A DNA stretch of 63,128 bases, filler included, from Stramenopiles sp. TOSAG23-6 (Eukaryota): NCBI GenBank assembly GCA_900128565.1. It is 47 parts of 47 records of this genome, joined end to end, with 100 filler letters (N's around TTAATTAATTAA, not from the genome) between each part and the next. Parts side by side here need not be neighbours in the genome. Positions count along the whole stretch, not along the records: positions 52,563 to 53,796 come from LT639426.1; positions 53,897 to 55,130 come from LT639427.1; positions 55,231 to 56,464 come from LT639428.1; positions 56,565 to 57,797 come from LT639429.1; 43 more parts are not named here. The stretch is one strand, 5' to 3'. Under the pieces are notes generated by a model. The model worked only from the letters and a program-made list of their open reading frames with translations. It was not told where the DNA came from and made no database searches. Position numbers and translations under genes: made by a program. Below, in pieces: positions 1 through 63,128 of this stretch (its first letter is position 1; each line of letters starts with the position of its first letter).

Positions 1-12327: not shown

Positions 12328-13386
12328 ATGGGTAGAGGTAGGGGTAAGAAGAGGAAGCATTGGAGCATAGCTGAAATAGCAAAGCTACATGAACTGTGTG
12401 AAAGGACTCCAAGACCAAGAGCTCATGTTATGGCAGATATGATGTTAAAAGAATTTCCTAATTCAAGGAATTATACAGATCATATGATTAATGGGGCAAT
12501 TCGAAATCATGTTACAACTGGTAGGAAGCGGCCAAAGATGTGGAGCAAAGCTGAAATAGCAAAGCTCAAGGAACTGTGTGAAATAAACCCCAGACCAGTA
12601 GCTCATGTTATGGCAGATATGATGTTAAAAGAATTTCCTAATTCAAGGAATTATACAGATCATATGATTAATGGGGCAATTCGANATCATGTTTACAATA
12701 AAACAACTGGTACAATTAAAAAACAAACTCGTTGGAGCCGTTGGAGCAAAGCTGAAATAGCAAAGCTCAAGGAACTGAGTGAAAGAAACACAAGACCAAC
12801 ATATCAGGTAATTTCAGATATTATGTCAAAAGAATTTCCTAATTCAAGAAATTATTCATATGCTGTGATTGAGGGGGCAATGAATAATCATATTTACAAA
12901 AACAACAGTAATATAATTAAATTTGAAAAAGCAACTTGTTGGAGCAAAGCTGAAATAGCAAAGCTCAAGGAACTATGTGTAATAAACCCAAGACCAACAT
13001 ATCAGGTTATGGCAGATATGATGTCAAAAGAATTTCCTAATTCAAGGAATTATACTTCATCATCGATTTATGCAAAAGTTCAAAGACTTGCTCAAGTGGA
13101 AGTGGAAGATGATCTTGTTGATGCTATTGGGGATGATGCTATTGTAATTTCTTCAGATGAAGAAAATACTTTAGATGAAGAAAATACTTCAGACGAAGAA
13201 AATACTTCAGACGAAGAAAACAATGAACCAACTGTAAGTCAATGTGTTGAAAAGATAAAGTTTGAACTTGGTATTGTTGGTGAGCCTTTTGAAGTGATAA
13301 ATTCTGCATGTCAAAAGTTAGGAATTATCACAAATAATGAAAACATTCGCCAAAAAGCAATATTATGTTATAATCAATTGTCTTAA
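12328..13386 (+). CDS. Protein with four tandem Myb/SANT-like repeats and an acidic tail
   Basis: Four W-S-x-AEIAKL...EFPNSRNY units. Intronless. Confidence 0.75.
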   Translation: MGRGRGKKRKHWSIAEIAKLHELCERTPRPRAHVMADMMLKEFPNSRNYTDHMINGAIRNHVTTGRKRPKMWSKAEIAKLKELCEINPRPVAHVMADMMLKEFPNSRNYTDHMINGAIRXHVYNKTTGTIKKQTRWSRWSKAEIAKLKELSERNTRPTYQVISDIMSKEFPNSRNYSYAVIEGAMNNHIYKNNSNIIKFEKATCWSKAEIAKLKELCVINPRPTYQVMADMMSKEFPNSRNYTSSSIYAKVQRLAQVEVEDDLVDAIGDDAIVISSDEENTLDEENTSDEENTSDEENNEPTVSQCVEKIKFELGIVGEPFEVINSACQKLGIITNNENIRQKAILCYNQLS

Positions 13387-13573
13387 AAACTTGATTATTT
13401 ATTCTTAATTTCTTCAGAAATAATTCTATGAATAAATATCTCTTTATTTTTCAATGCATCCAATATATATATANNNNNNNNNNNNNNNNNNNNNNNNNNN
13501 NNNNNNNNNNNNNNNNNTTAATTAATTAANNNNNNNNNNNNNNNNNNNNNNNNNNNNNNNNNNNNNNNNNNNN

Positions 13574-14002
13574 AAATGTTATAAAACTTCTGTAAAATGG
13601 TATACAAAAGCTGCGAAACAAGGCTGCCCGAGAGCACAGTGTAATCTTGGTCGATGTTTTTATAATGGTTATGGTGTCAAATGTTATGAAACTGCTGCTG
13701 AATGGTTTACAAAAGCTGCAAATCAAGGCCACGTGGGCGCACAGTTAAATCTTGCTCTATGTTATGAAAACGGTTATGGTGTTGATAAATGTCTGAAAAC
13801 TGCAGCAAAATGGAACAGAAAAGCAGAAAAGTTTATGAAATACACAGATAATGATATGTTAAGAGAGATCATAATGGAACGGAGTAAATCGAAATGTTTT
13901 ACTTGTGGTAAAGATGATAGAAAATACATTGGAAGAGTTCACATAAAAAAGAATGTCGCAAAGTGTAAAGTGATAAGAATAAATTGGTTGAATCGAATAT
14001 AA
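13574..14002 (+). CDS. Sel1-repeat protein with internally deleted MYND finger (paralog of 3584-3977)
   Basis: Sel1 repeats, then CFTCGK, then out-of-frame WKSSHKKEC. Confidence 0.7.
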   Translation, partial: KCYKTSVKWYTKAAKQGCPRAQCNLGRCFYNGYGVKCYETAAEWFTKAANQGHVGAQLNLALCYENGYGVDKCLKTAAKWNRKAEKFMKYTDNDMLREIIMERSKSKCFTCGKDDRKYIGRVHIKKNVAKCKVIRINWLNRI

Positions 14003-14155
14003 TGAATTAATTAAATTTTGTTAAATTTGTATGAAAAATAAAATATTGTCAATTTAATTTGCTAAATTAGAAATTCAAACCTCGGCGGCATCAGTCAAAA
14101 ATACGTAGGAAGAATATACGAATTCGGCAATAAAAGCAAATTTTTAAGCAATTAG

Positions 14156-14664
14156 AATGATGAGAGAAGAAAACCTTGTTAAAAGTTTGTAATTCTCTGA
14201 ATTGGGCAAAGGGTTTATCAGCTAAACGCCCATTTGCTAATTTTAGTGCATTAGCTCGTAGCGCTACATCCGTTTGGAATACTTTGAAGATTTCTGATTA
14301 TAAAGACGCATTCAAAGGCCATCCACGTATTGGTGGAAATAAGGATAAATCACATGCTCGTAAACGTTCCAAGTGGGCCAAGGAAGAAAGTAAAGGTGTA
14401 TTAGGTGCATCTGAGGCAACTATTCGAGCATTACAGGAAGAAAACGATGCCTATTATGAAAAATTCGGTTTTGTATTCCTTGTATGTGCTACTGGATTAT
14501 CTGCCAAAGAAATGTTAGATATGCTTCGCATACGGGCTCACAATTCTGTAGATGATGAAATTATAAATGCGGCCGCAGAAGAAGCTAAAATCACTCAACT
14601 TCGATTAAAAAAATTATTTCCCTCAGATTCTGAAACTATACAAAGTTCACTTTCCAACTTATAA
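14156..14664 (+). CDS. URAD: OHCU decarboxylase (urate degradation); start uncertain
   Basis: RPF, AFKGHPRIG, YYEKFGFVFLVCATG, EEAKITQLRL. Confidence 0.92.
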
Positions 14665-14986
14665 TTTTCTAAAGTATACTAAATAAAATAAAAACATCAA
14701 TAGCAACGAAAATTTATTTTGTTTCATACCTATACAACCCACATCAAAATCGTACACTTGCATAATCACTTCGAGATGTGTTACACATACTACAATAAAA
14801 ATCAGTTTTTCGAGTAAAAAAAGAACANNNNNNNNNNNNNNNNNNNNNNNNNNNNNNNNNNNNNNNNNNNNTTAATTAATTAANNNNNNNNNNNNNNNNN
14901 NNNNNNNNNNNNNNNNNNNNNNNNNNNTTTCATACGAAATTTTATACCTAACAAATTTTTTTGATTTTTTTTTTTTCACAAAACAT

Positions 14987-15690
14987 GAACAATATGAAGA
15001 TAAGTCAAATGTTTGTTTTATATGTAACATAGACCGAAATACATTTGAAAGTGAAAATATATCATTTAGTAAACATATTAAACAAGATCATTATATGTGG
15101 GATTATTTGCAATTTTTAATGCATCTTCGTACAAAAGATTCTGTATGTTTTTTTTCCTTTGGACTTTATTTAAAAAAAAAAAANNNNNNNNNNNNCAAAA
15201 AAAAAATTTCAAAAAAAAAATTTTGTACCTAACATTTTTTTTCAAGATTTATGTTTCACAATATAGGAAGATTTCAATGGTTTAGAAGATTATGTCATGG
15301 ATTGTTTACAAACTCAATCTATTGAATGGGTTCCTGTCAACAGAGCTATAATTTTAGAAAATAATGAACAAAATGAAAATAATGAAAATTTTAATCATCA
15401 AGACGATGAAAATGATTCAAAAATGAAAAAAATGAAAGATAATTTAAATATTGTTATTCAAAAGATGGATGAGGAAATTAAAGAAGTGAATGTACAAGTT
15501 CGAAAAGTATCAATAGAATTATCTACNNNNNNNNNNNNNNNNNNNNNNNNNNNNNNNNNNNNNNNNNNNNNNNNGAAAAGTATCAAAAGAATTATCTACA
15601 AAAAATGAAATAGTACAGAAATATACACGAAATATCAAGAAATGTGTGAAAGAATTATCAAAAGTGGATCGCTCTAGTCTTTTAGAATAA
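14987..15690 (+). CDS. IP3/ryanodine receptor-type Ca2+ channel, C-terminal end
   Basis: CFICNIDRNTF...HIKQDHYMWDYL...KDS|EDFNGLEDYV...EWVP. Confidence 0.9.
15143..15266 (+). other. Family intron with canonical GT...AG ends
   Basis: TCT|GTATGT ... TCACAATATAG|GAA. The AG sits where other copies have AT. Confidence 0.9.
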
Positions 15691-17074
15691 AACAAAAATG
15701 TCCAAAAACAATATGAAAATGAAAATAAATTTATTTTTTCAATCATCAAAAATCAAAAATATAATTCGAATTGTGCAGTTTTTTTATTTTATGGGGTTTT
15801 TTTTTCAACCAAAAAACAAAAAACAAAAAAAAACAAACAAAAAACAAAAAACAAACATTATTTTGATTTGATTTTTGATGTTTTTTGTCAAAATGTTTGA
15901 TTTTTGTTGTATACGATTTTTTATAATGGTGTGATATACCTTTAAAACGTAATATGTCGACAGGAATGCAGAGTAAAGTTTTTTCATCAAACTCAAAATT
16001 TTCTTGTTTTGTCTCACATGCTAAATTTAACTCCTTTTGAAGTTCTGTAGAGTTTTTTTTTATTTTTGTCTTTATTTTTTGTAAGTCTACACAAATTCGA
16101 CAATTTGATATATTTGGTTTTTTTGTGTCCATGTATTTTGTAAAAATATTTCAAAAAAAAAAATTTCAATTTGTTAGGTANNNNNNNNNNNNNNNNNNNN
16201 NNNNNNNNNNNNNNNNNNNNNNNNTTAATTAATTAANNNNNNNNNNNNNNNNNNNNNNNNNNNNNNNNNNNNNNNNNNNNTGTACGTTTTCAAAATTGAA
16301 TTTCGAATTTTTTTTTCATAGAAAATTTTGTACCTGACAAATTTTTTTTACCGAAAAAAAAATAATATTTTTCCAAAATATATGCTGCGCAATCACTCGA
16401 TATGACCTATGACTCGGTGCCTATATCTGGTATATCTAATATTGAAGAAAATAAGAAAAAATGGGGATATTTCAATTCTTCTGTGATTGTACCTATCAAA
16501 TCTTTAAGGACGATCATAGAGCAACGCTTATGGCAGTGAAATATTTTTTCGTACCAATTTCTGTATTCAAATAAATAACCGACAAAAAAAATGTCTTCTT
16601 TGTCGAATATTATGTTATTACCCGGTAATAAAATAAACGCGTGTCAGAATTCGTCTCACCTTCTCTCGGTCACCACAACAAACAAGCCAACAACAAACAA
16701 TAGTGTTACTGGGAAAAAAGTAGTACCTAGTCCTATATTTCAGTCAGTGACCAAAGTAGTGCACCAAGATTGGAAGATATACAGACTAATTTACGGCATC
16801 CCCAAGGTAATAATTACTAAATATGCTTAGACGTAAACCTACGGGCATTGAACTCAAGGAAGAAGACGTACAAGAATTGGAACAGGCAATTGCGGAAAAG
16901 GAAAAAAATAAGTCTACAAACAAAACTAACTCACAACAAAAGGTATCCGACAAAAGGAAAGAAATCGCTCGTCGTATTGGTCACGAGTAAGCTGAATAAA
17001 AGTATATACTTAACGCCGGATTCTGTTTTTCTTTCCAAATATAGTGGATATTATAGAAGAATACCGCAAGCAAA

Positions 17075-17532
17075 ATGTCTCAGCGAGAAATCATCACTTT
17101 ACAGTTTGGAACCCAGTCAAACTTCGTTGGGAGTCACTTCTGGAATTTGCAAAATCCAAATGCAGGTTGCCAAGTCACAAAACCAGCAACTAGTGGGGTT
17201 CAAACAATACCTGGTGCTACCACATCAAAAATTGGGCAAAGTAATGCTGAAAATATTGACGAATGCGTTCTTTTCCGCTCTGGTTCTACTGAAATTGGTG
17301 TAAATACGAAGTCGCCAAGGTTGCTACTTTTTGATATAAAAGACAATTTAGGCCCACTTCGCCAGGATGGTTATCAATACTATCAGTCTATCTATCGAAA
17401 CCCATATGAAGAATGTATTCAACCTGTGTGGAAGGGAGCTGTGGAATGTTTTAATAGCTCTAGTGTTCAAAGTGAAGTATCATCGGAGCCACTCGGAACG
17501 TATTGGAGTGATTACCTTCGTTGCCCATTACA
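17075..17532 (+). CDS. MSTO1: Misato/DML1 tubulin-like protein, N-terminus
   Basis: REIITLQFG...NFVGSHFWN, PRLLLFD, YWSDYL. Confidence 0.9.
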
Positions 17533-17632
17533 NNNNNNNNNNNNNNNNNNNNNNNNNNNNNNNNNNNNNNNNNNNNTTAATTAATTAANNNNNNNNNNNN
17601 NNNNNNNNNNNNNNNNNNNNNNNNNNNNNNNN

Positions 17633-18883
17633 TATAGATTGTACTAATCAAGACAAATATATTTGATATCATTGTTGTTTATTCATTTGTGTTATTCTTG
17701 TGCTATTGTTGATGTTGTTTGGCGTATTTTATAGATTGTGCTAATCAAAACAAATATATTTGATATCATTGTTGTTTATTCATTTGTGTTATACTTCTGA
17801 TATTGTTGATGGTGATTTTGGTACTTTATAGATTGCACTAATTCAGCCAAACATTTTTGATATCATTGTTGTTACATTAATTTTTTTTAATAATCATAAT
17901 ATTGTTGATGTTGTTTTCCGTATTTTATAGATTGTACTAATCAAGACAAATATCTTTGATACCATTGTTGTTTATTCATTCGTTTTATACTTGTGATTTT
18001 GTTGATGTTGTTTTTTGTATTTTAAAGATTGTACTAATCGAGACAAATATATTTCATATCATTGTTGTTTATTTATTCGTTTTATAATTGTGATATTGTT
18101 GATGTTGTTTTTCGTATTTTATAGATTGTACAAATCAAGACAAATATATTTGATATCATTTTTGTTTATTTATTTGTTTTATAATTATGATATTGTTGAT
18201 CTTGTTTTGGGCATTTTATAGATTGTACAAATCAAATTAAACATATTCGATATCATTGTTGTTTTTTTATTTGTTTTATAATTGTGGTATTGTTGATCTT
18301 GTTTCAAGTATTTTATAGATTGTACAAATCTCGACAAATATAGTTGATATAATTGTTGTTTATTTATTCGTTTTATAATTGTAATATTGTTGATGTTGTA
18401 GATGTTGTACTGAGTATCTTAAAGATTGTACTAATCAAGGTAAATGCATTTGATATCATCGTTGTTTATTCATTTGTTTTATACTTGTGATATTGTTGAT
18501 GTTGCTGCGCGTATTTTATAGATTGTACAAATCAAGACAAATATATTTGATATCATTGTTGTTTGTTCATTGGTTTTATTATTGTGATATTGTTGATGTT
18601 GTTTTGCGTATTTATAGATTATACTAATCATGAGAAATATATTTGATATCATTTTTGTTTATTCATTTCCTTTATAATTGTGATATTGTTAATGTTGTTT
18701 GGAGTATTTTATAGATTGTACTAATCAAAACAAATATATTTGATATCATTTATGTTTATTCATTTGCTTAATAATTGTGATATTGTGGATGTTGTTTGAT
18801 GTATTTTATAGATGTTACGAATCAAGAAAAATATATTTGATATCATTGTTGTTTATTCATTTGTTTTATAATTGTGATATTGT
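17633..18883. repeat. 97-bp tandem satellite, about 13 diverged units
   Basis: TATAGATTG(T)ACTAAT recurs at 17633, 17730, 17827 and onward. Confidence 0.9.
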
Positions 18884-19467
18884 NNNNNNNNNNNNNNNNN
18901 NNNNNNNNNNNNNNNNNNNNNNNNNNNTTAATTAATTAANNNNNNNNNNNNNNNNNNNNNNNNNNNNNNNNNNNNNNNNNNNNACAATAGTCAAACCAAG
19001 AACATCAAACGTAACACCAAGACTAGCGTAAACAACAACTTGATGAAATATGACAATGAAGAGATCAATTCCTAATCTCAAGTCACGTGAAATTCAGATC
19101 AAAAATCACACAAAGTTCGGGTTTTGTCGTTTTTTTTGTGTACAAAAAAACACTAATTGACGAATTCACGCAGCATTATTAGGGTTTTGAAAACTAACCA
19201 TAATTTTAATGATTTCGTGTTATTTTGAAATCAGACTTGAGGAAGGAGGAGTCAGCAAACAAACAATCAGTCTTCTTGATTTGTTATTCATCTGTTGTAT
19301 TTACTGTGAAAAGCAGTCATATTGTAACTGCTTTGTCTGGTTTATTTGTTGTATTTCAATTTAAGATTTACTTCAACGCGCTCTATAGTCATAACTTGTT
19401 GTTTATTTCACTATTGTATAGAATCCTGAATTTATAGTTTACATTCATCTATTATTCTAATTTTTCA

Positions 19468-19954
19468 ATGGCGGATTCTATTAACAATGCTACTTTATCT
19501 ACGAAAGCTAAGAAAACCATATTTCTTGAGAACATGCTGAATGATTTCTTTAAGGCACAGTATGATACATTTTCGAGGTTAAACTCTTTCGTCATTCCAT
19601 CAGAAAAAACAGCAACAAATATTTCAGATAGAATTTTGCTTAATAATTACTCTATCGTATGTATGTCAGGACCACCCGGCTCTGGCAAGAGNNNNNNNNN
19701 NNNNNNNNNNNNNNNNNNNNNNNNNNNNNNNNNNNNNNNNNNNNNNNNNNNNNNNNNNNNNNNNNNNNNNNNNNNNNNNNNNNNNNNNNNNNNNNNNNNN
19801 NNNNNNNNNNNNNNNNNNNNNNNNNNNNTAGAAATGACCTAAATCAATCTGAGGATATAAATATGCACTGGATGTTAGATATTGCTGATTTCGTGTCAAG
19901 TGGAGGAATAGCTCTCATTGGTAATTGTTTTGAGAATGATTTTATCGATATTTT
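19468..19954 (+). CDS. P-loop NTPase fragment (possibly dynein/AAA-like), gapped
   Basis: GPPGSGK Walker A motif. Rest unresolved. Confidence 0.4.
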
Positions 19955-20814
19955 GTACGTTTTAAAAAATGACCTTTTTTTTTTTTATTTTTTTATTTTT
20001 TATTTTTTTTTGATATGAAATTTGAAAGAAGAACAAAAATTGGAGGATATAAATATGCACTGGATGTTAGATATTGCTGATTTCGTGTCAAGTGGAGGAA
20101 TAGCTCTCATTGGTAATTGTTTTGAGAATGATTTTATCGATATTTTGTACGTTTTAAAAAATGACCTTTTTTTTTTTTATTTTTTTATTTTTTATTTTTT
20201 TTTGATATGAAATTTGAAAGAAGAACAAAAATTGNNNNNNNNNNNNNNNNNNNNNNNNNNNNNNNNNNNNNNNNNNNNTTAATTAATTAANNNNNNNNNN
20301 NNNNNNNNNNNNNNNNNNNNNNNNNNNNNNNNNNATCACATACCTGTAACTGTCCATTTTGATTTTGAAAAACAACATAAAAAAATACAGGAAAATAAAC
20401 ATTACTAAACACAACAAAACTTCACACTACATATTTACACTACATTTTAAATTACATTACATCATGAATTATTTCAAATTATTCCCAATTATTACAAATT
20501 ATTACATTTTACATTATTTTTACATTACATTACAAATTATTTCATACATGGTTTGTATTGTATCTATTGATGTACATACATACCGCAGTATTGATGTTGT
20601 ATATTATATAGAAACGTCTACTTATTGTGTTTTTAAAAATGTCAAAAGTTTTACAATAGCTCAATTACTTCAAAAGATACAATAATATGAATGTATATTG
20701 ATAAAAGTGTAAAAAACAAATTATTACAAATTATTCCCATTTATTCAATCCAGTTATGTAGAGTCAAAACACATTGTAGTTGTTGTTGTGTTAAGTTGAG
20801 TTTATACAAATTGT

Positions 20815-21425
20815 TATGATACTGGATTTCAAATCAATATTATTCTTCATATTACATTTGTTTTATATTATAATTGATATATTGTTGACATTATTGTACA
20901 TATTTTATATATTATAATTGATACTACTACTATTCAAATTTATATTATTCTTTATATTATTCATTTGTTTTATATTATAATTGATATATTGTTGACATTA
21001 ATATCTACAATAGAATATTACATAATATATCTACAATAGAATATTATTATAATATGTACAATAGAATATTATTATAATATGTACAATAGAATATTATTGC
21101 AATAGAATATTATTGTATTTATAATTCTACAATAGAATATTATTATAATATGTACAATATAATATTATTGCAATAGAATATTATTGTATTTATAATATCT
21201 ACAATAGAATATTATTATAATATGTACAATAGAATATTACATGATACTACTACTATTCAAATTTATATTATTCTTCATATTATTCATTTGTTTTATATTA
21301 TAATTGATATACTGTTGACATTATTGTACATATTTTATATATTACAATTGATACTACTACTATTCAAATTTATATTATTCATTTGTTTTATATTATAATT
21401 GATATATTGTTGACATCATTGTACA
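20815..21425. repeat. AT-rich compound tandem repeats
   Basis: GATACTACTACTATTCAAATTT units with nested TACAATAGAATATTA units. Confidence 0.75.
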
Positions 21426-21480
21426 GTTTTTTGTTTTTTTTGGTTTCATGATTGTATAATATATAATAATACTATAATAG

Positions 21481-21584
21481 CCACACCAACAACTGCATCA
21501 CCAGCACCAACTGCATCACTAACAGCCGCACCAACAACTGCATCACCAACACTAACTGCAGCACCAACAACTGCATCACCAACG
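21481..21584 (+). CDS. Mucin-like Pro/Thr/Ala repeat exon
   Basis: After TAG: TPTTASPAPTASLTAAPTTASPT. Confidence 0.5.
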
Positions 21585-21684
21585 NNNNNNNNNNNNNNNN
21601 NNNNNNNNNNNNNNNNNNNNNNNNNNNNTTAATTAATTAANNNNNNNNNNNNNNNNNNNNNNNNNNNNNNNNNNNNNNNNNNNN

Positions 21685-22266
21685 TATTTACACTCATTAC
21701 AATGTACTGAAACAAAACCTAAAAGGTACTTTAAAGATAGAACAAAAGCATTTACAATGTTAAATGGTGGATATATGGCTCGTTTTGATTTACAGACACA
21801 AACGTGTGATATAGCAAAAATGAAAGGGAAAAAGATTTGCACAGAAAAATTCCCAAGAAAATATAGAAAAAAACCTCCTGCTCTTAACCCACATTATCCT
21901 GGTGAACAAAAGATCCGTTCGACATTTTGTATTCCGTCCTATATGGATAAGTTTAATTATAAGACTCAATTATGTGATATTGCTCAAGGAAGAAAACATA
22001 AACCTAATACATCTAATACAAAACAACCAACAGGGCGTAAATCTATTATTGTTGATAATCGACAAAATAAAGAAAAAAAGAAAAATTATGGTGTAAAATT
22101 ATTTCAAACATTTTCTAGAAAAAAATGGTGTGGATTTAGACTAGTTGATACTAAAAGTAATATTAAAAGTATTATAAATGAAAGTGGAAATCCATATTTA
22201 AAAAAAAAACCAAGAGTAGATAATAAGATGTCAACTATACTACGTTACAGTAATAATGAATATTGA
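21685..22266 (+). CDS. Hypothetical basic protein, 3' part
   Basis: Open frame with an internal repeated TQxCDIA motif. Confidence 0.5.
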   Translation, partial: YLHSLQCTETKPKRYFKDRTKAFTMLNGGYMARFDLQTQTCDIAKMKGKKICTEKFPRKYRKKPPALNPHYPGEQKIRSTFCIPSYMDKFNYKTQLCDIAQGRKHKPNTSNTKQPTGRKSIIVDNRQNKEKKKNYGVKLFQTFSRKKWCGFRLVDTKSNIKSIINESGNPYLKKKPRVDNKMSTILRYSNNEY

Positions 22267-22371
22267 AAAAAAATCATTTGATTGTGTCCTAATTAATGAA
22301 ATACATCAAATACAATCAATATTGAAAGAATATGTTTGATTATTATTTTTCATTTATAATCTATTTAAATC

Positions 22372-22934
22372 TCATATAAAATTCATAAAGATTACCATAT
22401 AATTCAAGTTGTATATTCTTTTTAGTTTTCTTTCTAATTTCTTTTTTATTACATTTTCATTTCTTTTTCTCTTTTTCTTCTTCTTTTTGTTTTGAATTAA
22501 TAATTGATACGACATGTTATACAATGATTGATAATCATCCTCTTCTGTAAATAATGTACTCGCCAAAGCATCTCTTATTTCAATAATTTCATCACTAGTA
22601 TTGTAAAATCCCCATTCTTTTAATTCATCACAAACATATAGTCTTTTAGTATCCCAAGAAAATGAAAAATATCCTCTTCCTATAGCATCAGTACCAAGTA
22701 ATTGTTGTCTACTATCACATGATCGTATTTGTTGTAATATATTAATACGTTTTGAAAACGCTTTCTTTTCTTCTTCAATATCCTGTACAATATTTAATGC
22801 TAGTTGTATAACTGGAATATCTTCATTCAATTGGCACTGCTTTGCTTTTTTTATCATTTTTTATTGGGACTGGAAATAAACGAACAGATTTTATTGCTGT
22901 CTTCATGGACATGCGACCACGACCACGTCCAAAG
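22372..22934 (-). CDS. WSD/WHIM-motif chromatin protein, 3' part
   Basis: LLGTDAIGRGYF...RLYV...WGFYNTSDEI...DAL resembles WHIM2/3. Confidence 0.6.
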
Positions 22935-23034
22935 NNNNNNNNNNNNNNNNNNNNNNNNNNNNNNNNNNNNNNNNNNNNTTAATTAATTAANNNNNNNNNN
23001 NNNNNNNNNNNNNNNNNNNNNNNNNNNNNNNNNN

Positions 23035-23544
23035 ATCAGGTTTTTCGCAAAAGTTACCACCGAAGCCCTTTTTGCAAATACACAAATTCGTAGATGGATC
23101 ACATTGACCATGTTCACCACATCCTAAAATTTCACACGTGGCATTGGAACATAACACGCCTTCCCATCCCTTTAAACACCAGCATTTCTTATTAGGTGTC
23201 CCATGGCATACACCATGCCCATTGCAAGCGCCAGGTATATCAAGGCACTTGTCGTTCCCCATTGCACACACCTTTTCAAACTTTACTAAGCATTTATTGC
23301 AAGAATATTTCGTCATAATTGAATGACAACACTTTTCTAAACAAGTACATGGACCCTTAATTGGATCGCAGTTATAAGATGGAGCTGGAGATATTACTCT
23401 TTGTTTTACATCTTCTGATTCTTTCGTTATCTTGAATGCATTTCCTCGAAGAATGTGCACTGCCACTACAGTTGACGCATCCAAATTAGCTTGCACAGAA
23501 AGAATGAATGCAATGAAAATCGAACTTTGATAAAATAAATTCAT
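23035..23544 (-). CDS. Secreted EGF-like (tenascin-type) repeat protein, N-terminus
   Basis: Hydrophobic signal peptide; CNGHGVC...CWCLKGWEGVLC; CICKKGFGGNFC. Confidence 0.85.
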
Positions 23545-24585
23545 TAGAACAAATATCCTATCGTCGAAATATAACACTGCTTATTTAAAAGTTTAATAAT
23601 ATTGTGTAATACCTTGTTGTTAAAAGAGNNNNNNNNNNNNNNNNNNNNNNNNNNNNNNNNNNNNNNNNNNNNNNNNNNNNNNNNNNNNNNNNNNNNNNNN
23701 NNNNNNNNNNNNNNNNNNNNNNNNNNNNNNNNNNNNNNNNNNNNNNNNNNNNNNNNNNNNNNNNNNNNNNNNNNNNNNNNNNNNNNNNNNNNNNNNNNNN
23801 NNNNNNNNNNNNNNNNNNNNNNNATATATCTTACTCAAACACGTGAATGGCAGAGACAAAGGTATCTCCAGCTGAAGGGGGGGCGTCCACTCAAGATACC
23901 AAATGGCTAATGATGTGCTCACGCTATACGCTGGACAAGGGAGCATCTGAAGGGCTCGAGGATGGTGCCGGGGAAATTATCCCTACATGCTGCGACTCAA
24001 AGGGAGGATGGACGGATTTGTACGCACTTCATTGCGGATGTTGTACTATTGGATATATCTTACTCAAACACGTGAATGGCAGAGACAAAGGTATCTCCAG
24101 CTGAAGGGGGGGCGTCCACTCAAGATACCAAATGGCTAATGATGTGCTCACGCTATACGCTGGACAAGGGAGCATCTGAAGGGCTCGAGGATGGTGCCGG
24201 GGAAATTATCCCTACATGCTGCGACTCAAAGGGAGGATGGACGGATTTGTACGCACTTCATTGCGGATGTTGTACTATTGGATNNNNNNNNNNNNNNNNN
24301 NNNNNNNNNNNNNNNNNNNNNNNNNNNTTAATTAATTAANNNNNNNNNNNNNNNNNNNNNNNNNNNNNNNNNNNNNNNNNNNNTAATGAATAATTGTCAT
24401 GTGTTTCTTGTAACTTCAACTCTATTTTTATGCGCATTTCTAAATAATAAAATTATTCATAGTATATATACATTGAATTTTGTGCTGATGTTTTTATATA
24501 TTTTATTAGATATTTTTTAATGTAAATGATCAGATTTCGTACCTAAGGGGCACCCAATCGTACTAAAGCTTTGTGAAGTATATTT

Positions 24586-25631
24586 TCACATTCTAAAAAT
24601 CCCAATCAAATTTGCTCCAAATTGGATTAAAAGTTCTACACATGTAGCAATACCAGAGCAAGTTGCCGCATGTAATGGTGTTTGGCCACTGCTATCTGGT
24701 ATGTCTATATATGCAATATCACTTTGTACTATTTTATCCTCATTATCACTTTGTACTATTTTATCCTCATCATTATGACACAAAATCAAAGATTTCTGTT
24801 TCTCTAATAAAAGTTTTGTGATCACTGTATTACCTGCACTTGCAGCAAGTAACAGTGGTGTACTATTTGTGACATCTTTGGAATATAAAAGTTTTTTCAT
24901 AAAAGACATTCTCTGATCTACATCTGAGGCTGATGTTTGGAGGATTTGTTTCACTGCCACACAATCACCAAACGCAACAGCTAAATGTAATAAAGTTCGT
25001 CCATGCTTAAATGTTCTTGGGTTTAGATGCTGTGAGTTGTCATCTGTAAAAGATCCTGGTAAAAGATTCGAATTGAAATGGTCATATAAAAGTGAGGCAA
25101 GTCCCCATTTACGACACTTGACTGAAACGTCACCTGGAAGGAGGCCGTTCTTCATTTTTATCAATGGATTAGCTCCTTTTTCTAATAAAACCTCACAAAT
25201 ATTGAGATATGAGTTATCATACTTTAATCGACTATCTTTATCACCAAGAATTTTGTATGCATTAGTTATTCTAACAAACCATTCTTCACGCATCTTCACC
25301 TCATCTGAGTGGCCTACAATTTTATCTGTTTGGCCAACAACTTTTCGTTGTTTGTCAGGATGTAATTGTAGGGCAAATTTATGATATGCTTTAGTAATTT
25401 CTCTTCCTGTCGCACTACTACAAACACCGAGTAATTCATATAAGTTATCCTTTTGTAAACCACCACCAGACGCAGCAATGTGTAAAGGAGTAGCACCACT
25501 AGACAAATTCGCCTGAATGTTTACTGAAGCTTTTAAGTCTAGAAGAATTCTCACAGTCTCTAAGTCACCATTATTGCAAGCCTCATGGAGTGACGTAAGC
25601 CCCTCGGAATCACTAGCATCCACATTTGCTC
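24586..25631 (-). CDS. Ankyrin-repeat protein with an embedded DnaJ domain
   Basis: Several TPLH/TPLL ankyrin motifs; LYELLGV...HPDK...AYKILGD J-domain. Confidence 0.88.
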
Positions 25632-25731
25632 NNNNNNNNNNNNNNNNNNNNNNNNNNNNNNNNNNNNNNNNNNNNTTAATTAATTAANNNNNNNNNNNNN
25701 NNNNNNNNNNNNNNNNNNNNNNNNNNNNNNN

Positions 25732-26609
25732 CTCAAAAAAGTTTTGACGGGCACAAAACGCAGTTTTTATCGTGGAATGTTGACGACCTTCAGCGGAAAT
25801 ATAACAATACAAATGTAGAAACAAAGAATAAGAATATAGATGCTGATATAGTTGGAGCTAAAGCGTTTGCTCTAAAACGTGATCAAATAATTATTCGTCA
25901 ACTGTCAGCTAAGCTTGTGGGTAGAAGTGGCTCATTTAGAAAAACTTTGGGTTATTTTGCAGGTATATATGATGGACTTCACCACGGTATCGTTGATTTT
26001 AATACGAGAGATTTAATACATGCTTTTAAAAATATGGGTATTACAGCCAGTGATGCTGAATTTCATCGCCTTTGCCAAAGACTCATCAAAACAGATGGTG
26101 TAACAAGTTAGCAAAATCACCGCCACCACTTCCGAAGTTTCATACGCCACACAGTAGTCAAATTTCACTAGATCCTGCAGGAAGACCACACGTAGACCGA
26201 GGTAAGCGGATGACAGATGCCAATATGGCCCGTGGTCAGCACACGCATATTTCAGCATCAGGTGGTTATCTAACTGTCGTTCATGCTGATGTTCCTCCTT
26301 TAAATATTTACCAAAATAAAGATGAAATTGGACGTCAACAAAAATTGGCACAGAATTCTAATGGTAATTTGAATAGCAAACAAGCAAATACAAATGAAAT
26401 TTCTTCCATGCATAGAGCAAATATATCCAACTTAACAGGGTCTGGATGTTGCATAAAAGAAGCTTTTAAAAATCATATAAATTTAAGTACAAAAACGGAA
26501 TTAATTCAAAAATGTGATTCGAATAAACCAATGGCAAGTATTAGTCATCTTTTTGGAGCTACAGTTGTAATAAATAATGAAAAATCAAAAGTTACGGGAA
26601 AGAAACGTG
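25732..26609 (+). CDS. Hypothetical protein with EF-hand-like segment, frameshift near 26090
   Basis: Two overlapping ORFs. DLIHAFKNMGITASDAEF resembles an EF-hand. Confidence 0.45.
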
Positions 26610-26757
26610 NNNNNNNNNNNNNNNNNNNNNNNNNNNNNNNNNNNNNNNNNNNNNNNNNNNNNNAGTTTCAAAATTAAAGTATTCATATTGTACTTTTTTA
26701 ATATTGTTTTGTTTTCATAAAAAAATCTGTACCTAACAAAAATTACATAATTTTTTA

Positions 26758-26978
26758 TCATAGTTTGGGTGATAAACAACCAAAACATTCAATTTCAAGA
26801 ATACAAGTTGAATCTTTTGGTCTTTGTTTAAAGAGTAAAGTTCCTTTTGTAAATATTATATCCGCAGGTATCACAATTTCCCATTTATCCCCTTTTTTCA
26901 TTTTTAACATAACCTCTTCTATTTCAGGTCCAAAGTCAGATGTCAAAATCTCTATAGGGTTTGTTTTTTTAGTAAAAG
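26758..26978 (-). CDS. FKBP-type PPIase-like C-terminus
   Basis: EEVMLKMKKGDKWEIVIP...CILEIE. Confidence 0.6.
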
Positions 26979-27161
26979 NNNNNNNNNNNNNNNNNNNNNN
27001 NNNNNNNNNNNNNNNNNNNNNNTTAATTAATTAANNNNNNNNNNNNNNNNNNNNNNNNNNNNNNNNNNNNNNNNNNNNTATTTCTGAAAATATTTCTGAA
27101 AATATTTCTGAAAATATTTCTGAAAATATTTCTGAAAATATTTCTGAAAATATTTCTATAG

Positions 27162-28210
27162 ATTTGGACGATAACCCTAACCCTACCCTCAAACAAAATA
27201 ATAAGTATTATGGTCAATGTGGCATTGTATTTGCTTTACAACAAGCTATTGGTAATACATCTATTGCTTTAGGCTCAGCGAATCCAAAAAGAACTAAACG
27301 AATAAATTATGTACATAACCCTAACCCTAAAAAACCCTAACCCTAAAAAAAACCTAAACCTAAAAAACCCTAACCCTAAAAAAAAACTAAAAATTCATTT
27401 CCTAAAACCTAAAAAAAAATCGTAGCAAATTTTGTACCTAACAAATTTCAAACGTTTAAAAATATTTTTTTGTACTCCAGGCTTCAGAGAACTTTGCTCA
27501 AAATTATGTGGCATGTATGTTTTTATTTTTTTCTTACAAAAACATCGATTTTTTTTTTTTTGATTTTTTTTCATAAAAAAATTTTGTACCTAACAAATTT
27601 TTTTTTTTTAGAAAATTTTGAAATATTTTTCCAAAATACATCGCCAAAAGTCTCCGCTGCAGCATTTCGTATTCCAGTTTTGTCTAAAGCTCGGCGTGAA
27701 ATCAAATCGATAAGTCAAGATGTGTTAGCAAGATGGTACGTTACCATTTTGAACCCTACTATATGAATTTGGCATTAGGGTTAGGGTATGAATTTCATCA
27801 TTTTTTTTTTTAATTTTTTTTTTTAAATTTTTTTTTTAAATTTTTTTTTTTAAATTTTAATTTCAATTTCAATGTTTTTATTTTTTTTTGCATGATATAT
27901 TTTCTCAACTAATATGTGGGATTTTCGAGAAGAGATATTTCTTACTCTTTTAACCATTCTTCATTGGTTTAGATCTGAAATAATAAAAACAAGAATTTGT
28001 ACCGATATAAATTTGAAATCAGGAAATCTGTTAGGTACGAAATTTACTATGAAAAAAAATATAAATTTGAAATCGAATTTGCAATTTGGCGAAATTTTGA
28101 CTTTGGTAGCAAAACAATTACAGATAGGTCTTCGCGGTGGTCTCCCACCCTCTTTAATTGCATCACATATGCAGGTTGTTGATGAAATTGTTCAACATTA
28201 TGGAAGTAAT
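27162..28210 (+). CDS. Hypothetical protein fragment, 4 exons; introns 27311-27480 (GT-AG), 27515-27641 (GT-AT), 27736-27915 (GT-AT)
   Basis: Frame continuous after splicing: RINY|ASENFAQNYVA S PKV...LAR W WDFREE. Confidence 0.7.
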
Positions 28211-28488
28211 GAATGTTTGTTTTCATTATTATTTTTTTAGATTTTTTTTTTTTAAACAAAAAATCGAATTTTTTTTTTTTAAAATTTTTTTCCTAACAAT
28301 ATTTTTTTTTTTTTTTTTTTTTTNNNNNNNNNNNNNNNNNNNNNNNNNNNNNNNNNNNNNNNNNNNNTTAATTAATTAANNNNNNNNNNNNNNNNNNNNN
28401 NNNNNNNNNNNNNNNNNNNNNNNGTTTTATATTCTATATTTTTCAATGACTCAATATTAGAATGTTTTTTATATCACTTCAAATATAG

Positions 28489-28900
28489 ATGGCTCACTCA
28501 TAATGAAATTACAAGCTTTGACGGATTACCAGTACTTTCTCAACTAAAATTCTTGTACGTGATACTACTACCAATCTCTACTATAATTAACTATGTTTTA
28601 TATTCTATATTTTTCAATGACTCAATATTAGAATGTTATTTATATCACTTCAAATATAGGAGTCTCGACAATAATCAAATTACAAGCTTTCACGGATTAC
28701 CATTACTTCCTCAACTGACAAATTTGTACTTGATAATTGTACCATTCCCTACTATAATCAACAATGTTTTATATTTAATATTTTTGAATGACTCAATATT
28801 ACAATGTTTTTTATATCACTACAAATATAGGTTTCTCAGAGAGACTCACATTACAAGCGATGATATACCCGAGGAATATCGTGACATTTTTTTCATTTAG
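28489..28900 (+). CDS. LRR protein 3' end, one 22-aa LRR per 66-nt exon (28489-28554, 28660-28725, 28831-28900)
   Basis: LxLxxNxITSFxGLPxLxxL. 105-nt GT-AG phase-2 introns that are copies of each other. Confidence 0.88.
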
Positions 28901-29822
28901 ATCGTTTCCAGAAGAAGTGTGGATTCGGCTGACGACATCATGAATGTATTATACTTCTTAAAGCTCGTAGATGTAAGGCATTTGACTACTATATATTATT
29001 ATGCAAGAACTACAGGTAATACTTTTTTTTTTTATAATTTAATGTTGTACATATTTTTATTAAATTATAAAATAATAATACAAAGATATGACATTTTATT
29101 CATTTGTGATTGTGNTTTNANTTTACNAAANTTNAAATATANGNAACNCAACTATAATTTTGAGTCACTGTCGATGGTAATTTTTTAAAATTATTTTTGT
29201 TTTTGGTAGGAAATGTAGTACCTAACAAATTTTGAAAAAAAAAATTGAAATATTTTTCCAAAATGGGTACAGTTTGGAATATACATACCCATTGGAATAT
29301 ATTTTGACAAGTGTTTTACTTAAAATTTTATTTTAAAATGGAACATTTGTCCAACTTAATAAAATGTTTATACATTGAAAGTTAAACATCTCATCATTAT
29401 TAATTTATTATATATTAATTAAATTTTGTTTTTTTGTTAGGTACGAAATTTCGTATGAAAAAAAATTTCAATTTTTTTTTATTTTTTATATCCTATCTTG
29501 TTTTTTAACCTTGTACAAACGTATTGATTAATCATTTTTGCAAAAGTAAACATCATATCTTGTTTTAACTTTGTATAAACTTGTAGATGGTTCAACATCT
29601 CCAATAAACCCTGCATGTATTTTGGAAAAATATTTCAAAAAAAAAAACTAAAATTTGTTAGGTACAAANNNNNNNNNNNNNNNNNNNNNNNNNNNNNNNN
29701 NNNNNNNNNNNNTTAATTAATTAANNNNNNNNNNNNNNNNNNNNNNNNNNNNNNNNNNNNNNNNNNNNGTACAAAATTTCGTACGAAAAAAAAACTCGAA
29801 TTTGAAAAAAAATAAAACATAC

Positions 29823-30938
29823 ACGCTGATCCTTTCGCATTTAAATTTGCTTCAGTATCCAACAACGCAAATTCTTTCATTTGCGCTTTATTTTTGAAGA
29901 AAGTTTGCATATTGGAAGGCAAAGGAAATCCTTGAGCAAGATTCTCAACCTGGAGTAAATTAGATCTATCCGAATATTGCCATCCCTCGCCATTGTTAGG
30001 GTTTCGATTGGTATTATAATCAGATCCGTGAAGTTGAACATGCAACAAGTCCCCATTAGACACAGTCAGTTCACTTGGAACAAAACCATACTCAACAGCA
30101 GGATATGCTTGTACAATATTGCCACGTTTTCCTCTTACGTTAACATTCCATGTATTGTGAAAAATATTTTTTTTCAATCGTTAGGTACAAAATTTACTAT
30201 AAAAATAATTTTAAAAAAAAAAAAAAAGATAAATTTGAAATGGATAATGAAAACGTACAAATCTTTTGTCCTTGGGCTTCTGATGGTCGTCTTCTTATTC
30301 GAAAAACATGAGACCGATCCTGAAATGTTCGCCCAGATTGATCTGTGTTGATTGCAATTGCTAATTTTGGTGTACTTAATCGATCTTCGTCATCGACAAA
30401 AGCTTGAACATGAGTGGTAAAAAAATATTTTTTTTTTTCGTAAAAAACAATTCGTTAGGTACGGAATTTCGTACGAAAAGAAATAAATTCGAAATTTAAT
30501 TTTGAAAACGTACAAACGGACGATTGTATAATGGGATGTTTCCATTTACAAGTGTATTTTGACATCCTGCTTGTTCTTGTGTGTTTGTACCTGGGTTGTT
30601 ATCATTTGCTTCAGGACAGTTAAATTTTGCGTCTACAAATTCACCACTTCCCGTCATGTATTGTGAAAAAAATATTGTTTTTTTGTCAGTAAAAAACATT
30701 TGTTAGGTATGAAATTTGTTACAAAAAGAAAACATTTCAATCCATGATGAAAACGTACATACCTGCCATCGAAGGATAATCTTGAGTAGTGATATTGTAT
30801 CGAAATCGTAATACGCAATCAATAGTGTCACCTTGGAATGTATTCAATTCACTGAATTCAGGGATCTTCCACTCGTAGTGTGCCGTCGTCCCCCCCCCCT
30901 AGTTCGACATTCTCAATTGCGACATCATCATTTGGTAC
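29823..30938 (-). CDS. DD3-3-like protein fragment, 4 exons; GT-AT introns 30150-30258, 30410-30513, 30656-30758
   Basis: CVLRFRYNI, LAIAINTDQSGRTFQDRSHVF, NVRGKRGNIVQAYPAVEY. Confidence 0.85.
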
Positions 30939-31163
30939 ATGTATTTTGGAAAAATATTCAAAAAAAAAAAAAAAAATTGTTAGGTACAAAATTTCGTATG
31001 AAAAAAAAAAATNNNNNNNNNNNNNNNNNNNNNNNNNNNNNNNNNNNNNNNNNNNNTTAATTAATTAANNNNNNNNNNNNNNNNNNNNNNNNNNNNNNNN
31101 NNNNNNNNNNNNGTACGAAAAATAAATTCGATTTTTTTGTTAAAAAAAAAAAATAAAACATAC

Positions 31164-32224
31164 ATACCCACCATAACTTCAGCATGTTGCTCTGCAAAAG
31201 AAAATAATTCTGGAAACTCATTTTGATCAATTTCTCCATACAAACTCTCCAATAATTCGACCGTAGCAAGACGAGTCTTTTGTCCAGCATCATGAAGATG
31301 CTTTGGAATATACATCATTTTCGATTTAAATAATTTAGGCGCAATTTTAAGCCACTGACCAAGAGCGTATAAAGCCTCTGCGCGTATGAAGTCATGGTGA
31401 TCTGAACGTCGATGGACGAATATTGAGTCTGCGGCTTTTTTCACCCAAGTTTTCAAAACATGCAATTGTTGTCTTTGTTCGGCAACTTGTTTCGAAAGAG
31501 CCTCAATTTTATTAGATTCTGTTTTACTCATTTTTCCTTTCTTTTTCTTTGCAGATTTTGCTGTTTGTAATCGACGATTAGAAACAGAGTGTTCAACTAA
31601 AATGTCCTTACGAATATGTAATAAAGAAGTAACAAGAGCATATGCTGATAAAGAAGCAGTATGACGAAAACTTCGAATAGAGCCTGATGAAATTGTACTT
31701 AACCATAAAATGCACTTTTCCACAAGAGGAACATTTCGAGCACCCTTTTCAGAATTTTGAAATAGAACATCTCTACCACCCTCTTTTGGAAGCGCTGACC
31801 AAAATGCAGTGACTCGAGTTCTAACTCGAATAGCTTGCTTCAATTTTGCAGCTTTCCTGCACTCTTCGTTTAGAGGATAGTCGTCGTCATCCCAGGAATG
31901 TTTACATAGTTCATTGACTACTGACTGAACATTGACAACTTTTGAAAATTTTGATGATCCAAAGTGTCGGTGTAAAGTTTCGATTCCACTAGGACGCACT
32001 CCCATTGAAGAAACCAAAGCAAACGCTAACAACTCACGCTGACATGCGACAGGACTCTCATGGTCATTTCCATCTACAGACTGACTTGCAGATGATGCTT
32101 TGATATACCTAGAAACCCAACGTTGAGTAATAATGTCTATATCGCCATTATCGTGTACTTCCCTAAACATTTGAGTTAATTTTTTGGATAAATCATCATC
32201 AGGAGCCACGACAAGCCGGCGCAT
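31164..32224 (-). CDS. Cohesin subunit SA/Scc3 (STAG domain) fragment
   Basis: RSFRHTASL and FVHRRSD...IRAEALYALGQW. Confidence 0.88.
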
Positions 32225-32532
32225 CTTTGATCTCGATTTACTTTTGACTTTATTTGAAGTTTTTTTTTATTGCTGTCTTACGCATTCTTCCTTGCAATAC
32301 ATACTCATCTTCACTAAAATCAGGATCTGAGGAACCACTACTCTTTGTGTCGTTTTNNNNNNNNNNNNNNNNNNNNNNNNNNNNNNNNNNNNNNNNNNNN
32401 TTAATTAATTAANNNNNNNNNNNNNNNNNNNNNNNNNNNNNNNNNNNNNNNNNNNNTGAAACAAATGATTTAAAAGAAATTGTTAGGTAAACAATTTCGT
32501 ACCAAAAAAATTAAATTGAAATTGAAACATAC

Positions 32533-33582
32533 CCAACCAGCACCAGTAATACGACACCCAAGAGCACCATGTTTTAGTGCACATTGTTGAAGTTCATCAA
32601 TCCTCTCTGTTGAAGCTTCATTTATTTTGTGAAAATATTTAAAAAAAAAAAAAAAATCGTTAGGTACGAAATTTCGTATGAAAAAAAAATTAAAACAAAA
32701 AAAAAAAAAAAAAAAAAAAAAAAAANNNNNNNNNNNNNNNNNNNNNNNNNNNNNNNNNNNNNNNNNNNNNNNNNNNNNNNNNNNNNNNNNNNNNNNNNNN
32801 NNNNNNNNNNNNNNNNNNNNNNNNNNNNNNNNNNNNNNNNNNNNNNNNNNNNNNNNNNNNNNNNNNNNNNNNNNNNNNNNNNNNNNNNNNNNNNNNNNNN
32901 NNNNNNNNNNNNNNNNNNNNNNNNNNNNNNNNNNNNNNNNNNTTGGTAAAAAAAAAAAATTAAATTTTTAAATTTAAAAAAAAAAAAAAAAAAAAAATGG
33001 TTAGGTACAAATTTTCGTACGAAAAAAATAAATTCAAATCTTTAAAAAAAAAAAAAAAAACATACATGAATTGCCCTTTCTAAGCATTTAATATCACATT
33101 TCGATGCATCTTTAGCCATGGTATTAATAACATTAGTTGCTAAATCTTCACGATTTGGAAACAAAACAGCAGACGTATCTCCGGACAGATTTGTTCCAAA
33201 TCCCAAAGATTTTGCAATGATTGAAGATGAAAAAAATTCTTTTGTAATTGCATTTAAATTCTGTTTTGCAATTTTTTGCATTCCACCTGTTAAAACTTTT
33301 TTTCCAGTTCTTTTTTCTAAATTAGTTTGAATATGTTTTAAATTTGTACATTTTGCATTAAATTTTAATTGTTTTTGTAATAAGGCTGAAGCCAAACCAC
33401 CCTCAACAACACGCCTATTGAAACAGGTTTGTGCCGTATCTGCTTTTTGAGCTTTTTTTCCTGAATGTAAAACAACAAATGAAGCATTTTTTGGTAATTC
33501 AATATTTTTTGTTACTAATTTTGGTTCAAATGTAACATGTAATGCATTCCCTTTTTTTGATAGGCACGAAACTGCTTGATCC
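32533..33582 (-). CDS. GALK: Galactokinase (GALK2-like), multi-exon fragment
   Basis: MDQA, FNRRVVE, RAIH, EAS...IDEL, GCRITGAGW. Exons bounded by family introns ending CAT and AAT. Confidence 0.9.
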
Positions 33583-33649
33583 ATGTATTTTGAAAAAATA
33601 TTTCAAAAAAAAAATTTTAAAATTTTTGTTAGGTACAAAATTTCGTATG

Positions 33650-33700
<51 letters not shown>

Positions 33701-33800
33701 NNNNNNNNNNNNNNNNNNNNNNNNNNNNNNNNNNNNNNNNNNNNTTAATTAATTAANNNNNNNNNNNNNNNNNNNNNNNNNNNNNNNNNNNNNNNNNNNN

Positions 33801-34605
33801 ACAGCAAAATCGCTTGGACTTACACAAGAAGAGTTCAATTCAATAAAGTTACCACCTGTTCGAAAATCTCTTAAGTATCAAGTTGGTTGGTATGAAGGTG
33901 AAGATGGTACGTTTCCATCATGAATTTTAAATTAATTTCTTTTTTCATACGAAATTTTGTACCTAACGATTTTTTTCTACATTTTTTTTCCACAACACAT
34001 GGTGTCCGCAAAACCTTCGGAATTGGATCGAAAAATCCGCTGATTTTTTCCAGGCAGTCCTCAATGTTGGTGTGGCAAAGGGGAAAGCATTCGATCATTG
34101 CTTTGCAGTACTAGATGAGATAGATGTTTGCTACAATCATCTATCAAAATCTAAAATGCGTATGGATTTTGATGAAATGTTCAGTGCAGCCGAAGGACAT
34201 TGCTCTTGGGCATTTAAGGCACCCAAAAGTCTAACTCTTGATGGAAAACCTTTTGTTGAAATTGATGACTTCGAATGGTCCTATACAAGCCGACATGTAA
34301 ATGTGGCGGTTCATTTGGCGCGTGCAGCTGCGTTGCAGTATAAAAACGGCACTCTCGATGAAGATATTCTTAAGAAAGTCATTGAGAAATCGGAACGTCG
34401 CAATGCTTTCATTTTTTTACAAGGGTATACAGGTAAAGGTAATTCTATTTTATCTAAATCTTCTTGGAAAGAAGGATTTCCAAAAAAAGAAGGATTTGAA
34501 TTTGGCAAAGAAGATACTGTATTTGAACCAAAACCAGAATTTATTGCTGCACAAGATTGGACCGCTCTTGAACAGTATGTTTTCAGAAAAGTAACCACTG
34601 CTTAA
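33801..34605 (+). CDS. Hypothetical protein, 3' part; GT-AT intron 33907-34000
   Basis: GAT G|GG TGT CCG join gives an uninterrupted frame to the TAA at 34605. Confidence 0.7.
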
Positions 34606-34860
34606 AAGAAGTAGAAAAGTATGTCTTTGTAATCAATATAGAGACTGAAAATTCATATTCCCAAAGTTCTTTATCAAATTGAATATTTTACTTCCGTCGT
34701 AGTATTGAAAAAATGATACATGGAATATTTTGCTACCATTATAGTTTGGAAAAAAATAATAAATCATGATATTTTTAGGAATTATTTATTACATCAATGA
34801 AAAAAATAATCAGCTAGAATGTTCGCAACCAACATTCAGAAAACCTATCATAAAAAAAAC

Positions 34861-35043
34861 TTACTATGCAGCTGCTTTGATAAGTTGTGCAACTACTCCG
34901 TCATGACCTTTCATTGAAGCAATAATCAATGGGCACCATTATCAATAAGTAGTCGAACTACTCCCTCATGACCATTTTGTGAAGCAAAATACAATGGGGT
35001 ATATCCGTCGATATCTGCCTGATTTACATTTGCACCATTATCA
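34861..35043 (-). pseudogene. Degenerate ankyrin repeats
   Basis: NGANVNQADIDGYTPLYFASQNGHEGVVRLL followed by a broken repeat. Confidence 0.5.
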
Positions 35044-35146
35044 NNNNNNNNNNNNNNNNNNNNNNNNNNNNNNNNNNNNNNNNNNNNTTAATTAATTAAN
35101 NNNNNNNNNNNNNNNNNNNNNNNNNNNNNNNNNNNNNNNNNNNTTT

Positions 35147-35190
<44 letters not shown>

Positions 35191-35198
35191 CAATACAG

Positions 35199-36317
35199 GA
35201 AGCATTTACAACACGAATATTAGCTGAATTTGATTTTTTTCTAGACTCTTACGCACACGAAATCGGAGTTTTATTAATTGAACCTCAATTTGGTTCTATA
35301 ATAGCTGCCATGCCTTGGGATCCAAAATTACTTTATGAGTATATATGTTTTATTTTTTTTTTCAAATTCCAATTTTTTTTTTTATAAAAATTTTGTACCT
35401 AACTAACAATTTTAGATTTTTTTTTTTTGAAATATTTTTCCAAAATATATATTTACAGAGCACAAGAACGAGGAATTTTCGTGTGTGCTGATGAAGTGAT
35501 GTGTGGATTAGGACGTCATGGAAAATTAGACAATTTGTTTTTGAGTGGTTGTACATTTTCATTATGACTATATGAATGTAAGGTTTTTTTTTTATACAAA
35601 ATTTTGTACCTAAGAAATTTTAATTTTTTTTTTAAAATCTTTTTTCAAAGTACATGTCTTGATATACCACCAGTCGATGCTGTAACATTTGGAAAATCAA
35701 TAGGTAATTTTTTTTTTTTTTAATTTTTTTTTTTAATTTTTTTTTTTTGGTTTTCATACGAAATTTTCATAGAAAACAATTTTTTATATTTGGAATATAT
35801 TTTTATATTGTAGGTGGTGGTGTATTTCCAATATCAGGAGCAATTCTAAGACAAGGTGCCTCAGAACTTGGCTTACATGGACAATCTGTTTTGCAATCTC
35901 ATACATGAATGTTTTATTTTTTTTCAATTTTTTGTCTAAATTTTTTTTTTTGTTTTTTTTGTTTTTTTATAAAAATTTTGTACCTAAGAAATTTTTGAAT
36001 TTTTTTTTTTAAATATTTTCCAAAAATACATATTGTGGCAGTTCTGAATTGGCTATTTTAGCAGCAACATCAACTCTTACAATGATTAAACAATGGCAAC
36101 CTCATATCCAAAATATATCAAAAATTCTTGAAAATATTTTTAATGATATTTCAAATGAAACAAATGATACAATTCTCATTCATGGTCAAGGTTTGATGTG
36201 GGGTGGAATTTTTCAACATTCTGATAAAGAGTTAAGAAATGAAGCAAAGATGATTTTACAAAAAAAATGTGAAGAACAAGGTGTTTTGCCTTATTTTGTA
36301 CCAGTTGGAGGATTCAT
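35199..36317 (+). CDS. Class-III PLP aminotransferase, 5 exons; introns 35343-35450, 35551-35655, 35704-35813, 35907-36031
   Basis: IEPQ, ADEVMCGLGRHG, DAVTFGKSIGGG, SHTYCG, GQGLMWG. Confidence 0.92.
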
Positions 36318-36608
36318 GTATGTTTTATTTATTTATTTTTTTTTTCAATTTCGAATTTATTTTTTTCGTACGAAATTTTGTACCTANNNNNNNNNNNNNN
36401 NNNNNNNNNNNNNNNNNNNNNNNNNNNNNNTTAATTAATTAANNNNNNNNNNNNNNNNNNNNNNNNNNNNNNNNNNNNNNNNNNNNTTGGAAAAATATTT
36501 CAAAATTTACCAAAAAAAAAAATTTGTTAGGTACAAAATTTTTTTACCAAAAAAAAAATAAATTCGATTTTTTTTTTTTCGGTAAAAAAAAAAAAATAAA
36601 AACATACA

Positions 36609-37679
36609 TTCGCACGAAAAACGAAAAGCTCAATAAGATCCGGTCTTGTAGAAATTATTGACTGTATGATGTTTTCTTTAGAAATTTGTTTCTTTTTAAA
36701 GTGTAAAGCAGGTGATGAACATTTGAAACAAATTTCATAAATGTCAAATAACCATTGTACAATTCGAAACGTGGGTTTATTTTGGAAAAATATTTAAAAA
36801 AAAAAACTAAAATTTGTTAGGTACAAAATTTCGTACGAAAATCAAAAAAAAAAAAAAAATCGAATTTTTTTGTAAAAAAAATAAAATAAAACATACGTCC
36901 TGGACCACAAAGCATCAATGATGTGAGTAACCATTTTATATATATTGTTTAAAAATATTTCAAAACAAATAAAAAATTTTATTTTTTTGGTTTTTTTGGT
37001 TTTTTGGTTAGTTGCAAATGTTTTGAATTTTTTTTTTTTTGTTTTTGGTTAGGTACAAAATTTCGTATGAAAAAAAAAAATTAAAAAAACAAAAAATATA
37101 CATTGAAATGAATGATGAAAACATACACGGAACTCTTTCGGTATCTTTGTTTCATATTCTTCACTATTAGGGTTAGGGTTTATAAGACTATTGGGGGTAT
37201 CCAGCTTTATCTTTGATACATGTTCGACAACATGACAACTACTACTATCATTATACGGTGTTACAAAAATATTAAAAAAAAAAAATTGTAAGATTAAAAA
37301 AAAAAAAAAAATAAATAAATAAAAAATAAAAAAAAAATAAAAAAAATACATTGAAAACAACTTACCTGAAGACCAGTGTAGATATCTTTTTCACTTCCAT
37401 TTATATCAATGACAACAATATTATTATGTCGCCATTCAATGCGATATACATCTTTATAATTTGATACTACTTTTTTCATTGTACGGCAATATTCAATTTG
37501 AGCAGAACTTAATCTATTCGAAATTGAGTTTGTACCAAATTTTGTACCTAATGAATTTTGAGACCCTTCATATTTGTTTTTTAATGATTTATATTTTGAC
37601 TCCCAGATTTCACATGTACCATTATTTAGTAACAATGCAATAGTATTTCCATTCCTTGTAGGTGAAATCATTCTTGGAA
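36609..37679 (-). CDS. Hypothetical protein fragment, 4 exons
   Basis: Frame continuous across introns 36940-37126 (GT-AT) and 36775-36896 (GT-AC). Confidence 0.65.
36775..36896 (-). other. Family intron, GT...AC, with flanking AC direct repeat
   Basis: GGA C|GTATGT ... CCAAAATAAAC|CC ACG gives CGPG P TFRIVQW. Confidence 0.75.
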
Positions 37680-37697
37680 CTTGTGTAGTTAAAAATA

Positions 37698-37729
<32 letters not shown>

Positions 37730-37882
37730 NNNNNNNNNNNNNNNNNNNNNNNNNNNNNNNNNNNNNNNNNNNNTTAATTAATTAANNNNNNNNNNNNNNN
37801 NNNNNNNNNNNNNNNNNNNNNNNNNNNNNTACGAAATTTTGTACCTAACGATTTTTTTTTGAAATATTTTTCCAAAATACAT

Positions 37883-39020
37883 CAACTTGGACCTCGTCAT
37901 CCTCGAATGAGAGTAAAGCAAAAGGAAATGGATGATATATTTAGACGTTCACACGAAGCATTAATGCAGCAGGACTTACGACGCATGGAGCATGATCCAT
38001 TAGCAAAACCTTCATTGATGTATGTTTAATTTTTTTTCAAATTTGAATTTTTTTCGTACGAAATTTTGTACCTAAGAGATTTTTTTTTGTTTTTTTGAAA
38101 TATTTTTCCAAAATACATGGTTCTATTAAGTGATCATGGAATGACTGTAGCTGGAACCCATGGAGGCTCATCAAAAGAAGAGACATCAGCAGTATGTACG
38201 TTTACATTTTAATTTCAATTTCGAATTTTTTTTTCGTACGAAATTTTGTACCTAACGAATTTAAGTTTTTTTTTTGAAATATTTTTTTATAATCCATTTG
38301 TATTTGCACCATCGTTTAGTGCACAACAAAGCAATCATAATATTTCAAAGAAAAGTATTACACTAGACTTGAAATTCACATCTGAAATTGGTAATGTATG
38401 TTTTATTTTTTTTTTTAACAAAAAAAACGAATTTTTTTTTCGTACGAAATTTTGTACCTAACAAATTTTAGTTTTTTTTTGAAATATTTTTTCCAAAATA
38501 CATGCACTCCAAGTTGACTTTTCTCCTTCAATTGCTTTATTAATGGGTGTAGATCCGCCTCTTCAATGCACTGGTAAAATGATTTTTGATTTATTCCCAT
38601 CAGAAAATTTACTGGGTGCTCAACAACACAATGCGAAACAACTTGGTTCGTTATTAGACTTTAAAATCTCTCAAGGCAAAGGAAATTCAGATAATACAGA
38701 AAAATTTATACGCAAAGCTGGCGATGACGAAACGATCGCTGCTGCTAGATTGGCCTCGTCAGGAAGTCCAATTGACATTGCTAATTTGCATTGTACAATG
38801 AGTACAATTGCTTGTGTACGTTTTATATGAATTTTTAATTTAATTTGTTTTTTTCATACGAAATTTCATACCTAACGATTTTTGTTTTGAAATATTTTTT
38901 CACAATACATGATCGATGGAATAATTTACGTAAAAAAAATAAAAATCAATTTCGATTTTTTGAATCAAATGATGTAAGCAATGCAAAACAATCATGTGAA
39001 AATGAAGTGGTAAATTGTAT
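37883..39020 (+). CDS. GPI ethanolamine-phosphate transferase (PIG-O/PIG-G family), 5 exons; four GT-AT introns (38020-38118, 38196-38297, 38396-38503, 38816-38910)
   Basis: GPRHPRM...EMD, LMVLLSDHGM..GTHGG..EETSA, QVDFSPSIALLMG. Confidence 0.9.
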
Positions 39021-39278
39021 GTACGTTTTATTTTTTTTTCAATTTCGAATTTATTTTTTTATAAAAATTTTGNNNNNNNNNNNNNNNNNNNNNNNNNNNN
39101 NNNNNNNNNNNNNNNNTTAATTAATTAANNNNNNNNNNNNNNNNNNNNNNNNNNNNNNNNNNNNNNNNNNNNAGCAGCACCAACAGCAGCACAAGCAGGC
39201 GCAAATTCATCAATCGTTGCAGCAGCAGGACCAAGAAATGTATCAAATAATCGACCAAATTATTATAACATTTTAGGT

Positions 39279-40415
39279 GTGTCACAAACCGCAACTCCTC
39301 CAGAAATAATAAAATCTCATCGCTTATTATCGCTGCTTTATCATCCTGACAAGGTCGGAGGATCTCCCACAATGATGCAAAAGTTAAACGAAGCAAGAAG
39401 AATCCTTTCTAACCCTGATACAAGAGAAGCATACGATTTAAGCAACGCACTGGGCAACACATCAATCTTTCACGGGGGTCGTATACCAGAGAAATTGGAG
39501 GATACACAAGAACACACTTTAAGAAATGCAGCTCGTAGGGCTCGTAGGGCTCGTAGAGAAGGAACAGTTAATGATGAAAAAAACGGAGGAGGAGAGAATG
39601 ATGGTGGTGCACTTGTAAAACTCGAAAAAAAACTGAAAAAAAAAAAGATTTCAGTTGAACAAAAACTTGATTACATAAACCAAATGTTTCCCGATCCAAA
39701 TGGTATATTTGACGGTGATGTATTTAGGAACCTTTCAGATCGTGTAAAAAGTGTGAAAAGAATTGCAATAACCGCTGTCAAAATTCAACCTGAATTACTT
39801 CTAGAACTTCCAGATATATCCGAGAAAAAATACAAGACAATTGCTATAGCGGCAGTAAAGGCTGGGGGTTACGAAGCTCTAGCGTAAATTGGGTGGTCCC
39901 GAAAAGTACCTTGAGGTTGTTGCTAAAACAGCAACAGTTGGCGAAATTTCTCCTTTGGTAACGAGAACAAAATTCTCTCTTATCGCTGACGATCTTAATG
40001 CATCCTCCAATGTTAAACAATGTCTAAGGGTTTCCTTTCTTCCAGGTAGATCAATTCAAAAAAAAGCAAAACAAGTTATTGAAAATATAGCGGAATGGAG
40101 AGCAAGAAATCATGTGAATTCTACAGAATCAATTTCTGAAAACATTGCGTCAATCAAACTACGAAGAAAAGCAACTGTAACCTATCTTTTGAGTAGGCAA
40201 CGGAATTTTCGCAGAACTGGACAACCAAATACTTCCAGATATGTTGCTCAGTCGGACTTTCTTGATAATCCTCCAGGTCCGACACAGTTGGAAAATGGAT
40301 TTCCTGTTGGATGTTGTCCTTCTCCTCCAAGTGCATTGGCCACACCAGCGGAAGCAGCACCAGCGGAAGCAGAAGCAAAAGCAGCTGCAGTCGGAGCTGC
40401 TGTTGGCGATGCAGT
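39279..40415 (+). CDS. DnaJ-domain protein, frameshift near 39880
   Basis: YHPDK and LNEARRILSNPDTREAYD. Confidence 0.75.
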
Positions 40416-40515
40416 NNNNNNNNNNNNNNNNNNNNNNNNNNNNNNNNNNNNNNNNNNNNTTAATTAATTAANNNNNNNNNNNNNNNNNNNNNNNNNNNNN
40501 NNNNNNNNNNNNNNN

Positions 40516-41522
40516 GATTATCTCCCGGACGAGTGGATGCAAGAAGTTTATTTTACGCCTCGATCAGCTGAAAAAGATAAAGCTGATCTGAAAGACAACC
40601 TTGCCAAAGCGATTGAGGCTACTGATAACGATTGTCGCGAAAAGGTGAGAAAAATATTAAGTGGTTTAGATCTAAAGCAAATATCATATGGTAATACCTT
40701 TATACTTGCACTAACTAATGGAGGTGAAGTTTATTCATGGTCAAGATATGGACCAAGGCAAACATCACTAACGAACCAATTGGTCGATCTTTCACACAGG
40801 AAAATAAATGTATTCCAATGATTATCGAAGGATTAAGTGATGTGGTGCAAATTTCATCTGCTGAAAAACACAGTATTGCGTTAACAGAGAACGGAGAAGT
40901 ATTCACTTGGGGTAGAGACGAGGGGTATGGGATTCATCAAAGTGGATATATGTTTTATTTTTTTTCAATTTCAATTTCGAGTTTTTTTTTTGGTTTTCGT
41001 ACGAAATTTTGTACCTAACAAAGTTTACAAAGAAAAATATTTGTTCACAATACATACCTTGGTCAATTTAAAACATACCCAGCCACAGAATACCGTAGTC
41101 AATTTAGTACTCTTCAAAACAATGTTTTTCATCCAACACTTGTGAAAGGAGTAAAGGGAATGTTTATTGTTGAAGTATATGCTTGGAATTCCACAACTTT
41201 ACTACGATCAATATCTGGTCAAGTATTTTATTACGGTGATTTTATTGGTCCATTTGTTCCGAATATGTCTCGCCGAGATGGTAGCAAAGGTGTTGTACCA
41301 TTGCCATTTCGTGTATTCCAATTTAGGAAAGGACAAAAAGTATTGGTTAAACATAACGACGGGCAATGGTACCCGGCTACTATTTTGAGGGTGGGTACGG
41401 GTTATTATAATACAGATTACGAGGTAAAATTTGATGATTCAACGGAGATACCAGGAAGGAGTGACGGACAAAATGAGGAAAATATCCGACCAATGGTTTC
41501 CGAGTCCGACTCTTCCAAATAA
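40516..41522 (+). CDS. RCC1-repeat protein with C-terminal Tudor/Agenet-like domain; AT-AT intron 40948-41055; 1-nt frameshift near 40781
   Basis: HSIALTENGEVFTWG. The spliced join gives SGYLGQ. GQKVLV...GQWYPATI...YEVKFDD. Confidence 0.85.
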
Positions 41523-41923
41523 TGGTCTCAGGCTCACTGGGATGGGTATAGGTGGTATGGCTTGCACAACCCGATACCGATGCTTTTTTTAGGAATATCT
41601 GACACGAAATATCGGATATGATATCACCATATTATTGAAGTAATAAACGATATAAAAAAGTTTTGTTTTTCATTCCACCGTTAGCTCAGTGAGAGAGAGC
41701 ACCAAATAAATTATAATGCGATTTTTCTTTTTTCGAAAAAGTGATTTTTAGTGCATGNNNNNNNNNNNNNNNNNNNNNNNNNNNNNNNNNNNNNNNNNNN
41801 NTTAATTAATTAANNNNNNNNNNNNNNNNNNNNNNNNNNNNNNNNNNNNNNNNNNNNAAAAAACGTTAGGTACAAAATTTCGTACGAAAATAAATTCGAA
41901 ATTGAAAAAAAAATAAAACGTAC

Positions 41924-43004
41924 ATGAACACCGCGACCATTCGAACATAGAAGCATAAAAAAGTTCTACTAAATTTCGACTTTTCAGAATGTGAAGTTCT
42001 TGTTTTGCCTCTATTCCATTTACAAGTGAATGCAAAGAGACTTTTGGATTTGATGATGTGCATATAGATTTGCTATAAAAAAAAAGAGTCAAAGCTGTTC
42101 TTGCATGTTGAGCAGCTTTTTTCATATATGGGACTTTTGTCTTTGCTGTAATTTCTGTATTATTTTTCTCATCCTTTTTCAATTTTGACGCCCATCGTTT
42201 ATTCAAATCTATAGCCAGAAAATGGACCCATGCTGCAATTTCGTGAAAATAACCCGTATTATAAAATTCAGATTCTATAAATTGAACAGGAAGCTTCGAT
42301 ACTTTTGGAATATTATTTTCCCAAATTTCATTCCACAATGGACACCAATGTTTCTTATATGTTTTAGTATCATCTCCAGCATCATCTCCAAAATCATTAC
42401 ATGTCTTTTGTCNATTCGTTTCATTAATACAAACATCATCATTATCAGATCTATTCGTTTCATTAATATAAACATCATCATTATCAAAAGTACCTTGATA
42501 TGCCGTAAGAATCTCTCTCGCTCTAGCTACAAAATCCTTCGTCGACAAAGCAGATGAACTTGATTTCTGTANTATCTCTAATTCTNTAGCTTTATTATTT
42601 CCNTCAATGATTAATTGCTTTAATTGAACCAAAACATTAATATCATCATCATCATCATCATTATCATTATTTTTTTTCATTTTGTTTTTCAATCTATTTG
42701 ACTGTTGAGACACATTAGGTGATTGCGTAGAAATAAAAGTTTGGTCATGACTATCTTTGCATTTGTCAGTCACAGGTGAAATTTCGAATAAATTTAAAAT
42801 ATGCAAAAGATGCATATCAGATTCCTCAAATTTTCCCAGAATTCGTGCCAGTCGAGCAGCACTCACATGGATTAAAATATCATAAGATGATGACATGACA
42901 GAAATTACACAAAATGAATCTGTGATAATACCTCCCGTAGTAGTTCTACATACGCTACTAATAGTATTATATATATTTTCTATTTGTTTCAAAAGTTCGG
43001 GGTC
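41924..43004 (-). CDS. Hypothetical protein, internal exon bounded by family introns
   Basis: About 360 open codons between CCAAAACACAT| and T|GTACGT. Confidence 0.65.
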
Positions 43005-43197
43005 ATGTGTTTTGGAAAAATATTTCAAAAAAAAAAAACCTCAAATTTGTTAGGTACAAAATTTCGTACGAAAAATAAATTCGAAATTGAAAAAAAANNN
43101 NNNNNNNNNNNNNNNNNNNNNNNNNNNNNNNNNNNNNNNNNTTAATTAATTAANNNNNNNNNNNNNNNNNNNNNNNNNNNNNNNNNNNNNNNNNNNN

Positions 43198-43251
43198 CAG
43201 AGCGCCAGACTTTTAATCTGGTGGTCGTGGGTTCGAGTCCCACGGTGGGCG
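43198..43251 (+). tRNA. tRNA-Lys(UUU), 5'-truncated by the contig edge
   Basis: Anticodon arm CCAGA-CTTTTAA-TCTGG, T arm GTGGG-TTCGAGT-CCCAC, acceptor strand GGTGGGC-G. Confidence 0.9.
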
Positions 43252-43475
43252 TAACAAACATTTCTCTTTTGAGTTTTATTTACTTTTATTTGAAGTCTCA
43301 AATATATTTTTTTAGTCTTTTTTTCGTGACGTCACGTTCATATTTGGCCGACTTTGGCCATCAATCTCGAAATTTTTCCAGTACTTCAACAAGTCTCTTA
43401 GAGTCTTAGACTCTACTAGCTAAAGTAAGAATTAAACATTGTGATAATATTTCACCACTGGTGAAAGTAATAATG

Positions 43476-44294
43476 ATAGATGATGGTACAGTTGCTGTAG
43501 ATGGTCTATTTGGCACAATGGAAAATGTCCCTAACGATGATATATTTGATGGAAGTGACACAGTCGATCTATCTACTCTTGGTTTAAAGCCTGGTTCGTC
43601 TTTTAAAGATTTCAACGATTTTTTTGAAAAGACAAAGAGTGAAGCTGATTCTAAAACAGTTGTCAAGGCATTATATTTCATACGTCACGGAGAAGGTGAT
43701 CACAACTCGGCAGAGAAACGGTTTGGTAAACGTCAGTGGGAAGACGTGGAAGCTAAGAAAGAAAAATATTTAGATTCACCATTGAATGATGTCGGGAAGG
43801 TACAATCACAACAGCTAAACGAAAATATTTCTCTTACAAAAGATTTAAAGATCGATGCCATTATTGTAAGTCCATTAACAAGGGCAATAGAAACTGGTTC
43901 AATTGGTTTGTCTCACGTATGGGGTAAAATTCCCACCATATCTGTCGAAGTTGCTCGTGAACACATTGGCAAAAATTATTGTGACAAACGAATGAAGTTA
44001 TCTGAATTAAAAAACAAATTTGGAAACGTTGATTTCACTTTATTTGAATCTGAAAATGATCCTTGGTGGACTACACAGAGAGAAACAGATGAACACATTC
44101 AATTAAGAGTGAAAACACTTTTGCATTTTTTATCTCATGTGAATAAAGAGAAAACAATATTAAATAGAGCTGAGCATATTGCTATTGTAGGCCATTCTGG
44201 GTTTATGTCAGAATCAATGAAAGTCATTGGACATAAAGAAAAATGGCCCCAGAACTGTGAATTTGTTCCAGTAATTGTAAAATTTACAATATAA
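43476..44294 (+). CDS. Histidine phosphatase (phosphoglycerate mutase-like)
   Basis: FIRHGEGDHN, VSPLTRAIET, IVGHSG. Confidence 0.92.
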   Translation: MDDGTVAVDGLFGTMENVPNDDIFDGSDTVDLSTLGLKPGSSFKDFNDFFEKTKSEADSKTVVKALYFIRHGEGDHNSAEKRFGKRQWEDVEAKKEKYLDSPLNDVGKVQSQQLNENISLTKDLKIDAIIVSPLTRAIETGSIGLSHVWGKIPTISVEVAREHIGKNYCDKRMKLSELKNKFGNVDFTLFESENDPWWTTQRETDEHIQLRVKTLLHFLSHVNKEKTILNRAEHIAIVGHSGFMSESMKVIGHKEKWPQNCEFVPVIVKFTI

Positions 44295-44590
44295 AATATT
44301 ATACTTGATTACTAGGGTTAGGTTTTTTTTCAGTCCTGGTGAGTTATTGGTAAAAAAGTTTTAGAAATTGTAGAATCTAAAAGCATTGTTTTAGGGCAAT
44401 GTTTTTTTCAATCATTGTTTATTATATAAAATCTACANNNNNNNNNNNNNNNNNNNNNNNNNNNNNNNNNNNNNNNNNNNNTTAATTAATTAANNNNNNN
44501 NNNNNNNNNNNNNNNNNNNNNNNNNNNNNNNNNNNNNGAGAGCGGTTCTAAATATGTCCTGATTTTAGTAGGGTTATGTGTAAATATATT

Positions 44591-44973
44591 TTGTTGAATG
44601 TTTATTTGATGAACGCTGTGCGCATTTTATGTACGTTTTCATTTTTCAATTTCTAATTTATTTTTTTTTATTTTTTTTTATTTTTTTTTGTTTGAAAATT
44701 TCGTACCTAAAAAACAAATATTTGATATATGTACTAAAAATGCATGAGTAATAAAAAAGTTGAAGCCATATGTCACGCATTTCCAACACCCGATCATTTT
44801 ATTGACATAATGTTAATATTGGATTGTATGATAATGGTACAAAATTATTGCTCAACTACAAAATATCTTGAATTAATTGATGAATGTGAGAATCAGAAAC
44901 ATTGTGTTGAAATTGTTATGAAATATTTAAACAAAGTATTCCATAATTATACCTATCAAATGATACTCAATAC

Positions 44974-45020
<47 letters not shown>

Positions 45021-45776
45021 TACTCAATACGAATAATAATAATAATAATAATCATAATATACTCAATACAGTTGATAATAATAATCATCATAATATACAC
45101 AATACAGTTGATTACTATTGGTTGCTACCTCAATTAGCCTTTATACTCTCAAATATGAATCTACAAAAACTACAAAAATGTGAATATTTGTCAGTTGTAG
45201 TAAATTATATTAAAAAATTAAACAATAATTTTGGCATTCATTTTTTATGGATGGTACATAATAATTCTTATGCTAATGAAAATAAGACTGATAATGGTAC
45301 ACAGATTGCTGATACTAAACAATTTCTATTTTCTTTATTAATGAAATGTAATTGTGAGTATTTAATTCAACATTATAATACTTGGAAATATAATGATGAT
45401 GATGATGATGATGATAAAAGTTTTCTTTCATATTGCGTTGATTCTGTTGGATTATTCAGTAATTGTAGTGATAATTATGATGATACATTAAAAAATGAAG
45501 AAAAAAATGATAATTATGATGATACATTAAAAAATGAAGAAAAAAATGAAGAAAAAAATGAAAAATGTGATACAAAATACAAAAGAGATACTACTCATAT
45601 ACCAATTCAACAACAAAATCCCATTGCACAAATACCATTAATTATATTATGTGGAACTTGGAATGTGAATGCAAAATTAACAAATGATAATTTAGAAATT
45701 TGGCTAAGAGCTCATATCATGGAAAATACAAAAAATACAAAAAATACAAAAAATACAAAAAATACAAAAAATACAA
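44591..45776 (+). CDS. Helical region followed by the start of an INPP5 catalytic domain; GT-AT intron 44631-44745
   Basis: IILCGTWNVNAK...LEIWL is the INPP5 N-terminal motif. Long Asn/Asp tracts. Confidence 0.6.
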
Positions 45777-45956
45777 NNNNNNNNNNNNNNNNNNNNNNNN
45801 NNNNNNNNNNNNNNNNNNNNTTAATTAATTAANNNNNNNNNNNNNNNNNNNNNNNNNNNNNNNNNNNNNNNNNNNNATACTGTAAGATGTCACCTAATCA
45901 ACTCAATTCATAAAGGCGTATATTGCGCTAAATCTTTACGAGTAATTTTTTACCAA

Positions 45957-47115
45957 ATGGTATCTATTAGGAATAACAAAAACGACCCAGCAGACATGCT
46001 TGTGCGTGTAGAAACAGGAACGTGTAAAGCAGGTATGGAATTAATATTTCAACCTTCTGGTATGTCCGGAAAAATTTCAAACATGTGTGAAGTTTTACCC
46101 CCAAATGGGACCACTGAAGGTATGGATCCCCTTCCAAGGAAAGGTAGTAGAATAGAATCAGGGTTTCCTGGAGATCTTGTAATCATTGAAATTAAGAATG
46201 TTAAAATGGAAAAACAATTTAAACATACAGGTGACGTTGGGGGTGATGTTAAAGATCCACCGCAATTAACACGACGAATGATGGCAAATCTAGTGGTTAG
46301 TGATGGGTCGATTACCGTTGGCAAGAGAGTCCGCGTAACTAGTCATAGAGCACAGACAGTGTGCGAAATAGAAGGCATTATATGTCGGCAAGATCTTTTT
46401 ATTAATGGAGGTGCACCCAAGGCTCTTCATGCAAGATATGGAACACGTGGGCAAATACTTATGGTTGTTCTAGTACCTTGTCGCGATGCTGTTTACGAAC
46501 GATATCATGAATGTGCTCCACTTGGACAAATATCAGTGACTGGGGTGGATACAAATGTCATTGGAAATTTGCGTTCTTTCGGTACTATTGTAGAATTGCA
46601 AAACTTTCTTGACCCTATTCCTCAGTGGGCAGAAGCGTTCAAAGATAATCTCAGTGCCTCGGCGGCTAAACGAGCTGATATAGCTAAATCACAAATTCGT
46701 ATAGCCCAAGCAGAGCACCAGAATCTGCAGAATTTACTATAGTTGTTACAATTGAACCAGGATCAATGGGGGTCCAATTGAAACCTGTGCACAAAGACAC
46801 TCGTATAGGTGCATGTGTAAAAATGTTTCCTGATGAAGAAACATCTCAATTGGCATTAGCAGGCATTCAAGAAGGAATGATACTTCAGATGATTGAGCGA
46901 ATTGATGTACTTGACATGAACTTCCATGATATAATGTTGTTGCTGAAAGCAAGAAGTAAAATGAGAAATAAATTGACCTTTTTGACGGACAATGCGTCGT
47001 TTTATTTAAAGGCTGTTAAGATGGCATCTTTGAGCTCACAAAAAAATGCTTCCAATGCGAATGATGGTGCATTTTCTGTTGCAGTTAATATTTCGGGAAG
47101 TTCTTTAGGAGCAAA
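45957..47115 (+). CDS. Divergent EF-1alpha/eRF3-type domains II-III followed by a PDZ-like region, frameshift near 46720
   Basis: RVETG, FPGDLV, GDVGG..KDPP, YERYHECAPLG, then IVVTIEPGSMGVQL...GIQEGM. Confidence 0.6.
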
Positions 47116-47270
47116 NNNNNNNNNNNNNNNNNNNNNNNNNNNNNNNNNNNNNNNNNNNNTTAATTAATTAANNNNNNNNNNNNNNNNNNNNNNNNNNNNN
47201 NNNNNNNNNNNNNNNTGTACCTAACAAATTTTTTTTTAAGAAAATTTTGAAATATTTTTCCAAAATACAT

Positions 47271-48384
47271 TTGGAAGAACAAAATCAAATGAAACAAAAC
47301 AAAAATAATTCTGATTCATTAGGTCAAGAGTTTATCATGGGTTCAAAAAATGATATTAAAAAAAATGTAATATTGGGATTAGAACAAAAAGGAACAATGA
47401 CAAGTATGAAATATCGTATTAAAAAACTATTATTGACTGTTGTGCGTGAAACATTTCATTCTGGAATCATTCGAGGTGAAGGTATGTTTTTTTTTTAATT
47501 TTGAAATTTTTTTTTTTTTTTTTTTCAATCTTTAATGATTTTTTTTATAGTAAATTTTGTACCTAACAAAAAAAAATGAAAAAAATATTTTTTCACAATA
47601 CAGCAGGACGAATATCCAATCAAATGGAATCATATTTTTCAGATATATTGGCTCATGTTCGCGAAGAAGTGAAGCAATATTCCACGCAACTACAATTGAA
47701 AAATACAAAAAATACAAAAAATGCAGAGAAAAACGAAAAACCCGAAAATACAGAAAATACAGAAAATACAGAAAATACAGAAAATATACAAAAAAGTAAA
47801 CAAAAAATCCAAGGACAATTACTTGAATTGGAACTTTGTGATTCACAATCAAACACTACATTACGTCATCTTGAAATGATTGAAGCTGCACGAAAAACAA
47901 AAGATAAAAGTAAAATTTGTGATGCATGTATGTTTTATTTTTTTTTTACAAAAAAATCGAATTTATTTTTCGTACGTAATTTTGTACCTAACGAATTTTT
48001 TTTTTTTTATTGAAATATTTTTCCAAAATACATGGAATAACTATTCTTGTTATAATTGTCGAATTAATAATATCGATGTTGCAAAAGCATCTATTGATGA
48101 AGCATTGCATATTTGTCCAGATAACAAAAATTCTCAATTTATATCAATGATTATTCAACTTGAACAACAAAATTATGAAGGTGTAGTAAAAAATGGTACA
48201 AAAAATGGTACAAAAAATGGTACAAAAAATGGTACAAACAATGGTACAAACAATGAATTACATTCAAGAATTCTTCAATGGTTGCTAAAAGTTGTTGAAT
48301 CAATTGCTGCTGAAAAATGTGATTTGTTTGAAAAGAGAGATAATTTACTCCTAGAATCTCTTTCAATGTCTAATATGAATGCAT
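47271..48384 (+). CDS. TPR-like protein fragment; introns 47482-47603 (GT-AG) and 47928-48033 (GT-AT)
   Basis: Joins GAA G|CA and GCA T|GG keep the frame. DAWNN...AKASIDEALHICP. Confidence 0.65.
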
Positions 48385-48553
48385 GTACGTTTTTATTTCA
48401 ATTTTTTTTTTTTTTTTTTTTTAATTTTTTTTTTTTTTTTTGTAAAAAATTTTNNNNNNNNNNNNNNNNNNNNNNNNNNNNNNNNNNNNNNNNNNNNTTA
48501 ATTAATTAANNNNNNNNNNNNNNNNNNNNNNNNNNNNNNNNNNNNNNNNNNNN

Positions 48554-49341
48554 TTAGTGTCCCATAATTGTTGTGCAATTCTAGGAGTAGTAGGGTTAGG
48601 GTTTGATGTTTCCTGTATACCATCGACTACGGGCTGAAATAGTTCCCCATCATCTTGTCTGTCGATAGAAGTCGTAAAACTACTTTGTCTACTATTTGTG
48701 TTTGCGTTTGTGTTAGAGTTAGTATTATGTGTAGGGTTATGAACGAATCCTGTTGTGGATCGAGGATTATGAAGGAATGGCGTAGTGGATCGTGAACGTC
48801 GTGGGGATGTTCGCGGAGATGCCCGAGGCGATGTTTTCCTTCTTGAACTTTCTGCTGAAAAAAGAGTATGTGTATTTGAATCCGTCTGCGTACTCTTTGA
48901 ATAGTATTCTGAAGTAGAGCCTCTATTATTTACACTACATACATTTTCAAATACACAAAGGGAAACTAATGTTTCATTGTTTTCAGATGTGTATATAGTC
49001 TTGTTGTGAAGTTGGTTTTCATTCTCAGTATTCTCACATGTTTTGAGTGGGGACGTGCTTGATTGGTGCCCAGTAGTTGTATCAGAAATCTCATCATTTG
49101 GCGTCTTAATTGATTCTTCAGTAGCTTTAGGAGGTGAAGTGGTCGGGCCAGGAGCAGCAAGCAAATTAGAAATAAGATTATCCAAGTCCGAGCTTTCTAC
49201 GTTTGGTTCTGGTACAGGTTGCGGAATGTCATTTTTTGCTGGAGGAGTGTGAATGCTTTTTTGTTGACCACTGCTTCTCTTTTGCCGTAATGCTGCTAAC
49301 CGTGCACGTTTCTCTGCAAGTTTTGCTTTGCGTGCCTCCAT
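48554..49341 (-). CDS. Cytoplasmic dynein intermediate chain, N-terminus
   Basis: RKAKLAEKRARLAALRQKR coiled coil and YSKSTQT light-chain-binding motif. Confidence 0.75.
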
Positions 49342-49990
49342 TAGATTAAATAATATTTTCTAAAACGTATTATTGTGCATTATATAAATAGGACTTGATA
49401 GAGAGAGGTTGACTGCTGTGTAATAATTTAATTATGTGAATGTGATTGACTGTCAAAAGTGATTGGATTGAAACTTCACGATACACGAAATCATGAAAAA
49501 ACAGTTTTTTTTTCATAGGAAATTTCGTACCTAACGTGTTTTCATGATTTTTATTATAAGAAACGCCCGATTTATTTCGTGTTTTTTCCGCGAAATCATG
49601 GAAATACGTTAGGTACAAAATTTACTACGGAAACTTATTAAAACTTCATGACAAAAAAAAAATTGTGAAGTTTCCAATCAGTCAAGAGTCTAGAGTCAAG
49701 ACTGTCAAAATCCGAAAAGAAAACGAAAAAGCGATTGCGAAGACTTTGGAAAAATCTGGAAATTAAAAATTCGTCATAAAAAATTGCCAAANNNNNNNNN
49801 NNNNNNNNNNNNNNNNNNNNNNNNNNNNNNNNNNNTTAATTAATTAANNNNNNNNNNNNNNNNNNNNNNNNNNNNNNNNNNNNNNNNNNNNTATATATTG
49901 TTTTTGTTTAGGTACAAAATTTCGTACGAAAAAAAAATTATAAATTTGAAATAATAAATTTGAAATTGAAATGAATAATGAAAAACATAC

Positions 49991-51128
49991 AGGTTTCCAT
50001 GGAGAATCTTTTACATCTACACCACCACCTTTATGAATCATAGATAAATAATCATACACAGATTGTGCATTGGAATCTTGTACTGCAGCGGATATATCTT
50101 TTGTAACATCAAATAAAGCATTCATAGTAGGTCGACTTTCTTCCATAATATTAGGGTTAGGGCTAATCCTCAACTGATCTGTACCAAAAGTTGTACCTAA
50201 AAAATTTGTTTTATTATTTTCATGATTTGAAATTGATGGAATAACATGAAGCATATCTTTCTGTTTTGGTATGTCGCGTGCAGCACGAGTCAGAGCTTGG
50301 ATACGAGTTCGATGATCTTTTAGCATACCGATTCCATGACCTAACCCTAAAAATCCCATTTCATTTGTCGTTGAAAGAATCATTGATTGCCACGTGTCAT
50401 TTATAGCTGTAACCCGCATAGAATGTTCTGAAGCTTTATTTAACCCACATGTATCTTTATGAGAAATTGTTGCATTGATGTACATTACAATTCGCATAAT
50501 TTCTCTATTTGGAGCAATTCCATCAGATGACATTAGTTGAAGTAAATCAGTAGTCAGTGAAGGTATAGAGTTAGGGTTAGGGTTTTCTTGAAACTCAAAC
50601 GTTTTCTGTCGAATAGCTGCATTCTTACACGCTTGAAAAGCAGGCCAATAATATACTAAAGACGGCTGTAATGCGGTGGCAGAAATATCATTACGACCTA
50701 TATCATGTATTTGCTTGATAGCTGAGATCACTCTTGTAGCTGAATCAATATTTGAAACATTTCTTGTTATCGCCCATATCAAATCCTTGCATGTACTACT
50801 CTTTACTATTTTACCCGAATGAATGGATTGGAATAAGATTTTCCATGCAGTCTCCGTGTCATTATTCACGCATAATGCTTGAATAAGCATTTCTAATTGA
50901 TTTGTGTGAGTGAAAGTCTTATTAGAAGCCACTGTTTGACGTCCAGGAGGAGGAGGAGGAATTAATGTTTCAGTCTTTATGTGCTCAGTTCTAATTGTAT
51001 TTGCTAACTTTAATAAATGCAAAGTTTGTTTTCTATCAGGTACACTTCTATTAAATTGTACTGGGCGATTTGCTTCATATCGTAGTTTTTCAATAGCAAA
51101 CTCCAACGAAGACATATTTCTAGCTCGA
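49991..51128 (-). CDS. Hypothetical alpha-helical (PPR-like) protein exon
   Basis: Long ORF; LLQLMSSDGIAPN resembles a PPR motif. Confidence 0.55.
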
Positions 51129-51229
51129 NNNNNNNNNNNNNNNNNNNNNNNNNNNNNNNNNNNNNNNNNNNNTTAATTAATTAANNNNNNNNNNNNNNNN
51201 NNNNNNNNNNNNNNNNNNNNNNNNNNNNT

Positions 51230-51447
51230 CCCTCTGATTGTTGTTGTTNTAGGGCCGATATAAGTGTCTGAAAATTTTGCATTGCAATTTCAATCAAAGA
51301 TGAAAAGTATTCTTTATCGCTTACGTTGTTAGTAGAAATACTACTTGTTGTTGTTTCTCCGTTTGCTCCAATGGCATGTACAACACGTGTTGTGTTACAA
51401 AGCATGAAGCAAACCAAACAAATGTACAATACATGTGTTGTTTTCAT
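51230..51447 (-). CDS. Secreted protein N-terminus
   Basis: ATG followed by a hydrophobic signal-like segment. Confidence 0.45.
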
Positions 51448-52715
51448 TGTGATTTGTGTCGTTTGTGTCGTTTCTTATTCAATATATAGCAAAGAACTTC
51501 AAAGAACGTAAAGTTTTGTTTGTAAAATATTTACCTTGCGAGAAATTACATGGAGAGAAACAGAGCGACGAAAACGGAATTCGTACTTATTATATACGGA
51601 AAGTTTAACCGTCCAAACGCGCGCTGGAATTCCTACACGACGATTTTTGGATACGATTTATAACCGACGGGAGCCCACATTTTTTTTTCCAACTTGTTGT
51701 TGGCCGGCCGCCGGAGATTTTTCGATGTAAAAAAAAATCCGATAATTTCGAATCTCAAAATTCTGCTCTCTCTTGCAACTGTCATCATTTTCTCCTAGAA
51801 ATCCAGTAATTATTACTGTACAATCACCGTTTTCACTTGAGTCAATTTACCAATTTACACTTGATAGCATATTTTTAGATGTATGTTCTATTAGCTATAC
51901 GGGTACTGGCAGTTAGTACGTCCCTTTTAATGGGTCAAAAGAGCCACAAGAGCCACAAGAGCCACAAGAACCACAAGAATGTCATGAAAAAAAGGTCAAA
52001 AGTTTCAAAACGATAAAATAAAATGTAAAATCTAATTTGGGAGAAAATGACTTGATGTATTGAAATTTTATTATTATATCAACTAATAAATTCTTTTTCT
52101 GTATCTTATGATGAATGTTTTTGATACTAACAATACATTTATATATAGTTTCATAGTTTCATTATACTCTTCTTCGTCCAACGAGAGCTTTCCCCGACAC
52201 TAGCCATATGTTCATAGGACGAGTCACGAGTCAAAAAAACCATCGTCATCATCACTATCGCTGCTATCCCAAGTAGATCCTTCATCGTTTCTACTATCTT
52301 TCATCTGACCAAAATATGCCGCGTAATCAGGATTTTTATTTTCCTGTTGTCTTCTTGTTTCATCTTTCATCTGACCTTCTTTTTCGTTTTTCATCATTTC
52401 CTCTGCTGCTTTTTGCCTTCTTCGCTGTGCTCTGCGTTCCATCCGAAGTCGTTGATTTTTTANNNNNNNNNNNNNNNNNNNNNNNNNNNNNNNNNNNNNN
52501 NNNNNNTTAATTAATTAANNNNNNNNNNNNNNNNNNNNNNNNNNNNNNNNNNNNNNNNNNNNAGGTGGATGAAGCTGTTGAAAAACCTGAAGAAGTAGAA
52601 GCACCAAAGGTGGATGAGTAAAATTTCAATATATTTCTTTGCCATCAANTTTTTTTAATGTAGATTCAATTTTAGATTAAAAAACAACAATATTTCCTGT
52701 ANTTTTTATCATCAT

Positions 52716-53230
52716 TTATTTTTTCAAATACAACATTTGAACTNCTTNAAGGCGTTTGGTTAGATTTTTTCTTTCATCAATGTTTTCATCACAGATCAAA
52801 TCCATATTTAAATCATTTAAATGCCTATTATTTTTTTTACATTCCTCTTCTTTTTCCAAAATACATTTTTTTTCCGTACTAATTTTTGTACTTAAAGATT
52901 CCTTCAACAATAGAAACATCCTTTCAAGATTTGTCTTTTCTGTACTAGATAAAAACATTAATAACATTTCAAATCGTGGTAATGTTGCCACTTTTTCTAT
53001 TATTTCGATTGCTTTTTGTGCGTTAGAAAAAGAATGCGTACCAAAATCACATGAAATATCTACAATTTCAAGTAAGCGTTCAGCTTCCAATGACGTTTTA
53101 AACACTTTTTTAATCATTTTTGTCTTTTTTGGAAGTTTTAATAAATAGTTCCATCTCATATCTCGACATTGTTTTAACTGACGCCAAGTGCGTTCAAACT
53201 CAAAACCAGAGGTTGGTGTGGTAAGAATTA
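52716..53230 (-). CDS. RPAP3 C-terminal-like domain
   Basis: PTSGFEFERTWRQL...KVFKTSLE...PRFEMLLMFLSSTEK. Confidence 0.75.
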
Positions 53231-53289
53231 TTTTTTGTATTTTTTGTATTTTTTGTATTTTTTGTATTTTTTGTATTTTTTGTATTTTG

Positions 53290-53718
53290 TGAATTTTGAA
53301 TTGATACAGAGTTAGGGTTAGGGTTAATTCTCCGCATATTTGTTAACCATTGTATACATTTCCCTTCTTTCTCTCTATTATTTGAATTTTGTGTCCAAAT
53401 GGCACTTCGGTAGCCATATAGTGTAGAACTGTATTTCAAAAAACATTCAATAATATTTGTTAGGTACAAAATTCACTACAAAAAAAAAAAATGTTGAAAT
53501 TTTTTTTTTGAAATTTTCAAACGAAAAAAAATAAATTTGAAATTCATGATGAAAACGTATATTAACATCACCCGCTTCCATTTCAATCAAATCATGCCAT
53601 ATCTTAAAATACTCAAAATGAACTTTTGATAGATGACCAATTGCGTTATTGTAATTTTCATACCCAAATCCACTTGAATCTTTCGTGCCACCTTCTAAGG
53701 ATGTATGAACTAACGCAC
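53290..53718 (-). CDS. DNA2: DNA2 nuclease/helicase fragment; AT-AT intron 53416-53560
   Basis: HLSKVHFEYFKIWHDLIEME...RSAIW...REKEGKCI. Confidence 0.7.
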
Positions 53719-53896
53719 CTGTTTTGTGAAAAAAAAAAAAAAAAAAAAAATTTTTAGGTAAAAAATTTCGTACGAAAAAAAAAAAAAAAAAAAAAANNNN
53801 NNNNNNNNNNNNNNNNNNNNNNNNNNNNNNNNNNNNNNNNTTAATTAATTAANNNNNNNNNNNNNNNNNNNNNNNNNNNNNNNNNNNNNNNNNNNN

Positions 53897-55130
53897 AAAT
53901 TAGAAATCCGTCCGCGTATTTCGTCGCCAGCTGTGAATTTGAATCAATATAAAAACAATGAGAATTCGAGATTGAAAGATAAGCAATCTAAGAATGATAA
54001 CAATGGCCAAAATAGTAAAAATCATGTAAATATTGAAAATAATGAAAATGATAATGTACAAAATAATTTGGTCATATCTCCAAGTCCAAAAAAAGTTTCA
54101 CTTAACGCTTCTGGTTCATACGATGACACAAATTATGCTAATGCAATACGATCTGCTGCATCGGATGAATATTCGAAAGTTGAAAGTTCATGCAACACAC
54201 CTCCTTTTGGCTTATGTGATGATCCTGGAACAAATNNNNNNNNNNNNNNNNNNNNNNNNNNNNNNNNNNNNNNCTGTTCCTGCACTACATATTTTACAAC
54301 AGATGGAACCGTCAAAACTGGCAAACATAAAAAATTTTGAAGTTGGTAATGATAATGTTGGTTCTGTAACATGGAACTCTAGTGAATTTAGCCCAAATAA
54401 TGAATCGTATGCCAATACTGATGTACGTGGTATTGATTTATCGGTGATTAAAATAGGAATTGATAAGAATGGTTATGGGTTTGTTAGTGTTTATGACGAT
54501 GATGATAAGAAACCTGATGTTGGTAAAAAATTAAATAAACCTGCACAAATAACATTGCAACGAATATACCCTCCAGTGGGATGTTCGGCAAAGAAAATGA
54601 TTAAATGGTCTGAAAAAATTCGTCGTAATACAAAAAAAATGGTTGATTCTGAATCTGATGGTGAAGATACACAAGACATTGACGCTCATGATAAGCCTCA
54701 GTGGTTTCCAAAAGAAGGCGAATTGATCTTATGGCGTGATGCAGAACATGGACTTCAGAAAGTTATAGTACATAAATCTCATCTTCGTCGTGGTTCGGAA
54801 ATTCCAATTCCCTCAGAGCATTTTTTTACTGTACAATTGGACAATCTAGCTGCTATCCGTGTTCCTTTGACAGAACTTCAACCTATACCACATGGATTTC
54901 ATTTATCTGTACCAAGAGATTCGATGAAGACGGCTGTTGATAATGATGATATTGATCACACTAGCAAACGACAGAAACAAAGTATAACTAGATCAAAGTT
55001 TTCATCGTCTGGTCTTGATAATTCGTGCTCTGAGTCAGAGGCAAGTAGTGATGATGATGGCAGTATATCTGAAGCATCTACCATAAATGGGAAACTTCAG
55101 TTTGCGGCATCTCCTGTGTCAAAAAGTGAT
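53897..55130 (+). CDS. Protein with Nup98/Nup145 autopeptidase-like domain, gapped
   Basis: KNFEVG...GSVTW...TDVRGIDL...VSVY...KPDVGKKLNKPAQITL. Confidence 0.75.
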
Positions 55131-55230
55131 NNNNNNNNNNNNNNNNNNNNNNNNNNNNNNNNNNNNNNNNNNNNTTAATTAATTAANNNNNNNNNNNNNN
55201 NNNNNNNNNNNNNNNNNNNNNNNNNNNNNN

Positions 55231-56202
55231 ATGAACTACGTCGTATGTATTTTCAGTGAGACGTTTACTAATTTCATGTAATAAGCGCTTTTTCTGAAAA
55301 CGACTGCTTCGGGGAACAATTTCATTCAAGTCATCAATGTCTAATATAGAAAGCAAGGAACCATCAATAGAATTAAAATTGAAAGGATCAATGAAGTCAT
55401 TAAAGTTGAGTGATCTCAAAAAATTTGATACACCTCTTATTGACAAGGAGTTAAAAACGCAAATTGTGTCTTTACTTTTTGGATTTTCCTTCGCAATATA
55501 TCCATTTGAAGCTGAATGTGGCTTCGTCTTTTGGCATCGTGGTAGTTGTGCTCGTATTGAGGCCTCGTCGTTTTTTAAGATTGTAATAGCATTCTCGGCT
55601 TGTTCCTTCTGCTGATTAATTATAGTCATAGGATCATCCCAACTACTTTGATTCGTATTTTTATTGTGCCAGTATGAACTAGAAGTTGTTTCACTTTTAA
55701 TTTCTACCCATTCTGAACTGCTGCTCCGTTCAAGGTCCAAATCTTTGTGTAAGTGANNNNNNNNNNNNNNNNNNNNNNNNNNNNNNNNNNNNNNNNNNNN
55801 NNNNNNNNNNNNNNNNNNNNNNNNNNNNNNNNNNNNNNNNNNNNNNNNNNNNNNNNNNNNNNNNNNNNNNNNNNNNNNNNNNNNNNNNNNNNNNNNNNNN
55901 NNNNNNNNNNNNNNNNNNNNNNNNNNNNNNNNNNNNNNNNNNNNNNNNNNNNNNNNNNNNNNNATATTTTTAGTGCTCTATTCATCATTTTAGCTTTGTG
56001 TAATGCTGTAACAGTTGCAAGGGCAGCAACTTGTTCAGTATCAGACCTCGCCCGCGCATCGTTTGCTTTTATTCGCGCATTTTTTACAAAAACCTTTATA
56101 TCATCAAGTGCCTTTCTCTTTCCAATTTCAGATGAGGTACCTACGGATGATTCGTAGTCAATTTGCGATTGTAAACACATGTTTGTAGGTGTACTGCTTG
56201 TG
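55231..56202 (-). CDS. WW + SAM domain protein fragment
   Basis: EWVE...YWHNKNTNQSSWDDP; VSNFLRSL...IDGSLL. Confidence 0.8.
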
Positions 56203-56666
56203 NNNNNNNNNNNNNNNNNNNNNNNATATTTTTAGTGCTCTATTCATCATTTTAGCTTTGTGTAATGCTGTAACAGTTGCAAGGGCAGCAACTTGTTCAG
56301 TATCAGACCTCGCCCGCGCATCGTTTGCTTTTATTCGCGCATTTTTTACAAAAACCTTTATATCATCAAGTGCCTTTCTCTTTCCAATTTCAGATGAGGT
56401 ACCTACGGATGATTCGTAGTCAATTTGCGATTGTAAACACATGTTTGTAGGTGTACTGCTTGTGNNNNNNNNNNNNNNNNNNNNNNNNNNNNNNNNNNNN
56501 NNNNNNNNTTAATTAATTAANNNNNNNNNNNNNNNNNNNNNNNNNNNNNNNNNNNNNNNNNNNNTTTTTTTAAATTTTTTTTGTTACAAAATTTTGTCCC
56601 TAAAAANTTTTTTTTTTTTTTTTTTGAAACTAAAAAAAAAAATTTGAAATATTTTCCAAAATACAT

Positions 56667-57675
56667 GTCCAAATGATACAAATGGGATTCTTGCTTGGCC
56701 AACAGAACGTGATGAATCAGATGCTTTAGTCATTCGATTAGATGCTCGAGATGGATCTGTGACAATGATAAAAACAATTGACAGTTTTGGTACTGATAAA
56801 GCTCAAGCTATTACAAGTAATAATGATTATCTATTTGTTGTGGTTACAACCACTGGAAACTATCTACAAGCATGTTTTATTTTTTTCAAATTTTTATCTA
56901 AATTTTTTTTTTTTTGGTTTTCATACGAAATTTCGTACCTAACAAAAAAAAATCAAAAAAAAATATATTTTCACAATACAAAATACTGGTAGAGATTGTG
57001 TCATTGGTCTTGGATCTGTTTGCTTTACAAGTATTGATTTATTTATTTTGGAAATAAATACAAAAACAGGAAAAATTCTAGAACGATTTCAGTGGGGTGG
57101 ACAAGGAGAAGATGTATGTTTTATTTTTTTTTTTTTTACCGAAAAAAAAAAAATCAATTTTTTTTTTTATAAAAATTTTGTACCTAACGATTTTTTTACA
57201 AAAAAATATTTTTCAGAATACATAGTGTTCAAGATATCGCAATGGCTCCAAATTTTGATCCTGAATGTGAACAATGTTTTTATGTATTGGGGACTACAAC
57301 CAATCCTATATCAAATACAAATACTAAATCAACAAATACAAATACTAAATCAACAAATACAAATACTTCATCAAATCCATCAAATATAAATACAGATTCT
57401 ACAAATGAAAATACTTTTGTTAATTTTGGTCGATGTGGAAAATCATTTTCTTGTGGAGGCCAAGATGTCTTTGTAGCATTAATCGATACACGAAAAAATT
57501 TACAACCTATACGTTGGATAACTCTTCTCGGTGAAAAAGATAATGACTATGCTCATGGACTTACTTGGTTTGCTGGTAGTTTACATATATTATCGTCTAC
57601 AAAAGCAATAGGCAAAAACAACAAAAACAACATTGACGTATCTCAACAGAATTCAAATTTAAATTCAAATGTAAT
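56667..57675 (+). CDS. Beta-propeller-like repeat protein, 3 exons; introns 56870-56981 (GC-AA) and 57114-57223 (GT-AT)
   Basis: Recurring DxFV/GxxxxD.A..I motifs. Frame continuous after splicing. Confidence 0.7.
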
Positions 57676-57897
57676 GTATGTTTTAATTTTTTTCAATTTT
57701 TTTTTTCGAAAATTAAATTTTTTTTTATACGAAATTTTGTACCTAACAATTTTTTTTTTTTTTTGGTAAAAAAATTTTGAAATATTTTTCCAAAATANNN
57801 NNNNNNNNNNNNNNNNNNNNNNNNNNNNNNNNNNNNNNNNNTTAATTAATTAANNNNNNNNNNNNNNNNNNNNNNNNNNNNNNNNNNNNNNNNNNNN

Positions 57898-59029
57898 CAA
57901 ATAATTTGACTTTTGTATTTTGGAAAAATATTTCAAATTTTTTTTGTTAGGTTCAAAATTCCGTACGAAAAAAAAATTCGATTGTTTTGTAAAAAAAAAA
58001 ATAAAACATACATCCCCAAATTCAACGCTGCAGAAGCTGAATATTTTGATTTGGATTTTTGTACGATTTCATTATTTTTTGATTCAGTATTGTTCAAATG
58101 ACCTAATTGTAATGCACGTATTAAATAATGTTGTTGAGTCATACCACTACTCATTGACTCGGATGTACCCATTGCATCCATCGCTCCGTTGGCACCAGCA
58201 AGACCAATCCACCAGATATTGTGAAGAATATTTTTTTTGTTTTTTTGTTTTTTTGTTAGTGAAAAAAAAATGTTAGGTACAAAATGTACTATAAAAACAA
58301 ATTAGATTAAAAAACATCAATTTTGAAAACGTACAGCGTTGATCACAGGGATTACAAATAATTGCACTAGAAAACATTTTTTTTGCTTCTTCTGTACAAC
58401 TTTTAAAATTTGTATTTTTCTTTTGTTGTTGAATTTTATAATTCTTGAGATAAAATATATTGTACATTAATATTTCAAACATTCGATGTTATTGTTAGGT
58501 ACAAAACGTCGTATGAAAATTAAAAAAAATAATACATTCAAAATTCATAATGAAAACCTATATATCCCGACATCTCCCCATGTTTCTGCTAACCAAGGCG
58601 ATATTCGAATTCTACGAAGAAAAGCTGCCCTACATTGCTTTGAATACTTTTGGTAAGTTTCAAATACCATATTGTTATCAATATGATTCATTGTAGTAAC
58701 ATCAATATTGTTCTCATGTATACCACAAAAAGCTTCTAATGGCACATCCATGGCTAGAGAATTTAAATCTCCTAGTAATTTTATACAACAGATAGAATCA
58801 GATCGTATGTTTTTGAAAAAATATTTCAAAAAAAAAATTTGTTAGGTACAAAATTTCGTATGAAAATAAATTCGAAATTGAAAAAAAATAAAACATACAG
58901 ATGTACACAACGCTGAGCAGCTTTGATGCCATCAGATAATGCTACAGCGGCAGCAGACATTCTTCCCGATTGGATCATTTTTTTTGCGTGATAGAGACGA
59001 ACATTTGCTGATCCAAACAGAGCTAATAA
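57898..59029 (-). CDS. TPR protein (possibly SKI3/TTC37-like), 5 exons; introns 58807-58898 (GT-AT), 58455-58561 (AT-AT), 58214-58334 (GT-CT)
   Basis: PWLAETWGDVGIF, NPCDQRWWIGLA, QQHYLIRALQL, ALNLG. Confidence 0.65.
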
Positions 59030-59322
59030 ATGTATTTTGGAAAAATATTTCAAAAAAAATCTAAAACAAATTGTTAGGTACAAAATATACTAAAAAAAAA
59101 AAAAAAAATAAAAATTAAAAAAAAAAAAAANNNNNNNNNNNNNNNNNNNNNNNNNNNNNNNNNNNNNNNNNNNNTTAATTAATTAANNNNNNNNNNNNNN
59201 NNNNNNNNNNNNNNNNNNNNNNNNNNNNNNTGGAAAAATATTTCAAAAAAAAATCGTTAGGTACAAAATTTCGTACGAAAAAAAAAATCAGACAAAAAAT
59301 TGAAAAAAAAACTAAAACATAC

Positions 59323-60322
59323 ATATAGACTTCGGTGTAGTTTGAAGAGTATTATGATTTGAAATGATTATTTGAGGTGAGTTATGAGTTGACGAGGGAT
59401 TGATTTTTTGAGGCAGTGCGCCCCAACTCCAACTTGTTTCTTCTTCTGCAATCGTGGAATTTATTTGGTCTACATTTTTATAATTATTATCGTAAAGAGT
59501 ATTCAAAGCATTAGTGCTTGGACGTCTAAAAAAAGAGTGTCGTTGTTTCTTGACGACTTCAACCACAGTATCACTTCTCTCTGATTGAGGATGTTCAGCA
59601 TCATTTATCTGTTCTATAGGGCTAGTAATACCACTCTGTGAATATCGATCACTATCAGGAGAATGTAGTGCGTTCTTTTCCTCTACATTTTGTGGATTTT
59701 GTGGACTCGCCTTCGATGCAGATCCTAGCGACTTTAAGAAACTTTTTGCCTTCAATAGGACTGGACTTGCTGTATGTTGACTAATAACTGCGATACGTGT
59801 GGCTTCAGCAGTGCCTTCCCTTACGATAGGTATTTCTATTTTGAGGTGGCCATTGTCTGTTAAAGTGTCTTTGTTGAGATCGAACTCAATGGGACTTGGA
59901 CTTCTTGACCCTCGAGGACTTCCCAAAGGACTAACAAGAGGACTGACAAGAGGACTCACTAAAGGACTTACTAAAGGACTCACCAAAGGACTTGACAAAG
60001 GAGATGTGTTGTATCCAGGGTCCAACGATGGCACGGACGATTCTCGTACGAAGAACGCTGCACCTTCACTACCTAACTTCATATTAAAAGGCGCAGTTTC
60101 CCCATTTACTTTAATCTTTACTACTTTATCTTTCGAGCTAAATACCTGAAACTTTCCAAATCTTACATGAAATGGGGTACTTTTGATATCATCAGGAGTA
60201 TCTCCCTGAATAGCAACCACATCAATTGCACCTGAAAGTGTCGCAGAATTAATATCTACTGAACTAGCAACACTGTTAACAGAAGCTATTGTATAATCCT
60301 TGACAGTTTTCCAGATCTCCAT
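59323..60322 (-). CDS. PAH1: Lipin/PAH1 phosphatidate phosphatase, N-LIP exon
   Basis: ATLSGAIDVV...STPFHVRFGK...MKLGSEGAAFF; WSWGALP. Confidence 0.93.
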
Positions 60323-60712
60323 CTCACTATTCTATTCAGTATAACCACTCAAATAACAGCAAATGAGTTCAATGGATGCGCTAAATCGTCTGCAATCCAA
60401 GTTGCGTAGTTTTTGCTACTACTCGTAGCTAGTACTGTGCAAATATAGACTTACCGGTAGAGTNNNNNNNNNNNNNNNNNNNNNNNNNNNNNNNNNNNNN
60501 NNNNNNNTTAATTAATTAANNNNNNNNNNNNNNNNNNNNNNNNNNNNNNNNNNNNNNNNNNNNGTGTGGTTTTGAATTATATCAGTAGTATCGTCACTGT
60601 GCGTTGAAGGACTTCTGTTATTGGTTCTTGCTTCAAAAGCGATTTGACTATCTACTGGCCAATATCGATCCCAATACTGTCAACAATATGTCAATATAAA
60701 ACGATAAAAAAA

Positions 60713-61700
60713 CAATGATTATGTAAATATTTCTTTGAATGATCGTATAATATTGAACATACCAGTCAATACCACCTCGACCTTTTGGTTTACAAAAGAA
60801 ATTCCACAGTCTCCAGGTCCGCGTGGTGCATTTGGTACTAATAATGACTCATGGTCTGGTCTTGGCGTGTTCTTCAATATCCGTAATAAGGACAAGGAGG
60901 AGTCATATGTAAGTGCTGTTATAAAAAGTTCAAGTCATCACAAGAACACTTCTCAAATGGAAAAACGATGTAATGCTAAACAATTGCTATGGCAATATTC
61001 GGCAACTAATACTTCGGATGAAACGAGTGCTAAAATTCGTAAATCTCGTGACATAGTCTCACGGGTAAGAATCATATACGATGCCACATTGAAAACTGTT
61101 GTTGTTAACTTGAGTTTTGATAATTAGACCGAAAATAATACTGAGTGGAGACCATGTTTAACGTTACGTGATGTTGAATTACCTCAAAAAGAAGGTTTAT
61201 GTACGTTTTTTCATCATTCATTTTTTTTTTTTTCATATATAATTTCATACCTAACGATTTTTTTTTGTAGCATATTTTTTAGTATACATATTTTTCAGTT
61301 TCTGCAAATTCTCTCGTCAGAGGCGATAAGTATCATCTTCGTAGTCTTGCTGTGGCTTCTGATTGGGATGTATCTGATACAGATTTCAATGATTTTAAAG
61401 CAGATCCAAATCTCAGTCAAGATGACGTACGTTTTTTCATCATGAATTTCAAATTTATTTTTTTCATACGAAATTTTGTACCTAACATTTAAAAAAAAAA
61501 AATTGTACTCAAAAAAATATTTTTTCACAATGCATATATTGAAGATTAACCAGATTCTAAAAAGTTCTGATGTGGATTCTCCTCTCTTACAATTAATCAG
61601 ACAAAATCATGCAAACCATGCCGAGAATATGAATGCTGTACATGAACATATAGAAAATGAACTTGAAGAATTAGAGAATCATATAAGTCATTTAATTCAA
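60713..61700 (+). CDS. L-type lectin (ERGIC-53/VIP36-like) with coiled coil; introns 61201-61289 and 61427-61535; in-frame TAG at 61125
   Basis: FWFT...GAFG...WSGLGVFF, WRPC...VELP, YFSVSA. Confidence 0.75.
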
Positions 61701-61895
61701 GTACGTTTTTCATTTGAATTTCAAATTTATATTAAATTTTTTTTAAATTTTTTTTTTATAAAAATTTTGTACCTAAAAAAAAAAATCAAATTTTTGNNNN
61801 NNNNNNNNNNNNNNNNNNNNNNNNNNNNNNNNNNNNNNNNTTAATTAATTAANNNNNNNNNNNNNNNNNNNNNNNNNNNNNNNNNNNNNNNNNNN

Positions 61896-63128
61896 NTTTT
61901 TTTGGAAAAAATTTTTAAAATTTTTTTTTTTTTTTTTTTTGGTTAGTAAAAAAAAAAAAAAAAATTTTAGTTTAGGTACAAAATTTACTACGAAAAAAAA
62001 AATTTTTTTTTTGAAATTTTGAAATTTTGAAAAAAAAATGAAACATACATACCATCTCGATTTGCAATTTGTCGTCCATGACGAAAATTTGGATTAGGGT
62101 TAGGGTTGTTCTGTATCATTTCTTTGTTTGCCTTGTAATTTTGTGAATTTTTATTTTTTTTTATCGTTTCATAATTTTGATAATTTTGATACTTTTGATA
62201 TGTTGTAGAGTTAGGGTTAGGGTTTTTACAAATGATTGTGTTATAATATCCTTCACTAGAAGGACCAATCATTCCGTCTTTTCCTGCTGCTTTCATAGGT
62301 TTTATAGTAGTAGAAGATTTTGAAGAATTCATATGAATTTGAATGGGTTTTGTTCTTGAAATCACTTCATTTTTTATGATTTCATGTTTTGATTTCGGTT
62401 GAACTGAAAAATTTATCAAATTGACATGTACTTGTAGGAAATATATTTAAATTTTTTTTTTCTTTTTTTTTTTTTTTTTTTTTGGGAAAAAATTTTCTTT
62501 TAAAAAAAAAAATTTTTTTTTTTAAAAGAAAATTTTTTCCCAAAAAAAAAAAAAAAAAAAAAGAAAAAAAAAATTTAAATATATTTCCTACAAGTACATG
62601 TCAATTTGATAAATTTTTCAGTTCAACCGAAATCAAAACATGAAATCATAAAAAATGAAGTGATTTCAAGAACAAAACCCATTCAAATTCATATGAATTC
62701 TTCAAAATCTTCTACTACTATAAAACCTATGAAAGCAGCAGGAAAAGACGGAATGATTGGTCCTTCTAGTGAAGGATATTATAACACAATCATTTGTAAA
62801 AACCCTAACCCTAACTCTACAACATATCAAAAGTATCAAAATTATCAAAATTATGAAACGATAAAAAAAAATAAAAATTCACAAAATTACAAGGCAAACA
62901 AAGAAATGATACAGAACAACCCTAACCCTAATCCAAATTTTCGTCATGGACGACAAATTGCAAATCGAGATGGTATGTATGTTTCATTTTTTTTTCAAAA
63001 TTTCAAAATTTCAAAAAAAAAATTTTTTTTTTCGTAGTAAATTTTGTACCTAAACTAAAATTTTTTTTTTTTTTTTTACTAACCAAAAAAAAAAAAAAAA
63101 AAAATTTTAAAAATTTTTTCCAAAAAAA
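61896..63128. other. Fold-back (inverted duplication) contig containing one exon flanked by family introns
   Basis: Identical 143-aa ORFs at 61988-62419 (-) and 62606-63037 (+). Confidence 0.9.

Follow-up and report, generated by a model that had tools for sequence, protein, structure and literature searches.

A single small and probably mobile element, cut out after AT, makes up most introns of the marine microbe Stramenopiles sp. TOSAG23-6

Two introns of Stramenopiles sp. TOSAG23-6 (assembly GCA_900128565.1) end in AT and not in the near-universal AG, with AG dinucleotides lying close by, which raises the question of what selects the acceptor. The initial annotation of the window (the whole stretch of DNA that was analyzed, 63,128 nucleotides made up of 47 joined records) proposed that the cut is set by its distance from a AATATTTT block and not by scanning for the first AG. 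We compared this proposal with homology and reading frames at the two loci (Table 1), with a genome-wide sample of about 0.9 Mb containing 289 complete introns, and with assembled RNA.

The intron in the DNA2-like gene has the donor ATACGT, which starts with AT, and it is thus of the AT..AT type. Among 6,000 donor/acceptor pairs scored against four Dna2 homologues, the pair 53560-53416 ranked first, and ties were limited to register shifts of 1 and 2 nt with an identical mRNA. Across the junction at 53416 the protein aligns without gaps to all four homologues, each of which is a Pfam Dna2 protein. A large protein set searched with exon 53561-53716 gave no match. As annotated, a CAG has its last base at 53429, 13 nt upstream of the TAT end, and only the TAT is in phase: splicing from donor 53560 to this CAG runs into a stop, whereas splicing to 53416 leaves an open frame. 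Counting 16 nt on from TTTGAAATA also leads to 53416, just as the alignment to the consensus had indicated. The AATATTTT block itself is broken in this intron, where it reads AATACAGTT; the intron ends 20 nt from this remnant and was missed by the end-motif predictor alone.

The frames described for the second intron are correct for donor 57114. The CAG ending at 57216 and the TAG ending at 57225 both lead to stops, and CAT restores GQGED/SVQDIA. However, an upstream GT at 57092 would hold the frame with either AG. One could therefore imagine that the choice is leaky, that AGs near the end are partly used while frame tests reveal the productive isoform only, and that this intron really runs from 57092 to an AG. 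Against this, the GT at 57092 matches the U1 of this genome at 6 of 12 positions and donor 57114 at 11 of 12, and in the DNA2-like gene the only GT/GC-AG pairs with an open frame lose conserved residues and reach scores of 490 and 436 versus 721. No homologue of the gene with the second intron was found in the large protein set (query exon 56985-57113), and Pfam named none of its three exons. The distance from box to end is 19 nt here and not 20 nt as proposed. The rejected TAG corresponds to box+21, which is within the spacing range used elsewhere.

Table 1. Positions of the introns, exons and motifs discussed, counted along the window
Feature	Position	Strand	Remarks
Family intron, DNA2-like gene	53416..53560	-	145 nt, AT..AT, donor ATACGT, end TAT; exon-end AT repeated at intron end
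Branch motif GTACCTAAC, DNA2 intron	53459..53467	-	Branch A 53460, 44 nt from junction
Degenerate box GAAATACAG, DNA2 intron	53429..53437	-	Skipped CAG (53431-53429) inside
Degenerate end motif TTCTACACTATAT, DNA2 intron	53416..53428	-	Junction set by homology
DNA2 exon 5′ of the intron	53561..53718	-	
Family intron preceding DNA2 exon 53561..53718	ends at 53719	-	End is the in-register CAG at 53719
DNA2 exon 3′ of the intron	53203..53415	-	GYRSAIW...GKCI, 71 codons open
Family intron GT..AT	57114..57223	+	110 nt; with donor 57114 frame kept at 57223 only
Branch motif GTACCTAAC, intron 57114-57223	57180..57188	+	Branch A 57187, 36 nt from junction
Box AATATTTTT, intron 57114-57223	57205..57213	+	First base to junction 19 nt
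End motif TCAGAATACAT	57213..57225	+	Skipped CAG 57214-57216; TAG 57223-57225 spans junction
Exon ending GQGED	56982..57113	+	Contains alternative GT at 57092
Exon beginning SVQDIA	57224..57675	+	Next family donor at 57676
Family intron GC..AA	56870..56981	+	112 nt, AA both sides of element, frame kept
Family intron GT..AG	47482..47603	+	AG both sides; AG in register with end motif used

Like Introners, the family is present as many similar introns at unrelated sites; one of its 17-mers has 4,487 exact copies, and the reversed control has none. The donor has G at +1 in 92% of the family introns. In the 185 introns with a preserved frame the end is AT in 149 (81%), TT in 11, AG in 10, GT in 6 and something else in 9, and position -3 is a pyrimidine in 99% (C in 84%) and position -2 is A in 88%. 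The origin of the final two bases is revealed by the comparison with the exon end. The left and right dinucleotides are identical in 137 of the 185 introns versus 104.7 after shuffling (maximum of 117 in 5,000), and among the 36 ends other than AT, 20 are identical to the end of the exon where 1.6 are expected, as in a duplication specific to each locus. Hence, the last two bases of the intron are a 2-bp target-site duplication.

The same ends are seen in RNA, in a gene other than the two described above. In record 13 of the polyA metatranscriptome run X13, three pieces are joined after removal of 89 nt (GT..AT) and 97 nt (GT..TT), the left CG of the latter intron being kept and its right TT lost. 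Record 7 of run X10 breaks where this record breaks, and three further RNA records break at AT ends. In one of these three, record 12, a TAG and a CAG located 4 and 7 nt downstream of the AT end stay in the exon, and record 29 of run X7 is an unspliced contig across one confirmed intron. These joints, taken from the matches listed, come from contigs assembled in two runs of a single study, from a strain that differs by a few letters; being contigs and not read counts, they are compatible with minor AG use. The RNA runs contain just 5-15% of the words of 52563-62500.

The joints also bear on the register of the introns. A reading two bases earlier would turn them into U12-like AT..AC introns with a fixed AC acceptor, and the AT acceptor would thus not exist. 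This reading gives the identical mRNA wherever the duplication is intact, and it agrees with the prevalence of C at -3. We nevertheless find it very improbable: the retained CG and the dropped TT place the cut in the later register, AT is better held in the right copy (149 of 185) than in the left (128 of 185), and the U1 pairing fits the GT register. U12-type introns have an RTATCCTT donor and a branch near the 3′ end. The donors here lack this motif and carry RTAYGTTTT instead, and 31-64 nt separate the branch from the intron end.

The 5′ end of a candidate U1 is perfectly complementary to the consensus of the donors and pairs on average at 10.1 of 11 positions versus 7.3 for the standard U1, with a duplex energy of -10.4 versus -2.0 kcal/mol. 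This candidate, from the 41 of 253 that were scored, reaches 54.1 bits, below the cut-off of 69.5, and its 5′ end was placed by the model. The remaining core is unchanged: U2, U5 loop 1 and the U6 boxes are standard, as is the Prp8 α-finger, in which the residues matching yeast Q1594 and R1604 are kept. As in U2-type introns, the donor pairs with U1 and with the standard U6 ACAGAGA box, and the branch with the standard U2 GUAGUA; CTAAC was present in 122 of 140 introns picked without branch information. The 3′ AG of that class is found in only 10 of 185, and the RNA joints are at AT and TT. A Slu7 gene is present, and there is one U2AF2-like gene, both RRMs of which match the first RRM of the model. 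In this incomplete genome no U2AF1 was recognized among the 8 loci read from 15 zinc-finger family matches, one further RRM candidate was not U2AF1, and a motif search was empty. In duplex folding, none of the snRNAs paired convincingly with the end motif.

Introners carry terminal inverted repeats of 6 nt or more. Here the ends of the element are short inverted repeats (GTAT..ATAC, continued by T/A runs with a single bulge, as judged from logos), which together with the duplication are reminiscent of elements that leave by another route, either by pairing of their ends in RNA, as in euglenids, or by excision from DNA. We give this very little credence, as the mean end-to-end duplex is just -0.95 kcal/mol, the U2-type branch is conserved and the U1 is matched to the donor. 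In DNA run X3 the contigs enter the introns, and neither an empty site nor a joined DNA form appeared among the matches listed.

With the junctions established by homology, by frame and by these RNA joints elsewhere, acceptor rules could be compared across 245 introns. The frame was kept in 206 with the end motif, the matrix of which had been trained on in-frame AT-ending introns, so that part of this success is circular, in 77 with the first AG and in 97 with the best fixed branch distance. The 39 introns missed by the motif predictor include that of the DNA2-like gene, and 15 of 200 introns with a strong motif are out of frame. Judged by frame, rules that take the first AG, the first YAG, the first AT or a fixed distance from the branch all fail; a first-YAT rule retained 147-163 of the 245, fewer than the end motif. 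AG skipping exceeds chance genome-wide. Where an AG lies within 15 nt (110 introns), the end motif is in frame in 104 and the nearest AG in 33, as expected by chance. Of 175 non-AG introns, 37 have an AG at least 12 nt past the branch point, and in 30 of these it is out of frame only. An AG-free zone specific to the stretch after the branch was not found, since AG is depleted both before the branch (36 versus 113 expected) and after it (38 versus 83).

The first half of the original inference, that the first AG is not what is scanned for, therefore holds, but a fixed distance from AATATTTT does not. When both elements are strong (148 introns), their spacing is indeed 20 nt in 119. However, where it is 19 nt (21 introns) or 21 nt (4 introns), all 25 are in frame at the end motif and none at box+20. 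The box is absent from 34 of the 140 branch-blind introns, and among the 70 introns whose box scores weakly, the motif gives an in-frame end in 53 (a hand count; some retain AATAT). A strict ruler, in which a factor on the box sets the cut 20 nt on regardless of the sequence there, is therefore largely refuted, also by the broken box of the DNA2 intron and the 19-nt spacing at 57114-57223, and we consider it improbable. Some positional information from the box remains: in 14 introns with a strong box and a weak end motif the frame is kept at +20 in 10 and at +19 in 3, and the DNA2 intron ends at the same distance from its remnant.

A ruler starting at the branch point, of the kind seen where branch and acceptor are fused, fares worse still. 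The distances in the 185 introns do peak at 34-35 and 43-44 nt, but they span the full 31-64 nt with an SD of 5.9, and no single distance served more than the 97 introns given above. A fixed branch distance is refuted and this explanation scarcely deserves any weight, whereas a lower limit near 30 nt may hold.

The sample also speaks to the leaky choice. AG occurs 5 times at +2 and 3 times at +3 in 175 introns versus a background of 9.8, and 6 of the 11 ends that diverged from a left-hand AT turned into AG, as partial use of AGs would predict. However, AG is not depleted in exon positions 1-15 (145 versus 145 and 139), and record 12 keeps both of its AGs in the exon. Leaky choice as the main explanation appears unlikely, though a little less so than the strict ruler.

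The most likely explanation, which we hold with reasonable confidence, is that the introns belong to a single family derived from a transposon and are removed by the major spliceosome, that the cut is set by the end cassette of the element, and that U1 is matched to the donor. The element would comprise GTAYGTTTT, the GTACCTAAC branch and a T-tract followed by CA(A/C)AATAC, flanked by the 2-bp duplication, mostly AT. Its 5′ site would be read by the U1 with the changed 5′ end, pairing with CAU followed by GUACGUUUU, and its branch by the standard U2, with removal presumably via a lariat. The 3′ site would be marked early by the cassette of about 20 nt (CA(A/C)AATAY, preceded by a T-tract from about -16 to -12), assisted by the AATA box, and a protein, perhaps a U2AF-like factor, would read it. 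The cut would then fall two bases past the element end irrespective of those bases, so that an AG out of register would be ignored and an AG in register used, perhaps with some leakiness. During catalysis the usual docking of Y(-3) and of A(-2) could take place, and the G(-1) contact alone would be lost. The sameness of the cassette could also reflect shared ancestry instead of selection.

Several features have partial parallels. In the available parts of the Fritillaria reports (PMC13326754, PMC11282704), transposon-derived introns also dominate, 3′ AT is common (34% and 44% of the non-canonical U2 introns of F. borealis and F. pellucida), a YAY precedes the donor and another marks the 3′ end, and the core spliceosome is kept. 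There, however, the main classes start with AG and have diverse ends, the U1 5′ end is not the route and U2AF genes are duplicated, whereas here GT donors (+1 G in 92%) and AT ends (81%) prevail, U1 is changed, U2AF1 was not found, and a single family, which has a strong branch motif, predominates. The Introners of the Chrysochromulina family, as far as covered in the sections available of PMC9860276 and PMC12130899, are likewise multi-copy, with the donor in the element, the acceptor from the duplication and mRNA length unchanged, but their duplication is 4 bp and not 2 bp, and here AG is unneeded; these surveys take AG or AC as 3′ sites. In Entamoeba and Mastigamoeba balamuthi, according to the accessible part of bioRxiv 10.1101/2022.06.08.495308, the U1 5′ end is also altered to fit an atypical donor, and the M. 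balamuthi U1 shares the ACGUAC core for GUACGU. Here the change extends to the exon side (CAU for CAG) and through a U-run to +9, and it accompanies a non-AG acceptor and an introner family. In the yeast P complex, as given in the available portions of 10.1101/212811 and PMC12707134, Y(-3) docks against Prp8 Q1594 and the partner of A(-2) is the branch A, which is compatible with the family ends; the G(-1)-G(+1) pair is missing in about 95% of family introns, with an unchanged α-finger. A literature search for protist or marine stramenopile systems of the GT-AT or GU-AU kind, with supplements outside its scope, found nothing pertinent; how novel the case is could also depend on the family tables in PMC9860276 and PMC12130899. 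An 18S sequence was found in the genome, and a search with the HSP90 family did not place the lineage.

More tentatively, and with less than even confidence, the spliceosome may have been rebuilt around one transposon: U1 would be rewritten for the target site and the left end, the U2AF1 check of AG lost or replaced, and a factor reading the right end would set the cut, with YAT as the default over YAG, so that almost any 2-bp duplication would yield a clean intron while the core is unchanged. The 3′ AG has a structural rationale, as it pairs with the branch A and with the G that opens the intron. With about 95% of the sampled introns lacking it and U6, U5 and the Prp8 α-finger unchanged, this organism offers a natural test of the AG-enforcing step, and the natural variants in spacing, decoy AGs and mismatched duplications mean that RNA data alone could test the rules. 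The matched U1 is a direct case of a spliceosome co-evolving with an intron-making transposon. Gene callers that assume AG will mis-splice the genes of this organism, in which one small and probably mobile element supplies most introns and is cut out after AT.

A CAG ends at 53429 in the DNA2-like gene, upstream of the TAT that ends at 53416. The initial annotation held that this CAG is skipped and that the TAT is the end in phase. The upstream exon, used as the query in a profile-free HMMER search, returned four proteins, all Pfam Dna2, and every combination of 100 donors and 60 acceptors was scored against these homologues. The top score of 721 went to donor 53560 with acceptor 53416, tied only by 1- and 2-base shifts that give the same mRNA, and the junction shows no gap in 4/4 alignments. 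Joining donor 53560 to the CAG introduces a stop. Of the GT/GC-AG pairs, the highest-scoring one (517) contains a stop, and the two that are open (490 and 436) lose conserved residues. The skipping of this CAG is thus borne out. As the intron starts with ATACGT, it is an AT..AT intron.

The second intron of the finding is a weaker case, because either of its AGs stays in frame when paired with an alternative GT at 57092, and homologue searches for its gene found none. With the donor at 57114, both the CAG (57216) and the TAG (57225) lead to a stop and the CAT restores GQGED|SVQDIA, as had been claimed; the claim holds with this donor. The GT at 57092 pairs with the genome's U1 at 6/12 positions, the 57114 donor at 11/12. 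Two further family introns of the window lose the frame at their aligned ends; candidate explanations are an error in the assembly, an end that has shifted, or an additional branch.

The genome (21.1 Mb, 6,236 contigs) is that of an AT-rich microbial eukaryote, which is marine, since seawater runs contain its DNA. The 47 contigs of the window are about 1.25 kb each, with N spacers between them, and the two introns lie on separate contigs. The 17-base branch motif of the intron family has 4,487 copies in the genome versus 0 for a reversed control. From about 0.9 Mb of fetched sequence, overlaps counted in, we recovered 289 complete family introns, of which 245 are flanked on either side by coding sequence in a confident frame; later counts use the 185 that are in frame with a strong end motif, 45 having been dropped for a weak motif and 15 as out of frame. 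Coding runs are separated by 222 non-coding gaps, of which 115 hold a family branch and 75 more were set aside (stop at start); the remaining 32 include one clearly canonical GTAAGT..TAG intron. Therefore, ordinary introns are rare in this genome, yet still spliced.

The skipping of AGs is general in the family, because, where a non-AG intron has an AG no more than 15 nt away (110 cases), the motif end is in frame in 104 and the nearest AG in 33. The end motif keeps the frame in 206/245 introns and a branch distance fixed at its best value in 97/245; the figures for the first-AG and first-YAG rules are 77/245 and 69-72 of about 236. The end-motif rate is partly circular, because in-frame introns served to train the motif matrix; the AG-rule rates are at chance level and free of that circularity. 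An AG at least 12 nt past the branch is present in 37/175 non-AG introns, in 30 of them out of frame only, and the first 15 exon bases show no AG depletion (145 versus 145 and 139). On these frame counts, the proposal that the first AG is not scanned for stands, and AG skipping is real and genome-wide.

We compared L113, a genome part separate from both introns, with three RNA runs and with the DNA run X3. The RNA support consists of assembled contigs from a strain differing by a few letters, and two of the runs, X10 and the polyA run X13, come from one study. Record 13 of X13 matches L113 as three blocks (7548-7748, 7285-7458 and 6996-7187) that follow directly on one another in the record; the 89 nt and 97 nt removed between them are the introns predicted there, GT..AT and GT..TT respectively. 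At the 97-nt joint the right TT is lost and the left CG retained; the register is therefore GT..NN. Record 7 of X10 also breaks at 7458. Record 12 of X13 begins at 5847, an AT end, and retains a TAG 4 nt and a CAG 7 nt past the AT, while record 4 of X10 begins at 5162 and record 9 of X13 stops at 2613, both AT ends; each of these three shows one side of its joint among the matches listed. Record 11 of X13 stops 6 nt before a donor and so carries no joint. The DNA run reads into the introns, and record 29 of the non-polyA RNA run X7 is unspliced across the 97-nt intron. This run also has a very high depth on intron-family sequence of L113 versus the polyA runs, for which DNA, unspliced RNA and stable excised introns are candidates.

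Coordinates of features in the window and in other fetched genome parts (L numbers)
Feature	Location	Strand	Remark
Intron of the DNA2-like gene	window 53560-53416	-	
Second intron of the finding	window 57114-57223	+	
Two family introns losing frame	window 36775-36896 and 36939-37126	-	one ends AC, AC also on left
Facing branch-motif copies	window 49460-49684		41-nt inverted repeat (85%) within larger inverted repeat
Inverted pairs similar to the preceding	L016 and L034		
Branch motif with palindrome	window 56935		
Directly repeated block	window 55966-56203 and 56227-56464		around N gap; assembly oddity
Last contig	window 61897-63128		identical on both strands; assembly oddity
TTAGGG-type repeats	window 27330-27400, 53317-53333		within introns and coding exons (NPNP peptides)
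U5, U2, U1, U4 snRNA genes	L051:9-645 (G000:C1146)		head to tail within 640 bases
U1 5' end	L051:348-359		
U6	L053:953-1056		
Prp8 gene	L060:2085-8150	-	2,021-residue frame without family introns
U2AF2-like protein	L131:1108-3069	-	both RRMs match first RRM of TIGR01642
Canonical intron GTAAGT..TACTAAT..TAG	L079:4531-4626		removal restores DEAGRGPLAGP, presumably an RNase H2 motif

The snRNA cluster is repeated at the same coordinates on contig C6122. The U2 GUAGUA, U5 loop 1 and U6 ACAGAGA elements are standard. Compared with the Rfam consensus, U6 has AUAAU for AACG just upstream of ACAGAGA, a change that might suit the U-rich donor tail. The 5' end of U1, AAAACGUACAUG, is exactly complementary to CAU|GUACGUUUU, the exon-side CAT of the family donor included. 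Over 185 donors its pairing averages 10.1/11 versus 7.3 for the standard end; with a score below the family cut-off it is a candidate U1, and a second one may exist. Over human residues 1240-1584, Prp8 has a near-identical alpha-finger and retains the equivalents of yeast Q1594 and R1604. It differs from the human protein at ILMTAGQATF and near KHFRQYIQYRTD. In the yeast P complex, the readers of Y(-3), A(-2) and G(-1) are Q1594, the branch A and G(+1), respectively (10.1101/212811, PMC12707134). Because family introns keep Y(-3) in 99% and A(-2) in 88%, the lost contact would be mainly that of G(-1). Genes for Slu7 and a U2AF2-like protein are present; U2AF1 was not found, which is only a lead since the genome is incomplete.

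A 3' AT in transposon-derived U2 introns has a precedent in Fritillaria, where, as far as the available text of these papers goes, the route is a duplicated U2AF with U1 not rewired, whereas here U1 is changed (PMC13326754, PMC11282704). In this respect our genome resembles Entamoeba and Mastigamoeba, described as having a compensatory U1 (10.1101/2022.06.08.495308). Introner surveys report acceptors that come from the target-site duplication, yet the 3' sites that they tally are AG or AC (PMC9860276, PMC12130899). The literature searched, which included few subscription papers, yielded no paper on a comparable GT-AT system.

The 185 introns end in AT (149), TT (11), AG (10), GT (6), AA (3), CT (3) and three singles. 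The end equals the two exon bases ahead of the donor in 137/185 (shuffled mean 104.7, maximum 117), and non-AT ends match them in 20/36 versus 1.6 expected; such a locus-specific match is described as a criterion for calling target-site duplications (PMC9860276). The element runs from GTAYGTTTT to AAAATAC and has inverted ends that are short. Since AT is kept better in the intronic copy (149) than in the exonic one (128), and 6/11 departures from a left AT go to AG, both AT and AG are favoured when in register. The facing branch-motif copies of the window form a MITE-like element that may be a relative of the family's source. A near-perfect palindrome, TACGAAATTTCGTA, often lies upstream of the branch motif, is less conserved than it, and is possibly a transposase-binding site.

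It had also been proposed that a fixed distance from the AATATTTT box picks the acceptor. Genome-wide, where box and motif are both strong (148 introns), the end lies 20 nt from the box in 119 (109 of them in frame), 19 nt in 21, 21 nt in 4 and farther in 4. As a fixed count the proposal fails, since among the 25 introns spaced at 19 or 21 nt the motif keeps the frame in 25/25 and a cut 20 nt from the box start in 0/25. The box is missing in 34/140 introns chosen without use of branch or box, and the motif keeps the frame in 53/70 introns whose box scores weakly (counted by hand). Both introns of the finding fit this, since the DNA2 box is disrupted by the CAG and the second intron uses a CAT at +19 and leaves a TAG at +21 unused. 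Against a pure motif rule count the 14 introns with a strong box and a weak motif, in frame at +20 in 10 and at +19 in 3, and the DNA2 end, which the motif predictor missed. The branch lies 31-64 nt from the junction, with peaks at 34-35 and 43-44, and the last T-run stops 10-11 nt ahead of it in 161/185, a partly circular count. Our reading is one end cassette of roughly 20 nt, its register set by its last 11 bases. The cut tracks this end cassette of the element, and no fixed count from AATATTTT.
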